A stretch of DNA of 64,000 nucleotides from Calditrichales bacterium (GCA_965267575.1 OZ254086.1:704001-768000), one strand, 5' to 3'; counted from the first letter of the stretch, positions 1 to 64,000 are shown. Numbers and translations are program-made. The notes: generated from the sequence alone by a model not told the origin.

Positions 1-1
1 G

Positions 2-1174
2 CTGCCTCCGCGCACGGTAATCGAGCGTATGCGCGTGGTGAACAATCCAGGCGGAGAAGCTACACATATGGCGGCGTTCAGCGGAGAGCGCACAATGCAG
101 CTTGCCTACGACCAGAACGTGCTTGAATTCAGCTTTGTGGCCCCGGATTACAGCCACCCGGCCAAGATAACCTACGCCTACAAACTGGATGGCGTGGACC
201 GGGACTGGCAGTACACGCGGGAAAGGCGTTCGGCGGTTTACAGCAACCTGGGTCCCGGCAGCTATGTTTTCCAGGTAAGGGCGGCCAGCAATGACGGCCT
301 GTGGAATCCGCGGCCGGCGCGGCTTTTTCTGACCATTACGCCGCCCTTCTGGCAAACCGGCTGGTTTTACGCGCTGGCTGTTTCCGTCGCTTTGCTGATT
401 GTTGTTCTGGCCTATCGCCGGCATCTGTCGCATAAAACACGCCAGGCGGTAGAGCGCGAACGCATCCGCGTGCAGGAACAGGCCCGTGTGCGCAGCAAAA
501 CGGCGCACGATTTCCACGATGAGCTGGGACACCGTCTTACACGTATCGCCTTTCTTTGCCGCCAGATGGACCTTTTGCCCACGTTTTCCGAAGCCGAATT
601 GCGCAAAATGATCAGCCAGATCCAGGATAACACCAATCAGCTTTACATGGGCGCGCGTGACTTTATCTGGGCCATCGATCCGCGCAACGACAGCTTTTAT
701 GAAATGGCCATCCGCATGAAAGATTTTGGTGATGAATTGTTTGACGGCAGCTCCGTACATTTCCAGGTGGATGGTTTTGATCAGCGCATGCAAAAGCTTT
801 TTCTGGACATGGACCGCCGCCGCCATATTCCGCTGATCTTTAAGGAGGCGATGAACAATATTTTTAAATACGCCGGGGCCGCCCGCGTCAGCCTGCGTTT
901 TGCCTGCAGCGGCAATGAGTTTTCAATAACACTGCGCGACGACGGCAACGGCTTTGATCCGCATAACGTTCGCCGCGGCATCGGACTGGAAAGTATGCGC
1001 ATGCGCGCCGAAAAAAGCGATGTACTGCTAAAAATACATTCGGAACCGGGCGCCGGCACGGAAATAACCTGCCGCGGAAAAATCACCCAACAAGGGGGAT
1101 TGCGCCGGATCGTGGCCGGGCGTATTCATAAGCAGGTTACAAATAACAAAGGAACGGAAGTACATGAAAGATGA
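2..1174 (+). CDS. Sensor histidine kinase, 5'-truncated by the window (Y_Y_Y domain, TM helix, HisKA_3-type H-box, HATPase_c)
   Basis: Frame is open from the window start. Y_Y_Y motif 'YAYKLDGVDRDW...YSNLGPGSYVFQVRA', 'PPFWQTGWF' plus TM helix, H-box 'AHDFHDELG', and 'KEAMNNIFKYA', 'DDGNGFD', 'GIGLESM', 'GAGT'. Confidence 0.93.
   Translation: MPPRTVIERMRVVNNPGGEATHMAAFSGERTMQLAYDQNVLEFSFVAPDYSHPAKITYAYKLDGVDRDWQYTRERRSAVYSNLGPGSYVFQVRAASNDGLWNPRPARLFLTITPPFWQTGWFYALAVSVALLIVVLAYRRHLSHKTRQAVERERIRVQEQARVRSKTAHDFHDELGHRLTRIAFLCRQMDLLPTFSEAELRKMISQIQDNTNQLYMGARDFIWAIDPRNDSFYEMAIRMKDFGDELFDGSSVHFQVDGFDQRMQKLFLDMDRRRHIPLIFKEAMNNIFKYAGAARVSLRFACSGNEFSITLRDDGNGFDPHNVRRGIGLESMRMRAEKSDVLLKIHSEPGAGTEITCRGKITQQGGLRRIVAGRIHKQVTNNKGTEVHER
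1081..1101. promoter_or_regulatory. Imperfect inverted repeat AATCACCC-N5-GGGGGATT, putative NarL/LuxR-type regulator site upstream of the response regulator
   Basis: 7/8 arm match. The same element recurs at 1800-1820 with identical spacing. TATTCAT lies about 20 nt downstream. Confidence 0.6.
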
Positions 1175-1796
1175 AACGATGATCAGTGTGGCCGTTGTGG
1201 AAGACGATGAACTAATCCGCGATGGCTTAAGCAGTCTGCTCGCCTACACACCGGGCTTTTCGCTGATTGCTTCATACGAGGCCTGCGAGCCTCTGCTGGA
1301 AAACCTGCAAACGCTGGACCCGGACGTGATCCTGATGGACGTGGGGCTGCCGGGCATAAGCGGCATTGAGGGCACGCGGCAGGTGAAAAAACAGCGCCCG
1401 CAGCAGGATATCATCATCCTTACCGTGCAGGACAATGACGACCTGGTGTTCGAAGCGTTGTGCGCCGGTGCCTGCGGCTATCTCACCAAGAACGTGGAGC
1501 CGGCGCGGTTGATCGAATCAATCCGCGATGTGCATAACGGCGGCGCCCCGATGAGCACGGCCATTGCCCGCAAGGTGATCTCCTCCTTCCAGCGCAACCA
1601 GCAATCACCGCTTACCCCGCGCGAAACCGAGGTGCTGGAACTACTGACCAAAGGCAAAAGCTACACCATGATCGCCGATGATTTATACGTGGACAAGGAA
1701 ACAATCCGCACACACATAAAAAATATTTACCGCAAACTGGAAGTACACTCCCGCGCCGAGGCCATCGAGAAGGCCCTTTCCCAAAAACTTGTCTGA
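1164..1796 (+). CDS. NarL/FixJ-family response regulator (REC + LuxR HTH)
   Basis: 'VVEDD', 'DVILMDVGLPG', 'GACGYLTK', 'LTPRETEVL...GKSY..IADDLYV...TIRTHIKNIYRKLEV'. Confidence 0.96.
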   Translation: MKDETMISVAVVEDDELIRDGLSSLLAYTPGFSLIASYEACEPLLENLQTLDPDVILMDVGLPGISGIEGTRQVKKQRPQQDIIILTVQDNDDLVFEALCAGACGYLTKNVEPARLIESIRDVHNGGAPMSTAIARKVISSFQRNQQSPLTPRETEVLELLTKGKSYTMIADDLYVDKETIRTHIKNIYRKLEVHSRAEAIEKALSQKLV

Positions 1797-1799
1797 AAA

Positions 1800-1820
1800 A
1801 ATCACCCAAACGAGGGGATT
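1800..1820. promoter_or_regulatory. Second copy, AATCACCC-N5-AGGGGATT, putative regulator site for the downstream operon
   Basis: Directly after the regulator stop codon. A -10-like TATATT follows at 1841-1846. Confidence 0.6.
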
Positions 1821-1879
1821 TACCCGCCATACAGGCAGCGTATATTGCAGTCAATTGTCAAACCAAACATGGGGGAGCC

Positions 1880-4243
1880 ATGAGACTGCAATCGATCATT
1901 CTACTGATCACGCTGCCTGTTTTTTTATGGGCGCAAACATTCACTAAAGTTACCGATGACAGCAATCCTGTTGTCAGCGCCAATTATCCGGGCAACTATT
2001 CCGGCACCGCGTTTATCGATTTTGACAACGATGGTGTGCTGGACCTTTACAACACCAACACCTTTCTGTTTCGCGGATTGGGCGGCGGTGACTTTGAACA
2101 ACTGAACACGGTTATCGGCAGTAATATCAATATTCAGCTTGGTAACGGCACATCCTGGGCCGATGCCGACAATGACGGCGACCTGGATTGCTTTTACGCC
2201 GGCAATCCCAGCCTGGTATACCTCAATAACGGCGACGGCACATTTACGGAAAGCACGGGCGGCGACCTGAACCGCGACGTGGATAACCGCGGCTGGACCG
2301 GCGCCTGGGGCGATTATGACAACGACGGCTTCGTGGATGTGGTTATCGCTCACCCGGCCGGCTTTATCGGGCTGCCGACGCCGTCTCACCTGTTGCATAA
2401 TGACGGCGACGGTCGCTTCACCAAAGTGGATACCTTTCACTTTACGCAGAACACCGCGCCATACACCGTTGCCACCTGGAACGATTTTGACCTGGACGGC
2501 GACATCGACCTGTTTATCGGCAGCGGTCCCGCCGGGACTTCGGCGCCGGACAATATTTACCGCAATATGCTGCAGGAAACGGGCACGGCCGACCTGGTGC
2601 GCATAACCGATCTGCCTTTTGCCACAGACGAACAGGACGGCCAGACCTGGAACTGGGTGGACTATGACAACGACGGCGATCTGGATGGTTTTATTACCAA
2701 CTACGGCGGCGCGCCAAACCGTTTCTATGTCAATGAAAACGGTACCTACAACTCCGTGCAGAATGCCATGACCATTGCCGGCAACCACCTGGCCAACAGC
2801 TGGGGCGACCTGGACAATGACGGCGACCTGGATGTCATCATCAGCAGCGAAAGCGGCAATCTCTATTTCCGCAATGATGACGGCACCTTCGTTTCAGCAT
2901 CCGCTGCTTTTGTTAAGACCGGCGCCACCCGCGGCGTTACGCTGGGCGATGTGGACAACGATGGCGACCTGGACGTCTTTATTTCCGGCGGCGGCGACGG
3001 AGCCGGCTATTACCTCAATGAAAGCGGCAACAGCAACAACTGGCTGATCGTCTCGCTGGAGGGTACGGTCTCCAACAAAGCAGCCATTGGCGCCAAAGTG
3101 CGTGTACGCGCTCAAATCGGCGATGAGACGGTCTGGCAGATGCGCGAGATTTCCGCACAGAACAGTTTTAACAGCCACAACAGCCTGCGCGCCCATTTCG
3201 GCCTGGCCCAGACATCCACGGTAGATTCGCTGATCGTGGAATGGCCATCGGGACAGAAAACAGAGATGGGCGAGCTTTCCGCCAACCAGTTTCTGTCTAT
3301 CCGGGAAGAGGTGCCGGCAGGATTTCTGCGTGCCAACTTCAGAGCCGATAATGTCACCGGGCCGGACACGCTGACGGTGCAGTTTGAAGATCTCAGCATT
3401 GCCGATCCTGACCAGCCCGTTGTCTCTTATGCCTGGGATTTTAACGAAGACGGCATCACGGATTCCGAAGAGCAAAATCCGTCCTATGGTTTTAACGACG
3501 ATGACAGCCTCTATTCGGTGACGCTGACCGTAAGAACGGCCACGGACAGCATGACTTTCACCCGGGAAAACTATATCCGCATGACAGGCGCCCTGCCGGA
3601 CATTCAAATGTCCGAAGCCGGCTTTTCATTCGGACGCATTTTGAACGATGTTGCCGAAGTGGACACTTCATTCTATGTTTACAACTCGGGCACCGCGCCG
3701 GACACGCTGACGGCCTACCTGACCAACATCCGCTCGGAAACGGACAGCAGCGGCCAGAAGGTGGAGCCGGAAATGTTTGTAGTGGCGCCGATGGATTCGC
3801 ATGAAGTCACTTTTACGTTTTATCCGCCGCAACTCTCTATCGGGCTGCACCGCACCGAGATCATCATCGAGGCGCGTAACAATCCGGAACAGCAAATGTG
3901 GGCCAAGCGCATGACCTTTAACATCGCCCTGGCCTCGTCAATCGGCGATGATACGCAAAAGCCGCTGCGTTTCGCCCTGCAGGGCAACTACCCCAATCCG
4001 TTTAATCCTTCTACGCGGATTGCCTTTTCGCTGGCGGCCAGGTCTGACGTGGAACTGGCGGTTTACAACAGCGCGGGGCAAAAGATCAGAACGCTGATAC
4101 GCAACCCGATGAACGCCGGTGAGCATCACGTAACCTGGGACGGCCGCAATGAAAAAGGTGAAGCCGTCGCTTCGGGGCTCTATTTTTACCGTATCCGCGC
4201 CGGTGCTTTTGTAGCCACACGCAAAATGGTACTGATACGCTGA
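1880..4243 (+). CDS. Secreted FG-GAP/CRTAC1-like beta-propeller protein with ASPIC/UnbV, PKD and FlgD-Ig C-terminal domains
   Basis: Signal peptide, repeated 'D.DNDGDLD' motifs, 'SNKAAIGAKV...AHFGL...VEWPSG', PKD 'YAWDFNEDG', and C-terminal 'NYPNPFNPST...WDGRNEKGEAVASGLYFY'. Confidence 0.9.
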   Translation: MRLQSIILLITLPVFLWAQTFTKVTDDSNPVVSANYPGNYSGTAFIDFDNDGVLDLYNTNTFLFRGLGGGDFEQLNTVIGSNINIQLGNGTSWADADNDGDLDCFYAGNPSLVYLNNGDGTFTESTGGDLNRDVDNRGWTGAWGDYDNDGFVDVVIAHPAGFIGLPTPSHLLHNDGDGRFTKVDTFHFTQNTAPYTVATWNDFDLDGDIDLFIGSGPAGTSAPDNIYRNMLQETGTADLVRITDLPFATDEQDGQTWNWVDYDNDGDLDGFITNYGGAPNRFYVNENGTYNSVQNAMTIAGNHLANSWGDLDNDGDLDVIISSESGNLYFRNDDGTFVSASAAFVKTGATRGVTLGDVDNDGDLDVFISGGGDGAGYYLNESGNSNNWLIVSLEGTVSNKAAIGAKVRVRAQIGDETVWQMREISAQNSFNSHNSLRAHFGLAQTSTVDSLIVEWPSGQKTEMGELSANQFLSIREEVPAGFLRANFRADNVTGPDTLTVQFEDLSIADPDQPVVSYAWDFNEDGITDSEEQNPSYGFNDDDSLYSVTLTVRTATDSMTFTRENYIRMTGALPDIQMSEAGFSFGRILNDVAEVDTSFYVYNSGTAPDTLTAYLTNIRSETDSSGQKVEPEMFVVAPMDSHEVTFTFYPPQLSIGLHRTEIIIEARNNPEQQMWAKRMTFNIALASSIGDDTQKPLRFALQGNYPNPFNPSTRIAFSLAARSDVELAVYNSAGQKIRTLIRNPMNAGEHHVTWDGRNEKGEAVASGLYFYRIRAGAFVATRKMVLIR

Positions 4244-4292
4244 CAATATTCGTAAAGCAGGCAGTCGAACAATCAGGAACAGAGGAAAAATT

Positions 4293-4934
4293 ATGCAGAG
4301 CAACACAGAACTAAAAAAATGGATACAAATTGCTATCATCAGCGGCTTCGCGGCGGACGCCTGCTACCTGCTGGCCACACAGGTTTCCATATCACCCTCC
4401 GTGAACCGTCTTCTGTTCTTCGCCTTCGGCCCGTTTATGATTGTGTCCGTAACCGGTTTGTATAAGCTGCTTACACACGAACGCGGCAGCATAGCGGCGC
4501 AGCTGGGGACGCTCTTCCTGGTATTGTCCGGCGTCACCCATACGATCATGGCCACCATGCAGGGCGCCAACCGCGTGAGGATGCGTGAGCTGATTGCCGG
4601 GGCGGAAGGTCCGTCACAGGAAGAAATATACAAGGCGGTTTACCGCGGTGTTTTTTCCAGCCAGGCCGGCGTGGATATGGCCTTTGATATTTTTATCTCG
4701 CTGGGTGTGATCCTGGTGGCGCTGTCTATGTGGCATCGGCCGGGTTTCGGCCGTATCGTCAGCATACTGGGCATTGTGATAGCCGCGACCGGGCTTTCGT
4801 TTAACGTCATCGCTTTTCCGCATAATGCCGGCAATGTAGGTCTGGTTGACCCCGGGCCCTTTTTCGGCTTCTGGTTTCTGGTCGTTGTTATCCTGATGAT
4901 CCGGGCGCTGCCTAAAGTTCCGGCACAGGCCTGA
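4293..4934 (+). CDS. Integral membrane protein (about 6 TM, DUF4386-like)
   Basis: Multiple hydrophobic segments; GAGG RBS. Confidence 0.7.
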   Translation: MQSNTELKKWIQIAIISGFAADACYLLATQVSISPSVNRLLFFAFGPFMIVSVTGLYKLLTHERGSIAAQLGTLFLVLSGVTHTIMATMQGANRVRMRELIAGAEGPSQEEIYKAVYRGVFSSQAGVDMAFDIFISLGVILVALSMWHRPGFGRIVSILGIVIAATGLSFNVIAFPHNAGNVGLVDPGPFFGFWFLVVVILMIRALPKVPAQA

Positions 4935-4965
4935 ACCAATCACCACAGAAAAAGGAGTAACCGAC

Positions 4966-5463
4966 ATGATTCTTACATCCTTTCGCATCACGCTGCTGGC
5001 CTTAACGATGCTTTTCGCCATTGCCCAGCAGCAGCCCTGCCAGAGCGAGCAGGCGAGACAGTTCGACTTCTGGCTGGGTAACTGGGATGCCAGCTGGGAA
5101 GGCGGCAGCGGCAGCAACAGCGTCAGTAAAATACTGGGGAGCTGCGTAGTGTATGAGCAGTTTGAGGCCAACGATGAAAAGCCGCTGATCGGCAAGAGCG
5201 TTTCCGTTTACGACCCGCGGGCCAACGTCTGGCGGCAAACCTGGGTGGACAACAGCGGCGGCTATCTGGATTTTGAAGGCGGCTGGCAGAGTGACAGGAT
5301 GGTCCTTTCGCGCAGCTTTGAGCGCAACGGCAAGACCATTATGCAGCGCATGGTGTGGTACAACATTAAACAGGATGCTTTTGACTGGAACTGGGAAAAA
5401 TCGGAGGATGGCGGCGAAAGCTGGACAGTGAACTGGCAGATACATTACACGCGCCGCAAATAA
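4966..5463 (+). CDS. Secreted small beta-rich protein (DUF1579-like)
   Basis: Signal peptide; 'QFDFWLGNW', 'WRQTWVDNSG', 'WEKSEDGGESW...W.IHYTR'; AGGAG RBS. Confidence 0.75.
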   Translation: MILTSFRITLLALTMLFAIAQQQPCQSEQARQFDFWLGNWDASWEGGSGSNSVSKILGSCVVYEQFEANDEKPLIGKSVSVYDPRANVWRQTWVDNSGGYLDFEGGWQSDRMVLSRSFERNGKTIMQRMVWYNIKQDAFDWNWEKSEDGGESWTVNWQIHYTRRK

Positions 5464-5488
5464 CCGAGGGGTAGCGCACCTTCCCCGG

Positions 5489-5530
5489 AAGCGTTGCTTT
5501 TTGCCAATTGGCAGGGGCAACGCTTTTTTT
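5489..5530 (+). terminator. Intrinsic terminator between convergent genes
   Basis: AAGCGTTGC...GCAACGCTT stem followed by a T run. Confidence 0.8.
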
Positions 5531-5536
5531 ATAGTT

Positions 5537-6817
5537 CTAATGTCTTTGAACGATTGTCACAACGGCTTGATTTGATTTATATCCACAAACGGCAACTGTA
5601 TTACCATTCACTGAGCACTGGGCATAGCCACCGCTGGATTCTCTTTTAAGTTGTTTCCACGTTTTGCCATTGAAATGGGAAATAAACAGAAAATCACCTA
5701 CTACAAATATGTCGTTAATATCATTTCCGCGTATTTGATGTTTTAATTCATTTCCCTGAAAGCGTTGATCTTGCTTCCATTTTTCAGATCTATCATAAAC
5801 CCAGATGCCGTCATCTGTTGCCGTATATATTTTATCTGTAGTCTTGCCCCATATTGAATAGGCCTTTAAAGCCTTTTTCCAATCAAAGACAGGGTTAGCG
5901 GAACTTGGGGTTACCTGAAGAAGCTCGCCTTCTGTAAGCTGATATTTGTTTCCAAGGGTAGCAAAAACATCCATCTTTTGCGTAAGCTCATTGTATATCC
6001 CATAGATATCGTTTACCGGCAGCTCAATAGTGTTGGGAATCAAATGATAGGTCTTGGAATTGGAATAGATCAAATTGCCATTTTTGGCCCCGAAATAAAA
6101 AGAAGTATCTGTTAGGGCAAAAAAAGTATACAGCAAACTATAGTCTGATGAATTTAGATATTCACGCATCAACAAAGAAGAGCGTACCGTTTCATTCCAT
6201 CTATATAACGTTGCTCCACTTGATAGCCAAACGTCTTTTTTAAACTCAACGCCAGAAAAACCTGGATCATAGTCAAACCCAAAATACGGTACTATCAATG
6301 CTTCAAATTCCCAGTCACTGCCATCCCATCTGGCCATGTTATAACGATTGCCATTTACAAAAAACTCTCCAACGGCTATGACGAGATTATCATTGACAAC
6401 TACGACATCATAAAATTCACTAATGTCTTCGGTGCCAAAAATATAATCAGTAATGATAAAGTCGTGGCTGGTGGTGTCCATGGTGGTTACGGTCAAGCTG
6501 CTGCGTTCGCTGCTGTCGCCACCTTTGCGGGCCCAGGCGCTGTAGCTATAGGTTGTGGCCGGCTGCAGGTCCGTGTCGTGGAGGAGGGTGTCGGCGCTTT
6601 GCAGCCTGCCTTCAAATAGAATGGTTGTATCGCGCTGCACTATATAGGTGGCGTCGCCCTTCAGCGGGTTGCTACTCAGGGTTATCCAGCATTCCGTTAC
6701 TGCGGCGTCCACGTCCAGGGTTAATTCCTGGTCTTTGAAGATGGACGGGCTTTCAGAGCAGGCATAGCACAAGGCTATTAACATGATGCTTAGAAAAGGA
6801 ATAAATTTTTGTCGCAC
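5537..6817 (-). CDS. Lipoprotein: Fn3-like N-terminal module, 'TMDTTSHDF' linker, beta-propeller-like C-terminal region
   Basis: Lipobox 'LCYAC'; Fn3-like 'DTDLQPATTYSY'; propeller-like 'ARWDGSDW', 'HFNGKTWK'. Sharp GC switch near 6460. Confidence 0.75.
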   Translation of the reverse strand: MRQKFIPFLSIMLIALCYACSESPSIFKDQELTLDVDAAVTECWITLSSNPLKGDATYIVQRDTTILFEGRLQSADTLLHDTDLQPATTYSYSAWARKGGDSSERSSLTVTTMDTTSHDFIITDYIFGTEDISEFYDVVVVNDNLVIAVGEFFVNGNRYNMARWDGSDWEFEALIVPYFGFDYDPGFSGVEFKKDVWLSSGATLYRWNETVRSSLLMREYLNSSDYSLLYTFFALTDTSFYFGAKNGNLIYSNSKTYHLIPNTIELPVNDIYGIYNELTQKMDVFATLGNKYQLTEGELLQVTPSSANPVFDWKKALKAYSIWGKTTDKIYTATDDGIWVYDRSEKWKQDQRFQGNELKHQIRGNDINDIFVVGDFLFISHFNGKTWKQLKRESSGGYAQCSVNGNTVAVCGYKSNQAVVTIVQRH

Positions 6818-6929
6818 GTCTTAACCGCAAAAGTTTAAGGTTAGAGCAATATACAAAAAGTACGATAAAGCGTGTTATGGTTATGGGGGATGCAGACTAA
6901 TTGTTTTCCTGGAATGAACGTTTTTCCGG

Positions 6930-6953
6930 AGACCCTGAAACGAGTTCAGGGTG
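6930..6953. repeat. REP-like palindrome AGACCCTGAA-ACGAG-TTCAGGGTG
   Basis: Perfect 8-bp stem. Related to the reverse complement of 32875-32900, with one compensatory base pair. Confidence 0.65.
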
Positions 6954-6987
6954 TTCGATTGTCAGAGGCGAAACTCCAGCTGATTAT

Positions 6988-7014
6988 ATCCTGTCCATCC
7001 TGAGTATCCTGTCA
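6988..7014. repeat. 9-bp periodic repeat ATCCTGnnn x3
   Basis: ATCCTGTCC ATCCTGAGT ATCCTGTCA. Confidence 0.6.
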
Positions 7015-7050
7015 AAAAAAAAAACGGCCACTGAAAAACAGCAGCCGTTC
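7014..7050 (-). terminator. Intrinsic terminator of the PPIase gene
   Basis: On the minus strand, AACGGCTGCTG/CAGTGGCCGTT stem followed by a long U run. Confidence 0.8.
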
Positions 7051-7070
7051 CAAAAATGCAATCAGCGTTG

Positions 7071-8069
7071 TTAGCTGATTTTTAGTTCGAAGTCATATTC
7101 TTCGCGCAGCTTTTCGTAAGTCTCTTCAACAACGTTGCGCATGCGCATCTGGCGCAGTTCGTTGGCCAGGGCTTCACGCGGACGGTCTTCCTTTTTGCGG
7201 TCTATGATCTGCAGAATGTGGAAGCCGTAGCGCGTTTCCACGATGTCGCTGATTGTGCCGATGGGCAGGTTGAAGGCAGCGCTGTCAAACGGCGGTACCA
7301 TTTGTCCGCGCGGGAAGTCTTCGTACAGTCCGCCCTTTTCTTTTGAGCCCGGATCTTCGGAATACTCTTTGGCCAGTTCGGCAAAGTCTTCACCTTCACG
7401 GGCCTGCTTCAGGATATCTTCCATTTTGTTTCTTACCTGGGCTTTTTCCTCTTCCGGCTTGCCCTGGGTCATCAGCAGCACGTGGCGCACCGTAGCATAG
7501 CGGTCCATGGCCTGCAGGCTATCGATGGCGCTTTCGCTCACTTCCAGCTTATCTTCATTCTTTTTCTGGATATACATGCGGCCTATTTCCTGCGCTTTGA
7601 TTTCCTGATGCAGGTCTTCCAGTTTGATATTATGCTGATTCAGAAACTTCTCAAAGTTTTCGCGCCCGCCGGCCTGGGCAAACTGGCGCTCCATAATGTT
7701 ATCGACGCTGCTGTCGGCTACCGTCACGCCCAGATCTTCCGCGTCATCCAGAACGATCTGACGATCGGCCAGGCGCGACGCGTATTCTTTTACCAGGCTC
7801 TTCAGGTTTTCCGCGTTCTGCTGCTTAAGCATCGCTGTCTGCGGCCCAAAGTTCAGGCGCATCTGGCGTACCACGTCACCGGCGGTTACATCGTAAATAG
7901 ATGTTGTGGCCAAAACCATGTTTTTATCAGGATCGAGCCATTCAACTTTTTCTGAAAGTTCTTTGGCCAGTTCGTAATTTGGTGTTCCGGGCTCAAGTTT
8001 GGCGCCCTGCTGTTTTTGCGTGCAGGAAACGGCCATTAAAGCGATCAGAACAAAAAGCATTTTTCTCAT
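7071..8069 (-). CDS. Parvulin/PpiC-type peptidyl-prolyl isomerase lipoprotein (SurA/PrsA-like)
   Basis: Lipobox 'MAVSC'; 'VRHVLL', 'DFAELAKEYSEDPGSKEKGG', 'GQMVPPFD.AAF', 'VETRYGFHI'. Start placed at ATG 8069 behind GGAG. Confidence 0.92.
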   Translation of the reverse strand: MRKMLFVLIALMAVSCTQKQQGAKLEPGTPNYELAKELSEKVEWLDPDKNMVLATTSIYDVTAGDVVRQMRLNFGPQTAMLKQQNAENLKSLVKEYASRLADRQIVLDDAEDLGVTVADSSVDNIMERQFAQAGGRENFEKFLNQHNIKLEDLHQEIKAQEIGRMYIQKKNEDKLEVSESAIDSLQAMDRYATVRHVLLMTQGKPEEEKAQVRNKMEDILKQAREGEDFAELAKEYSEDPGSKEKGGLYEDFPRGQMVPPFDSAAFNLPIGTISDIVETRYGFHILQIIDRKKEDRPREALANELRQMRMRNVVEETYEKLREEYDFELKIS

Positions 8070-8149
8070 TGCTATCTCCATAAATGATTGGTTAGTTATC
8101 AGGTACAGATCGCAGAACTTACGATTAATAACAGAGAAAGCAAAATTTT

Positions 8150-8986
8150 ATGGAAGCTGTTTTGCAAGCGTTAAAGGCTTATTGGGAGAAGATAGGTTTA
8201 CCGTCTCAAAGCCATCTTCTTCTGCATGCCGCCTTCCGCCGGATACGCGCGGCTTTCCCCGGGATTACGCCGCAGATTCTGCTGGAAAGCCTGCGATCGC
8301 GCCTGCTTCCTGAAGGCTCACTGATAATGCCTGCGTTCAGCTACACGTTTGAAAAGTCAAACGAAGCGGTCACGCCTTTTTCCCGGCAGGATACACCCTC
8401 TGCTGTGGGTGCTGTTTCCGAGTATTTCCGCCAAATGCCCGGCGTAGCGCGAACGGCCTCAGCCACGCATTCATTTGTCTTTTACGGCAGGATCGCTGAA
8501 GAATTCGATACTGGCAAAACGCCCTCCAGTCCGCTAGGTAAAGACAGCGTTTTGGACTGGCTGGCGCAACGTGATAACGCGTGGGTTCTGCTTCTGGGTT
8601 GTGATTTCACATCGCTGAGCTTTGGGCACTGGCTGGAGACACAGGCACCCGTACCCTGGTCCGATACCTTTTGCTGGCACTACCTCGATGTACGGCCGGC
8701 GGGCCTTTCCGAAAACGGACGCCAGAAGCTGCGTGAGGTGCCGGGCTGCAGCAAAAGCTTTATCCGCTTTGAAGAGTACCTGCTGGACAAGGACCTGATA
8801 CAGCCTTTACCGGCGCCGATGCAAAAAGGCTACCTGGCTCGAACGTCAATGCTGGTGGAAGAAGGCTTGCCCTTTTTCCGCAATAACGCGCACCAGTTGC
8901 TCTGTAAACCTGGCAGCTGCGCCGCCTGTGATGAACGCTGGTTCAGCCACATCGACGAGCTGCGCGGCAGAATGGGTGGGGGATAG
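8150..8986 (+). CDS. AAC(3)/YokD-family N-acetyltransferase
   Basis: 'LLLHAAF', 'GSLIMPAF', 'TPSAVGAVSEYFR..PGV.R', 'LLLGC...SFGHWLE'; C-terminal Cys cluster. Confidence 0.8.
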   Translation: MEAVLQALKAYWEKIGLPSQSHLLLHAAFRRIRAAFPGITPQILLESLRSRLLPEGSLIMPAFSYTFEKSNEAVTPFSRQDTPSAVGAVSEYFRQMPGVARTASATHSFVFYGRIAEEFDTGKTPSSPLGKDSVLDWLAQRDNAWVLLLGCDFTSLSFGHWLETQAPVPWSDTFCWHYLDVRPAGLSENGRQKLREVPGCSKSFIRFEEYLLDKDLIQPLPAPMQKGYLARTSMLVEEGLPFFRNNAHQLLCKPGSCAACDERWFSHIDELRGRMGGG

Positions 8987-9048
8987 GTATTAAGGTGTTA
9001 AGGTGTTAAGGTGTTAAGGTGTTAAGGTGTTAAGGTGTTAAGGTGTTA
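8985..9048. repeat. Tandem octamer (AGGTGTTA)x7 plus one imperfect copy
   Basis: AGGTATTA at 8985-8992 (overlapping the stop codon), then seven exact copies at 8993-9048. Confidence 0.97.
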
Positions 9049-9276
9049 AAAATTAATACTTATTTCAGATACACGGCAATCCATTGCGCAATTCAGGCTC
9101 TTTTTCCTTCTCATTATCGTTATCATTCTCACTTTTATACTTTTGCTCTTTAAGCCTGCCGGCGCGGGAAAATCCGCGCAATTTTTGACCCATGCCAAAA
9201 AAGAGAGAGATGTTTGGCTTATATTTGCTCTATCCAAAAACGACAACTCACTTTTGAAACGGTACGGAGAATCCTT

Positions 9277-12200
9277 ATGCGTCGCTTTGCCTGCGTTGTA
9301 TTTTTTATCGCTCTTATGGCTGCATCCGCCGTGGCCCGGCAGAATTACTATTACTATGACAACCGCCCGGTTAACCTCAACCTGGTCGATGACCAGATCA
9401 GTGTGCGCTTTGACCAGGCGGTGACGGACAGCGAGGCGCGTTCTTTGCTGCGGTCTGTCCTGGGCGCGGAACTGCGCGAGCTGCGATCACTTGCCGGCCC
9501 GGCAACACGACTGGTTGTGCTGCAAAACCGCTCGGGGGAAAGCCGCGTAAGCGACCTGATCAATAATCTACGCCGGTTACCTGCCGTCAAAATGGCCGCG
9601 CCTGTTTTTCAGCGCGGAGGCATCCGCAATATTATTCACGATCGTTTTATTGCCCGTTTTCAACCCGGTCTGGAGCGCGATGCCATTGAAGCAATCGCCA
9701 CGCCGTATAATGTGGATGTTGTAGGCCAACTGGCCAAAGACACCTGGATTTTAAGCGCGCGCAAGCAGAGCGGGCTCGACGGCCTGAGCGGCGCCAACCT
9801 GTTCCATGAGTTGAGCGAAACCGTTTGGGCCAGCCCCGATTTCCTCTACGTGGACGGCGAGATCATGAACAGCAACGACACCTACTATGACCAGCAATGG
9901 GCGCTTAATAATGCGGGCCAGGAAGTTCCATCAGCCGCATCGGAAGGATTTCCGTCCACGGTTAAAGGCTTTGCCGGCGCGGACACGGATGCCGAACGGG
10001 CCTGGGAATTTGTGCGCACGCAGGGAACGGACCCGGGCGCGGGGATAATCGTCGGCGTGCTGGACAGCGGGATTGACCTGGACCACCCCGACCTCAGCGC
10101 CAACATCGTGGACCCGGGCAGGGATTTTACCTACGAGCAGAATGAAAACGGCAACGACTCCCACGGTCATGGTACGGCCGTCGCCGGAATTATCGCCGCC
10201 CAAACGGACAACGGCATCGGTGTGGCCGGTCTGGCTTACAAGGCAGGCCTGCTGCCGGCAAAGATGATGACCCGCGAAGGCGCCAGCAGCAGCGAAGATA
10301 TCGCTGAAGCCATTGATTACGCCTGGCAGTTCGGCTGCGATATTCTCTCCAACAGCTGGAGCAGCGACACACCCGACGAAGTGGTGGCCGATGCGATTCG
10401 CCGCGCCTATACCCAGGGCCGCGACGGGAAAGGCTGCCTGATCGTTTTTTCCAGCGGCAACAAGGGCCACGGCATTGTGGACTGGCCCGGCGCGATGGAG
10501 GAAGTGGTTTCAGTGAGCGCCAGCAACATGTTCGATGAAAAGAAAAACCAGGGCAGCCGCGACAATAACCGTAAATGGGGCGGTAACTACGGCGATAACC
10601 TGGACCTGGTTGCGCCGACCGCCGTTTACACCACGGACATCACCGGTAAAGACGGTTTTGAAGAGGGCGATTACAATCCGACATTTGGCGGCACCTCCGC
10701 TTCCTGCCCCCATGTTTCCGCGGTAGCGGCGATTGCCCTGTCAGTAAATCCGTCGCTTTCCGCCGGCGACCTGGAACAGGTTTTATTTGAAAGCGCCGAT
10801 CCCATAGAACGCTATCCCTACAACAGCAAAGGCTGGAACCGCCACGTGGGCTTTGGTCGGGTAAATGCTTACAACGCCGCGCGCAGTGCCGCCTCGCAGG
10901 ATGGCAATACGCCCGTGCTCGCTTTTGAGCATCTTCCGACGACCACCAGCATCGACGAGGTTGTGCTGAATGTGGATGCCGCCGATGACAACGGCTTTGC
11001 TGAAATGGAGTTGTTCTTCCGGCCGACATTGGACGGTGAGGAAGGGGCCTGGCAAAATGTAACAGGTAAGCAAGGCGCCAGCGGCTGGGAGTTCAGAATC
11101 CCCGGCCAGCAATGGGGCACGGAAGTGGACTACTACCTGTCGGTTGAAGACGGCGGCGGCAACCGTCTGACCATGCCGGCCAACGGCGAGGGCGAATCAC
11201 CGCCGCCTTTACACTACACCTACTTTGTGGGCGAAACTGAAAAACAGAATTTCAGCGCGCCCGATGTGCCGTTGAGCTGGGATGACTGGGGCATTTTTTA
11301 CACTTCCACCATCTCCGTGGATGACAACGCCACGGTCACCGATGTGGAAGCCACCGTGACCATGAACGGCGCCGTCGACCAGTTTGCGGTAAACCTGGCG
11401 GCGCCTTCGCAAATTGGCGCGGGTATTCTGCAGCTAAACGAGGGTCGTGAATACAGCAACACCACCGTCGATGACGAAGCGACAACCCTGCTCGTCCAGG
11501 GCCAGGCGCCCTACAGCGGCACCTTTCTGCCGGACAACGCCATGTGGACCATGGACGGCGAAAACAGCAACGGCGACTGGACGCTGACCATTTACGACGA
11601 CTATTATTTCAGCAACGGCGGTACGCTCAGCGACTGGACGCTTAGTCTGACCCTGTTGCAAAAAAATCCGGCGCCGGTTGTAAGCGGCATTCCCGGTGAA
11701 ACCATTAACGAAGGCGGCAGCTTTAAGCAAATCTACCTGGGCGAATATGTAAGCGACGAAAACCACAGCTCGTCCGAGATGACCTGGACGTCGAGTGGCA
11801 ACAGCGACCTGGTCGTCACCATAGACGCCGAACACGTTGCCACCATCGAAACGCCGGACGACGATTGGTACGGCAGCGAAACCATCACCTTTACAGCAAC
11901 CGACCCGGGCGGCGCCAGCGGCAGCCAGGCGGTTACCTTTACCGTGAACAACGTCAACGATGCGCCGCAGGTAAGCCAGATTCCAAACCAGACCGTGGAT
12001 GAAGGCACACCCTTCGCCACTATCAAGCTGGATGAATATGTAAGCGACGTGGACAACAGCGACGAGGAGATGCAATGGAGTTACAGCGGCAACAAGGAGT
12101 TGCTGGTTTCGATCAGCCCGGAGCGCGTTGCCACGGTCAGTGTGCCCGATGATGAATGGTCCGGCAGCGAACGCATCACCTTTACAGCCACGGACCCCGG

Positions 12201-15159
12201 CAACCTGGCCGACCAAACCACGGCTACTTTTACCGTTAACCCTGTAAACGATCCGCCCGCGGTGAGCGGCATTGCCGACCAGCAGATAGATGAAGGCGGC
12301 AGCTTTGTCACCATCGCGCTTAACGAGCATGTCAGCGATCCCGACAACGCCGATTCGGAGATTAGCTGGACCTACAGCGGCAACAACGAGCTCAACGTCA
12401 GCATTGATGAAAACAATGTAGCAACGGTCAGCATCCCCGGCGTAAACTGGAATGGCAGTGAAACGATTACCTTTACGGCAACAGACCCCGGCGGGCTTTC
12501 CGACAGTGACGCGGCCACATTCACCGTGAACGCCGTAAATGACGCACCGACAGTCAGCCGTATCGCCGATCAAACCATTGATGAAGGCGGCAGTTTTGCC
12601 ACGATCGATCTGAACAACCATGTAAGCGATGTGGACAACGACGACAGTGAAATGACCTGGGAAGCCGGCGGACAAAAAGAGCTGATCGTGACCATCGACG
12701 CCAATAATATCGCCACCATCGAAACACCAAATGCCGACTGGAACGGCAGCGAAACCATCACCTTTACGGCCACCGATCCCGGCAATCTCAGCGACAGCGA
12801 TGACGCCGTTTTTACGGTTAACAGCATTAACGACGCGCCGCAGGTGAGCGACATTCCCAACCAGGAAATTGACGAAGGTGAAAGTTTTGCTACCATCCCG
12901 CTCAATAATTACGTGGATGATGCGGACCATGACGACAGCGAAATCAGCTGGACTTACAGCGGTAATAGCGACCTTGGAGTAACAATCAACGAAAACAACA
13001 TTGCCACGATTAGCGCCCCGCACGGGGAGTGGGCAGGCAGCGAAGCCATCACCTTTACGGCAACAGACCCCGAAGAGAGCGCCGACAGTGATGCGGCTAC
13101 GTTCACGGTAATCGCCGTTAATGACGCGCCGGTTGTGAGCAACATCCCCAACCAATCCATTGCCGAGGGCGAGAACTTTGCCACGATTGCCCTGGACGGT
13201 TACGTGAGCGACGCCGACCACGGTGATGATCAAATGGAATGGAGCTACAGCGGCAACGAAGAACTGACCGTAACGATCGACGACAATCGCGTGGCGACCA
13301 TAGGCATACCAGACGCCCAATGGAATGGTAGTGAAACGATCACTTTTACGGCGACGGACCCCGGCGGGCTCTCCGACAGTGACGCTGCCGTGTTCAGCGT
13401 GGGCGCCGAAAACGATCCGCCAACGGTGAGCAACATTCCCGGACAAACCATCAATGAAGGTCAAAGCTTTGTCACCATTTCCCTCGATGATTTTGTGGAA
13501 GACCCGGATAATGCCGACAGCGAAATGAGCTGGCAGGCGTCGGGCAATACAGACTTATCTGTAACGATTAACGCCGACCGCGTGGCGACCATCTCCGTGC
13601 CCGACGAAAACTGGAATGGCAGCGAGATGATTATGTTTACGGCCACTGACCCGGGCGGGCTATCCGACAGCGACGACGCCACCTTTACGGTGAACGCGGT
13701 CAATGACGCCCCGGTGGTTAGCGGTATTCCCGATCAGACAATCCTCGAAGGCGGCAGCTTTACCACCATCGCGCTTGATGATTATGTGAGCGATGTGGAC
13801 AACGCCGACAGCGAGATGAGCTGGAAAGCATCGGGCAACACCGATTTGTCCGTAACGATTGACGCCAACCGCGTGGCAACTGTCTCCGTGCCCAACGCTA
13901 ACTGGAATGGCAGCGAAACAATTACTTTTACCGCGAGCGACCCGGGCAAGCTGGAGGATAGTGACAACGCCACCTTTACCGTCAAGAGTGAAAACGATGC
14001 GCCGGTCGTCAGTGACATTCCCGACCAGAATATCACCGAGGGGCAGAGCTTTGCCACCATCCCGCTGGACAATTACGTGAGCGATAACGATGACCCGGAC
14101 AGCGCCATCTCCTGGTTCTTCAGCGGCAACAGCGCTCTGGACGTCAGCATAGACGGCAACCGCGTGGCTACCATAAGCGCACCCAACGCCAACTGGAACG
14201 GCAGCGAGACGATTACTTTTACAGCTGAAGACCCGGGCGGTCTCAGTGACAGCGACGAGGCCACATTCAGCATCAGCGCCGAGAATGACGCTCCCGTGGT
14301 ATCAGCCATTGCCGATCAGACTATCATGGAAGGTGCGGCATTCGCCACGATCAGCCTGGATAACTTTGTGAGTGATGTAGACAACGCCGACAGCGAGATC
14401 ACCTGGACTTTTTATGGCCAAAGCGATTTGCAGGTTGACCTGAACGGGGAGCGCATGGCCACCATCATCATCCCTGATGAAGACTGGTTTGGCAGCGAGA
14501 CCATCACCTTCCGTGCCGCCGATCCTTCCGGCCTTGCCGACAGCAGCACCGCCTTTTTCACGGTTACCCCCGTAAACGACCCGCCGGCGATCGTCGACTT
14601 CCCCGATACGCTGGCTTTTGATAACGACAAGGAACTGGCGTTGGACCTGCAGCCGCTAATGGAAGATGTGGACTCCGGAAGGCTGCTGTGGCATTTTGCC
14701 TTAAGCGACACCGCCGTTAAAGCCCTGTATGATTCATCGCTGCAAAAGCTGACCCTCAGCGCCCCCGGCTTTGACGGTCTGGCTCTCCTCTACAGCAGCC
14801 TGAGCGATGACAGCGGCGCCGTGGCCCATGATACCGCCATCGTTATGGTGGAAGATATTGTTTCAGACATGGAGGGAGACCGGACCGCTGTGCCCACAGC
14901 CTTTAGCCTGGAGCAGAACTATCCCAACCCCTTTAACCCCTCTACGACCATTCGCTACAACTTGCCACGTTCGGCAAAAGTGCTGCTCACACTATACGAC
15001 ATGCGCGGCCGCAAAATCATGGAACTGCAAAACAGCCGCCAACCGGCCGGTAGCCATAAAATTGTGCTTGATGCATCGGGACTATCCAGCGGCGTCTATT
15101 TTTACGTCTTTAAAGCGGAAGGTTTTATGCAGGCCCGGAAACTGGTGCTTTTGAGATAG
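9277..15159 (+). CDS. Large secreted S8 subtilase with P-domain, ten 97-aa cadherin-like (tandem-95-type) repeats plus one divergent copy, and a T9SS-like C-terminal domain
   Basis: Triad motifs 'VLDSGID', 'HGHGTAVAG', 'FGGTSAS'; P-domain 'GENSNGDWTLTIYD'; repeats 'NDAP.VS.I..Q.I.EG..F...WNGSETITFTATDPGG' every 291 nt from 11665; CTD 'QNYPNPFNPST'. ATG 9277 behind GGAG. Confidence 0.92.
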   Translation: MRRFACVVFFIALMAASAVARQNYYYYDNRPVNLNLVDDQISVRFDQAVTDSEARSLLRSVLGAELRELRSLAGPATRLVVLQNRSGESRVSDLINNLRRLPAVKMAAPVFQRGGIRNIIHDRFIARFQPGLERDAIEAIATPYNVDVVGQLAKDTWILSARKQSGLDGLSGANLFHELSETVWASPDFLYVDGEIMNSNDTYYDQQWALNNAGQEVPSAASEGFPSTVKGFAGADTDAERAWEFVRTQGTDPGAGIIVGVLDSGIDLDHPDLSANIVDPGRDFTYEQNENGNDSHGHGTAVAGIIAAQTDNGIGVAGLAYKAGLLPAKMMTREGASSSEDIAEAIDYAWQFGCDILSNSWSSDTPDEVVADAIRRAYTQGRDGKGCLIVFSSGNKGHGIVDWPGAMEEVVSVSASNMFDEKKNQGSRDNNRKWGGNYGDNLDLVAPTAVYTTDITGKDGFEEGDYNPTFGGTSASCPHVSAVAAIALSVNPSLSAGDLEQVLFESADPIERYPYNSKGWNRHVGFGRVNAYNAARSAASQDGNTPVLAFEHLPTTTSIDEVVLNVDAADDNGFAEMELFFRPTLDGEEGAWQNVTGKQGASGWEFRIPGQQWGTEVDYYLSVEDGGGNRLTMPANGEGESPPPLHYTYFVGETEKQNFSAPDVPLSWDDWGIFYTSTISVDDNATVTDVEATVTMNGAVDQFAVNLAAPSQIGAGILQLNEGREYSNTTVDDEATTLLVQGQAPYSGTFLPDNAMWTMDGENSNGDWTLTIYDDYYFSNGGTLSDWTLSLTLLQKNPAPVVSGIPGETINEGGSFKQIYLGEYVSDENHSSSEMTWTSSGNSDLVVTIDAEHVATIETPDDDWYGSETITFTATDPGGASGSQAVTFTVNNVNDAPQVSQIPNQTVDEGTPFATIKLDEYVSDVDNSDEEMQWSYSGNKELLVSISPERVATVSVPDDEWSGSERITFTATDPGNLADQTTATFTVNPVNDPPAVSGIADQQIDEGGSFVTIALNEHVSDPDNADSEISWTYSGNNELNVSIDENNVATVSIPGVNWNGSETITFTATDPGGLSDSDAATFTVNAVNDAPTVSRIADQTIDEGGSFATIDLNNHVSDVDNDDSEMTWEAGGQKELIVTIDANNIATIETPNADWNGSETITFTATDPGNLSDSDDAVFTVNSINDAPQVSDIPNQEIDEGESFATIPLNNYVDDADHDDSEISWTYSGNSDLGVTINENNIATISAPHGEWAGSEAITFTATDPEESADSDAATFTVIAVNDAPVVSNIPNQSIAEGENFATIALDGYVSDADHGDDQMEWSYSGNEELTVTIDDNRVATIGIPDAQWNGSETITFTATDPGGLSDSDAAVFSVGAENDPPTVSNIPGQTINEGQSFVTISLDDFVEDPDNADSEMSWQASGNTDLSVTINADRVATISVPDENWNGSEMIMFTATDPGGLSDSDDATFTVNAVNDAPVVSGIPDQTILEGGSFTTIALDDYVSDVDNADSEMSWKASGNTDLSVTIDANRVATVSVPNANWNGSETITFTASDPGKLEDSDNATFTVKSENDAPVVSDIPDQNITEGQSFATIPLDNYVSDNDDPDSAISWFFSGNSALDVSIDGNRVATISAPNANWNGSETITFTAEDPGGLSDSDEATFSISAENDAPVVSAIADQTIMEGAAFATISLDNFVSDVDNADSEITWTFYGQSDLQVDLNGERMATIIIPDEDWFGSETITFRAADPSGLADSSTAFFTVTPVNDPPAIVDFPDTLAFDNDKELALDLQPLMEDVDSGRLLWHFALSDTAVKALYDSSLQKLTLSAPGFDGLALLYSSLSDDSGAVAHDTAIVMVEDIVSDMEGDRTAVPTAFSLEQNYPNPFNPSTTIRYNLPRSAKVLLTLYDMRGRKIMELQNSRQPAGSHKIVLDASGLSSGVYFYVFKAEGFMQARKLVLLR
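11665..14574 (+). repeat. Intragenic array of ten 291-bp repeat units
   Basis: Unit starts at 11665, 11956, 12247, 12538 and so on. An 11th divergent unit begins at 14575. Confidence 0.92.
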
Positions 15160-15166
15160 CCGTTCT

Positions 15167-15214
15167 AGTCAGGAGGTCATAAAGTCCGGAAGTCTTGGAG
15201 TCAGGAAGTCAAGA
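15167..15214. repeat. Degenerate 8-bp periodic repeat RGTCnnRR x6
   Basis: AGTCAGGA GGTCATAA AGTCCGGA AGTCTTGG AGTCAGGA AGTCAAGA. Confidence 0.7.
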
Positions 15215-15234
15215 TCCTGCAAATGGCTCATACA

Positions 15235-15280
15235 AAGCCCCTTCTTTTAAATGGAAGGGGTTTTTATTTTTTTTTTTTTT
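15235..15280 (+). terminator. Intrinsic terminator after the subtilase
   Basis: GCCCCTTC...GAAGGGGT stem plus a long T tract. Confidence 0.8.
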
Positions 15281-15422
15281 AAACACACGTTTTACAAACC
15301 GAAGCGCACCCTTTCTAAAACAGCGATACTTATAACGTAAAAATTTACGCTTGATTTTATCCACAACAAAACCTAAGCTTTCGTATTAGCGACTGATTCT
15401 CTCACATGACCGCGGAGGAGCC

Positions 15423-16769
15423 ATGCGTGAAACAAAACTTATTCTTCTTATCATAATTTTCTTTTCAACAGCTTGTACCGATTCGGACGGCACTATTAAG
15501 GTGATATTGGAGACATCTCCCGAATTTGGGCCTTTTGGTGTTTCGCAGGGGGTTACGGGTCCAATACAATGGAATGTTAAGGCAGAGGGTATCCCGGAAA
15601 ACATCAAAGAGTACGTTTTCAGAAGCAGGTCTATGCAACCTGTTCAAAGCGCATGGTACAAATACAAGAACGGTGAATTGAATAAAGAGCAGCTTTTATG
15701 GGTATTAAAACGTTGGAAGGGTGATACGACAAAATTATCCAATGAATATATTGATGACGAAATACTGTTTGTCATTGGTACGAACGATAAGGACCAAAGG
15801 ACTATAATAGTTGACGCAAACAATAATGAAGATTTTAGCGATGACTCTGTGCTGGTATATGAATATCCGCTGGACATCCCTACTCAGCTTGGCATAAAGG
15901 ATTCGGCTTTGCCTGTAATAGTTGCTCAATATGAAATATACAATGGTGAAAAACCGGAAACACGTCAGGTAGCCGTTCGGCCAACGCCCTATTTGGGAAA
16001 TCTTAAAATCAATTACTCCATTAAAGATGAAATTGAAAACAAATATCATCTGTTGGTTCGCTTCCCCCAACATCACCGGGGAAAAGCCTGGCTGAATAAT
16101 ATGGAATATGATATATATCTTAGTAGCGTCCACAATCCCAGGCCCAGAGTAATCATTAGTGCATCCGGCGATTCCCTTGTCTCTGAAAATGAAGGCGCGA
16201 TTCCTTACCTGGCCGGTGATGTTTTTAATGCGGACGGTGTGGACTATTTAATAGATTCAATCGATGCAAACCACGAATGGTTAACACTAAAATACCTGGG
16301 AGAAAACGATAGAGCCGTGGGAGTCAGCGAGGGATTTTATATGCCTGAATTCCAGGCCGTTGATCTCGACAGCCAGGCCTTCAGCCTGAAAGATCATCCC
16401 GGCAAATTTATTCTTTTAGACTTTTGGGGTACCTGGTGCGGACCGTGTATCGCACTTATACCGGAGCTAAAAAAGATTGACGATGCATTCGAAAACGATG
16501 CCTTTGAAATGGTAAGCGTCGCATATGATGCGGATGTCGAAAAAGTCCGGGAGTTTACTATAAAGGAAAATATGGATTGGATACATTTATTTGTTGATAG
16601 AAAAGAAAACGACCCCAATTCCCTCATAAATAAACTGAAAATCACGGCATATCCAACAACAGTTTTAATTAGTCCCGATGGAAAAATACTGGCCCGCGAT
16701 AAAGAACCGGACGAACTGATTGATATTATTAGGGAAAATTTGGCAGGGATGAAAAAGCAGGCAGGCTGA
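15423..16769 (+). CDS. TlpA/redoxin-family thiol-disulfide oxidoreductase lipoprotein
   Basis: Lipobox 'FSTAC'; 'LLDFWGTWCGPC', 'ITAYPTTVLISPDGKI'. Visibly AT-richer than its neighbours. Confidence 0.88.
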   Translation: MRETKLILLIIIFFSTACTDSDGTIKVILETSPEFGPFGVSQGVTGPIQWNVKAEGIPENIKEYVFRSRSMQPVQSAWYKYKNGELNKEQLLWVLKRWKGDTTKLSNEYIDDEILFVIGTNDKDQRTIIVDANNNEDFSDDSVLVYEYPLDIPTQLGIKDSALPVIVAQYEIYNGEKPETRQVAVRPTPYLGNLKINYSIKDEIENKYHLLVRFPQHHRGKAWLNNMEYDIYLSSVHNPRPRVIISASGDSLVSENEGAIPYLAGDVFNADGVDYLIDSIDANHEWLTLKYLGENDRAVGVSEGFYMPEFQAVDLDSQAFSLKDHPGKFILLDFWGTWCGPCIALIPELKKIDDAFENDAFEMVSVAYDADVEKVREFTIKENMDWIHLFVDRKENDPNSLINKLKITAYPTTVLISPDGKILARDKEPDELIDIIRENLAGMKKQAG

Positions 16770-16784
16770 TTTTCAAAATCAGTT

Positions 16785-16819
16785 TAATTCGTAATTTCTA
16801 ATTCCCAATTCTTAATTAT
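16785..16819. repeat. Degenerate 7-bp periodic repeat YAATTnn x5
   Basis: TAATTCG TAATTTC TAATTCC CAATTCT TAATTAT, between convergent genes. Confidence 0.7.
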
Positions 16820-16824
16820 TCAAG

Positions 16825-17223
16825 CTATTCCCAAAAGTAGCCGCACTCGCGGCAGTGCCAGTTGGCGTTGTCAAAATCACTGTGACCGCGCTGCTGGGCC
16901 AGGAAGCGTTTAAGCTGCTGCCACCAGGTGCGTTTGTAGCGTTCGATGCGGTTGGAAAAACAGACGGGGCAATGATCGGGTTGAACAAGATAGGCCGGCG
17001 CGTCGATCTCCAACACTTCCAGGGCATCGTTCACATAATTATGCGGCACCTGCAGTTGCATACCGCCCACCATCGTCGGCCCGTAAATATTGGCCATGTT
17101 TTCATCTTTCAGAAAGGCGGGAATCTTTTCGCCGTCCAGCTTGGACTTGGCAATCTGCGCGTCCACAGGGTTGATATAAGTGGCGATGGTAACAAGATGT
17201 TTAAATCGGCCGGCATCATTCAT
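16825..17223 (-). CDS. DUF2007-like (putative signal transducing) protein with C-terminal Zn ribbon
   Basis: 'AQIAKSKLDGEKIPAFLKDE...GGMQLQV'; 'CPVC' and 'CRECG'. Confidence 0.8.
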   Translation of the reverse strand: MNDAGRFKHLVTIATYINPVDAQIAKSKLDGEKIPAFLKDENMANIYGPTMVGGMQLQVPHNYVNDALEVLEIDAPAYLVQPDHCPVCFSNRIERYKRTWWQQLKRFLAQQRGHSDFDNANWHCRECGYFWE

Positions 17224-18217
17224 GATGGTGTTTCCTGTAGTGTTCCCTCAAATCGTCACGCCCGAAATCATTTTTCGGGTCGCGCCAGACGCTGTGGATG
17301 TGATTGGCGTTGTTTTGGGTGTTGTCATATTCGATCAGCAGGCGCGGGCCGTGAATACGGTAATAATGTTTTTCACCCGGCGCAAGCCCACCCGCCCAGG
17401 CAAAATAAATATTCTGCCAGCCGCTGCTATGCAGGCCCTCTTTAGCCCGCGCGGCGATCGTTTCATTCATGGCGTTAAAATAGACGTGCACAAGACGCTT
17501 TAACATCTCCTGCTGCGATTCGTTCATCGCGTTAAAAGGCAAACCTTCAAACGCATCCAGGTCAACGGTTTCATCATTGCCGGTCAGGATATCGGCCGGC
17601 GCGCTTTTACGTATCCAGGCGGCCTTCTTTTGGGCTTCATTCAGCGATTGCATCAACGCCCGGGCCAGGTCTTCTTCCTGTTTCAGCACACGCTTGCCTT
17701 TGTCCGGGCCCAGCGCGATGCGTGCCGGATTGGCGCCCCAGAATGAGGGAGTAGATGAAATCAGACCGATGACGCTGGTAAAATTGAGCGAGAGGTGATG
17801 GCCTTCCACACGCCAGCCCCACAGTTCATCTTTTTGAGGATCGCCAAAAACGGCGAAGTAATATCTTTCGGGGTCACGCCAGCTGCCGCCGCCCATCTGC
17901 CGCAAAACAGTTTCCAGGTCAATCACGTCCTGCGCCTTTTGAAAACCTGAATCGCTGAGGGCACTACGCATTAAGGTAAACGCCGCTTCCCGTTGCGCCG
18001 GATTCATCTCCTTCAACGGCAGACCTTCGCGCCCGCCTGGAAAATAGCTCCAGTCATAACGATCGGAATCATCAAACGACAAGCGTGCATCATCGCGCCG
18101 GTCACCCTCAAGGTTTTCAATAAAAGTGCGTGCCGCATCGCGCATGGCCTCATCGGGTAATGACTGGTAAGCCGGCAATAAGGCAATCGCTAAAAAAACG
18201 GCAAACACAAAACGCAT
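17216..18217 (-). CDS. DUF3500-domain secreted protein
   Basis: Signal peptide; 'WGWRVEGHHLSLNF', 'TPSFWGANP', 'YYRIHGP..LIEYDNTQNNANHIHSVWRD..NDFG'. The start overlaps the upstream stop (TAATG). Confidence 0.85.
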   Translation of the reverse strand: MRFVFAVFLAIALLPAYQSLPDEAMRDAARTFIENLEGDRRDDARLSFDDSDRYDWSYFPGGREGLPLKEMNPAQREAAFTLMRSALSDSGFQKAQDVIDLETVLRQMGGGSWRDPERYYFAVFGDPQKDELWGWRVEGHHLSLNFTSVIGLISSTPSFWGANPARIALGPDKGKRVLKQEEDLARALMQSLNEAQKKAAWIRKSAPADILTGNDETVDLDAFEGLPFNAMNESQQEMLKRLVHVYFNAMNETIAARAKEGLHSSGWQNIYFAWAGGLAPGEKHYYRIHGPRLLIEYDNTQNNANHIHSVWRDPKNDFGRDDLREHYRKHHHE

Positions 18218-18909
18218 TATACACCCCACTTTTTGCGGAATTTTTGCGAGGCCTGCTTCAAAATCGGATTACCATGCCCGAAACAGGCCACATCAAAGGA
18301 TAAGGCCGACAGACGCGTGAGACTTTGTTCGCCCATGCGGAAATCTTCGTAGGCTACGCTGTAACCCAGGCCAAACACGTGGGCGCAGGCATCGGCGGTA
18401 AGCAGCACTTTGTCCTGCTCCTCCCACAAAAAAGCGCAATGCCCCTCGCTGTGTCCGGGGGTATGCAGTACCCTCAGCTTTAGCGGCAACCCGGCGACAA
18501 ACTGCCCGTCGCGCAGATCTGTATCCGTTTGGCAAGCTTCCACGGTTTCCGGTATGTCCGCTATAAATTTGCGGAACAGCATGCCGGCCACCGGTCCCGG
18601 CGCGGGATAAAGCGTGCGCAACGCCAAACCCTTTTGCACCATGCGCGCATCCAGCGGATGCATGTGGACTTTTGCCCCGCTTAACCTTTTAATGGCGGCC
18701 AGACCGCCGCTGTGGTCCGGGTGGCAATGGCTCACAACAATATGGCCCAGGTCCTCCCAGCTTTTTCCGAAGGCCAGCAGCGCGCTTTCCACAATAGTTT
18801 CAGCCCCGGCAGAACCGCCATCCAGTAAAACAAGCGGTTCCGTGTTAAACAGAAACATATTTACCCAGCGGGCATCCAGCTGGTATAAACCCGGTACAAC
18901 CTCTCTCAT
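18217..18909 (-). CDS. MBL-fold metallo-hydrolase
   Basis: 'SHCHPDHSGG', 'HTPGHSEGH', 'TADA', 'FGHG'. Start placed at ATG 18909. Confidence 0.9.
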   Translation of the reverse strand: MREVVPGLYQLDARWVNMFLFNTEPLVLLDGGSAGAETIVESALLAFGKSWEDLGHIVVSHCHPDHSGGLAAIKRLSGAKVHMHPLDARMVQKGLALRTLYPAPGPVAGMLFRKFIADIPETVEACQTDTDLRDGQFVAGLPLKLRVLHTPGHSEGHCAFLWEEQDKVLLTADACAHVFGLGYSVAYEDFRMGEQSLTRLSALSFDVACFGHGNPILKQASQKFRKKWGV

Positions 18910-18974
18910 ATTTTTTCCTTGATGTGTGGCGCCAAAAATAAGCGGTACCGGCCTATTTGGCAAAGAGTTCAGGT

Positions 18975-19092
18975 ATCGTCCCGGTCTCCGCGCGGGATCT
19001 CCTGCTTATATCAAAGGATCCCGGTGTGGCAAAAACACCAACCGGGATGTCAAAAGCTGTATGTCATCCCGGCCTAGGCGCGGGGATCTCTC
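18975..19092. repeat. Cluster of three REP-like hairpins (BIME-like)
   Basis: ATCGTCCCGG..GGGATCTCC; GGATCCCGGT..ACCGGGATGTCA; TGTCATCCCGG..GGGGATCTC, in alternating orientation. Confidence 0.65.
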
Positions 19093-19195
19093 CCCGCTTG
19101 CGCCCGGATTTACTCAACGTGACTTTTTATTTTTACAATAGCAAAAAAAGTGCTACTTTTTCGATTGACTAAATCATGATTGATGGAGGTCTGAC

Positions 19196-19858
19196 ATGTT
19201 CATTGGTCACTACGCCGTGGGTTTTGCGGCGCGCCCGCTTACCAAAAAACTGTCGCTTGGCTGGCTTTTTTTCGCTGTGCAATGGGCCGATCTGCTCTGG
19301 CCGTTCCTGGTCTTTTTCGGCATTGAGCGCTTTGTTATCGATCCCGGAAATACAGCCGTAACTCCACTGAATTTTGAGCACTATCCCTGGTCGCACAGCC
19401 TGCTGATGAGCCTCATCTGGGCGCTGGTCTTTGCCGGGATCGTTTACCTGGTTACAAAACAGAAGCGCGATACGCTTATAGGCGGGATTGCCGTTTTCAG
19501 CCACTGGTTCCTGGATTGGCTGACGCACCGCCCCGACCTGCCCATCGCCCCCGGCGTCGAGAGCTTCATGGGGCTCGGCCTGTGGAACATCTTTGCTGCA
19601 GCCGTTATCCTGGAAATCTTCCTTTATGGCGGGGCGATTTACTATTACCTGAAACATACGCAAGCGCGCAACAAAACCGGAACCTGGGCTTTCTGGGGAC
19701 TCGCTCTCGTTCTGTTTTTTATTTATATAGCCAATATTTTCGGTCCGCCACCGCCATCCGTGGAGATGGTAAATATTTCCACATTCGGATTGTGGCTGTT
19801 TGTGGCCTGGGCATTTTGGGTAGACCGAAATCGCGTGGCGCGAATAAAGCACACATAA
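19196..19858 (+). CDS. Membrane-bound metal-dependent hydrolase (YdjM-like)
   Basis: 'MFIGHY', 'YPWSHSL', 'SHWFLDWLTHRPDLP', multiple TM segments. Confidence 0.8.
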   Translation: MFIGHYAVGFAARPLTKKLSLGWLFFAVQWADLLWPFLVFFGIERFVIDPGNTAVTPLNFEHYPWSHSLLMSLIWALVFAGIVYLVTKQKRDTLIGGIAVFSHWFLDWLTHRPDLPIAPGVESFMGLGLWNIFAAAVILEIFLYGGAIYYYLKHTQARNKTGTWAFWGLALVLFFIYIANIFGPPPPSVEMVNISTFGLWLFVAWAFWVDRNRVARIKHT

Positions 19859-19874
19859 ACAACGGGGCTGCCAG

Positions 19875-20339
19875 ATGAAAAACTACTTAAAAAAAATGCT
19901 TGTTTACGACCTGTGGGCCAATCGCAAAATTATGCAGATGCTGCGTGACATGAACGAACCGGCGGATGACACAATGAAACTGCTGGCTCACCTGTTGCGG
20001 GCGCAGGAACTGTGGTATTGCCGCATCAAAGGCTATAGCCCCTGTAAAATGGAAATCTGGCCACAGCTGAACCAGGAAGAGTGCGCCGCGCTGATCGAGC
20101 AAAACCACAAAAACCTGGCGGCGCTGCTGGAAGCGCAGGATGACCACAGCCTGGGTCAGATCATCGCTTACAAAAACAGCCGCGGGGAAGAATTTAGTAA
20201 TCCGCTGGGTGACATTCTGCTGCACCTGTTTAACCACGGCACCCACCATCGCGCGCAGATTGCCCGCAGCATCCGCCAGGCAGGCACCGCCCCACAGGCC
20301 CTCGATTACATCTTTTATGTCCGCACAAAGGAAAAATAA
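19875..20339 (+). CDS. DinB-family protein
   Basis: 'YDLWANRK', 'LAHLL.AQELW', 'LLHLFNHGTHHRAQI'. Confidence 0.9.
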   Translation: MKNYLKKMLVYDLWANRKIMQMLRDMNEPADDTMKLLAHLLRAQELWYCRIKGYSPCKMEIWPQLNQEECAALIEQNHKNLAALLEAQDDHSLGQIIAYKNSRGEEFSNPLGDILLHLFNHGTHHRAQIARSIRQAGTAPQALDYIFYVRTKEK

Positions 20340-21461
20340 ATGAAACTTTTACTGATACTGCTCTTGCTGGCGGGCTATGTAACGGCCCGGGATGAAGCAC
20401 TGCAAAAAGAGGTTCTCGATTATGCCGCCTCGCAAAAGCTGCCACAGGACACAAGCGGCTTTAACGTAATTGCGCATCTGCCTCCGATAAACCAGGATAC
20501 CACGTCAAGCTGCTGGAGTTTTTCCACGCTCAGCTTTATGGAATCGGAAATGCTGCGGGTAGGCAAGACCGCGCCCCGCCTGGCGATGATGTATCCCGTC
20601 TACCAGGGCTTTATCGAAAAAGCCCGGCGCTATGTCCGCACACGCGGCGAATCCCGTTTTGCCGGTGGCGATCTGTTCAGCGGTGTGCTGGATGTTGTGA
20701 CCCAGCATGGCATCGTTCCCCTTTCCGCCTACCAGGGCGATAACCGTCCGCACTGCTCCACCTACAACCACGATGCGCTTTACGACGAGCTTGACGCATT
20801 GATGAAAACAACCAAAGAACAGGGTCAATGGGATGAAAACCTGGTCCTGGAAAAAGTGCGCGCCATCCTCGACCGCCACATGGGAGCCGCACCGCGCCTG
20901 TTTGATTATGACGGCCAACGCCATACGCCGTTATCGTTTTTGAAGCTGACCGGCCTAAAGGTTGAAGATTTCCAGGCGGTTACATCGTTCAGCTATGCCC
21001 CGTTTGATGAGCTGGCCGTTTTGGACGTGCCGGACAACTGGGGCCGCCAGCAGGTTTATTACAATCTGCCGCTGGAACGTTTCTATAATTTGCTGATTGC
21101 TTCGCTGCAGGCCGGCTACTCCGCTGCCATCGACGCCGATATTTCCGAGACCGGACGCATACCCGAACTGGATACGCACCTGATTCCGCCGTTTGACATC
21201 CCGCAAGAGCACATTAATCAGCAGGCGCGCGATTTACGGTTTGCCAATGGCGCCACCACCGACGACCACCTGATGCATATAGTGGGCTACAAAAACATCG
21301 ACGGTACGGACTGGTTTTTGGTAAAAGACAGCTGGCGCAACGCCTGGGATGGCAGTCATAAAGGCTACTTCTTCATGCGCGGCGATTACGTCAAGTTGAA
21401 AGTATTGGCCTTTATTGTACATAAAGATGCTTTGAAAACGGACCACGCGATTACATTATAA
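20340..21461 (+). CDS. Secreted papain-like C1 cysteine aminopeptidase (PepC/bleomycin hydrolase-like)
   Basis: Signal peptide; 'NQDTTSSCWSFS', 'VPDNW', 'TTDDHLMHIVG', 'VKDSW'. Confidence 0.88.
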   Translation: MKLLLILLLLAGYVTARDEALQKEVLDYAASQKLPQDTSGFNVIAHLPPINQDTTSSCWSFSTLSFMESEMLRVGKTAPRLAMMYPVYQGFIEKARRYVRTRGESRFAGGDLFSGVLDVVTQHGIVPLSAYQGDNRPHCSTYNHDALYDELDALMKTTKEQGQWDENLVLEKVRAILDRHMGAAPRLFDYDGQRHTPLSFLKLTGLKVEDFQAVTSFSYAPFDELAVLDVPDNWGRQQVYYNLPLERFYNLLIASLQAGYSAAIDADISETGRIPELDTHLIPPFDIPQEHINQQARDLRFANGATTDDHLMHIVGYKNIDGTDWFLVKDSWRNAWDGSHKGYFFMRGDYVKLKVLAFIVHKDALKTDHAITL

Positions 21462-21478
21462 TTGTAAGGAACCCTATT

Positions 21479-22591
21479 ATGCCGAAGGAACGCTTGCTCT
21501 CGCTGGATTTTTTCCGTGGCGCCACCATCGCCGCGATGATACTTGTGAACAACCCCGGAACATGGAGCCATATTTACGCGCCGCTTAAGCACGCCGCCTG
21601 GCACGGCTGGACTCCGACTGATCTTATTTTCCCTTTCTTTTTATACATTGTGGGTGTAGCCATTTCGCTGGCGCTTTCCGGTAAAAAAGAGCGTGGAGAG
21701 TCCAAAAAAGAGATCTATAAAAAGGTGGTTCGCCGCACGTTGATTTTGTTTGGGCTGGGTTTGTTTCTTTCAGGCTTCCCGTTTTTTGATTTCAGCACGA
21801 TTCGAATCCCGGGCGTCTTGCAGCGTATCGCGGTCTGCTACTTTATCAGCACGGTTATTTTCCTGCACAGCAGCATCCGCACACAGGCCGTTTGGACGGG
21901 CGGGTTTTTGCTGGTCTACTGGGCGTTGATGGAATGGGTGCCGGTTCCCGGCGTCGGCGCTGGTTCCTATGAAGTCGGCTCCAACTTTGCAGCCTGGATA
22001 GATAGTCTATTGCTTGAAGGCCACATGTGGTCGGCTACAAAAACCTGGGATCCGGAGGGCATCGTCAGCACGTTGCCGGCCATCTCAACCACCCTGTTCG
22101 GCGTGCTGAACGGACACCTTCTGCGTAGCAAAAAGAGCGGCGTAGAAAAAGCCACGATCATGCTGGTTGCCGGTAATATCGCCATCGCCGTTGGAATGGC
22201 CTGGGATGCGGTCCTGCCCATCAACAAGAGTTTGTGGACCAGTTCTTACAGCGTTTTCATGGCCGGCATGGCCGCCGTCTGTCTCGGCATTTCCTACTAC
22301 CTGATCGACGTAAAAGGGTGGCGCAAAGGCATTCAACCCTTTATTGTTTATGGCATGAACGCGATAACGGTATTTGTGCTTTCCGGGTTGGTGGCTAAAA
22401 CGCTCTACCTGGTAAAATGGGACACCGCGTCGGGTGCTACGCAAACGCTCAAGGGCTGGATCGTGGATACGCTTTTTAATAGCTGGCTAAGCCCGATAAA
22501 CGCATCGCTGGGGTTCGCGCTGGTGTTCATTTTTGTCTCTTATCTGGCAATGCTCTGGCTATATAAAAAGAATATTTTCATCAAGATATAG
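21479..22591 (+). CDS. Heparan-alpha-glucosaminide N-acetyltransferase-like membrane protein (NagX/DUF5009)
   Basis: 'RLLSLDFFRG', 'HAAWHGWTPTDLIFPFF', 'GVLQRIA', 'DPEG', 'PINKSLWTSSY'. Confidence 0.9.
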   Translation: MPKERLLSLDFFRGATIAAMILVNNPGTWSHIYAPLKHAAWHGWTPTDLIFPFFLYIVGVAISLALSGKKERGESKKEIYKKVVRRTLILFGLGLFLSGFPFFDFSTIRIPGVLQRIAVCYFISTVIFLHSSIRTQAVWTGGFLLVYWALMEWVPVPGVGAGSYEVGSNFAAWIDSLLLEGHMWSATKTWDPEGIVSTLPAISTTLFGVLNGHLLRSKKSGVEKATIMLVAGNIAIAVGMAWDAVLPINKSLWTSSYSVFMAGMAAVCLGISYYLIDVKGWRKGIQPFIVYGMNAITVFVLSGLVAKTLYLVKWDTASGATQTLKGWIVDTLFNSWLSPINASLGFALVFIFVSYLAMLWLYKKNIFIKI

Positions 22592-22701
22592 GTAAAGGGC
22601 TTAATTTTGTTGTGTCGAATTGATTTTTTACATAGAATTAAAACCGAATTTCTTCACAGGGGGAAATTTCAGTTAGTATTTCATTTTTAAGGAGTCTTGT
22701 T

Positions 22702-22923
22702 ATGTCAGATCGTGTTACCGGCACCGTTAAGTGGTTCGACGTAAAGAAGGGATACGGCTTCATCGTCGGCGATGTCGAGAAGGATATATTTGTTCACTAT
22801 ACCTCCATCCAGGGTGATGGCTTCCGCAAACTGGAAGATGGTCAGCAGGTGGAGTTTACCCTTAAGGAAGGACCAAAAGGGTTTGAAGCGACGGAATGCA
22901 CGGTGGTTGAACAATTAAGTTAA
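22702..22923 (+). CDS. Cold-shock domain protein
   Basis: 'GTVKWF...KGYGFI', 'DIFVHY', 'GFRKL.DGQ.VEF'. Confidence 0.97.
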
Positions 22924-22941
22924 AATGGATTTGACAAGACG

Positions 22942-22971
22942 AGGCGTGCCCACAAACGGTACGCCTTTTTT
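22942..22971 (+). terminator. Intrinsic terminator after the csp gene
   Basis: AGGCGTGCC/GGTACGCCT stem plus T run. Confidence 0.8.
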
Positions 22972-23010
22972 ATTGTCCTAATAGGTATACTTGATTTAAT
23001 ACTCTTCATT

Positions 23011-23027
23011 TTGCAACTTAGTTGCAA
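23011..23027. promoter_or_regulatory. Perfect 7-3-7 palindrome TTGCAAC-TTA-GTTGCAA, putative Zur/Fur-family operator
   Basis: Exact inverted repeat just downstream of TTGATT (22991-22996) and upstream of a metal-uptake operon. Confidence 0.7.
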
Positions 23028-23080
23028 CTTTTGACCATTGTGGGCATATAACTGCCCAAAGAAATTAACAACCATATCAA

Positions 23081-23383
23081 ATGATTCGCTTAAACCAGAT
23101 CGCAAAAATATCCTTGGCCAGATGGGTTGGGGTTATCCTGATCCTGTTTTTTGCCGGCACCGCTGTGATTGCTTCAGAGCAGCACAACCACAATATCGGC
23201 GAAAAAGCGGTCGATTGCCCCGCGCATATCTTAAGCGTGGCTCTTTCAGCCTGGCAGCCCGTTGGTGGGTTTTCCCTTCCGCCATTGACGGCTTCAGCTT
23301 TTGCGGGCGAATCATTCACGACTTCCTATTTTGGTGAAACAGCTACTCCCTATTTTAATAAAGCTCCGCCACTCTTCTCCTAA
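23081..23383 (+). CDS. Exported leader/uORF protein with HNH and CPAH motifs and C-terminal KAPP (DUF2946/CruR/CutF-like arrest peptide candidate)
   Basis: N-terminal hydrophobic segment, 'EQHNHN...DCPAH', C-terminal 'YFNKAPPLFS*'; lies directly ahead of the lipoprotein and TonB-dependent receptor. Confidence 0.72.
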   Translation: MIRLNQIAKISLARWVGVILILFFAGTAVIASEQHNHNIGEKAVDCPAHILSVALSAWQPVGGFSLPPLTASAFAGESFTTSYFGETATPYFNKAPPLFS

Positions 23384-23468
23384 GTAGTTTCAAACAACCG
23401 GATCATTTCGCCCAAAAGCCGCTCTAAAGGCGGCACGGCGATTTATACATAAACTTATCAGGAGAAGA
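23373..23468 (+). promoter_or_regulatory. Anti-Shine-Dalgarno stem-loop
   Basis: TCTTCTCCT (23373-23381) is exactly complementary to AGGAGAAGA (23460-23468), the RBS of 23474. Extra AGTTT/AAACT pairing and an inner GC hairpin at about 23408-23441. Confidence 0.7.
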
Positions 23469-23473
23469 ATATC

Positions 23474-23944
23474 ATGTTGAAGAATGTTCTTAAGATTTCT
23501 GTTATCGTTTTTGCTTTTCTTTTTGTCTATGCCTGTTCAGAGGATGATAACCCGGTCAGCGGAGGCGACGATCATGCCGATGCTATCGGGATGCGCATCG
23601 TTTCTTCGGGTGTAACGCTTGTTTCCTATATTGGTGATGAGGCCGTGCAAGGCTCTATCACGGTAGAAGAGGGCGTTCTTTCCGCCGGTATGGACATCGA
23701 GTTTTATAATGATGAGGACGAAAGCTGGTTTACACCGCATGAAGACGAAAACTCATTGGGTATTGAAGTTGCAGATACGAACATCGCCCAATACTGGCAG
23801 CATGAAGGCGAAGAAGGCGGTTTTGAATTTCACATCCGGGGAAAGCAGCAGGGTCAGACATCCGTTGTTTTTAGTATTCTGCACGATGAGCATGCTGACT
23901 TTGTTTCCAAAGCAATTCCCGTAGTAGTTACGGCTGATGAATGA
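23474..23944 (+). CDS. Acidic, His-containing lipoprotein (putative metal-binding partner of the receptor)
   Basis: Lipobox 'VYAC'; 'DDHAD', 'PHEDE', 'QHEGEE', 'LHDEHADF'. Confidence 0.8.
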   Translation: MLKNVLKISVIVFAFLFVYACSEDDNPVSGGDDHADAIGMRIVSSGVTLVSYIGDEAVQGSITVEEGVLSAGMDIEFYNDEDESWFTPHEDENSLGIEVADTNIAQYWQHEGEEGGFEFHIRGKQQGQTSVVFSILHDEHADFVSKAIPVVVTADE

Positions 23945-26172
23945 GTCTGACATACATTAGAACTGCATTAGTAACGACATTTTGTCTTTTTACAGTTTTG
24001 GCTGCACGGTCCACCATGCCGCGCAGCCAAAGCTATTTATCCGGCAAAGTAATTGACGTTTCCACGCAACTGCCGGTACCTTACGCCGATATTGTCATTT
24101 CAGAGATAAACCGCTCCGCACAAACGGACAGCGACGGCAATTTCATGCTGCCCAATCTTCCTGAAGGCACTTTTACAGCTAAGGTATTGCACGTGGCCTA
24201 CCGCGAAGGACGCTTTTCAGTTATGCTTACCGCCAGGGACACCACGAACGTCCTGTTTACGCTACGCCCCAATTCGCTTTCCACGGAGGATATTGTTGTA
24301 GTTGGAGAACGCGAGGATATATCCGAATTGGAGAAGGCGGCTGTGGACGTGAGCGGGGAAAAGCTGCGCAAAAACCTGGGTTTGACCATCGCCGAGACAA
24401 TCGATCAGGAAGCAGGGCTGGCACAACGCACACTGGGTCCTGCTCCGGCGCGCCCCGTTATCCGCGGCCTTGACGGTGACCGCGTGCTGATCGTTCAGGA
24501 TGGCGACCGCAATGGCGACTTGTCCGCGACAGCTTTTGACCATGCCGTGGCTATAGACCCGCTTACCTCAAACCGCATTGAAGTGATCCGCGGGCCGCGC
24601 GCGCTGACGCTGGGCTCGAACACGCTGGGCGGTGTTGTAAATGTAGTGCGCGAAACCGTGCCCAACAGCATGCCGCAAAAAATTACCGGTTCAGCGGGTT
24701 TAACCGGTGAGACTGTGAACAACGGCTACGCCGGAGGGCTAAGCTTAAAAGCGCCCGTACAGCCCTTTGTGCTGCACCTGGATGGCAGCTACCGCGAAGC
24801 AGGCGAGCTCCAGACTCCCGAAGGTACACTCAGAAATACATCGCTGTTGACGCAAAGCGCGGCAGCCGGCATCAGCTGGATTCAATCATGGGGACATCTT
24901 GGCGTGGCCGCTGACGTGTATCTCTCGGAGTATGGCATCCCGCCCGATGAGAACGGCCGGACCGGTATCCACAAAAACGGCATCGATATAAACATGGAGC
25001 GCAGCAAGTGGCAATCCACCGCGGAGCTGATAGCACCAGTTGACGGTATTCGCCGCATTGAAGCGGAGTATGATTACACCCGTTACCAGCACAAGGAATT
25101 TGAGCGACAGGATATTCTCGGTTCCGAATTTGGGCTGATCACACAAAATACCAAGCTGAACATTTATGCTGCCGACAACTCCTGGCTCAAAAACGCGCAA
25201 ATCGGCCTGTGGCGTGAATTCCGTGATTTCGCTTCCGGCGCACGGGCCACCACACCTGCCACGGAAGAAATCTCATGGGCGGGCTATGCCTACAATGAGT
25301 TCAAGCTGGGCAGTCTGCAAAGCAGCGTAGCTCTGCGTTTCGAAAGCAAAAATGTGAACCCCGTGAAGCGCGATACTGTCTTTAATGTGGGCGTTATCCG
25401 TGAACGAAACTTCACCAACTGGGCCGCGGCCCTGAAAACCCGGCTGCCGCTCAATAAGCACTACTATGTTAGTGGCGGCATTATCCGTTCGTTCCGGGCG
25501 CCGAGCGTGGAGGAGCTTTTTTCCAACGGCCCGCACCTGGCCGCCTACTCTTTTGAGATCGGCAATCCCGACCTGGATGAAGAAGAAACCCTGGGCGCAG
25601 AAGTGACAGCCGGCTACAGCTCAGACGATCTGGATATAAATTTAACCCTTTTCCATAACCGTATTGACGGTTACCTCTACCCGGCATTTACCGGCAAGAA
25701 GAGCGGCCGCCGCGCCGACCTGGACCTCTACCGCGTCGTTGGGCAGGATGTGACCATGCAGGGTTTTGAGTCAACGGCCGATCTTAGACTCGGCCACCAT
25801 TTCCAGGTCGACGGAACGCTGAGCTATGTCGAGGGCACAATCCGCAATAATGATGAACCGTTGCCCCGTATCCCTCCATTTACATATTCGTTGGGTTTAA
25901 ACCACAAGTGGAACGGCCTCACCAGCGGCATTAAAATGCGCGGCGCTTCCAGCCAGCAAAGAACCGGTGAATTTGAGACATCCACACCAGCCTACGTTGT
26001 TTTCGATCTTTACGCGGAGTACCTGCTACAGGGAGGCGGTCTGCTGCACAGTTTCTCGCTGGCAGTGGAAAATACGCTCGACACGACCTACCGCCAGCAC
26101 CTTAACCGCATAAAGGACATTACGCCGGAAGCCGGACGTGATTTTCGGCTGCTGTATAAAGTGTTTTTTTAG
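23941..26172 (+). CDS. TonB-dependent receptor, ZnuD-like, with N-terminal carboxypeptidase-regulatory-like domain
   Basis: Plug 'GPAPARPVIRGLDGDRV', 'DHAVAIDP...IEVIRGP..L.LGSN..GGVVN'; 'RAPSVEELFSNGPH...FEIGNPDL'; C-terminal Phe. Confidence 0.9.
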   Translation: MSLTYIRTALVTTFCLFTVLAARSTMPRSQSYLSGKVIDVSTQLPVPYADIVISEINRSAQTDSDGNFMLPNLPEGTFTAKVLHVAYREGRFSVMLTARDTTNVLFTLRPNSLSTEDIVVVGEREDISELEKAAVDVSGEKLRKNLGLTIAETIDQEAGLAQRTLGPAPARPVIRGLDGDRVLIVQDGDRNGDLSATAFDHAVAIDPLTSNRIEVIRGPRALTLGSNTLGGVVNVVRETVPNSMPQKITGSAGLTGETVNNGYAGGLSLKAPVQPFVLHLDGSYREAGELQTPEGTLRNTSLLTQSAAAGISWIQSWGHLGVAADVYLSEYGIPPDENGRTGIHKNGIDINMERSKWQSTAELIAPVDGIRRIEAEYDYTRYQHKEFERQDILGSEFGLITQNTKLNIYAADNSWLKNAQIGLWREFRDFASGARATTPATEEISWAGYAYNEFKLGSLQSSVALRFESKNVNPVKRDTVFNVGVIRERNFTNWAAALKTRLPLNKHYYVSGGIIRSFRAPSVEELFSNGPHLAAYSFEIGNPDLDEEETLGAEVTAGYSSDDLDINLTLFHNRIDGYLYPAFTGKKSGRRADLDLYRVVGQDVTMQGFESTADLRLGHHFQVDGTLSYVEGTIRNNDEPLPRIPPFTYSLGLNHKWNGLTSGIKMRGASSQQRTGEFETSTPAYVVFDLYAEYLLQGGGLLHSFSLAVENTLDTTYRQHLNRIKDITPEAGRDFRLLYKVFF

Positions 26173-26276
26173 AAAAGTAAAAAAGCAATACATTTTCTTG
26201 AATTCATAATCCCGAAGCTTTAAATTAGGAACCTTTTCTAATTTCGGATTTATGCGCGAAACGCAGGAGATAAACA

Positions 26277-26489
26277 ATGGCAAAGAAACAAACCTTTGGT
26301 GATAAGCTAAAAAAAACAGGCGGAGATCAGGGTAAATCGGTAAAAGTTGTTTTCAGCTATACGTCGCCAAAGAACGGTGAGATGAAATTTGCTGAGAAGA
26401 TCATCAAAGTATTGCCCGGTGATAACGAGGACCAGCTTGTCAATCAGGAAATAAAGAACGGCCGTGCGCTTTTGGAAGCCAAAGCCTAA
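26277..26489 (+). CDS. DUF4295/bL38-like small basic protein
   Basis: 'MAKK' start and 'SPKNG...F.E.I' motif; immediately precedes rpmB-rpmG. Confidence 0.65.
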   Translation: MAKKQTFGDKLKKTGGDQGKSVKVVFSYTSPKNGEMKFAEKIIKVLPGDNEDQLVNQEIKNGRALLEAKA

Positions 26490-26504
26490 TACAGGAGAAT
26501 AGTA

Positions 26505-26747
26505 ATGTCCAGAGTATGTAAACTTACCGGTAAAAGGCCGCTGGTTGGTAACAATGTGTCGCACTCGAACAACAAGACCAAAATGCGCCAACTGCCGAAT
26601 CTGCAAACCAAGCGCATTTTTGTAAGCGAACTGAACCGCTTTGTGCGCATCAAGCTTTCTGCCCGCGCCCTAAAAACAATCAACCGTAAAGGTTTGATGA
26701 CCTACTTGTCGCAAAAAGGACTGAAGCTTTCCGACGTGGAAGCCTAG
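26505..26747 (+). CDS. rpmB: 50S ribosomal protein L28 (lacks Zn-ribbon Cys set)
   Basis: 'MSRVCKLTGK....GNNVSHSNNKTK....PNLQ.KR'; only one Cys. Confidence 0.97.
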   Translation: MSRVCKLTGKRPLVGNNVSHSNNKTKMRQLPNLQTKRIFVSELNRFVRIKLSARALKTINRKGLMTYLSQKGLKLSDVEA

Positions 26748-26769
26748 TTAAAAAGAAAGGCAACGAAAA

Positions 26770-26931
26770 ATGGCAAAAGCAGGAGCTCGCGAGATTATAA
26801 AGCTGAAAAGCACAGAAAGCTCTTTTATGTATTCCACAAAGAAAAATAAAAGAAACACGACGCAAAAACTGGAAATCAAAAAATACGATCCCATCGTGCG
26901 CAAACACGTGCTTTTTAAAGAATCCAAGTAA
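26770..26931 (+). CDS. rpmG: 50S ribosomal protein L33, Cys-free form (53 aa, absent from the ORF track)
   Basis: Translated by hand: [53 protein letters not shown]. Confidence 0.97.
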
Positions 26932-26955
26932 TCTCCGTAATCTTTTTTTAAGAAG

Positions 26956-26992
26956 AATCCAACCGTCCTCGCGGATCGTTGGATTTTTTTTT
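26956..26992 (+). terminator. Intrinsic terminator after rpmG
   Basis: AATCCAAC...GTTGGATT stem plus T run. Confidence 0.85.
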
Positions 26993-27018
26993 GCCCGGAT
27001 AACGAAAGGAGGGTCTTC

Positions 27019-27573
27019 ATGGCACTCACGCAAAGCAACGAGATGAAAATCGGCAGCCAGGCGCCCTATTTTGAGCTGCATGATACCGTTACCGGTGACA
27101 CCATTTCGCTGGAACAAATACGCGGCGAGCGGGGCACGCTGATCATGTTTATCTGCAACCACTGCCCCTATGTCATTCATACCTTACCGCAGATTATCAA
27201 AATACCGCGGGAGTACAAGGCAAGCGGCATCAACAGCGCGGCGATAAGCCCGAATGACCCCAACAAAGTGGCACAGGACCACCCGGAACGCATGACGGAG
27301 TTCGCGCTTAAAAACGATTTCGTTTTCCCATACCTGTTTGATGAAAGCCAGCAAACCGCGCGCGATTACGGTGCTGTCTGTACACCGGAATTTTATCTTT
27401 TCGATTCCAATCTGAAACTTTACTACCACGGCCGTTTGGATGAATCATCCCCGGGTAACAAAATGCCGCTTACCGGAAAGGAGCTGCGCGCGGCCCTGGA
27501 CTCTATGTTAAAAAACGCGCCCGCCCCTCAGTCTCAGCACCCGTCGATGGGCTGCAGCATCAAGTGGAAATAG
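27019..27573 (+). CDS. AhpC/TSA-like thioredoxin family protein
   Basis: 'MFICNHCPYV', 'FPYLFDESQ..A..YGAVCTPEF', 'PSMGCSIKWK'. Confidence 0.92.
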   Translation: MALTQSNEMKIGSQAPYFELHDTVTGDTISLEQIRGERGTLIMFICNHCPYVIHTLPQIIKIPREYKASGINSAAISPNDPNKVAQDHPERMTEFALKNDFVFPYLFDESQQTARDYGAVCTPEFYLFDSNLKLYYHGRLDESSPGNKMPLTGKELRAALDSMLKNAPAPQSQHPSMGCSIKWK

Positions 27574-27647
27574 CTGCTTGCATCGTTTTGTATTTTTGCG
27601 TTTTATTATCTCCGTTCAAACTCACTACACAACCTGAAAGGTGACAC

Positions 27648-30600
27648 ATGGTTCGCGTATTTACATTTATTTTTGTTTTGCTGATTGCCGCGTTGCCGGC
27701 ACAAAACCCGCTGTCGGATATGGAAAAATTCAAACAGGTCGAGCCGCGCGAGATTGGTCCCGCCGGGATGAGCGGCCGTGTTACCGCCATCGATGTGCAA
27801 ATCAGCGAGCCGGATGTGATCTATGTCGGCGCCGCTTCCGGTGGTGTGTGGCGTTCCACGAACGGCGGCATCGACTGGCAGCCGCTTTTTGATGAGCAGC
27901 CCACGCAAAACATTGGCGCACTGGCGCTGGATCAGTCCAATCCTGATGTGATCTGGGTGGGCACGGGAGAAGGCAACCCGCGCAACAGCCAGAACAGCGG
28001 CAACGGCGTCTACAAAAGCCTGGATGGCGGCAAAAACTGGAAACACGTGGGTCTGGAAAATACGCACACCATCCACCGGCTGATCATTGACCCGCGTAAC
28101 TCCGACGTGGTCTATGCCGCTTCGTTGGGCTCGGCCTGGGGCGAGAATGAAGAGCGCGGTGTATTCAAAACAAGCGATGGCGGCAAAACCTGGAAAAAGG
28201 TGCTCTACGTGGATGCCAAAACCGGTTGCGCCGACCTTGTGATGGATCCGGTGAATCCCAACAAGCTGATCGCGGCGATGTGGGAATACCGGCGCTGGCC
28301 CTGGTTTTTTAAGTCGGGCGGCCCCGGTTCGGGGTTATATGTTTCGTTTGACGGCGGCGAAACCTGGGAGAAGCGCACGGAAGATGACGGCCTTCCCAAG
28401 GGCGACCTGGGCCGGATGGGTCTGGCCATCGCGCCTTCCGAGCCGCAGATCGTTTACGCGCTGATCGAGGCTAAAAAGAACGGCCTGTACCGTTCCGAAG
28501 ACGGCGGTTTTAAATGGAAGCTGGTAGCCGACAAAAACATCGGCAACCGCCCGTTTTACTACGCCGATATCTTCGTTGACCCGGTCAATGAAAACCGGCT
28601 GTATAACCTCCATTCGATTGTCACCGTCAGCAATGATGGCGGCAAAACCTTCGAAAACCTGGTACCCTGGAGTAAGGACATTCACCCCGACCATCACGCC
28701 TGGTGGGTACACCCGCAGGACCCCGATTACCTGATCGACGGTAATGACGGCGGCCTGGCTATCTCCCGTGACCGCGGCAAAACCTGGCGCTTTGTTGAAA
28801 ACCTGCCCTTTGCCCAATTCTACCACATCGAGGTCGACCGTGGTCTGCCCTACAATTTATATGGCGGCATGCAGGATAACGGCTCCTGGGCCGGGCCAAG
28901 CTGGGTCTGGCGCAGAGACGGCATCCGCAACAGTTATTGGCAGGAAGTCTCTTTTGGCGACGGCTTTGATGTTGTCCCCGATCCACAGAATAACCGCTAC
29001 GGCTACAGTATGTGGCAAGGCGGCAATCTGCTGCGCTACGATCGTGAAACGGGCGATAACGTTTATATCCGCCCGGCTCATCCTGAAAATGTAACTTTGC
29101 GTTTTAACTGGAATGCCGCCGTTGCCGTTGATCCGTTCGAGCCAAATACGGTTTATTACGGCAGCCAGTTTGTACATAAAAGCAGCGATCAGGGCATGAG
29201 CTGGACGATCATTTCCCCGGACCTGACCACGAATGATCCCGAAAAGCAGAAGCAGCTTGAAAGCGGCGGCCTGACCTATGACGTAACGGAAGCCGAGAAC
29301 AATACGACCATCATCACCATTGAGCCAAGTCCGGTAGAGCAAGGCGTTGTCTGGGTGGGCACGGACGACGGATTTGTACAGTTAACCCGTGACGGCGGCA
29401 AAAGCTGGAGCAACCTCAGTGACGCTCTTCCCGGCGCACCGAAAGAAGCCTGGATTCCGCACATCCACGCATCGCAGCACAATGCCGGCGAAGCGTTTGT
29501 GGTACTAAACAATTACCGCAACAACGACTGGCAACCTTATCTCTACCACACTAACGACTTTGGCAAAAGCTGGAAGCGTCTTGTGGATGAAGAAGACATG
29601 CCCGGCTATACGCTCTCCGTTGTACAGGACAGCGGGGTGCCCGGACTGATTTTCCTGGGGACCGAATACGGTCTTTACATCAGCATGGATTACGGCAAAA
29701 GCTGGCAGCAATGGACGCAGGGCTACCCCGCCGTTTCCACCATGGATTTGGCGCTGCAGCCCGACGAGCATGACCTGGTGATCGGAACATTTGGCCGTGC
29801 CGCCTATATTTTTGATGATATCCGCTATTTGCGCCATCTGGCCACAACCCCCGGGGCGCTAAAGACCCCGCTAAAAATGATGCCGGTTAACGATGCCTGG
29901 CTGGTGTCCTACCAGCAACCGGAGGGCACACGCTTCAAGGGGCAGGCCGAATTCAGCGGGCCCAACCAGCCTTTTGGCGCCATGCTCACTTTTATCGCCA
30001 ACACGGACAGCAGCAAAGAAGACGGCAAAACCACCGGTGACAGCCTGATCATTGAAGTTTTTGATAATGAGAGCAAGCGTGTGCGTATGTTCTGCCGCAA
30101 AGCGGAAGAAGGCGTTAACCGAACCACCTGGGACCTGCGTCAGGCCGGAGTGCGCTGGCCGCAAACCAAAAAGCCGGAGAAAAGCGCCCAGGAACCTTCC
30201 GGGATTACCGTTTTGCCGGGCACTTATAAAATCCGCGTAACCTACGGCGACTACCGCGATTCGGCCATGGTAAACGTGAAGTTTGATCCGCGCGAGGAGC
30301 TGAACATGGAAGAGCTTCAAAAGCGTGAGGCCATCGTGAAGGAGTTTTATGGGCGTGTGGAAAAAGCCACCGAGATAGCCGATAAAATTCGCCTGGCAAA
30401 GGAGAATGTGGGGCGGATTGACGAGCGTTTGAAGAGCTTGCCGGCAGAACAGGCCGATTCGCTGAAAAAGCAGAGCAAGGCGCTCAGCGATACGCTGCAG
30501 GCATTGCTGGAAGATGTTATCGACAAGGAGTACAAGGGCATCAATGAAGACCCCGAAGCCCTGCGCAATGTAATGAGCTACGTAAACGCTTATACCACAT

Positions 30601-30794
30601 GGGCCTGGGATGTGCCCTACCAGATGGCACACGTTTATATGCAGGAAACTGACCAAAAGCTGGAACGGATACGATCGACGCTGAACACTATTTTGCAGAG
30701 CGACTGGCCGGCCTTCCGCGAAGCCGTGGAAAAATCGGAGCTCTCCTTTTTTGATGAGATCAAACCTGTCGAAAAAAATGACGGCGGAGAATAA
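27648..30794 (+). CDS. Secreted VPS10/BNR (Asp-box) beta-propeller glycosyl-hydrolase-like protein
   Basis: 'REIGPAGMSGRV', many 'S.DGGKTW' Asp-boxes, 'HPDHHAWW', 'GGMQDNGSW', 'LRFNWNA'. Confidence 0.88.
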   Translation: MVRVFTFIFVLLIAALPAQNPLSDMEKFKQVEPREIGPAGMSGRVTAIDVQISEPDVIYVGAASGGVWRSTNGGIDWQPLFDEQPTQNIGALALDQSNPDVIWVGTGEGNPRNSQNSGNGVYKSLDGGKNWKHVGLENTHTIHRLIIDPRNSDVVYAASLGSAWGENEERGVFKTSDGGKTWKKVLYVDAKTGCADLVMDPVNPNKLIAAMWEYRRWPWFFKSGGPGSGLYVSFDGGETWEKRTEDDGLPKGDLGRMGLAIAPSEPQIVYALIEAKKNGLYRSEDGGFKWKLVADKNIGNRPFYYADIFVDPVNENRLYNLHSIVTVSNDGGKTFENLVPWSKDIHPDHHAWWVHPQDPDYLIDGNDGGLAISRDRGKTWRFVENLPFAQFYHIEVDRGLPYNLYGGMQDNGSWAGPSWVWRRDGIRNSYWQEVSFGDGFDVVPDPQNNRYGYSMWQGGNLLRYDRETGDNVYIRPAHPENVTLRFNWNAAVAVDPFEPNTVYYGSQFVHKSSDQGMSWTIISPDLTTNDPEKQKQLESGGLTYDVTEAENNTTIITIEPSPVEQGVVWVGTDDGFVQLTRDGGKSWSNLSDALPGAPKEAWIPHIHASQHNAGEAFVVLNNYRNNDWQPYLYHTNDFGKSWKRLVDEEDMPGYTLSVVQDSGVPGLIFLGTEYGLYISMDYGKSWQQWTQGYPAVSTMDLALQPDEHDLVIGTFGRAAYIFDDIRYLRHLATTPGALKTPLKMMPVNDAWLVSYQQPEGTRFKGQAEFSGPNQPFGAMLTFIANTDSSKEDGKTTGDSLIIEVFDNESKRVRMFCRKAEEGVNRTTWDLRQAGVRWPQTKKPEKSAQEPSGITVLPGTYKIRVTYGDYRDSAMVNVKFDPREELNMEELQKREAIVKEFYGRVEKATEIADKIRLAKENVGRIDERLKSLPAEQADSLKKQSKALSDTLQALLEDVIDKEYKGINEDPEALRNVMSYVNAYTTWAWDVPYQMAHVYMQETDQKLERIRSTLNTILQSDWPAFREAVEKSELSFFDEIKPVEKNDGGE

Positions 30795-32851
30795 TGAAGC
30801 CTCCCCGCCCCAAAAAAATCGTTCAGCCGCTGAAAGCCAACGGGCATGTCCGGCACGATCCCTATTTCTGGCTGCGACAGCGCGATGACAAGGAAGTGAT
30901 CGCCCACCTGCACGAGGAAAACGCCTGGACCGAGCATGTAATGGCGCCGTGGAAAGAGCTGCGCGAAAGCCTGTTTGATGAGATCACCGGGCGCATCCCG
31001 CAGAAGGACCAGACCGCGCCCGTGCTGTACAACGGGTATCTTTATTACGCGCGTTATGAAGAGGACAAGGAGCATCCCATCCATTGCCGCAGGAAAGAGA
31101 GCACGGACTCCGAAGAAGAGATTTTGATCGATGTGAACGTGCTGGCGGAGGGCAAGGATTTCTGCCAGGTAAAGGGTCTGACGCCCAGCCCCGATAACCG
31201 CCTGCTGGCTTACAGCGCAGACTTTGTGGGCAACCGCGTTCATACAATTTTTATAAAAGACCTGCGTAGCGAAAAACTGCTGAGGGACCGTATCGACAAC
31301 ACCGATGTTAGCGTGGCCTGGGCCGCCGACAGCCAAACACTTTTCTACACAAAAAAAGACGAAACGCTGCGTCCGGCCTTTCTGATGAGGCATAGATTGG
31401 GGACAGATACGGCCAACGATGTGCAGGTTTACCACGAAGAGGGCAGTGCCTACTATCTTTATATTGGCAAAACGAAATCCGGCGCTTTTTTAACAGCCAC
31501 ATCGTGGAGCACGATGAGCAGCGAGGTGCGGCTGTTGCCCGCAGATAATCCCGCTGGAGAATGGCGCGTTGTGCATCCGCGCGAAGACGACCTGCTCTAC
31601 GACGTGGCCCATGAGCCGGAAAACGACCGGCTGTTTATCCACACCAACGATCAGGCTAAAAACTTCCGCCTGATGACAGCGCCGCTGGTTGCACCGGGCA
31701 AAGAAAACTGGAAGGAATATTACGCCCACCGCCCGTACACGCTGTTGGAAAGTTTTGAGCTTTTCCGCGACTGGCTCGTTTTGCAGGAACGCCACAACGG
31801 GCTGACACGTCTCCGCGTTATCCGCAAAACCGATCGCCGGGAGCACCTGATTGAGTTTGATGACCCCGCTTACGTGGCCTGGTGCGGCAGCAACCTGCAG
31901 TACAACAGCGGCACTCTGCGCTATGGCTACACCTCGCTGACCACCCCGGTGAGTTCCTACGACTATGACATGGAAACGCGCAAACAAATGCTCGTAAAGC
32001 GGCAGGAGGTGATCGGCATTTTTGACCCCTCTGAATACGCAAGTGAGCGTATTTTCGCCAAAGCCCCAGACGGCACTGAAGTGCCCGTTTCGCTGGTTTA
32101 CCGCAAGGGCCTGCAGCGGCGCGGCAAAAATCCCTGCCTGCTTTACGGCTACGGCTCCTACGGCATCAGCATGGACCCGGAGTTCAGTCCGGTACGGCTG
32201 AGTCTGCTGGACCGTGGTTTTATCTTTGCCATCGCCCACATCCGCGGCGGACAGGAGCTGGGCCGTCATTGGTACGAAGAGGGCAAACTGCTGCAAAAGA
32301 AAAATACCTTTTCCGATTTCATCGCCTGCGCGGAAACGCTCATCGCTAAAAAATATACATCGCCCGATTGCCTTTTTGCCTACGGCGGCAGCGCCGGTGG
32401 CATGCTGATGGGCGCCGTCCTAAATATGCGCCCTGATCTGTGGAAAGCGGTGGTGGCGGCCGTGCCTTTTGTTGATGTCGTTACAACCATGCTGGACGAA
32501 AGCATCCCGTTGACGACGGGCGAGTATGACGAATGGGGCAATCCCAACACAAAAAAATATTACGACTACATGCTCTCCTATTCACCATACGACAACGTGA
32601 CCGATCACGCGTACCCTGCTATCCTCGTAACTACCGGTTTGCACGATTCCCAGGTGCAGTATTGGGAGCCGGCCAAATGGGTTGCGCGGCTGCGCGACTA
32701 CAACCAAAGTGACAAACCCGTGCTGCTGCACACCGAAATGGAAGCCGGACACGGAGGCGCTTCCGGGCGTTTTGAGAAATACAAAACCACGGCGCTGCAT
32801 TACGCCTTTCTGCTGGCCGCCTTAAGAGACTTCTTTCCGCCGGAAAAATAG
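30794..32851 (+). CDS. ptrB: Oligopeptidase B (S9A)
   Basis: 'DPYFWLR', 'LLYGYGSYG', 'AHIRGG', 'GGSAGG', 'EYDEWGNP', 'HDSQVQYWEPAKW', 'AGHGG'. Confidence 0.95.
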   Translation: MKPPRPKKIVQPLKANGHVRHDPYFWLRQRDDKEVIAHLHEENAWTEHVMAPWKELRESLFDEITGRIPQKDQTAPVLYNGYLYYARYEEDKEHPIHCRRKESTDSEEEILIDVNVLAEGKDFCQVKGLTPSPDNRLLAYSADFVGNRVHTIFIKDLRSEKLLRDRIDNTDVSVAWAADSQTLFYTKKDETLRPAFLMRHRLGTDTANDVQVYHEEGSAYYLYIGKTKSGAFLTATSWSTMSSEVRLLPADNPAGEWRVVHPREDDLLYDVAHEPENDRLFIHTNDQAKNFRLMTAPLVAPGKENWKEYYAHRPYTLLESFELFRDWLVLQERHNGLTRLRVIRKTDRREHLIEFDDPAYVAWCGSNLQYNSGTLRYGYTSLTTPVSSYDYDMETRKQMLVKRQEVIGIFDPSEYASERIFAKAPDGTEVPVSLVYRKGLQRRGKNPCLLYGYGSYGISMDPEFSPVRLSLLDRGFIFAIAHIRGGQELGRHWYEEGKLLQKKNTFSDFIACAETLIAKKYTSPDCLFAYGGSAGGMLMGAVLNMRPDLWKAVVAAVPFVDVVTTMLDESIPLTTGEYDEWGNPNTKKYYDYMLSYSPYDNVTDHAYPAILVTTGLHDSQVQYWEPAKWVARLRDYNQSDKPVLLHTEMEAGHGGASGRFEKYKTTALHYAFLLAALRDFFPPEK

Positions 32852-32874
32852 ACCTGTGGACGCGACAACCTATC

Positions 32875-32900
32875 GTCATCCTGAATTCATTTCAGGATCT
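32875..32900. repeat. REP-like palindrome GTCATCCTGAA-TTCAT-TTCAGGATCT
   Basis: 8-bp perfect stem with GTC...CT ends shared with the 19062 element. Confidence 0.7.
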
Positions 32901-33039
32901 GTTTCCCGCGATGAAAAGGCACCAAAATAAACCAGCCGCGTGTTTCGGGCTGGCCTGGCAGATGCAAAATCCCCTTAAGGAATAATGTCTTGACGGCACC
33001 AGTTTATCCCCGCAAATAACGGGAGACCATCTCACCTTA

Positions 33040-33564
33040 ATGATGGCTTTATTGCTTATGCCGCAAGACAACACAATCATTATAAACTTTGAGAAAAAAC
33101 CTGCCGACGGCTCATGGGAAATCGTCAATGACGGTGTTATGGGCGGTTTGTCGCAAAGCAGCATGCGCTGGTCGGAAGATGGCTATGCCGTTTTTACCGG
33201 GCGTGTTTCGCTGGCCAACAACGGCGGTTTCGCCTCAACGCGCACACGCGGGCTGGATTTGAAGACAAAGGAATATAAAGGATTTAAGATCCGCATAAAG
33301 GGCGATGGCCGGGTTTACAAAATGCGCGCCCGGACGGACAACCAGTACGATGGTGTGACCTACAGCGCCGATTTCCAGACGGAAACCAACGCCTGGCAGG
33401 AAATCGCTATTCCCTTCGAAGATTTTAGGCCAACATTCCGCGGCCGCACATTAAAAGACCAACCGCCCCTTCAGGGTCTGCCCCTTCGCCAACTGGGCTT
33501 TCTTATCTCAGACAAACAGGAAGGTATATTTAAGCTGGAAATTGAGTGGATCGCCGTTTATTGA
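33040..33564 (+). CDS. CIA30-family carbohydrate-binding-like protein
   Basis: 'W.IVNDGVMGGLS', 'SLANNGGFAS.R', 'GDGR.YK', 'PTFRGR', 'ISDKQEG.F.LEI.WI'. Confidence 0.92.
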   Translation: MMALLLMPQDNTIIINFEKKPADGSWEIVNDGVMGGLSQSSMRWSEDGYAVFTGRVSLANNGGFASTRTRGLDLKTKEYKGFKIRIKGDGRVYKMRARTDNQYDGVTYSADFQTETNAWQEIAIPFEDFRPTFRGRTLKDQPPLQGLPLRQLGFLISDKQEGIFKLEIEWIAVY

Positions 33565-33578
33565 ATCTGTTCAAGGCA

Positions 33579-33618
33579 TAAAAAAGCCCGGCGGCATTTG
33601 GCTGTCGGGCTTTTTTAT
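33579..33618. terminator. Bidirectional intrinsic terminator
   Basis: AAAAAAGCCCGGC...GTCGGGCTTTTTT between convergent genes. Confidence 0.88.
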
Positions 33619-33632
33619 TATCTGTATTTTCA

Positions 33633-34622
33633 TCAACTGAACGGGTCAAAGCAGGGCTGGAAACCACCGGGGACGCCCTTCACCAGAACGCTGATGGCGT
33701 CATGTGAATGAAGCGATTCCAGGTGCGCGGCATGAACGCGGAAATCAACGATCTGCGGATCACTGTTGAGGCCATTGTAAAGCAGACGCACGGCATCTTC
33801 AACAAACTTGAGGTAGGCGGCATTCAGTTCGGCAAAAGCCTGCTCATCTTCTCTTTTTACCATCACCTGTGTTTCCGTTTTCAGGCTGTCCCGGCAAATA
33901 TCGATTACATCTTCAATCCAAAGATGCCCTACATATTCCAGCGAAATGCGCGCGACCGAACGCTGGCTGTGAGGAACTGCCGCGACACTGCGCTGGAGGT
34001 TGGCGTGCACGCTCAGCTCATAGCTGCAGGGACAGGCCGAGGAGTATTCAAATTTAAGATGCATGAACTGTCGCACTTTGTGGTCTGGCGTGATCACCGT
34101 TTCCAGAACAAGCGGGTAATACTGGTAGCCGCTTAAACCGCTGCGCAGGCTTTGCTGGCGCACAGGGTAATCAAACTTAATGGCAATGCGCGCCGACGAC
34201 GTTTCCAGCTTTTCCAGGTAGGCCCGCACCACGCGTTGCAGGTTCTCGGGATGCAGCTCATCCTCGCCATACTCGTAAAAGGTGCGGATAATGCGGCTCA
34301 TGTTGATGCCCTTTTTATGCGATTCCAGCGAAACCGTGCCCGTGACGCTGGCATGAACCTGCAATGAATCGCCACGCCGCGTTTTGATCATCAGCGGAAT
34401 CTTGAAATTGCCGATCCCCACGTGCTGGATTTCAACGGCCGGGCTGTTGTTGCGCCCGTTCTGCAGGTCGGGCAGTGTCTGCCTGTAGCGCGCGTCCACG
34501 CGAAAATCGGGGTCATAATATTTTATCAGTTCATTAACCCGCGGTACTTCCCACTGCTCTGCCGAATTTTCGGGGCCGTTTTCAGCTACAACGTCAAAGT
34601 CGCTCATATCCATGTGTGCCAT
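33633..34622 (-). CDS. folE2: GTP cyclohydrolase IB (FolE2)
   Basis: 'LPDLQ', 'IQHVGI', 'KGINMSR', 'YSSACPCS', 'PHSQRS', 'VKREDE..FAE.N...LKFVEDA.R', 'ESLHSHDA'. Start placed at ATG 34622 behind GGAG. Confidence 0.95.
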   Translation of the reverse strand: MAHMDMSDFDVVAENGPENSAEQWEVPRVNELIKYYDPDFRVDARYRQTLPDLQNGRNNSPAVEIQHVGIGNFKIPLMIKTRRGDSLQVHASVTGTVSLESHKKGINMSRIIRTFYEYGEDELHPENLQRVVRAYLEKLETSSARIAIKFDYPVRQQSLRSGLSGYQYYPLVLETVITPDHKVRQFMHLKFEYSSACPCSYELSVHANLQRSVAAVPHSQRSVARISLEYVGHLWIEDVIDICRDSLKTETQVMVKREDEQAFAELNAAYLKFVEDAVRLLYNGLNSDPQIVDFRVHAAHLESLHSHDAISVLVKGVPGGFQPCFDPFS

Positions 34623-34740
34623 AAATTTCTCCGGATTTTTGATTATCAAAATAAAGCGTGTTACAACACGGGCTTGACCTGTTTCATTTCAATTTTTTCA
34701 TTATTATTAAAAAGATTGTAATAATGGTTGGATTGTCTTC

Positions 34741-35448
34741 ATGGCTGAACCACGCATCGTACTTGTCACCGGCGCTAATCGCGGAATTGGTTTTGAGATC
34801 TGCCGCCAGTTTGCCCGGCTGGAAAATTACCGCGTTGTGCTAAGCGCGCGCGAAGAGCAAAAAGGCAGGCAGGCGATTGCCGCACTGGCCGATGAAGGGC
34901 TTAAGGCACAATTCCTGCAGCTGGATGTGGCCAGTCCCGCTGCCATTAATCACGCCTCCGTCTGGTTGCAGCAGCACTACAGCCGCCTGGATGTGCTGAT
35001 CAACAACGCCGGTGTTTACCCGGATGAAGGCGCCCGGCTGCGCGATGTAGACGAACAGGCTATCCGCAATACCTTTAACATCAACATCTGGGGGCCGCTG
35101 CGTCTTTGCCGCATGGCCATCCCGCTGATGGAGAAAAACGGCTACGGGCGGATTGTAAATGTCTCCTCCGGCATGGGCGCCATGAGCCAAATGCGCTCGC
35201 GAACAGGTTCTTACAAAATCTCCAAGCTTGCTCTCAATGGCATCACGCAAATCCTTGCCGATGAAGTCGACCGGCGTCGCATCAAGATCAATGCCGTTTG
35301 CCCGGGCTGGGTACGCACGGATATGGGGGGCTGGGCCGCACCCACTTCGGTGGAAAAGGCGGCCAGGGGGATCGTTTGGGCGGCAACGCTGGATGAGAAC
35401 GGCCCAAGCGGTGGCTTTTTCCGCCACGGCAAACCTATCGAATGGTAA
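34741..35448 (+). CDS. SDR-family oxidoreductase (carbonyl reductase-like)
   Basis: 'TGANRGIG', 'NNAG', 'YKISK', 'CPGWVRTDMGG'. Confidence 0.95.
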   Translation: MAEPRIVLVTGANRGIGFEICRQFARLENYRVVLSAREEQKGRQAIAALADEGLKAQFLQLDVASPAAINHASVWLQQHYSRLDVLINNAGVYPDEGARLRDVDEQAIRNTFNINIWGPLRLCRMAIPLMEKNGYGRIVNVSSGMGAMSQMRSRTGSYKISKLALNGITQILADEVDRRRIKINAVCPGWVRTDMGGWAAPTSVEKAARGIVWAATLDENGPSGGFFRHGKPIEW

Positions 35449-35497
35449 TCCAAGCTAAAAAATCTACGTCTCCAAAACCCTACAGAAAGGACAACGC

Positions 35498-36574
35498 ATG
35501 CGTAATTTGCCTACTGTATTCATCGTGCTGTTTTTATCCGCCATATTCTGCCTGGCGCAAACCGAAACGCTGACCATCGCCTATTCGGAATCGCCGCCGT
35601 TTATTATGGAAAACCCAGACGGCGAATTGGAAGGGATCAGCGTCTGGGCCTGGGAAAAAATAGCCAAAGACCTTAACATAAAATTCCGCTACGAAAAACG
35701 GGACCTGGAAGAGATCATCACGGGCCTCAAAAACGGAAGCATCGATATGAGCATGAACCCGCTCACCGTAACTGCCCAACGCAGCCAGTCGATTGACTTT
35801 TCACATCCCTTTTTTGTTTCCAATTCCACGGTTGCCATTCCGGAAACATCAACCCTGCAAAAAGGTCTTCAGTTTGTTACATCCTTTTTCTCACTCAATT
35901 TTTTCCGTTCTATTCTGGCCCTGTTTGTGGTTATTCTCATTTTTGGATTGCTGGCCTGGTTTTTCGAGAGAAAAGCAAATCCCGAGGAGTTTCAAACCGG
36001 CGTGAAAGGAATCTGGAGCGGCATCTGGTGGTCCGCCGTTACCATGACCACCGTGGGTTACGGCGACAAATCACCCAAATCGCTGGGCGGGCGCATTGTG
36101 GCGCTGGTCTGGATGTTCACCGCCATCATCATCATTTCCGGTTTCACTGCGGGGATTGCTTCTTCGCTGACGGTGAACCAACTGGGCTGGAGCAAGAACA
36201 GTATCTCCGATTTTAAGAAAGAGCAGATCGCGACCGTGGCCAATTCGGCTACCGCGCACTGGCTGGAGCGCCATTTTTTCCGTAAACATGAAGTGTTTCC
36301 AACGCTGCCCGAGGCCTTGCAGGCGCTTAACGAAAACCGGGCCAGCGGCGTAACCTACGATGAGCCTATTCTGAAATACCTGGTCAACAACGACGAGCGC
36401 TTCAACAGCCTGGAAATGCTGCCGATCAAATTCAACCCGCAGTTTTATTCCTTTGGCTTCAGCATGATGCTGGACGAACAGCTGAAATACAACATATCCA
36501 AAAAGATCATCAAATTGACCGAAGGCAGCGACTGGAAGAACCTGCTGGCAGAGTACGATCTTCAGGATATGTAA
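35498..36574 (+). CDS. Ligand-binding-domain-fused K+ channel (GluR0-like: S1-M1-P-M2-S2)
   Basis: Signal peptide; SBP_bac_3 motifs 'PPF', 'LTVT.QR...IDFSHPF'; pore 'WWSAVTMTTVGYGDK.P'; second SBP half after M2. Confidence 0.9.
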   Translation: MRNLPTVFIVLFLSAIFCLAQTETLTIAYSESPPFIMENPDGELEGISVWAWEKIAKDLNIKFRYEKRDLEEIITGLKNGSIDMSMNPLTVTAQRSQSIDFSHPFFVSNSTVAIPETSTLQKGLQFVTSFFSLNFFRSILALFVVILIFGLLAWFFERKANPEEFQTGVKGIWSGIWWSAVTMTTVGYGDKSPKSLGGRIVALVWMFTAIIIISGFTAGIASSLTVNQLGWSKNSISDFKKEQIATVANSATAHWLERHFFRKHEVFPTLPEALQALNENRASGVTYDEPILKYLVNNDERFNSLEMLPIKFNPQFYSFGFSMMLDEQLKYNISKKIIKLTEGSDWKNLLAEYDLQDM

Positions 36575-36718
36575 AGGTGGATGCCGAGCTGTCCGGAAAA
36601 ATTTCATAACTACATGATAAAGAAAATCGATATCATGAATTGTTTGTGAACTCTTTGTTAAAATCAAAAGCTATTCTTCTTCAGAGGCAAAAAGAAAATA
36701 CCAAAGAAGGAGGATTTC

Positions 36719-37639
36719 ATGTATCGATTCATTTTAACGGCGCTGCTTGGCACCGCGCTTTTTCTCACCGCCTGCAGCCCGGATGACGACAACGGCACGG
36801 GGCCGGACCAGCTCACTGAGGTAAACCTCAGCTTTTCCGGATTGGAACCGCTGCAAAACGGTTACCATTATGAAGGCTGGGTTATTTTGGATGGTCAGCC
36901 GTTTTCCACGGGTAAATTTAATGTGGATGCCGGCGGCAATTTTACGGACCTGAATGGTAACAGCATCAACGGCACATTTTCTACCGCGCAGAATGATCCG
37001 CTGAGTGGCGCAACGGCTGTCGTAATTACGATAGAGCCTGCCGGTGACACAGATGCCATTCCGGCAGCCACCAAAATTCTCGGCGGCGATCTGTCCAATG
37101 AGAGCGCTTCGCTGACAACGGCGCATGGTGCTACCCTGGGCAGCGATTTCAGCTCAGCTGCCGGTAATTTTATCCTGGCCACACCAACAACATCAGCCAC
37201 GGATGACGAAAACAGCGGCATCTGGTTTCTGGATCTTAGCAGCGGTTCTCCAGCCGTGGGACTTACCCTGCCAACACTTCCCGCGGGCTGGGCCTATGAA
37301 GGCTGGGCGGTTGTAAACGGTACGCCGGTAACGACAGGTCGTTTTACCGACGTGGCTGCAGCCGATCAATCAGCTCCCTATAGCGGACAGGATGCTTCAG
37401 GGCCGCCCTTTCCCGGTGAAGACCTGATAAATAGCGCGCCTTCCGGTCTGACTTTCCCTACAGACCTGGCCGGCGGTACGGCTGTAATATCCATCGAGCC
37501 GGAACCGGATGACAGTACGGCTCCTTTTACGCTTAAGCCGCTGGTACAAATGATCAGCGCTTCAGCCACGGATCATACTACTTACTCTATGGGCAATAAC
37601 GCCGCCGCCTTCCCGACAGGCACGGCAACACTGCAATAA
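36719..37639 (+). CDS. Lipoprotein with two internal 'YEGW...TG.F...ITIEP' repeats
   Basis: Lipobox 'FLTAC'; 'HYEGWVI.DG...STGKF...VITIEP' and 'AYEGWAV.NG...TTGRF...VISIEP'. Confidence 0.75.
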   Translation: MYRFILTALLGTALFLTACSPDDDNGTGPDQLTEVNLSFSGLEPLQNGYHYEGWVILDGQPFSTGKFNVDAGGNFTDLNGNSINGTFSTAQNDPLSGATAVVITIEPAGDTDAIPAATKILGGDLSNESASLTTAHGATLGSDFSSAAGNFILATPTTSATDDENSGIWFLDLSSGSPAVGLTLPTLPAGWAYEGWAVVNGTPVTTGRFTDVAAADQSAPYSGQDASGPPFPGEDLINSAPSGLTFPTDLAGGTAVISIEPEPDDSTAPFTLKPLVQMISASATDHTTYSMGNNAAAFPTGTATLQ

Positions 37640-37683
37640 GTCCCTGCCCTGATCTCCCAAGTTAAAAGGGATTCTAAAAAACA

Positions 37684-37712
37684 AAGCCCCGGCCAAACTC
37701 GGGGCTTTTTTT
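37684..37712 (+). terminator. Intrinsic terminator
   Basis: AAAGCCCCG...CGGGGCTTT plus T run. Confidence 0.85.
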
Positions 37713-37797
37713 GTCTAATAGTCAGCAAAAGTAAAAATTATTTCTTTCTCACTCTCATAATCATTATCATTTTCTCGTCTTCAGTCCATTGAAAACT

Positions 37798-37829
37798 TCC
37801 GGACCTCAAGACGTCGCGACTTCATGACT
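37798..37829. repeat. Degenerate 8-bp periodic repeat, reverse complement of the 15167 family, x4
   Basis: TCCGGACC TCAAGACG TCGCGACT TCATGACT. Confidence 0.65.
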
Positions 37830-37859
37830 ACTTTTGATAACGGGAAAGAGTATAACAAT

Positions 37860-38390
37860 ATGCTTAAACGCTGGAAAAAGCTTAGTTCAAAAATCGCTTT
37901 TCAAAATCCCTGGTGGAGCTACCGCATTGACCAATTTGAAATTCCGGACGGCCACAAGGGAGAATATCACTACACGCACACCAACGGCTCCAGCATGGTG
38001 ATTCCCGTGATGGATGACGGGCGCATTATCCTGGTAAAGCAGTATCGCTATTTATGTGACAGGGAAAGTATAGAGTTTGCTGCGGGCAGCGCTAAGGACG
38101 GCCACAGTTATGAGGAAACCGCCGCACTCGAGCTGGCGGAGGAAACCGGCTACGGCGCCGATACATTTGAATTATGCGGCGAGTTCAATCCCTACAACGG
38201 TGTTACCGATGAGATATGCAAAGTTTTTATTGCCCGCCACCTGCACCCCGCCCCGCGCCAGCATGATGCCACGGAAGAGTTTGAGCTGCTCCGCCACACC
38301 CCTGAAGAGATTGATGATTTAATTTCCGGGAATATCATCTGGGACGGTATGACGATGGCGAGCTGGGTTTTGGCTAAGAAGTTACTGTAA
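37860..38390 (+). CDS. NUDIX hydrolase (ADP-ribose pyrophosphatase-like)
   Basis: 'LVKQYRY', 'EFAAG......YEETAALELAEETG', 'D.TE'. Confidence 0.88.
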   Translation: MLKRWKKLSSKIAFQNPWWSYRIDQFEIPDGHKGEYHYTHTNGSSMVIPVMDDGRIILVKQYRYLCDRESIEFAAGSAKDGHSYEETAALELAEETGYGADTFELCGEFNPYNGVTDEICKVFIARHLHPAPRQHDATEEFELLRHTPEEIDDLISGNIIWDGMTMASWVLAKKLL

Positions 38391-38463
38391 CAGCAAGCCC
38401 CTTGAATGATAACGGAGACGGCTTTCACCGAACTCCGCTACCTGTTCAGGGCTAAGCGACAGC

Positions 38464-39303
38464 TTATTTTATCAACAGCATTTTACGGCTTTGGCTTAAA
38501 CCTTCAACACTTGTTAATCTATAAAAATAGACACCGCTCGGAAGATCAGCGGCATCAAATTTGGCTTCATATTCACCCGCGGGCAGGATGCCGTCAACCA
38601 AAGCCCGCACTTCTCTTCCGGCCATGTCATACACGTTCAACTTTACGTCAGAAGCTTTAGCCAATACAAATCGAATGGTGGTTTGCGGATTAAACGGATT
38701 GGGATAGTTTGCAAAAAGGTGCATGGATGTCGCCGCAACTGGGTACTGCTTTTCAACAGAAACAGGCACGCTATTGGTGAGAATATTATCAATCACATAA
38801 GCCGTATTGGATGAATCATCAAAAACGATATAGGCCACTGGTTCGGGAAATGCGATCGCAACGTGTTCAGGACTTGTACTGGTATACTGATATACCAAAA
38901 CGCTATCACTGTTGTAGGCTTTAACATCAATGTAGTCAATTTCTGAATCAACAGGATTATCAAAAGACAATGATGTAACCGGCTGCGGCGTCAGAGAGGA
39001 ATCACCCGGAACAATAAAAGTAATCTTAAGAGGACCAAACCAATCATAGCTATGAAGAACACGAGTATACACCGCCGGACCATAATCATGGATCACCGGA
39101 TTTTGTCCTGATTCCACGCCACTGAAAAACATACCATGACTTATATACTGATCGGTAATAACCGTGCCCGTACCGTACTCTTCAAATGTGACCGTATCAC
39201 CGGATGAAGAAAAAGCCGATTCAAGTGAAGTCACCGTTTTATCGGGACTCTTACCGGCAAAAACAAGGGCGACCAAAAGAACTATGAATTTAGCAGGCTT
39301 CAT
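38464..39303 (-). CDS. Small secreted protein with T9SS-like C-terminal domain
   Basis: Signal peptide; 'NYPNPFNPQT...FDAADLPSGVYFY...KMLLIK'; GGAGG RBS. Confidence 0.85.
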   Translation of the reverse strand: MKPAKFIVLLVALVFAGKSPDKTVTSLESAFSSSGDTVTFEEYGTGTVITDQYISHGMFFSGVESGQNPVIHDYGPAVYTRVLHSYDWFGPLKITFIVPGDSSLTPQPVTSLSFDNPVDSEIDYIDVKAYNSDSVLVYQYTSTSPEHVAIAFPEPVAYIVFDDSSNTAYVIDNILTNSVPVSVEKQYPVAATSMHLFANYPNPFNPQTTIRFVLAKASDVKLNVYDMAGREVRALVDGILPAGEYEAKFDAADLPSGVYFYRLTSVEGLSQSRKMLLIK

Positions 39304-39439
39304 AATCCCTCCTTAGAGGTTGATGTTTGGTGAGATTTTGAGGTATAGAGAAAGACAGATTTGGGAAAATCTCAAAAATGATTTTCAAAAATATTCAGTG
39401 GCAAGAAAAAGGCAGTGATTATTCCCACTTAGGTTGGTT

Positions 39440-39468
39440 AAAAAAAAGCCCCGGCAAAACCGGGGCTT
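39440..39468 (-). terminator. Intrinsic terminator of the rnf/por operon
   Basis: AAGCCCCGG/CCGGGGCTT stem followed on the minus strand by a U run. Confidence 0.85.
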
Positions 39469-39478
39469 GTTGAGAAAA

Positions 39479-40339
39479 TTAGTAAATCAGCTCCATCCAG
39501 CGTTTGCCGGCCTTGAGTTCGGCTTTACGCCGTTCCCATTTTTCCTGGCCGCCGGCCATTTCGCTGAAAGCGCTGTCTAACATATCGCGCATGGGCTCCA
39601 GTCCGGCAACAAAAACATGTGTATGGGGATCTTCCATCAGGCGCCAGACTTCTTCCTCGCGCTCCCGCAAAGCGTAATCCAACGCGATCGGGTCGGCCCA
39701 GTGCGGGCGCGGACTTAAAGCTTTGAAAGCTTCAAAGGTCTCTTCATCGTAATAATTAGTGAAGTCGTCTTTCTTGTCATTCATGTACAGCAATTCCAGG
39801 CCGGATTTGGCGCCATAAAAAAGGCGTACCTTACCCTTAAAACCGTTCTTCTGGTTGTATATCTTTTTAACCAGCGCACGGAAGGGTGCAATGCCCGTTC
39901 CCATGCCGATGAGCAGCAGGTTCGCCTTGTCATCATCCGGTATTTCAAAGGGCAGCCCAAACGGTCCGGTTATCATGATCTTGTCCCCGGCGGCGCGATT
40001 GCACAGGTAATGGCTGGCCACGCCGTCATAACGTTCGCCACTGTAATCGTCTATGTATGTGCAACGCTTAACAACGATCGTAACCAGCGGGTTTTTGCCG
40101 CTCTTTTTAGGCAGATCGGCTACGCTGTATAAACGGTGGTGGTATTCATTCCCGAATTCATGCGGCCCGGGCACAAGCACCCCAATGCTCTGACCCAGTT
40201 CGTAATCAAAGTCCGGGCGTTGTACTTCCAGCACGATCTCGCGGACCTCTTCATCGCTTGTTTCCGGTGTAATCCGCGTGCTTTTCTTTACAACAGCGCC
40301 AAACCTCTTTTCAACATCATAATCATCTAAACGCGCCAT
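39479..40339 (-). CDS. Plant-type ferredoxin-NADP+ reductase-like protein
   Basis: 'RLYSVA', 'VKR..Y.D..SGE...GVASHYLC', 'TGPFG', 'GTGIAPFR', C-terminal 'ELIY'. Confidence 0.9.
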   Translation of the reverse strand: MARLDDYDVEKRFGAVVKKSTRITPETSDEEVREIVLEVQRPDFDYELGQSIGVLVPGPHEFGNEYHHRLYSVADLPKKSGKNPLVTIVVKRCTYIDDYSGERYDGVASHYLCNRAAGDKIMITGPFGLPFEIPDDDKANLLLIGMGTGIAPFRALVKKIYNQKNGFKGKVRLFYGAKSGLELLYMNDKKDDFTNYYDEETFEAFKALSPRPHWADPIALDYALREREEEVWRLMEDPHTHVFVAGLEPMRDMLDSAFSEMAGGQEKWERRKAELKAGKRWMELIY

Positions 40340-40460
40340 GGTATTCCTCCAACGTAAGTTTTAAAAATTGTATCTTCCAAAAATCTTTTTCTTTCTCATT
40401 ATCTTAATCTATCACCCGGCATCCGCCCCTCGTGAATTCCCGATCGGGTCGGCAATAACA

Positions 40461-40649
40461 TCAGGGCTCTTCCCGCAGGCAGCTTCCGCCGCTGCAGATA
40501 CAGTTGCCACAGCGTGCCTTGCCGGCCAGCACATCGCCTTCGGGGTTGGCATCTTCCGGGAAATGGCGCCGAACCAAAGCCTGAACGCCAAACCACAGGG
40601 CCATTAGACCGACCAGCGCGGCAATCGTTAAAACATATTTTATTATCAT
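40461..40649 (-). CDS. Small single-TM protein with C-terminal CxxCxC-x4-C motif
   Basis: ATGA overlap with the rnfA stop; GGAGG RBS; 'RCGNCICSGGSC'. Confidence 0.7.
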   Translation of the reverse strand: MIIKYVLTIAALVGLMALWFGVQALVRRHFPEDANPEGDVLAGKARCGNCICSGGSCLREEP

Positions 40650-41233
40650 TGCTGACCTCCCAAACCGGCAAAGCCCATAAATGTAAGTGAAAGCACACCC
40701 GCCAGTATCAGCGTAAGGGCCGTGCCTTTAACTACGCTGGGGATATCGGCCAGGTCCAGATTTTCGCGGATGCCTGCCATCAGAATGAGGGCCAGCGTAA
40801 ATCCGGCACCGGCGCCCAGCGCGTAAAAAATGCTCTGTGTAAAATCATATCCTTTGTTTGTCTGGAACAGGGCCAAACCCAGGATCGCACAGTTGGTGGT
40901 AATAAGCGGCAGAAAAATACCGAGCTGGCGGAACAGCGTCGGGCTCATCTTCTTGATAAACATTTCCACAAGCTGCACCGTTGACGCGATTACAACGATA
41001 TAAGAGATCAACTGCAGATAAGGCGCGTCTACCCAGACCAGCAGCGAGTGAATGCCAAAGGCGCTCATCGAAGCGATCAGCATTACGAAGGTGACGGCGC
41101 CGCCCATGCGCGTGGCCGTGGCCAGTTTTCCGGAAACACCGAGAAAAGGACAGATGCCCAGGAAGTAAGCCAGCACAAAATTGTTGATCAGGCTGGCGTT
41201 TATAAAAATGAACCATAAAGAATCGGAATTCAT
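40646..41233 (-). CDS. rnfA: Rnf complex subunit A
   Basis: 'NNFVL..FLGICPFLGVS', 'LGIFLPLITTNCAILG'. Confidence 0.95.
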   Translation of the reverse strand: MNSDSLWFIFINASLINNFVLAYFLGICPFLGVSGKLATATRMGGAVTFVMLIASMSAFGIHSLLVWVDAPYLQLISYIVVIASTVQLVEMFIKKMSPTLFRQLGIFLPLITTNCAILGLALFQTNKGYDFTQSIFYALGAGAGFTLALILMAGIRENLDLADIPSVVKGTALTLILAGVLSLTFMGFAGLGGQQ

Positions 41234-41880
41234 ACAGCCACCTCCTTCTGCTCGGCACTGGGCAAGCTCTTTTTGGCTTTGCGTTGTTTGGCCGCGTTAA
41301 AGACCAGCAACCACAGACCCAGTGTAAAGAATCCGCCACCGGGCAAAATCATTATTACCCACTCCTGGAAAGAATCGGCCATGATCGGTATATCGAACAG
41401 TGTGCCGCTGCCCAAAACCTCACGCACAACACCCAGGCAGAGCAGCGCAAAAGTAAATCCGGCGCCCATACCCAAAGCATCCATAATCGAGTTGCCAAGT
41501 GTGTTTTTGCTGGCAAAGGCTTCGGCGCGTCCAAGGATAAGGCAGTTTACAACGATCAGCGCAATGAAGGCACCCAGGGCCTTGTGGATATCGAGACTGA
41601 TCGCCTGGATAATGAAATCCACCATGGTCACGAACGTCGCGATGATCAGGATGTAGCTGGCGATACGCACCTGCTTGGGGATAAAGTTACGCAGCGATGA
41701 AACCAGGATATTGGACATCAGCATTACGAACGTTGTTGCCAGTCCCATGGAAAGCGCGTTGATAGCCGTGTTGGAAACCGCCAGCACCGGACACATGCCC
41801 AGCACCTGGACAAAAACGGGGTTTTCCCGCCACAGGCCTTTTATAAATTCATCCGTGCTTTGTATAGTTTTTTGCTCCAT
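41230..41880 (-). CDS. rnfE: Rnf complex subunit E
   Basis: 'ENPVFVQVLGMCPVLAV', 'LIVVNCLILGRAEAFA'. Confidence 0.95.
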   Translation of the reverse strand: MEQKTIQSTDEFIKGLWRENPVFVQVLGMCPVLAVSNTAINALSMGLATTFVMLMSNILVSSLRNFIPKQVRIASYILIIATFVTMVDFIIQAISLDIHKALGAFIALIVVNCLILGRAEAFASKNTLGNSIMDALGMGAGFTFALLCLGVVREVLGSGTLFDIPIMADSFQEWVIMILPGGGFFTLGLWLLVFNAAKQRKAKKSLPSAEQKEVAV

Positions 41881-42572
41881 TAGTTTACCTTCGTCTGTTT
41901 AAAGTCGGCAAGGTGGGCGTTCAAAATCGGTAGCCATTTCGAGGTGCTCGAGCTGATAATATTGCCCACCGCCCGTGAAGTAATTGTGGCGCCGGTGATA
42001 GTGTCCACTTGCCAGGGCTCTGTTTTAGTACCGCTTTTTACCGATTCTACGGGATGTAAAAGCGTTTTTCCATCCGCAGCCAGGGAAACATCCAGTGCTT
42101 CAAAATTTTTCAGATATGCTTCATCTTTTTCGATTTTATCACCGAGGCCCGGTGTTTCGCGGCTTTCCAGCACCTGGAAGCCAATAACGGTTTGAGCCAG
42201 GTGGTCGTAGCCGTATAGAATGCGAATTACATCCTGAAAGCCCACGCCCGACGCTTCGATGGCAAAACCAACCAGGTCGCCTGCATCGTTATAGCCGGCA
42301 TATACCAGCGGCAGCTTATCCGTGTTGGGCCCGTTAAGCGGCTCAAAGCCGTTGCCGGTATAACCAAAAGTCTGTTTCGATTGCGCCGTTGGCAGCACGT
42401 TAAATATGGCTTTTTCCAGCGCCTCAGCCTTGTTTACGTTAATCACCGGAAGTGTAAACTGAAAAGTGAAAACAATCAGCAAAGAACACATAATGCCGAT
42501 GCCCACCATGGCCCTGAACATGTGCAGAGGGTTCCAGCTTTCCGCTGCCGGTTTCATCTCTTTATTTTCCAT
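41880..42572 (-). CDS. rnfG: Rnf complex subunit G (FMN-binding)
   Basis: 'ETPGLGDKI'; flavinylation motif 'DTITGATITS'. Confidence 0.93.
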   Translation of the reverse strand: MENKEMKPAAESWNPLHMFRAMVGIGIMCSLLIVFTFQFTLPVINVNKAEALEKAIFNVLPTAQSKQTFGYTGNGFEPLNGPNTDKLPLVYAGYNDAGDLVGFAIEASGVGFQDVIRILYGYDHLAQTVIGFQVLESRETPGLGDKIEKDEAYLKNFEALDVSLAADGKTLLHPVESVKSGTKTEPWQVDTITGATITSRAVGNIISSSTSKWLPILNAHLADFKQTKVN

Positions 42573-43590
42573 TCGTCGATTTCCTTAAAGTGCCATACAC
42601 GCGCGGCCGTATCAGGTTATCGATATGCGGCGAAATGGCGTTGCCCAGCAGGATGGCGTACATCACACCCTCCGGCAGGCCGCCCCAGATGCGGATGGCA
42701 AAAGTTACAGCTCCGATTAAAAACCCGTATAGGATCACGCCGCCGGTGGTCATCGGTGATGCCACCATGTCCGTGGCCATATAAACGGCGCCCAGCATCA
42801 AACCGCCGGAGAACAGCATAAAAACGGCATCGGGATAGCGCCCGGGATCAATGCTGTGGAAGATGGTGCTCAGCAGCGCCACCGTTGCCAGGATCGCCAC
42901 CGGGATGCGCCAGTTCAGAAAATTCCTGGCTGCCAGGTAGAGACCGCCCAGCAGAATGATTACGGCGCTGGTTTCGCCAACCGAACCGCTGGTATAGCCC
43001 ATCACCAGATCAACGGACTGCGCTACCTTGCCCTCAAACTTCATCGCCGAGAGCGGTGTGGCACCGGAGATGGCGTCGTAAACAGGCTCCAGAAACGGAA
43101 GTGTAAACGTTGACGAGGGAATCTCGCTGAAACGGTTAGCGGCGAAAGCGGGCGTCCACGTGGTTAAAGCCACCGGGAAGGCAGCCTGTATAACCGCGCG
43201 ACCCACAAGCGCCGGATTAAAGGCGTTGTAGCCCAACCCGCCAAACAGATATTTTCCCATGGCCACGCCGACAAATCCGCCCACGGCCACCATCCACAGC
43301 GGCAGGGCCGGAGGCAGCGTCAGCCCGAAAAGCAATCCCGTAATAACAACCGACCAGTCGCCGATGGTGCTGCGGCCACCGTGATACTTGCTGAGCAGAT
43401 GCTCGGTAAGGACGCAGGAAATAACCGCCACGCTGAGGTTAAGCAGCGCCGACAGGCCAAAGGCGTAAATAGCCCAGGCTGACACCGGCAAAAGCGCGTA
43501 AACCACATGGCGCATAATCGTATCCGTGGAACTGCCACTGACAATATGCGGCGATGTGTGAATTTCAAAAGTTTTGCTGATCGTTTTCAT
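42562..43590 (-). CDS. rnfD: Rnf complex subunit D
   Basis: 'SPH', 'FGGLGYNAFNPALVGR', 'DAISGATPL', 'GETS', 'MATD'. Confidence 0.95.
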   Translation of the reverse strand: MKTISKTFEIHTSPHIVSGSSTDTIMRHVVYALLPVSAWAIYAFGLSALLNLSVAVISCVLTEHLLSKYHGGRSTIGDWSVVITGLLFGLTLPPALPLWMVAVGGFVGVAMGKYLFGGLGYNAFNPALVGRAVIQAAFPVALTTWTPAFAANRFSEIPSSTFTLPFLEPVYDAISGATPLSAMKFEGKVAQSVDLVMGYTSGSVGETSAVIILLGGLYLAARNFLNWRIPVAILATVALLSTIFHSIDPGRYPDAVFMLFSGGLMLGAVYMATDMVASPMTTGGVILYGFLIGAVTFAIRIWGGLPEGVMYAILLGNAISPHIDNLIRPRVYGTLRKSTNGK

Positions 43591-44939
43591 GAGGCCACCG
43601 CCTTTGCCTGCAGTTCGCGGTATTGTGATTTAGCGATGCGGAAATACTGCACCAGCGGGATATGCGACGGGCAGACGTATGAACACGACCCGCATTCAAA
43701 ACAATCCATTAAATTGTATTCTTCTACCATGCGTGTGTATTCGCGTTTCTTGGCCAGTATGCCCATTTGCGATGGATTGAGAAAAATCGGGCAGGCGTCC
43801 ACGCAGTAGGCGCAGCGGATACAGGGATATTCATCGTTCAGCAATATCTTGCCCGTCTCGCGCTCCGTAAACACCGTTACGCCGGACGTACCCTTTGTGA
43901 TCGGTATATCAAGATTGGATGCAGCCACACCCATCATCGGGCCGCCCATGAACACGCGTGTGATGTCGTCTTCAACACCAACGGTATTGAGTAAAAAGCG
44001 CAGGGGGGTGCCGATCGGTACACGATAATTGCCTTTGCGTTTCACTCCCGGCCCGGCAACTGTTATTACCCGTTCCTGAATGCCCCTGCCGTACGGCAGC
44101 AGGCGTCCGATTTCCGCGGTCGTCGCTACGTTTATACATACCACATGCACGTCTACCGGCAAACCGCCGCTTGGCACCTCGCGGTTCAGCAGCGATTTTA
44201 TCAGCATCTTTTCTGCCCCCTGCGGATATTTCACTTCCACCGTTTCCACCGTTACCGGCAAATCCGGCGGCAGGTGCTTGCGCAAATGTTGGGCAGCATC
44301 TTTTTTGTTTTCTTCGATTCCGATAATGGCCCGTTTGGCCCCGCTCACCTTTAGCACGTAGCGGATACCGTGATAAATATCCTTTTCCTGCTCCAGCATC
44401 ACTCGATGGTCGGTGGTCAGGTAGGGCTCGCATTCCGCGCCATTGATGATCACCGTATCGGCCCATTTGCCTTCCGGCATGGAGAGCTTTACATGCGTGG
44501 GAAATGCCGCGCCGCCAAGCCCGACAATCCCCGCTTCCTGTATGGCCTTAAGGATCTCTTCAGGCGTACCCGTATCCGGATGGACCGGCGTGCCTTCCAT
44601 TACCTCCTGGCCCGATGCCGGAAAGGGCTTGATATAAATACCCTGAACCATTTTGCCGCTGATGCCCGGTACCAACCCGATGCGCTGGACAATGCCGCTG
44701 GCCGGCGCATGCATGGCAACGGACATATAGCCGTCGGCCCTGGCAATAAGCTGGCCGCGCACTACTTCCTGGTCTTCGCGCACAACCGGTATGGCCGGTT
44801 TGCCCAGGTGCTGATGCAGCGGCATAACCATTACCGGCGCAAACTCAAACTGGCGGATAGGCTTATCGCGCGTATCCTCCTTCATTTCCGGCGGATGAAT
44901 ACCGTGATCAAATGTTTTTTTATGATTAAATAGGTTCAT
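43587..44939 (-). CDS. rnfC: Rnf complex subunit C
   Basis: 'GIHP', 'GIVGLGGAAFPTHVK', 'NGAECEPYLTTD', 'YPQGAEK', 'CIRCAYCVDACP', 'CFECGSCSYVCP'. Confidence 0.96.
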   Translation of the reverse strand: MNLFNHKKTFDHGIHPPEMKEDTRDKPIRQFEFAPVMVMPLHQHLGKPAIPVVREDQEVVRGQLIARADGYMSVAMHAPASGIVQRIGLVPGISGKMVQGIYIKPFPASGQEVMEGTPVHPDTGTPEEILKAIQEAGIVGLGGAAFPTHVKLSMPEGKWADTVIINGAECEPYLTTDHRVMLEQEKDIYHGIRYVLKVSGAKRAIIGIEENKKDAAQHLRKHLPPDLPVTVETVEVKYPQGAEKMLIKSLLNREVPSGGLPVDVHVVCINVATTAEIGRLLPYGRGIQERVITVAGPGVKRKGNYRVPIGTPLRFLLNTVGVEDDITRVFMGGPMMGVAASNLDIPITKGTSGVTVFTERETGKILLNDEYPCIRCAYCVDACPIFLNPSQMGILAKKREYTRMVEEYNLMDCFECGSCSYVCPSHIPLVQYFRIAKSQYRELQAKAVAS

Positions 44940-44964
44940 TCCAAATCCGTTTTATGCAATGTAA

Positions 44965-45006
44965 AGGGGTGGCGGGGCGCAGCATTTGGCAGCGCCCCGT
45001 TCCCCT
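44965..45006. promoter_or_regulatory. Strong GC hairpin between por and rnfC (mRNA stabiliser or leaky terminator)
   Basis: AGGGG..CGGGGCGC...GCGCCCCG..CCCCT, with only a short U run after it on the minus strand. Confidence 0.55.
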
Positions 45007-45023
45007 GCTGAAAGCTAACCCGT

Positions 45024-48000
45024 TTACTTGTTGTACTTTTCAGCACGTTTAATCCACTTATCGATATCCTTCTCAGATCTGTCCTTGGGCAGTCCCGGAT
45101 GGATGACCTGTGCCGTGCATTTCTCGGCGGCTTTCACGATATCCTTGTAAGGCCCGGCATTCGGATTTTTGATGAAGGCCTTTTTCTTATCGTTGTAAGC
45201 GAAGATGGCCGAATTGATGTTTATGCATTCGTCACAGGAAGTACACTCCTCCGTATCCAGCCAGGGCGCCATATAGCCGTTGTCGCCCTGCTCGGCGGGA
45301 GCGGCTGCCGATGGTTCCGCTGCTTGCGCTGCCGGAGCTTCCACCAGGCTGGTCAAACCCTGTCCGTTGCCGCCGGCCAGTTGCATCAGGCCGGAAGCAA
45401 TCTTGCTTACCACTTCACTGCGTACTTTGTTTTCGATATCACCAACCGATATCTCTTCTTTTTCCACACCAGCAATGGCTTTCAGCATGATCCAGAAATC
45501 GCGGCGCTCCTCACAGGATTGCACGATTGGCTCGGCCACCAGCAGACGGCTGAGATGCTGCTTTTTATCCATGGTCCAGATGTAGGGGAATTTACCCTCG
45601 CGCTCGTCCGCGTCCATCTCGAGAAATTCGGCCAGCGGCACCATGTTTTCGTTCCAGGTGTCGGCCGGCGCTTTACGGAAGTGCTTGCGGAAACGTGCCT
45701 CGGTCACGGCGAAGTCGGCAAAGGTCATGGCCACATCCAGCTTGCGCTCGCGGCCTCCGTCCTTGTACTTCAGCTCGTAGGTCGGCCAGTCTTTATCCAT
45801 CTGCGGATTGCCTTCCAGATCGAAGCATTCCTGCGGTGTCTTGCCGTTTTCGGGATTGTAACGGAACAGCGGGTAAGCGCGTGATTCCACAGCCAGCTTG
45901 GCTTGCTCTGCACCCATATCATCCCCGATGCCGTGTTCGGGCTGGCACGAGGTGTAAAGGTTGAACAGCGCCGGCCTGCGGGCCATCAATCCTTCAATGA
46001 AGCCTTCGATCATGTGGTTGGGATTGGAGATGGCGCTTTGCATAACATAAGTCGTGCGGTGCGCCATGGCGATCAGGCCGATCTCCTTGCGTGATTCTTC
46101 CTTACCTTTGATCGCTTTACCGTACTGGGCCATATCGGAAATTTGTCCCATAAAGCCCGATGTACAAGCCTGGCCGCCGGTGTTGGAATACACCTGCGTA
46201 TCCACGACGATCACTTTAACCGGCTTGCCCGATGCCATCAGGCGGGACAGGTTCTGGAAGCCGATATCGTACATGGCGCCGTCACCTCCCACAGCAACAA
46301 CAGGCGGGCAGAGCAACCACTCTTCATCCGTAAACTGATGCCAGTTAAAGTAGGTGAAGGACTCATTGTGCAGAGCCGGGTTGTATTTTCCTTCAAGTTC
46401 CATTTCCGCCATGCGGATCGCCTTAAAGCCTTCCGCCATTTTTGCCATGTGGCCTTCGAATACACCCATGGCCATGGACGGGCTGTCCTGGAACAGGTGG
46501 TTGGCCCATGGGAACGGATAGGGGTTAAACGGATAGGTGCTGCCCCAAACCGACGTACAGCCGGTAGCGTTGAGCATACCCATCTTGGCGCGACCCTTGC
46601 CCGTAGTGCCTTCCGTATATTTCCATTTCAGGTTTTTCAGCTTGGCAATCAGTTGCGTAACGCGGCGCAGCCATTCCTGGTCGATCGGCTGCGTGCCCTG
46701 CGATTTTTCCATCTTCTCAGCAATGGCCGCCAGCGTCATATCGCCGGACTGCATATCCGTCAAAACGCGGTTCAGGGCATCGGTATCGCCCACATCCATA
46801 TTCTGTACAAGCTTCATCTGGATGTGTTTTTCCAGCTTAACAATAAGTTCTTCCACTTTTTCCACATGCTTCTTAATGCGCGGTTGCATCAATGCTTCGA
46901 TTGTGGCAATAAACAGGTGAACAACCGTCTTTTCGGAGCAGCCGAGGCAGGCGCCGTCGCCGCTGGCAAAGGAGAGATAATTCTGTTTATCCAGCAAGAT
47001 CGTCTCCAACGCGCCGATGCGTTCTTCCAGGTTATCCACGCGGATAAATTTCTGCGGTGTTGTCGGCAGATCCATCCATAAATCCCACTCATCGCGCAGG
47101 CGCTGAACGGATTCCTCTGTTTGCGGAATAGGACGCAGGGCATCGTCATCGCAAACGGCCACGCATTCCATACAACCTTTACAGGTATAGGGGTTAACCG
47201 TAATGCTCAGCAAGCCGCCGCTGTTCTTCTCCTGCTTTTCCATGTTTGTGTAGTAGGGACGTGAAAGCGCGAAGCGGAAGTCGCCAAGTTCCTGCTGAAA
47301 GAGATCGAACTCTTTTTGCAGTTGCTTGCGCCCGTCGCCTTCCAGACCGCTCTGCTTGATGGTCAGCTCGATGGCTTCATCCATCATGCCGCGCACATTG
47401 TCGGTCTCCGCGGCCTCGGCGAAACTGTTGCGTAAAATGCTTTCCATCTGGCGTACGGCTTTGGGCAGGTGCTCAACCTTGTACCCCGCCTTTTTAACAC
47501 GCTTAACGACTGTTTCCATTACTTCGGACACATCGTTCACCAAACCGGGGATGGCCGTGTCCGGACACACCGTGTAGCAATTGCCACAGGCGGTACAGTT
47601 TTCGGCGATCCACTGGGGATGCTCAAAACGGATACCGGTCATATCGCGGAACAGCGACGTAACGGCCGGCATAACACTCAGCCCGATAAACGGATCCGTG
47701 ATCACATCATTACCCAGCCCGCGCGCGTAGAAGTTGCCGGTCTGCTCCCAGAAGCGATGGATGTCCGTTGCTTTGGCCTGGCTTTGCGGCATGTTCTTAA
47801 CCATCATCGGCAGCGGCGGCTCTTTCAAAGCGGCCTTGCCATTACCGTTTTCAGCGGTTGTTAAAGTCTTTTCTTTGATTTCCTTGATCTCGTCGAAGCC
47901 ACGCTTTACAACCCGCATGTTGTCTTCCACAACGCGCGCGCCCTTGTGACCGAATTTTTTCTGCAGCTGGTCACGGATGGCGGCGATCAGCGCTTCCTCG

Positions 48001-49958
48001 CTCAACCCGGCCTGTTTCATCACAGGCGAAACGGCAAAGAAAGCACCCTGGAAAGCAATACCCTGCATGCGCAATTGCAAATCAGAATCGGTTGCTTCCT
48101 CACGGGCAATCTTAAAAGCATCCAGGTAATACATTTTGATCTCATTATCGATGATCATTTTCTGGTAGTGCAGCGGGATTCGAGCCCAGACTTTCTCCGG
48201 CGAATCCTGGTCGCTCTGGATAATAAATACACCGCCTTTTTTCAAGCCGGCCAAAGCGTTTGTATGCTTAAACACGTTGGGGTCCGGGGAAAGAACCACG
48301 TCCACGTAGTAGTATTCGCAGTTCACACGTATGGGCTCGGGAGCCGCAGCCAGGTAATAGGTAGTCGGCTGGCCTTTTTTCTCGGAGCCATACTTGGGAT
48401 TGGCTTTGATGTTGAAGTCCAAAAGCTCGAATAGCGTCATGGCCAGGTTTTTACCGGTGGTCATGGCGCCCCATCCACCAACAGAGTGGAAGCGTACGGT
48501 GATGGCGTCTTTAGGCATCAGGTTGGGATTTTCCGATCCGCGCAGAGCCAGCTCTTTTACGTGCGGGTATTTGTCAAGAATTTCCTGCTGGTAGATTTCC
48601 TGCTTGGGCGTCATCGGCGTCTCGCGGATAAAATCGATCGACAGGTAGAACAGTTTCTTATGCTTGCCGTCCGGCAGCATGTTTTCAACGGCAGCGATCA
48701 GGCCTTCCGGCTGCAAATCGCGTGATCCCATACCAAACGATCCGCTGTAAAGTGCCGGCGAATCACCATTCTTGTAGCTTTCCAGTGTCGGGTAAGGCTT
48801 CTCTTTTTTGGCAAGGCCGTTTTCCTGGCACTTGGCGATCGTTGCACGGACTTCGCGCATGATCGGCAGGTCTACCGCGAGCGGTTGATCCAGGCGTTCA
48901 AGAATGGCAACACCTTTTTTGCCCTTGATGATCTTACTGATCAGATCCGATGGGAACGGGCGGTACATGATCAGGTTAACAACGCCCACCTTAAGTTTGC
49001 GTGTTTCGCGCAGGTAATCGGCAACAACTTCCGCCGAAGGCACCATGCTGCCCTGACCAAAAATGAGATAATCGGCGTCTTCCACGCGGTAGGTTTCCAC
49101 ACGCGTATACGAACGTCCGGTCAACTTACTGAATTCAGTAAAAGCCTTGTCCGCCAGCTCCTGAACATGATCAAAAAAGAAAGGACGCTGCGCGGCAACG
49201 CTCTGCATATAGGAATCCTGGTTCTGCACAATACCGGCCATTACCGGATTGTCCACATCCCAAAGCTCGGGAATGCGGCGGCGCGTATCACCATAAATTA
49301 TGCGTTGTGCTTCAGTCGGAGTTTTGATGATGTCGTCGGGTTTGCCGAGGTACTCTTCAATCAGCGCGCGCTCCGGCACCTGCAGCGATTCGATCAGGTG
49401 CGTGGTCAGGAAGCCGTCCTGCGCAACAATGCCGGGCGTGAGAGCCAATTCGGCCACACGGTGGGCAATAATATTCAGGTCCGCCGCCTGTTGCGCGTTC
49501 TTGGCAAACAGCTGGAAAAAGCCGGTATCATCTACACAATGGTAGTCATCGTGTCCGGCGTGTACGTTCAGCGTTGCTTTGGTCATAGCCCGCGCGCCGA
49601 TGTTAAGGACATAGGTCAGGCGCTTACCGACCGCCGCGTAAAGCGATTCGTGCATGTAAGCAATACCCTGCCCCGACGAAAAGTTGGCGGCGCGTAAACC
49701 GGTCATGGAGAGCCCGGCCGTCACAGCGGCGGCCGCGTGCTCTCCCTCCGGCTCTATGAAAATCAGGGGGCGCCCTGAAACATTGATATGTCCCTTTGCG
49801 GTCTCTTCCGCCCAGTATTCGCCCATCTGGGTGGAAGGCGTAATCGGGTAAGCTCCGGCGGCATCCGTAGACTCACGTTCACACATAATAACGGCTGTAT
49901 TGCCGTCCATGGCCGCCCGCGTACCCGGGTATTTTGCTTTTTTCTCTTCTCGTGCCAT
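45024..49958 (-). CDS. Fused pyruvate:ferredoxin/flavodoxin oxidoreductase (NifJ/Por-type), enlarged, with extra C-terminal ferredoxin domain
   Basis: 'YPITPS', 'CTACGNCYTVCP', 'CKGCMECVAVC', 'GACLGC', 'ATGCTSVWG', TPP motif 'GGDGAMYDIG', 'YSNTGGQ', C-terminal 'CTSCDEC...AEKC'. Confidence 0.93.
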   Translation of the reverse strand: MAREEKKAKYPGTRAAMDGNTAVIMCERESTDAAGAYPITPSTQMGEYWAEETAKGHINVSGRPLIFIEPEGEHAAAAVTAGLSMTGLRAANFSSGQGIAYMHESLYAAVGKRLTYVLNIGARAMTKATLNVHAGHDDYHCVDDTGFFQLFAKNAQQAADLNIIAHRVAELALTPGIVAQDGFLTTHLIESLQVPERALIEEYLGKPDDIIKTPTEAQRIIYGDTRRRIPELWDVDNPVMAGIVQNQDSYMQSVAAQRPFFFDHVQELADKAFTEFSKLTGRSYTRVETYRVEDADYLIFGQGSMVPSAEVVADYLRETRKLKVGVVNLIMYRPFPSDLISKIIKGKKGVAILERLDQPLAVDLPIMREVRATIAKCQENGLAKKEKPYPTLESYKNGDSPALYSGSFGMGSRDLQPEGLIAAVENMLPDGKHKKLFYLSIDFIRETPMTPKQEIYQQEILDKYPHVKELALRGSENPNLMPKDAITVRFHSVGGWGAMTTGKNLAMTLFELLDFNIKANPKYGSEKKGQPTTYYLAAAPEPIRVNCEYYYVDVVLSPDPNVFKHTNALAGLKKGGVFIIQSDQDSPEKVWARIPLHYQKMIIDNEIKMYYLDAFKIAREEATDSDLQLRMQGIAFQGAFFAVSPVMKQAGLSEEALIAAIRDQLQKKFGHKGARVVEDNMRVVKRGFDEIKEIKEKTLTTAENGNGKAALKEPPLPMMVKNMPQSQAKATDIHRFWEQTGNFYARGLGNDVITDPFIGLSVMPAVTSLFRDMTGIRFEHPQWIAENCTACGNCYTVCPDTAIPGLVNDVSEVMETVVKRVKKAGYKVEHLPKAVRQMESILRNSFAEAAETDNVRGMMDEAIELTIKQSGLEGDGRKQLQKEFDLFQQELGDFRFALSRPYYTNMEKQEKNSGGLLSITVNPYTCKGCMECVAVCDDDALRPIPQTEESVQRLRDEWDLWMDLPTTPQKFIRVDNLEERIGALETILLDKQNYLSFASGDGACLGCSEKTVVHLFIATIEALMQPRIKKHVEKVEELIVKLEKHIQMKLVQNMDVGDTDALNRVLTDMQSGDMTLAAIAEKMEKSQGTQPIDQEWLRRVTQLIAKLKNLKWKYTEGTTGKGRAKMGMLNATGCTSVWGSTYPFNPYPFPWANHLFQDSPSMAMGVFEGHMAKMAEGFKAIRMAEMELEGKYNPALHNESFTYFNWHQFTDEEWLLCPPVVAVGGDGAMYDIGFQNLSRLMASGKPVKVIVVDTQVYSNTGGQACTSGFMGQISDMAQYGKAIKGKEESRKEIGLIAMAHRTTYVMQSAISNPNHMIEGFIEGLMARRPALFNLYTSCQPEHGIGDDMGAEQAKLAVESRAYPLFRYNPENGKTPQECFDLEGNPQMDKDWPTYELKYKDGGRERKLDVAMTFADFAVTEARFRKHFRKAPADTWNENMVPLAEFLEMDADEREGKFPYIWTMDKKQHLSRLLVAEPIVQSCEERRDFWIMLKAIAGVEKEEISVGDIENKVRSEVVSKIASGLMQLAGGNGQGLTSLVEAPAAQAAEPSAAAPAEQGDNGYMAPWLDTEECTSCDECININSAIFAYNDKKKAFIKNPNAGPYKDIVKAAEKCTAQVIHPGLPKDRSEKDIDKWIKRAEKYNK

Positions 49959-50023
49959 AATAAAACCCTTTTTATATTATATAGATTGTTTCATTTCTTA
50001 ATTTGTTAACTTTTCTTCCCTGG

Positions 50024-50890
50024 CTATGTTGGTAAATCCGGCAAACTCGCTTTCCTGATAACTTTTTTAGAATAAGCACCATATTCAACGGTACTGTCCT
50101 CATTAATCCAGACAATAGCGCCGGTGGGGCAACGTTGTATAGGTACTTTCGTATTGTGGTTTTGGGAGTAATTTACAACCGGCAGGTTGTTTTTCATTTC
50201 AATGAGGCCATCGGGGGCATCCATGGCGCAACGCGCGCAGGCCGTACAGGCCACTTCACATTCGCTAAGGATCTCGTCACCTGCTTCGAGGTTTTTGCAG
50301 GCAACCCATAAACGATGGCTGACAGGATGTAATTCGAATAATCCTTTCGGGCAGGCATCCACACAATCACCGCAGGCAGTGCATTTGTCTTCATCCACCA
50401 CCGGCAGCGAAAACGGGTTCATATGGATAGCATCAAAGTCGCAGGCTACTTCACAATCGGCCAGGCCGAGGCATCCCCAGAAGCATCCTTTGCCGCCCCC
50501 GGCCACTTGCGAAGCGGCACGGCAGGTTTGAAGACCGACATAATGAGCTTTATTACGGGCAACGTTTATACCGCCCTGGCAGGCCAGTCGGGCAACAATC
50601 TTTTCCTGACTGCCAACATCGACACCCAGAAAACGGGCGATATCGACGCGGCCTTGTTCCGAACTGACCGTACATTTCCCGGGAAGCGTTTCGCCTTTTA
50701 CCAAAGCTTCGGCAAAGGGGCGGCAGCCCGGGTATCCACATGCGCCGCAATTCGCGTGCGGCAACATTTCCTCTACAACGTCGATGCGGGGATCTTCAGC
50801 TACAAAGAGTTTTTTGTTCGCAAAGACCAGCAAAAGTGCAAGGACGATTGTGAGCCCACCGAGAATTGAAACGGCTGTGACTACAATCAT
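50024..50890 (-). CDS. rnfB: Rnf complex subunit B
   Basis: N-terminal TM; 'LP.ANCGACGYPGC', 'CFWGCLGLADCEVAC', 'CTACGDCVDACP', 'CTACARC'. Confidence 0.95.
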   Translation of the reverse strand: MIVVTAVSILGGLTIVLALLLVFANKKLFVAEDPRIDVVEEMLPHANCGACGYPGCRPFAEALVKGETLPGKCTVSSEQGRVDIARFLGVDVGSQEKIVARLACQGGINVARNKAHYVGLQTCRAASQVAGGGKGCFWGCLGLADCEVACDFDAIHMNPFSLPVVDEDKCTACGDCVDACPKGLFELHPVSHRLWVACKNLEAGDEILSECEVACTACARCAMDAPDGLIEMKNNLPVVNYSQNHNTKVPIQRCPTGAIVWINEDSTVEYGAYSKKVIRKASLPDLPT

Positions 50891-51025
50891 ATTATTCTCC
50901 GATTTATGACGTTAAATCGGAGGACTATTTATAGAATCGCTTTTCAACGATCCTGAATGACGCGGGTATTACAGTATTAAATATCAATATCTATAATCGT
51001 ATATGCAAACGTTTTTTTTACTATT

Positions 51026-51043
51026 TTGATAAAATATTCACAA
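51026..51043. promoter_or_regulatory. Rex-like operator (minus strand TTGTGAATATTTTATCAA)
   Basis: 12 of 14 positions match TTGTGAA-N4-TTCACAA; lies in the divergent rnfB/asnB intergenic region. Confidence 0.55.
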
Positions 51044-51137
51044 CAACAAATGCACAAACATCTGATCGAAAGAAATTTATGTTTAAATTCAGGAGACTTG
51101 AGGCCGAAAAACCTCAAATGTATAAAAGGACTCTAAT

Positions 51138-53129
51138 ATGTGTGGAATCGCCGGCTGTTTTAACCTTACAACACAAATAACTCCCCGGCAAGCTGCGATG
51201 AAAGCCATGATCTCGGCGATGTATCATCGGGGGCCGGACGAATACGGTCTTTTTTTTGATGGCCCCTTTGCGATGGGCATGTCCCGCCTGAGCATTATTG
51301 ATCTTTCCGGTGGCAGCCAACCCATCTCTAACGAAGATGAGACGTTATGGATTACGTTTAACGGCGAAATTTTTAATTACGTTGAATTGCAGGAGCAGCT
51401 GCGCGCAGCAGGCCATCACTTTAAAACCGGTTCCGATACGGAATGTATAATTCACTTGTATGAAGAGTTTGGAGAGGACTTTGTCCAACACTTAAACGGC
51501 CAGTTTGCGATTGCCATTTGGGATACACAAAAGCAGGAACTGCTGCTGGCGCGCGATCGTGTAGGTATCCGTCCGCTATATTACGGCTTTACCGATGGTG
51601 TCTTTCTTTTTGCCTCGGAAGCAAAAGCCCTGTTCGCTTCAGACGCTATTTCAGCCGCTTTTGACACGGAAGGTTTGAGACACATTTTCAGCTATTGGGT
51701 TAACCTGCCCGGCACAACCTGCTACAAAAACATTAAAGAGGTACAACCCGGTCACCTTTTGAAAGTATCGCCCGCCGGTATCAATGAACGGTCATACTGG
51801 TCGTTGCCCTTCCCCGAAGACAAACATTTTCACAACGTCAGTACATCAGAGTTAAAGCAACAATTAAATGATCTTTTGATCGACGCAACGCGTCTGCGTC
51901 TGCGCGCCGATGTACCCGTGGCTGCCTATCTCAGCGGCGGACTGGACTCGTCGATCATCTGTGCCCTGGTCAAAAAATACCACGTCAATGATCTGCTTAC
52001 TTTTTCCGTGGCGTTTAAAGATGCCGGTTATGATGAGCGTTCCTATCAAAAAATGATGGCCGATCATCTGGGCACACACCACACCATGATTGAAGTAGAC
52101 AACAACGATATTGCCGAGGCTTTTATAAAAGCGGTTTGGTTTTCCGAAAAGCCGATGATCCGCACGGCGCCTGCCCCGTTGCTGGCGCTTTCCGGCCTTG
52201 TGCGCCAAAACAATATCAAAGTGGTTCTTACAGGTGAAGGCGCCGACGAGATGTTTGGCGGATATAACATTTTCAAGGAGGACAAAATCCGCCGCTTCTG
52301 GGCACGGCATCCGGAATCGCAATGGCGACCGCTTTTGCTGGCCCGGCTCTATCCCTACGTTTTGGGCGACAACAGCCGCTTGAACGGATTCTGGCAGGCG
52401 TTTTTTAAGAAGAATCTTGAAGAGACAGATTTGCCGTGGTATTCGCACAGTCTGCGCTGGACCAACATGCAGCAAATGCGGCTTTTTATAAGCGATGGCC
52501 TTAAAGAGCAGTTCAATGAAAAAACGGCTGAGGACCTCGCCCCGTTTCTGCCCAAAAATTTCAAAAACTGGCACCCCCTGAACAAAGCCCAATTTCTGGA
52601 GATAACTCTCTTTATGAGCGGCTACCTGCTTTCATCCCAGGGAGACCGGATGATGATGGGCAATTCCGTGGAAGGACGCTTTCCCTTCCTGGACTACCGG
52701 GTTATGGAATGGGCGGCCAAGCTGCCACCGCAACTTAAAATCAACGGGCTGGATGAAAAGCACCTGCTGAAAAAAACATTCGCGGACATAATTCCCGAAG
52801 CTATTGCGAAACGCCCCAAACAACCTTACCGCGCACCGATCCGTGATGTATTTCTTACACCCGGTACGCCTGAACAGATTTGTTATGTTTTGGATGAACA
52901 GCGCTTGCGTTCTTACGGCTATTTTAACCCGTCTGCGGTTAAGCGCCTTGTGCAAAAACTTAAGAAGCCGGGAGTCCCTGCGGCCGCCCGCGATGAAATG
53001 GCGCTTACGGCAATAGTTTCCCAGCAGCTTCTGCATTACCAGATGATAGAAAACAGGCAAATGCATCACTTTCGTTTGCCGGAAAAATGTAAATTAATTG
53101 ATCTGAACAAAAAGAAGATTCCATCTTAA
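51138..53129 (+). CDS. asnB: Asparagine synthetase B-like glutamine amidotransferase
   Basis: Ntn 'MCGIAG', 'HRGPD', 'FNGEIFN', 'SGGLDSS', 'LTGEGADE', 'RFPFLD'. Confidence 0.93.
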   Translation: MCGIAGCFNLTTQITPRQAAMKAMISAMYHRGPDEYGLFFDGPFAMGMSRLSIIDLSGGSQPISNEDETLWITFNGEIFNYVELQEQLRAAGHHFKTGSDTECIIHLYEEFGEDFVQHLNGQFAIAIWDTQKQELLLARDRVGIRPLYYGFTDGVFLFASEAKALFASDAISAAFDTEGLRHIFSYWVNLPGTTCYKNIKEVQPGHLLKVSPAGINERSYWSLPFPEDKHFHNVSTSELKQQLNDLLIDATRLRLRADVPVAAYLSGGLDSSIICALVKKYHVNDLLTFSVAFKDAGYDERSYQKMMADHLGTHHTMIEVDNNDIAEAFIKAVWFSEKPMIRTAPAPLLALSGLVRQNNIKVVLTGEGADEMFGGYNIFKEDKIRRFWARHPESQWRPLLLARLYPYVLGDNSRLNGFWQAFFKKNLEETDLPWYSHSLRWTNMQQMRLFISDGLKEQFNEKTAEDLAPFLPKNFKNWHPLNKAQFLEITLFMSGYLLSSQGDRMMMGNSVEGRFPFLDYRVMEWAAKLPPQLKINGLDEKHLLKKTFADIIPEAIAKRPKQPYRAPIRDVFLTPGTPEQICYVLDEQRLRSYGYFNPSAVKRLVQKLKKPGVPAAARDEMALTAIVSQQLLHYQMIENRQMHHFRLPEKCKLIDLNKKKIPS

Positions 53130-53142
53130 CGAGGATAACACT

Positions 53143-54114
53143 ATGGCTGACTTACGTGAAATGATGCGCATTGACGCCGCAAAGGAAACGGAAAATATAT
53201 GCCGGCAGATGCGTGAAATTACAGCAAAGGAGATGCATAAAAGAGGAGCGGTTGTTGGTATCAGCGGTGGTATTGATTCCAGCGTTTGCCTGGCACTGGC
53301 CGCCAAGGCATTCGGCCCCAAAAAGGTTTTGGGCATTGCCATGCCGGAAGCAGACTCCAATCCGGACAGCGCTGTTCTGGCACGACAACTGGCACACACC
53401 TATGGCGTCGATTATATCGTTGAAAACATCACACCGGCTTTGGCTGGATTTGGCACCTACCAAAGACGCGATGAAGCCATAAAACGCGTATTCCCGGAAT
53501 TTGATGAAACCTATAAAGCAAAGATCGTGCTGCCCACCAACGTGCTGGAAAAGGATACGCTGAATGTATTTTACCTGACGATCATTTCGCCGGAAGGAGA
53601 TGAAAAGACCGAACGTATTCCGCTGAAAGAGTATTTGCAGATTGTGGCCGCTTCCAACTTCAAACAGCGCAGCCGCATGTCCATGCTCTACTACCACGCC
53701 GACCGGCTGAACTATATCGTTGTGGGAACAGGCAACAAAAACGAGCACGATCAGGGATTTTTTGTTAAATATGGCGATGGTGGCGCTGACATCAAGGCGA
53801 TCGCCCACCTTTATAAAACGCAGGTGTACCAGCTGGCCGAATACCTCGGCGTACCAAAGGAAATCCGCGAGCGCACGCCAACCACCGATACCTACAGCGC
53901 CGAATGTACGCAGGAAGAATTCTTTTTCCGCGTCTCCTTTGAGGTTGGCGACCTGGTTACGCTGGCAATGGAAAAAGGAATCTCCAATGAAGAAACGGCG
54001 CGCCAGCTTGAGTTGAGCGTTGAGCAGGTTGAAAACATTCAAAACGATGTAAAAAGAAAAATGAAAACAGCGGAATACCTGAAAGCCGCGCCCGTACATT
54101 TAGATCTCGCATAA
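53143..54114 (+). CDS. nadE: NH3-dependent NAD+ synthetase-like protein (divergent subfamily)
   Basis: PP-loop 'GISGGIDSS', 'ASNFKQRSRM', 'GTGNKNE', 'GFFVKYGDGG', 'PTTDTYS'. No glutaminase domain. Confidence 0.8.
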   Translation: MADLREMMRIDAAKETENICRQMREITAKEMHKRGAVVGISGGIDSSVCLALAAKAFGPKKVLGIAMPEADSNPDSAVLARQLAHTYGVDYIVENITPALAGFGTYQRRDEAIKRVFPEFDETYKAKIVLPTNVLEKDTLNVFYLTIISPEGDEKTERIPLKEYLQIVAASNFKQRSRMSMLYYHADRLNYIVVGTGNKNEHDQGFFVKYGDGGADIKAIAHLYKTQVYQLAEYLGVPKEIRERTPTTDTYSAECTQEEFFFRVSFEVGDLVTLAMEKGISNEETARQLELSVEQVENIQNDVKRKMKTAEYLKAAPVHLDLA

Positions 54115-54127
54115 GGAGGAAAAAAAC

Positions 54128-54388
54128 ATGGAAGATATTAAACAAGTCGTACGTGAATTCATTGTTGAAAATTTTTTGTTCGGCGATGACAGTGTTAATT
54201 TTTCAGAAGAGGAATCGCTGATGGATCGCGGATTGATTGATTCAACCGGCATTCTGGAATTGATCACCTTTCTGGAAGAAAAATACAATATTAAGGTCGA
54301 TAATGACGAGATCTATCCGGAAAACCTCGATTCCCTGAACAATATTGAACATTTCATGAAGGACAAAATCAAAGCGGTTACGGCCTGA
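54128..54388 (+). CDS. Acyl/aminoacyl carrier protein (DltC-like)
   Basis: Acidic, 86 aa; phosphopantetheine motif 'GLIDSTGILELI'; 'PENLDS'. Confidence 0.92.
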   Translation: MEDIKQVVREFIVENFLFGDDSVNFSEEESLMDRGLIDSTGILELITFLEEKYNIKVDNDEIYPENLDSLNNIEHFMKDKIKAVTA

Positions 54389-54392
54389 AATT

Positions 54393-55691
54393 ATGTTTAA
54401 GAGGCGCGATTTTTTAAAAGCCATGGGTATTCTGGGGGGTACCGTTTTTCTTAAAAAAGCTGAAGCTTTCAGTGATACGATCAAAACGGGACAGCAGCGG
54501 CCGTTTCCGCCACAAAACGAAACGGACCTTTATCACGTTCATGGCACCTCCCCGGAAAAGCTTACCGCGGCGCTGCTTGAAATGCAGGGTGGGCTGGATC
54601 GTCTTATTGATAAAAACGATATCGTTGTTCTTAAGGTGAACAGCCAGTGGTGGTACCAGGGCATGACCAACACCGATGTGCTGGCTGCTTTTATTCAACA
54701 GGTACTGGATATGCCGGGCTTTGACGGCGAGATCATCATCGCCGATAACCACCAGGCCGGTACGCCGGATGCCCGTGCCTGGACCACCGATAAACGCAAC
54801 GGCCGTTTTAATTACAACGAGTTGATAGAATACTTCCAGCAAAAGGGCCATAAAAACGTCACCAAATATCACTGGCACCCGGCCGGGCCAAATCCTTCGC
54901 CCCTGCAATTTGACGGCAGCGGTAACGCCATCCGCCGCGACGTGTCCGAAGGTGACGGTTATATCTGGGACGAGTCTTTGTTTTACGAATGTCCCCACGG
55001 CAACCGCACTGTTCTGGCCTGGCCCGTGTTTACATCGGCTTATAGCGGCACACGCGTGGACCTTAAAAACGGCGCCTGGAAAGAGGGTGAATTCACAGGA
55101 CAACCTGTCAAACTGATAAATTTTTCGGCTATTAATCATCACAGCGGTTATGCGGGCATAACCGCATCAATAAAGAACTTTATGGGCGTGGTGGACATGA
55201 GCTGCGGCTACCCCGGCCCCACTCCGGCGGGCACATTCAACACACACCATGTGGGGGCCTCCTGGCTTTTCCGTCAGCTGGCGCCTTACAAGGACGTGCT
55301 GAAAAAGATACCCGGATTCTACGCCGTTTATCTGCATCCGGATGTGTTCCGTTTCCGCTATACCGGCGGCGTTTTGGGCCGCTACATGCGCGAGGTACGC
55401 CGGGCGGACCTCAACATCATCACGGCGATACGCATTGGCTGGGGCGCGCGGATTGAAACTGACAAAGCGTCGGAAACCAACGCGCTCATCGCATCGACAG
55501 ACCCTGTTGCCCTGGATTATTGGGGCGCCAAACACTTGCTGTTGAAGGCAACCGTGGAAGCCGGCGCCGGAGAGCAGCTTAGGCAACTGAACGATCCGGA
55601 CAATGCGGACGGCCCGTTCCACAGTTTTCTGCAGGAATGTCGCCGCGAACTGGGCGGAACAATCGACGAGAGATTAATAAAGGTTCAATAG
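54393..55691 (+). CDS. DUF362-domain protein with twin-arginine signal
   Basis: 'KRRDFLK' Tat motif; 'DIVVLKVN', 'TNTDVL', 'GITASIKNFMG', 'ASTDPVALD'. Confidence 0.8.
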   Translation: MFKRRDFLKAMGILGGTVFLKKAEAFSDTIKTGQQRPFPPQNETDLYHVHGTSPEKLTAALLEMQGGLDRLIDKNDIVVLKVNSQWWYQGMTNTDVLAAFIQQVLDMPGFDGEIIIADNHQAGTPDARAWTTDKRNGRFNYNELIEYFQQKGHKNVTKYHWHPAGPNPSPLQFDGSGNAIRRDVSEGDGYIWDESLFYECPHGNRTVLAWPVFTSAYSGTRVDLKNGAWKEGEFTGQPVKLINFSAINHHSGYAGITASIKNFMGVVDMSCGYPGPTPAGTFNTHHVGASWLFRQLAPYKDVLKKIPGFYAVYLHPDVFRFRYTGGVLGRYMREVRRADLNIITAIRIGWGARIETDKASETNALIASTDPVALDYWGAKHLLLKATVEAGAGEQLRQLNDPDNADGPFHSFLQECRRELGGTIDERLIKVQ

Positions 55692-55720
55692 AAACGGGTT
55701 TCTTAAATGATGGAGGGATC

Positions 55721-56374
55721 ATGGTGCAAAAGATAAGGAAGTTTTTTGCCATGCCCTGGCCGGCAATGCTCAAACAGATTTTTGGCTTCCTGCCGCTGAG
55801 CTGCCTGGCCTGGCTTTATATTGTGGAAATTGACGATCCGGGCAAGAAGAAACTGCGTTCCCGTTTTGACGGGCAGCTTAGCTGGGCCACGCCGGCGGAA
55901 CTGCCCATTTTGGATAAGATCCAGGATAAGCACAGGATTTTTGAAGAGCGCTTCCGCCATGGCGACCTGTGCCTGCTTGTGCGCGACAAAGAGGGAAACC
56001 CCCTGGCTTATGAATGGTTCTGTGACGGGCGCCGTTACCACGAATCAAAATATGACTTTGACATTGATATCCCGCAGGATGCGCTGTACGCCTATGATGC
56101 GTTTGTTAAACCGGAAGCGCGGATGATGGGCATTTGGTATGAAATCCGTCATTATATGGGCGACTGGATGAAGGAACACGAGAAAAAGCGCCTGATCAGT
56201 TTTGTGGAATTTGGCAACTGGAACAGCCTGAACGTCCATCTGCGTTATGGATTTACACTGAAAGAGCGTATGCGAATCTTTAAGCTTCTGGGAATGAAAA
56301 AAATAACCCACGAACAAATAAAGCATTCACCGGAGATTGTGCGCGCCCTGCTTAACGAACATAAGCTGGTCTAA
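55721..56374 (+). CDS. GNAT-fold protein
   Basis: 'ERFRHGDLC', 'YAYDAFVKPEARMMGI', 'N.NSL.VH.RYGF'; GGAGG RBS before ATG 55721. Confidence 0.72.
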   Translation: MVQKIRKFFAMPWPAMLKQIFGFLPLSCLAWLYIVEIDDPGKKKLRSRFDGQLSWATPAELPILDKIQDKHRIFEERFRHGDLCLLVRDKEGNPLAYEWFCDGRRYHESKYDFDIDIPQDALYAYDAFVKPEARMMGIWYEIRHYMGDWMKEHEKKRLISFVEFGNWNSLNVHLRYGFTLKERMRIFKLLGMKKITHEQIKHSPEIVRALLNEHKLV

Positions 56375-57021
56375 AGAAGCAAGTGCTCCAGCTCGCGGCT
56401 GTCTTTTACAATGACCGCGGCACCGGCTTTTTCCAGTTCTTTACGACTTCGAAATCCCCATAAAACACCAATGGGATGCATACCGGCATTAACGGCCGTT
56501 TGCATGTCAACGGAAGTATCTCCGACAAAAGCAATTTCTTCAGGCTTCAGGCCCCATTCGCCGGCCATCTCCAAGGCAGCAGACGGATCGGGCTTTGCCG
56601 GCCGGCCCTCAATCAAACCATGCACCCGCGAAAAGCGCGCGGGGAAATAATGCTCCACGCAATGCTGCGAAAAGTCGTGCGGCTTGTTGGACAGAATGGC
56701 CAGGGGCAGGCCGTGGTTTTTTAATTTATCCAACAGCGCCGGTATGCCATCGTAGGGCTGCGTGCGGTTATTCCAGTTTTTGTTGTAATGCTCGCGGAAA
56801 TCTTCCACCAGCGCGTCCACCTGTGGATCGGAATCATCAAGACCGGAGCAGCGCTGCATTAAAACTCTTACACCGTTGCCTACAAAGTTCTTGTAGAATT
56901 TTTCCGAATAATCATCAAAGCCGTGGTCGCGCAGAACGGCGTTGGCCGAACCGGCGATATCCGTCAATGTATTCAGAAGCGTTCCGTCCAGATCGAATAT
57001 TACCGCTTTTGGCTTGTTCAT
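56371..57021 (-). CDS. HAD-family phosphatase (phosphoglycolate phosphatase-like)
   Basis: 'FDLDGTL', 'LSNK', 'KPDP', 'VGDTSVD'. Confidence 0.92.
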   Translation of the reverse strand: MNKPKAVIFDLDGTLLNTLTDIAGSANAVLRDHGFDDYSEKFYKNFVGNGVRVLMQRCSGLDDSDPQVDALVEDFREHYNKNWNNRTQPYDGIPALLDKLKNHGLPLAILSNKPHDFSQHCVEHYFPARFSRVHGLIEGRPAKPDPSAALEMAGEWGLKPEEIAFVGDTSVDMQTAVNAGMHPIGVLWGFRSRKELEKAGAAVIVKDSRELEHLLL

Positions 57022-57464
57022 TTTTGTGTGCTCACGTAAGTCAGGATGTCGAGGACCTGTTGCTCGTTGCGGGCCACGGCCATTGCCGCGGCATCCACCT
57101 CTTTCAGCGCGTGGTCGAATTCTTCGGGATGAATGACAATTATCTTGGCGCCAAGCGCCGCGGCATATCCGGCATCAAAAGCGGCATTCCACTGGCGGTA
57201 TTTTTCGCCAAACTTGACAATGACAATATCGGCACGCTCGATGGCACTGCGGATGCGCATGGCATTTATTTTGGCCGCTTTGTGGTCTTTCCAGAAGCTG
57301 TCGCTCTCCTCACCCAGAATATTGACGCCCACGGTATCGCTGGCATCATGCTCGGTGACCGGTGCCAGCACATCGACCGGCAGCTCTTTTTGCCGGATGC
57401 CGTCGATCAGCTCGTTGCGCCAGTTGGAATGAATCTCTCCGGAAAGGTAAACAGTGAAATGCAT
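57018..57464 (-). CDS. YtoQ-family protein (nucleoside 2-deoxyribosyltransferase-like fold)
   Basis: 'VYLSGEIH..WR', 'FGEKYRQWNAAFDAGYAAALG', 'HALKEVD'. Confidence 0.9.
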   Translation of the reverse strand: MHFTVYLSGEIHSNWRNELIDGIRQKELPVDVLAPVTEHDASDTVGVNILGEESDSFWKDHKAAKINAMRIRSAIERADIVIVKFGEKYRQWNAAFDAGYAAALGAKIIVIHPEEFDHALKEVDAAAMAVARNEQQVLDILTYVSTQK

Positions 57465-57480
57465 AATACTCCTTCATCAA

Positions 57481-58386
57481 TCAGGTTGTAAAAAAGGCGA
57501 CAAAAAACAAAATCGCCCTGTAAGCGATCAATATATAATAAAATGTGAGTGTTAAAAGAAACGCCTTTAATGCCGCGGAAATTTTCCCCTGGTTGAACGC
57601 CCTTCGTAAAGCCGCAAACAGGTAGAAAAGTAAAAGCATAAACGCGGTAAATGTGAGAACGGATTCGTTTGACAGATAAAAGCGAGTGCGCATTCCGCTT
57701 AAAGAATTCCAGAAAACAGAAATACTTTCCAAAAAGGAAAGCCCGAAAATTGCATGCCAGATATTAATCAAAATGCTTAAAAAAACTATAGCCACAATGA
57801 CGGCTGTTAAGGTGTATGCAAAAAAATGCGAAGAAAAAACCAGTGAGCGGATGAAGAACTCGCTTTTGCGGCGGACCAGTATATGAAGCGCAAAAGCGAA
57901 CGGGGGCACCATGATGAAAATCAGCGTTTTTGATTGGGTATCGGCCACGCGGTTAAACAAAGCCGAATAGTCCGAAAAACTCGTTTCACGGCTTTCGATT
58001 TCCTCGCTAACCATCTCACCAGCCAGCTCTTTGTGCCAGAAATTGCCACTGCTTAGGTGCGACTGAAGTGGTGTATTAAAGGTTTGGACAATACCGAAGC
58101 TGGCCAGCAAAAAATAAAACACGTTGGCAATCAGAAAAACCTGTACCGGCTTAAGATAGTTTTTGCGTCGTCCGGCCATATACTCCGAAGTAAGAGTACC
58201 GGGCTTTGTGTAAAGCAATCTGCATGTGCTAAAAAAATTGCCATTGAGGTTGGTCATTCCCTCGAAAATATGCTTAAAAAAGTGGCTGATCGTATAGTCG
58301 GAGCGTTGAAGTCTTTTTTCTCCGCAATGGTGACAATAATATCCCTTTAGGGCGCGGCCACAGCTGGCACAGTGCATTTCCTCCAA
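57481..58386 (-). CDS. DUF3667-domain membrane protein with N-terminal Zn ribbon
   Basis: 'C.SCG....G.YC..CGEK', 'PG.LT.EY..GRRK.Y..P', multiple TMs; AT-rich. Confidence 0.85.
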   Translation of the reverse strand: MEEMHCASCGRALKGYYCHHCGEKRLQRSDYTISHFFKHIFEGMTNLNGNFFSTCRLLYTKPGTLTSEYMAGRRKNYLKPVQVFLIANVFYFLLASFGIVQTFNTPLQSHLSSGNFWHKELAGEMVSEEIESRETSFSDYSALFNRVADTQSKTLIFIMVPPFAFALHILVRRKSEFFIRSLVFSSHFFAYTLTAVIVAIVFLSILINIWHAIFGLSFLESISVFWNSLSGMRTRFYLSNESVLTFTAFMLLLFYLFAALRRAFNQGKISAALKAFLLTLTFYYILIAYRAILFFVAFFTT

Positions 58387-58437
58387 AGCGGTACTCCTTT
58401 AGGCCTGAACTTGGAGAAAGCTATGACGTCCACTCAT

Positions 58438-60087
58438 TCAACGCAATAAAAGCAGTTTTTGGGTAGCAATAAACCCGCCGCTGCGCAGGTGCAGATAGTA
58501 AACACCGCTGGCAAGATCTTCGGCATTCAGCGAAAGGGTGTGCTCGCCCGCCGCCATGTCGCCGCTGTGCAGCTCCTTAACCCGGCTGCCGCGGTTGTCA
58601 AAAACGGATATACGGGTAAACTGCTGCCGCGGCAAAAAAAAACGTATCCGCGTTTGCGGGTTAAATGGATTGGGATAAGCGGGATAAAGCATGGTCTTGC
58701 GTGGTACCCGTGGAGTCTCTTTCTCCAGGGAAGTAACAAAGCGGTTGTTTAAGTTGTAGCGGGCAGACGCATCAATGAAGTGCAGACGCGCCCCTGCTAT
58801 GCCGCAATAGTTGGTGGGCTCGAAGCCGTTAACACCAAACCAGGCGGCGCCGTATGTCTCCAGAACGTAGAGAATTTTGTCGCTTTTAATGTCACCATTG
58901 GGCGATACCGCGATGCTGTTATTGTTATCGGCCCAGATAACGGTCAAGCCCGGGTTTTCTGTTGCCGCCCACATGCCGCCCACGAAGCGGTTTTCGTAGT
59001 AGTCATTATCATCATACAACTGTGGGATGATTACCGTACCGGGGATGGTGCTGTTACCCTCCTGCCAGCGCAGATTGCCGTTCCAGGCATTCAGCTCGCT
59101 GCCGGTCAGGCGGCGCACATCCACGTCTCCCAGCGCCGTTAGCGATGCATCCGATCCATTCAATACCGTATCAGGATAGGTAAACGTTGGCGGCTCAACC
59201 CAGGCATAGGCATCCATGTACTCTCCGCCATCCAACACCTGGCGGCTGTTCAAATCATACACGGCGCCGTGCACCAACTGGTCAAAACCGATATGTGTGA
59301 AAAGCACAGGCTTACCGGCTTCGGCTTTAACCACAGAGTTTTCCGTTTTATAAAGGATTGTGACCGTGCCGTGACCCCAGGCGGTTGCTCTGCCATCCGG
59401 CTCAATGCACAGGGCGGTTTTATCAGCCACACCTATGCCGGTGATGTTGTCGTCGCCATCGTCCTGGATGCGCTGGGCCAGCATAGGCACAAGTCGACCC
59501 ATCCGTCCGCGTGAGTGAAAATGCGAGTCGGTCAGGATATCCGGCAGGATGTGCAGAAAGTCATCTTCCAGGTGGATGTCAGGATGGTAGGCATTATAGG
59601 CCGCCTGCTCGGGATAAGAAGATCCGAATTTTGCATCGAACACCACGTCGCCCAAAACGGCCAGTCCGGCGCTGGTGCCGCCAATAGCGCCTCCTTTGCT
59701 GAATACATAATGGATGGCCTCTCCGACAAGCGTGCCTTTCCAGTTGCTCACATAATCATACTGGTCCCCGCCTTCCATAAAAATGCCGCCGGCTTCGATC
59801 AGCTTTTTGTAAACCGAAGAATCATTGGCCTCCGTGCGGTTGCTTATCTGCAGGGCTTCGGCATCGGACGCGCCCAGCGATTTGAAATAGGACGGGTACC
59901 AGTCGCTGGCACTGCTGGCATCAATGTTGATGATCTTGCCGGAATCGGCCTGCTGCACAAACCAGCCATACGGTATGTCCGACCAGCTGCCATAATCCTC
60001 CGCGCCGCCGCCAACCAGCAAAGCCGAACCCTGCGCCCATAGCTGAGATGTGCCCAATAAAGCGATCAGAAATAATTTTTTAAACAT
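58438..60087 (-). CDS. Secreted cyanophycinase-like S51 peptidase with T9SS-like C-terminal domain
   Basis: Signal peptide from ATG 60087 (GGAG RBS); 'LVGGGAE', 'GGDQ..Y', 'GGTSAG', 'DSHFHSRGRMGRL'; CTD 'YPNPFNPQT'. Confidence 0.85.
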   Translation of the reverse strand: MFKKLFLIALLGTSQLWAQGSALLVGGGAEDYGSWSDIPYGWFVQQADSGKIINIDASSASDWYPSYFKSLGASDAEALQISNRTEANDSSVYKKLIEAGGIFMEGGDQYDYVSNWKGTLVGEAIHYVFSKGGAIGGTSAGLAVLGDVVFDAKFGSSYPEQAAYNAYHPDIHLEDDFLHILPDILTDSHFHSRGRMGRLVPMLAQRIQDDGDDNITGIGVADKTALCIEPDGRATAWGHGTVTILYKTENSVVKAEAGKPVLFTHIGFDQLVHGAVYDLNSRQVLDGGEYMDAYAWVEPPTFTYPDTVLNGSDASLTALGDVDVRRLTGSELNAWNGNLRWQEGNSTIPGTVIIPQLYDDNDYYENRFVGGMWAATENPGLTVIWADNNNSIAVSPNGDIKSDKILYVLETYGAAWFGVNGFEPTNYCGIAGARLHFIDASARYNLNNRFVTSLEKETPRVPRKTMLYPAYPNPFNPQTRIRFFLPRQQFTRISVFDNRGSRVKELHSGDMAAGEHTLSLNAEDLASGVYYLHLRSGGFIATQKLLLLR

Positions 60088-60112
60088 AACTATACTCCAC
60101 TTCAACGATCTC

Positions 60113-61558
60113 TCAATTCCCCGTGACGCGGTAAACGGGCAGCGCCCGGCCCGGCAACGCCAGTTCGCGGAAAGGCTGCCACTCGTAAATGCCGTACAAC
60201 ATCGCCGGTTCCAGCAGCAGCGGCACGCGCAGGGCATGCGGCTGGCTCATGGGCACGTAAAGGCTGCCTTTGCCAAAAGTGATCAGGCTGTCTTTTTGCA
60301 GGGTGACAATCTGCCGGCCGTCATAGCGATTATAGATAGCATCGAACTCTGTTTCCAGGCGCTCAAAACGGGCGGCTTGTACGAGAATGTCACGTTCACC
60401 TTCCAAGACTTCAAACTGCAGCGCCTGCCGCTCCAGCCAGGCTTTAAAAACGGCGGCAGCCGAAGCATCGATGAGGTAGCCCTGCGGCGCGGGCACGCTG
60501 CGTTTTATCACGCGTGTTTTCATAAAGTTGGGCGTGGCGATTGTTTTGACGGTCCCGGAAGCTTTATCGATCACCTTCACATCATACAGCGTCGGGCCCG
60601 TGTTGGCCCAAAAGTAGTTAACCGGAATAAAAGCGGGTGGTTGCGCGGCGTGGGCCTGTTCAATTAAGCGACGTTCTTCCGCGCGGTGCGTATCATCATG
60701 CAGCAGCCTGTCAAAGATCGCCAGGTAGGCCTCAACGCGTTTTATCAGGTCAGCCTGCGGATCGGGCGCGTTACGCTTAATACCGGATTCGATGATAAAT
60801 GACAGACCGCCGTATGCCCCAAGGCCGTTACGTCCGTCATCAGCCTCCAACGTGCTAAAACGCTGTTCCTGCAGCGGCGGCACCCCGCCCACATAGTAGC
60901 GCGTATAGTTGATTCCTTTCGCGGCCATGAACGGTTCTATCTTTTCACACCAGCGCTGGCCGGCCATGAACAGTTCTTTGCTGTAGAGCGGATTATTGGC
61001 GCAATCCATCATAATGATCGGCCACTCGCTCCAGCCATTTTCGGCATAGTCGCGGCTATCGCGCCCAAACTCGTGGCAGTCCACGGCCACGTGCGGCAAG
61101 ATGCGGCGAAACGTTTCGTGCAATATGCGCGTCTCCGGCTGTTGCATCACGATATGGTCGCGGTTCAGATCGGCATCGTTGGCATTGCGCCGGCGGTCGG
61201 CACTGTTGCCGTCCGGGTTAACCGAGGGGATGATCCACAGCTCCACGTCATCCGGTAAATAGCCGGGGTCCGTGGCGATTTTTTTAATAAGCGCCGCCAG
61301 GGCGTCTTTGCCGGCGTGTTCGTTGCCGTGCTGCTGGCCGTATAAAAATACCTTCCATGGTTGTTTGTCCCGGCCTCCATGATACAGATGTACAAGAAAC
61401 AGCGGATTGTTATTTACGCTGTATCCGGCGGTATCCACGCTGATAAACGATTGTCGGGCCGCCGTATTCAGGACTTCGCCGATCTGTTCATTGCTGAGCG
61501 TTTGTGCCTGGATATGGCAAAAGGCCAGAAATATAAACAGGAAAAGTTGTCTCATCAT
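60113..61558 (-). CDS. Secreted M14-family zinc carboxypeptidase/deacylase
   Basis: Signal peptide; 'QQHGNE', 'VNPDG', 'RRNAN..DLNRDH', 'VDCHE'. Confidence 0.87.
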   Translation of the reverse strand: MMRQLFLFIFLAFCHIQAQTLSNEQIGEVLNTAARQSFISVDTAGYSVNNNPLFLVHLYHGGRDKQPWKVFLYGQQHGNEHAGKDALAALIKKIATDPGYLPDDVELWIIPSVNPDGNSADRRRNANDADLNRDHIVMQQPETRILHETFRRILPHVAVDCHEFGRDSRDYAENGWSEWPIIMMDCANNPLYSKELFMAGQRWCEKIEPFMAAKGINYTRYYVGGVPPLQEQRFSTLEADDGRNGLGAYGGLSFIIESGIKRNAPDPQADLIKRVEAYLAIFDRLLHDDTHRAEERRLIEQAHAAQPPAFIPVNYFWANTGPTLYDVKVIDKASGTVKTIATPNFMKTRVIKRSVPAPQGYLIDASAAAVFKAWLERQALQFEVLEGERDILVQAARFERLETEFDAIYNRYDGRQIVTLQKDSLITFGKGSLYVPMSQPHALRVPLLLEPAMLYGIYEWQPFRELALPGRALPVYRVTGN

Positions 61559-63021
61559 CAGCTCCCCACAATGGTTTCATCTTCGCGTACGCGCGGGGCT
61601 ATGGCGATACCGGTGAACCCGTAAAGTATGGCAAAAACAATCCCAAGATAACACATAAAAGACCAGGGTGCGTAGCTTAAAACCGGTACTCCCAGCGTTG
61701 CCGACATAAAAATGCCGGCCATGCTCCACGGTACCAGCGGCACCACCACCGTGCCGGAGTCTTCCGTGGTACGTGACAGGTTTTTAGCAGCCAGATTGCG
61801 GGCGCGAAAGGCCGGCGCAAACAGCTCGCCCGGGATCAATATGGCCAAAAAAGAGCTGCCGGTAATAAAAGCGATTACCGCGCTGCCCAGCGCCGAACTG
61901 GTTATCAGCATACCGACGGATGAAACAAATTGCAGCAGTTTATCGAGAATGGCCTGCAGCATGCCCGTGGCCTGCACGATGCCGGCAAAGGCAAAAGCGC
62001 AAAAAGCGATCAGCGTAACATCCATCATGCTCATCATGCCGCCGCGGTTAAGCAGGGTATCGGTCAGCTCAAAGCCGGTACTGATGCTGTAGCCGTTGGT
62101 CAGCGCGTTGAACACGTCCACAAAGCCCATGCCCTGGATGGTGCCGGCAAAAACCACGGCAAGCGCCGTCGCGGCAATCATGCCCGGGATGGTGGGCAGC
62201 TTGCGCACGGCAAAAAATAGGATCAGCACGGGCGGCGTAAACAACCACCAGCTAAACGTAAAATTGGCCGAGAGGTTATCCAGAATCAGATTGATCTGAT
62301 CGACCGGCAGAACGCGGTCGCCGTAGCCCAGGCCGATGAAAAAGTAGATAACCATGCCGATAAGCCAGGCCGGGACGGTTGTCCACAAAAGATGGCGGAT
62401 ATGGTCGAACAGGTTGCTGCCCGCGGCAATGGGCGCCAGGTTGGTCGTATCGGAAAAAGGCGACAGTTTATCGCCAAAATAGGCGCCGGTGATAATGGCG
62501 CCGGCAGCAGGGGCCAATGGAATACCCAGCCCCTGGGCTATGCCGATAAAGGCAATCCCGATAGTGCCTACGGTGCCCCACGAGGTACCTATAAAAAGCG
62601 AAACCACGCTGCACACCAGGCAGGCGGTGATCAGAAAATAGTCCGGTGAGATAAGCTTAAGGCCGTACCAGATCAGCATGGGGATGGTGCCGCTGGCAAT
62701 CCATGAACTGATAAGGAAGCCGACGCAGATGACGATCAGCATGGCCGGCAGCGCCTGGCGCACTGATTCGACAATACCCTGTTCCATCTGCTTCCAGCTA
62801 TAGCCCAGCCACAGCCCGATGAGCCCGGCAACAGCGGCGGCGGCAATAAGCAGCACTTCGGCGCGGACACGGAAAAAGCCGTAACCTACACCCAGCAGCA
62901 AGCCCATCACCAGTAAGGGAATCAGGCTAAGGCCAAAAGACGGTTTGCGTGGTTCTTTCAAAACGGTTTTCCTAAAGTTAAAAAGGCGGGGAAAAGACCC
63001 CGCCTTTTTGTCCAACTCCAT
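61558..63021 (-). CDS. nhaC: NhaC-family antiporter/amino-acid transporter
   Basis: 'WIASGTIP', 'GTSWGT.GTIG', 'GAYFGDKLSPFSDTTNLA', 'NLSRTTEDSGT...LVPW'. Confidence 0.92.
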   Translation of the reverse strand: MELDKKAGSFPRLFNFRKTVLKEPRKPSFGLSLIPLLVMGLLLGVGYGFFRVRAEVLLIAAAAVAGLIGLWLGYSWKQMEQGIVESVRQALPAMLIVICVGFLISSWIASGTIPMLIWYGLKLISPDYFLITACLVCSVVSLFIGTSWGTVGTIGIAFIGIAQGLGIPLAPAAGAIITGAYFGDKLSPFSDTTNLAPIAAGSNLFDHIRHLLWTTVPAWLIGMVIYFFIGLGYGDRVLPVDQINLILDNLSANFTFSWWLFTPPVLILFFAVRKLPTIPGMIAATALAVVFAGTIQGMGFVDVFNALTNGYSISTGFELTDTLLNRGGMMSMMDVTLIAFCAFAFAGIVQATGMLQAILDKLLQFVSSVGMLITSSALGSAVIAFITGSSFLAILIPGELFAPAFRARNLAAKNLSRTTEDSGTVVVPLVPWSMAGIFMSATLGVPVLSYAPWSFMCYLGIVFAILYGFTGIAIAPRVREDETIVGS

Positions 63022-63033
63022 TTGTCGTGTTCC

Positions 63034-63999
63034 TTACTTAACGAGCAGCATTTTGCCGCTAAGACTGATGCCGGAGCCGTGCAGGCGGTAAAAGTAGACA
63101 CCTGACGAAACGTTGTTGCCATTATCGTCCAGGCCATTCCATACAGCTTGGTTGTCGCCGGCCGGTGTGCTGCCGGAAACAAGCGTCCGTACTCTCTTGC
63201 CGCTGATGTCATAGACAGCCAGCGTAATATCGCGTGCTTTGTCCAGTGAGAATTCGATAGTGGTACTGGGGTTGAACGGGTTCGGGTAATTTTTGTCCAG
63301 ACGAACCGTTTGCGGCGCGCGGATCACTTCATCTTCCAGACCGGTAATCAGACCGGTAATGTGAACAATACCTTCAGATTCCGTGGAAACCCAGATTTCG
63401 TTGTCCTTGATCTCCAGATGGGTCAAAACATCCTGCGGGATCTTGTCGGCTGTTGAAGCTGAATCGTATTGCGTAAATGAGCCGTCATCCTGCAGGGCGA
63501 TCAACCCGCCGCCGTTTGTGGCCAGCCACAAGGTGCCGTTTACATCCGCTTCCAGATCGTTGATGTCGTATTGCAGAGCATCGCTCCACTCGGAATCATA
63601 AAAGGTCACGGTACCATTGTTTTCGATTTTTACCAGTTCCAGGTTGCCATTGATCGGCACCCACAGATTGTCGTTGGGATCGATGGTCATGGCGTAGGTC
63701 CAGTCACCTTCGATTTCCGAGATCAGGTTCCAGTCGCCGTTGGTGTCGCGGTAGCTTACACCGTACCAGGTCAAAACCCAAAGCTGACCCTGGGTGTCTT
63801 CACGCAGGTCATAAATCTCGGGGCGGGCATCCTGCTGTGTAAGCGTATAACCCAAATCAGCCATGGACCAGCCTTCCCAGTTTTCGCCATGGTCGCTGCT
63901 TACCCAAACGCGGGCGTTTTCACGATCGTCTTCACGCTGGCTGATGTAGATGTTGCCTTTAGAGTCAGTTTCAACAGTACGTGTGTATTTGTCAAAAGT
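63034..63999 (-). CDS. Secreted beta-propeller protein (regulator-propeller/BNR repeats) with FlgD-Ig C-terminal domain, 5'-truncated by the window
   Basis: Frame open to the window end ('SSDHGENW' Asp-box); 'D..G.LW..T..GG' repeats; CTD 'NYPNPFNPST...WNGLDDNGNNVSSGVYFY'. Confidence 0.85.
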   Translation of the reverse strand, partial: TFDKYTRTVETDSKGNIYISQREDDRENARVWVSSDHGENWEGWSMADLGYTLTQQDARPEIYDLREDTQGQLWVLTWYGVSYRDTNGDWNLISEIEGDWTYAMTIDPNDNLWVPINGNLELVKIENNGTVTFYDSEWSDALQYDINDLEADVNGTLWLATNGGGLIALQDDGSFTQYDSASTADKIPQDVLTHLEIKDNEIWVSTESEGIVHITGLITGLEDEVIRAPQTVRLDKNYPNPFNPSTTIEFSLDKARDITLAVYDISGKRVRTLVSGSTPAGDNQAVWNGLDDNGNNVSSGVYFYRLHGSGISLSGKMLLVK

Positions 64000-64000
64000 A

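Follow-up and report, generated by a model that had tools for sequence, protein, structure and literature searches.

The window analysed here, a 64,000-nt stretch of DNA from a Calditrichales bacterium (GCA_965267575.1, OZ254086.1:704001-768000), carries on its plus strand a small leader ORF encoding 100 aa (23081-23383), followed by genes encoding a 156-aa lipoprotein (23474-23944) and a 743-aa TonB-dependent receptor (23941-26172) that overlaps the stop of the lipoprotein gene by 4 nt. Upstream lies a cold-shock gene (22702-22923, Pfam CSD match), after which a terminator scan placed a terminator-like hairpin with a T-run (22941-22967, plus strand), which bounds the leader's transcription unit on the 5' side. 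A perfect 7-3-7 palindrome, TTGCAAC-N3-GTTGCAA (23011-23027, no strand assigned), is found 54 nt upstream of the leader ATG. No recognisable Shine-Dalgarno (SD) sequence precedes the leader, while that of the lipoprotein gene, AGGAGAAGA (23460-23468, plus strand), lies 5 nt ahead of the ATG at 23474. The preliminary description of this locus had reported a 100-aa ORF with an HNH...CPAH motif and an NKAPPLFS ending, and both the sequence read and the ORF list confirmed it.

Codons for residues ~10 to 32 of the leader (23108-23176, plus strand) encode a hydrophobic N-terminal segment, presumed from a hydropathy scan to be a signal peptide or signal anchor. Windows of 15 residues exceeded 1.6 from start residues 7 to 19, with a peak of 2.76, Arg and Lys precede the segment, and hydrophobic N-termini align in all relatives. 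This is consistent with an export signal or signal anchor; of the export signal claimed previously, the hydrophobic segment was found and its function is presumed. The segment is followed by a presumed metal-ligand region, H35-N-H37...C46-P-A-H49 (23183-23227, plus strand), assigned by conservation and by alignment with leaders positive for the DUF2946 model (PF11162). The C-terminus reads N-K-A-P-P-L-F-S-stop, placing K-A-P-P (23360-23371, plus strand) three residues ahead of the stop codon. Based on motif conservation and the CruR analogy, these codons are the presumed ribosome arrest site, at which Pro96 would occupy the P site and Pro97 the A site.

Homologs of the leader were widespread. 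Relatives of the lipoprotein were present in 9 of 41 related genomes, and all eight strong lipoprotein loci had an upstream ORF of ~100 aa ending in [RK][AGS]PP. A profile built from the leader peptide matched 56 of 86 genomes of the phylum, including 39 of the 53 high-quality ones. In every locus read (30/30), [RK][AGS]PP plus 1 to 11 residues formed the end of the ORF, with Arg at the first motif position in 26 and Lys94 in the studied leader; Asn always preceded Lys in the nine Lys variants seen. In the alignment of 35 leader sequences, H35, H37, and C46 were the sole invariant positions and N36, P47, P96, and P97 were at least 90% conserved, while mean column identity was 29%, drifting to ~20% outside the ligand residues and xPP. 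The invariant HxH lay 11 to 14 residues upstream of the Cys motif, whose fourth position was variable in relatives (Y, H, F, I, or A), and the distance from Cys to Arg/Lys was 48 to 51 residues in 28 of 28 leaders. Of the motifs noted in the single sequence, HxH, Cys, and the C-terminal Pro-Pro motif, in the form [RK][AGS]PP, are retained across homologous ORFs.

PF11162 found nothing at E up to 1 in the studied peptide or anywhere in the genome, and nothing at E up to 10 in nine leader-family members. In contrast, a profile comparison (hhalign) between the 35-sequence leader family and five CxxC leaders from the same phylum gave a probability of 97.7% (E 1.7e-12, 87 columns). PF11162 matched four of these five CxxC leaders (best 27.2 bits, cut-off 23.7), and one place, G062:C57, was matched by both PF11162 and the leader-family profile. 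The HxH...C region aligned with the H..H...C-P-V-C of the PF11162-positive leaders. No CxxC or CxxxC metal motif occurs in the studied leader, which retains only the first Cys; since the profile comparison joins the family to PF11162-positive CxxC leaders, it is a leader of the CruR/CutF type whose second Cys has been lost. We therefore regard the ORF as an unannotated, divergent relative of the copper-sensing CruR/CutF leaders, putatively an exported sensor and arrest peptide, and as a real variant within a known class, with a probable link to zinc. Taken as a whole, the earlier interpretation was partly supported. Its claim to novelty was unsupported or overstated in part: CutF-like leaders outside the Proteobacteria, sensor motifs containing His, and RAPP uORFs ahead of TonB receptors are already in print (PMC9973294, PMC12992588).

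The end of the leader ORF also pairs with the RBS of the next gene. Its last codons and the first base of its stop codon (23373-23381, plus strand), starting 7 nt downstream of where the presumed P-site codon begins, form a perfect 9-nt complement of 23460-23468, as described previously, and a 9-bp stem in the minimum free energy (MFE) fold. The same fold contained the additional AGTTT/AAACT pairing (23386-23390 with 23451-23455) and the inner G+C hairpin (23408-23441, plus strand) of that description. The terminator scan found no intrinsic terminator at 23408-23441, and the inner hairpin lacks a T-run and is therefore unlike one. The fold of 23340-23490 had an energy of -32.2 kcal/mol (z = -2.43), with 2 of 200 shuffles as stable. 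A perfect complement to the RBS window of at least 9 nt arose in 60 of 20,000 tail shuffles and in 27 of 12,755 other 30-nt windows of the 64-kb stretch.

Across 30 loci, cognate tail-RBS duplexes averaged -14.84 kcal/mol compared to -11.64 for non-cognate duplexes. The cognate duplex ranked first in 6 loci and among the top five in 15, and no column permutation of tail-RBS pairs (0/20,000) was as low, a result that overstates independence because the loci are kin and include several near-duplicate pairs. The best-binding window overlapped the RBS in 10 of the 30 loci, against a chance expectation of ~0.1 per locus, and at the studied locus 5 of 95 other windows bound the tail better than the RBS. 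The leader tail thus pairs with its own RBS above chance. Codon choice follows the same direction: the first Pro codon was CCT in 17 of 30 leaders versus 59 of 310 Pro codons in downstream genes, and CCT with the following CC gives CCUCC, the anti-SD core. Conservation of the stem was nevertheless uneven, pairing being clear in only about half of loci and weak or absent in ~10, mostly with long spacers (L011, L021, L028, L029, L031, L033, L034, L035, L037, and L038). When a stalled-ribosome footprint was imposed, the modelled probability of an unpaired SD at the studied locus rose from 0.19 to 0.52, compared to 0.19 with a control footprint. The previous proposal that a paused ribosome frees the RBS is thus upheld by the model here, but across the family the effect is modest: a gain of at least 0.3 was predicted at only 4 of 30 loci and the family mean shifted from 0.28 to 0.37.

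Given these features, we consider it probable that the leader is exported co-translationally as a sensor of the DUF2946 kind and governs how the lipoprotein and TonB-receptor genes are translated. In the free mRNA, 23373-23381 would pair with 23460-23468 and close the lipoprotein SD. A ribosome paused with the KAPP Pro codons in its P and A sites would cover the anti-SD arm, and because of this the RBS is proposed to open for the duration of the pause. Pause length would be set by the HxH...C ligand cluster on the nascent chain, which is fixed 48 to 62 residues behind the stall site and would there be barely clear of the exit tunnel, level with the translocon or past it. Without metal, a long pause would keep the operon ON; metal binding to the nascent chain would release the pause and turn the operon OFF. 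This direction of the response is most likely, by analogy with CruR, because the targets are uptake genes. The candidate operator upstream, of the Fur-family (Zur-like) type, probably adds transcriptional control.

The lipoprotein (Cys21) is predicted to form an Ig-like beta-sandwich and has invariant His34, His137, and His140. Family searches returned no Pfam and no useful NCBIfam match, and the AF2 model (pLDDT 87.9) retrieved only generic Ig-like structures from the PDB (TM ≤0.47). The receptor contains CarbopepD_reg_2, Plug, and TonB_dep_Rec_b-barrel Pfam domains, and its best NCBIfam match was ZnuD (NF038289) at 196.1 bits, far under the cut-off of 950, and it is therefore ZnuD-like rather than a ZnuD equivalog. 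ZnuD was also the closest solved relative (PDB 4rdr, E 3.7e-36). In relatives, the leader family heads lipoprotein and receptor genes in 7 loci and, in 11 type-B loci, genes encoding an outer-membrane protein and ZnuA (11/11), with an ABC-3 permease found in 9. As the genes downstream are of the ZnuD-like receptor or ZnuA plus ABC-3 type, the sensed metal is probably zinc, and the zinc-related targets proposed earlier are borne out by both NCBIfam and the PDB.

Should the same mechanism operate, its ligand could still be copper, or nickel or manganese, an alternative that we consider doubtful. All characterised DUF2946 leaders sense copper according to the published reports (PMC9426467, PMC9973294), a His2-Cys cluster is able to bind Cu, and the receptor matched the TonB-copper model (80 bits) and OprC (PDB, E 2.8e-8). 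The ZnuA-type proteins, which lack a His-rich loop, were near-equal for AztC (Zn, 90 bits) and MntC (Mn, 77 bits), both far under cut-offs. Against copper, ZnuD outscored every other relative of the receptor by a wide margin, the same leader family precedes every ZnuA operon of type B, and none of the loci read showed genes for copper handling (PCuAC, Sco, CopC/D, multicopper oxidase, or PepSY_TM). With its second Cys gone, the site has also moved away from the classic Cu(I) CxxC.

The palindrome upstream of the leader looks like a Fur-family (Zur-like) operator. Elsewhere in the 4.73-Mb genome it has a single exact copy, in a divergent promoter region flanked by a Fur-family gene on one side and a MerC-like gene on the other, and a copy with one mismatch lies 38 nt from that one. 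The transcriptional operator previously placed above the leader therefore still stands as a candidate, the palindrome being common only to the promoter region of the Fur-family gene. At up to two mismatches the genome held 9 matches, equal to the 9 of a reversed-pattern control, and in the other 29 loci the palindrome is not retained ahead of the leader. We tentatively suggest that the leader may act as a nascent-chain switch that senses zinc, which would make it the first in the CruR/CutF class to respond to a metal other than copper. In this scenario, His2-Cys would bind zinc and release a pause at an Arg-less NKAPP whose neighbouring codons are the anti-SD of a zinc-uptake operon, with the switch stacked under a Zur-type operator. 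If true, arrest would be possible without strict need for an Arg held indispensable, and zinc uptake would be tuned translationally across a whole phylum.

Output could instead be transcriptional, as reported for CruR, which acts through Rho ahead of a TonB receptor (PMC9426467). Stalling at KAPP would keep Rho from loading on the spacer and the C-rich leader end, release would lead to Rho-dependent termination before the lipoprotein gene, and the SD stem would be secondary or additive. Rho is encoded in the genome, bases 23320-23439 are C-rich and G-poor (GC skew -0.44 and -0.29), and tail-RBS pairing is missing from most loci with long spacers (131 to 323 nt), which must therefore rely on a different mechanism. 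The studied spacer, however, is short (90 nt) and mostly base-paired in the predicted fold, which disfavours Rho loading, the C excess is partly the pyrimidine-rich anti-SD arm itself, and cognate-specific RBS pairing has no role in a pure Rho model. We thus judge this alternative unlikely.

The Arg-[Ala/Gly]-Pro-Pro core is not present in the studied leader, which has Lys94. When CruR arrests at RAPP, Pro3 reportedly occupies the P site and Pro4 the A site (PMC12992588). None of the 19 replacements of the RAPP Arg preserved arrest in ApcA, ApdA, or ApdP, and SecM likewise depends on its Arg (PMC12992588). The preliminary description had presented Lys for Arg as one feature of a variant, but given the irreplaceable Arg of the tested arrest peptides the substitution is not innocuous; for the same reason, arrest at KAPP is here a proposal by analogy. 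It is very improbable that the small protein is instead a working part of the uptake system (e.g., a periplasmic or membrane metal-handling peptide), its Pro-Pro tail and stem serving ordinary translational coupling or mRNA stability with no metal-dependent arrest. In favour of this reading, many relatives have a second hydrophobic stretch past the Cys motif, resembling a two-helix membrane protein, Lys stands where tested arrest peptides need Arg (PMC12992588), and, as the leader stop codon overlaps the anti-SD arm, termination alone would briefly open the stem with each ribosome. Against it, conservation is confined to the ligand residues and xPP, the fixed Cys-stall spacing suits a co-translational sensor rather than a folded protein, RxPP-like motifs are reported to be otherwise strongly avoided in proteomes and to cluster where small exported proteins encoded by uORFs end (PMC12992588), and the homologous DUF2946 leaders have shown regulatory roles.

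Returning to the favoured reading of a translational sensor leader, one of the closest known systems is CruR (Bp2923) of Bordetella pertussis, the DUF2946 prototype (PMC9426467), for which arrest was shown in vitro (PMC12992588) and in which the spacing of C90, C93, and R139 is conserved (PMC9426467). As reported for CruR, the studied leader is a small ORF with a presumed N-terminal export signal and a Cys metal motif at a constant ~46 to 50 residues from a C-proximal xAPP three residues ahead of the stop. It is likewise first in its operon, and uptake logic is expected because the next major product is, as with CruR, a TonB-dependent metal receptor. Unlike CruR, with CxxC, RAPP, a 162-nt spacer, and Rho-dependent termination, the studied leader has HxH...CxxH and KAPP, and a 90-nt spacer with an SD-masking stem. 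A His-rich lipoprotein is encoded between leader and receptor, no PepSY_TM gene is present here, the receptor resembles ZnuD and does not belong with CrtA/BfrG, and the leader is from a different phylum and receives no PF11162 score.

In the cutFOG operon of Rhodobacter capsulatus, stalling on CutF is proposed to melt an SD-masking stem (PMC9973294; bioRxiv 10.1101/2025.02.05.636593). Both are DUF2946-type leaders, exported (presumably so in the studied case), for which the proposal is that a Pro-rich C-terminal motif stalls the ribosome and so opens a stem over the SD of the next gene; CutF acts in cis only, as the studied leader would. CutF, however, is reported to have CxxxC and an EF-P-sensitive PPP motif, and it turns ON a detoxifying oxidase at high copper. 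The opposite sign would be expected here because the targets are uptake genes. Its anti-SD is a separate intergenic element, whereas here the tail of the leader ORF plays this part, which falls to the Ala-Pro-Pro codons in most relatives.

ApdA, ApdP, ApcA, and the products of RAPP uORFs are small, exported, and carry a C-terminal R-[AG]-P-P core, with their ORFs placed ahead of the gene under control, and RAPP uORFs are reported upstream of TonB receptors and metal genes (PMC12992588). R[AGS]PP occurred in 26 of 30 relatives of the studied leader, in contrast to the Lys of the studied copy, for which the published mutagenesis predicts no arrest, and the input is presumably metal here versus Sec or YidC activity there (PMC12992588). 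Zur-controlled zinc uptake through ZnuD of Neisseria meningitidis (4rdr) is comparable in that this is the closest solved relative of the receptor and that a palindrome of the Fur-family type lies in the promoter region. We know of no leader-peptide control of ZnuD. The studied receptor further differs from ZnuD by an additional N-terminal CarboxypepD_reg domain.

The leader, an ORF of 100 codons at 23081–23383 (+), was recovered by reading the sequence and from the ORF list, downstream of a cold-shock gene (22702–22923, Pfam) and the terminator-like hairpin that follows it (22941–22967, terminator scan). In its peptide, a basic N-terminus precedes a hydrophobic segment at approximately residues 10 to 32 (hydropathy scan), the motifs H35-N-H37 and C46-P-A-H49 are present, and the C-terminus reads N-K-A-P-P-L-F-S. 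Directly after the second Pro codon, nucleotides 23373–23381 form a perfect 9-nt complement of 23460–23468, which contains the AGGAG of the lipoprotein gene (start 23474). The ORF and the tail/RBS complement on which the preliminary description had built its metal-sensing, ribosome-stalling switch are thus both present.

As a single query against protein databases, the leader matched one protein (90% identical), and metagenome contigs searched with the single sequence returned no match. Since single-sequence protein searches were near empty, relatives were sought via the neighboring lipoprotein gene, found in 9 of 41 related genomes; a weak match in one of these relatives (G028, locus L009; E 2.4e-4, 535-aa ORF) was dropped as not comparable. 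All eight strong lipoprotein loci had an upstream ORF of approximately 100 aa with the same layout as the leader, and in this first alignment (approximately 20% identity) the only invariant columns were the start Met, H35, H37, C46, P96, and P97. Profile searches of protein databases with the leader family gave just six to seven matches because such small ORFs are seldom called. Protein searches found fewer than ten leaders among 5.8 billion proteins, whereas six-frame searches with the family profile matched 56 of the 86 genomes searched in the phylum, including 39 of 53 of high quality; the leaders therefore constitute a mostly unannotated regulatory layer that genome annotation overlooks.

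The ORF ended in [RK][AGS]PP plus 1 to 11 residues in each of the 30 loci read. Across the 35-sequence alignment (mean column identity 29%), H35, H37, and C46 were invariant, while N36, P47, and both Pro residues were conserved in at least 90% of sequences. The distance from Cys to Arg/Lys was 48 to 51 residues in 28/28 peptides with an assignable ATG (L018 and L019, lacking an ATG start in the set range, were excluded from this count and from alignment A2), and HxH lay 11 to 14 residues N-terminal of Cys. The preliminary description had proposed testing homologous uORFs for [RK]APP and the His/Cys motif. Conservation is confined to putative ligand residues, the stall motif, and a fixed ruler between the two, a pattern expected of a cotranslational sensor leader and not of a folded protein. 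The leader ORFs themselves mostly lack a recognizable Shine–Dalgarno (SD) sequence (23060–23080 in the window; equivalent sites in L010–L017), and the genes behind them have strong ones. Look-alikes of the leader in the ESM Atlas, treated as leads, comprised DUF2607 and unnamed clusters, with Verrucomicrobiota and Acidobacteriota the commonest phyla.

PF11162 (DUF2946), the family of the copper-sensing leaders CruR (Bordetella pertussis) and CutF (Rhodobacter capsulatus), gave no score for the window's peptide, nine of its relatives, or the whole genome. A six-frame PF11162 search of the phylum did retrieve a few leaders with C-P-[VI]-C, H-rich stretches N-terminal of it, and a terminal RAPP. 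PF11162 was matched by four of five in-phylum CxxC leaders (best 27.2 bits against a cutoff of 23.7), and one place was common to PF11162 and family-profile matches. Using hhalign, the 35-sequence family aligned with the five CxxC leaders over 87 columns (probability 97.7%, E 1.7e-12), pairing HNH with the His stretch, C-P-A-[YH] with C-P-V-C, and RAPP with RAPP. Together, these matches place the window's leader in a DUF2946 superfamily branch that has Tyr, His, or Phe instead of the second Cys and in which HxH has turned invariant. The 48 to 51 residue ruler also matches that of CruR, for which C90, C93, and R139 are reported, with a conserved and functionally important spacing (PMC9426467).

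An xPP leader lay upstream of a gene of the lipoprotein family in 16 of 19 loci from genome contigs, a combination that extends beyond Calditrichota; record titles included Calditrichia, Gemmatimonadetes, Latescibacterota, Balneolaceae/Gracilimonas, and Bacteroidetes. At the out-of-phylum loci (L085, L089, L090–L092, L094, L096, L098, and L099), the sensor motif ranged from C-P-V-H to C-P-V-C and leader-to-gene spacers were long (100 to 330 nt). One related locus, L043 (contig G062:C57, − strand), carried tandem leader ORFs (oriented 931–1227 and 1399–1728), the first with a KAPP end and the second with RAPP and CxxC, followed by a homolog of the His-rich lipoprotein.

The 156-aa lipoprotein belonged to no known family (Pfam, NCBIfam, and PDB sequence search, the last yielding nothing useful). 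Its model was an Ig-like sandwich (pLDDT 87.9), for which a structure search returned generic Ig-like folds only and no informative neighbor; His34, His137, and His140 were invariant in relatives. The 743-aa TonB-dependent receptor, whose gene overlaps that of the lipoprotein by 4 nt, had ZnuD as its best family model (196 bits, far under the 950-bit cutoff) and as its closest solved relative (4rdr, E 3.7e-36, vs. 2.8e-8 for the copper porin OprC). Leader, His-rich lipoprotein, and ZnuD-like receptor make up the window's operon type (type A). Among 19 loci read over a wider region, 7 were of this type and one matched no query. In type B, the leader precedes an outer-membrane protein of approximately 430 aa and a ZnuA-family binding protein. 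ZnuA was encoded in 11/11 type-B loci (Pfam ZnuA E 9e-48, 1.6e-51), followed by an ABC-3 permease in nine. The type-B outer-membrane protein (approximately 420 to 440 aa; L055:6524–7846, −; same gene in L057, L060–L067, L072, and L018–L039) matched no Pfam or NCBIfam family and may be an unnamed metal porin. Every type-B operon encodes it between leader and ZnuA, and its signal peptide is followed by a coiled-coil-like N-terminal part.

Manganese or copper could be the sensed metal instead of zinc. The type-B binding proteins lacked a His-rich loop, and their best model was zinc AztC (90 bits), with manganese MntC (77 bits) not far below it and both far under cutoff. No copper-handling genes were seen in the leader loci read. 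Zinc is our best guess. Directly after the receptor gene, at 26277–26931, lie three small ORFs, the first a weak DUF4295 match (E 0.086) and the second and third with products apparently resembling ribosomal proteins L28 and L33, the L33-like one without Cys pairs.

The palindrome at 23011–23027, upstream of the leader, had been put forward in the preliminary description as a transcriptional operator. Elsewhere in the 4.73-Mb genome it recurred exactly only once, 38 nt from a further copy with one mismatch, and these two copies lay between divergent genes encoding a Fur-family regulator and a MerC-like membrane protein. The regulator matched Pfam FUR, with NCBIfam scores for Zur (44.7 bits) and Fur (44.1 bits) under cutoff. 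This proximity makes the palindrome a likely Fur-family, plausibly Zur, candidate operator. No such palindrome was found upstream of the leader in 29 relatives, where the best matches had 4 to 8 mismatches, as did controls. The divergent gene pair lies at L075 1014–1981 in the window's own genome, with the palindrome copies at G000:C1, about 3244401–3244455; the MerC-like protein is His/Cys-rich.

No intrinsic terminator or sigma-70-type promoter was detected between the leader and the lipoprotein gene. An Rfam search of 22900–23600 (E up to 1) returned no family, therefore no known riboswitch accounts for the region. In line with the pairing noted in the preliminary description, the minimum free energy fold of 23340–23490 contained the 9-nt stem, 5 bp that extend it, and a G+C hairpin inside it (−32.2 kcal/mol, z = −2.43; equaled in 2/200 shuffles). 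A complement of this length arose in 60/20,000 tail shuffles and 27/12,755 other windows of the 64-kb stretch.

Because spacers could not be aligned as nucleotides, we compared cognate and noncognate duplexes between the tail (from the Arg/Lys codon through the sixth nucleotide after the stop) and the RBS window (−22 to +6 around the start codon), with downstream starts chosen by an SD-scoring rule and three set by hand (L013, L019, and L021). Mean duplex energy was −14.84 kcal/mol for cognate pairs vs. −11.64 for 870 noncognate pairs, and 0/20,000 column permutations reached the observed cognate sum, although the loci are kin and include several near-duplicate pairs, so that these statistics overstate independence. 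The own RBS ranked first among 30 in six loci and in the top five in 15/30; the window's duplex (−16.2) ranked fifth. Pairing was stronger at spacers of 110 nt or less (mean −16.9, n = 14) than at longer ones (−13.0, n = 16). Complementary stretches varied by locus and extended past the generic CCUCC/GGAGG core into the flanks, and in most relatives the Ala-Pro-Pro codons themselves formed the anti-SD. The first Pro codon of the stall motif was CCT in 17/30 loci, vs. 59/310 Pro codons of downstream genes. When each locus was scanned for the best target of its tail, this was the RBS in only 10/30 loci (chance approximately 0.1 per locus), and 5/95 windows of the window's locus bound the tail better than the RBS.

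Judged from these predicted duplexes, locus-specific complementarity would be the counterpart of covariation. About ten loci, most of them with long spacers, showed no tail–RBS pairing. Two of these (L029 and L031) instead had a local anti-SD hairpin directly 5′ of the SD, suggestive of a relay or a different mechanism. In a partition-function model of the window's locus, placing a ribosome footprint so that its P site held the first Pro codon raised the probability that the SD is unpaired from 0.19 to 0.52, while a control footprint left it at 0.19. Family-wide, the modeled mean rose from 0.28 to 0.37, with a gain of at least 0.3 in just 4/30 loci.

In the reported CruR arrest, Pro3 occupies the P site and Pro4 the A site (PMC12992588). 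By analogy, a ribosome paused on 23366–23371 would hold the anti-SD arm, which begins 7 nt 3′ of the first P-site nucleotide, in the mRNA channel and so keep the lipoprotein RBS open; upon termination, the stem would re-form. At the pause, Cys would lie 48 to 51 residues and HxH about 60 residues from the peptidyl-transferase center, just outside the tunnel and at the translocon or past it, a position in which the pulling force on the nascent chain could change upon metal binding or folding. Because the targets form an uptake operon, the CruR sign would be expected, with metal releasing the pause and turning the operon OFF; the response of CutF has the opposite sign. We infer the pause, RBS opening, metal release, and OFF direction. 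A CruR-like Rho mechanism is a possible rival, since Rho is encoded in the genome and the end of the leader is C-rich and G-poor, and Rho may be the main route in long-spacer loci. For the window's locus, we consider arrest combined with SD masking reasonably probable. We judge the leader to be a real switch of the CruR/CutF kind, conserved though unannotated, that is probably linked to zinc and probably stacked on a Fur-family operator.

The main objection to arrest is the Lys of the window's KAPP, as every substitution of Arg is reported to have abolished arrest in the RAPP-type peptides ApcA, ApdA, and ApdP (PMC12992588). At least nine loci, spread over several genera, carried Lys variants (the window, L011, L013, L021, the first leader of L043, L056, L070, L071, and L073), and 9/9 read Asn-Lys-[Ala/Ser]-Pro-Pro, whereas many different residues precede Arg in Arg-form leaders. 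This recurrence makes the sub-motif look maintained rather than a decayed copy. The Asn-Lys form may cause a weaker pause, one that EF-P possibly affects, as is reported for CutF stalling (bioRxiv 10.1101/2025.02.05.636593). Within the family, stall motifs (RAPP, RGPP, RSPP, and Asn-Lys-Ala-Pro-Pro) and SD-pairing designs each form a natural series with which the true requirements of an arrest motif could be tested.

Among known systems, CruR is described as a DUF2946 leader with CxxC and RAPP that precedes a TonB receptor and works via Rho (PMC9426467), and CutF as one that opens an SD-masking stem by stalling (PMC9973294; bioRxiv 10.1101/2025.02.05.636593). The 5,334 CutF-like proteins listed include some from Bacteroidota and Actinomycetota, with sensor motifs of Cys, His, or both and TonB-like neighbors among them (PMC9973294), and RAPP/RGPP uORFs are reported before TonB receptors throughout Gram-negative bacteria (PMC12992588). 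The suggestion in the preliminary description that a non-copper, nonproteobacterial form was undescribed is therefore too strong. In the literature searched, we found no zinc-type context, HxH...Cxx[HYF] branch, Asn-Lys-Ala-Pro-Pro form, or use of stall codons as anti-SD, although supplementary lists may hold such cases, and those of PMC9973294 and PMC12992588 (CutF-like proteins and RAPP uORFs with their neighbors) may contain members of this leader family or ZnuA-type neighbors. There is no mention of "zinc" in PMC9426467, in the bioRxiv version of PMC9973294, or in the 2025 CutF preprint, and "zinc," "ZnuA," and "Shine-Dalgarno" are absent from the main text of PMC12992588. The kind of system is already in print, and the gain is incremental, not fundamental. 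Control of bacterial zinc uptake is thought to be almost wholly Zur-based and transcriptional. If our reading is true, ZnuD-like receptors and ZnuA/ABC-3 importers would come under a second and faster layer of control, a nascent-peptide sensor encoded before them that responds to the periplasmic metal level, and the CruR/CutF paradigm, so far limited to copper, would reach another metal.
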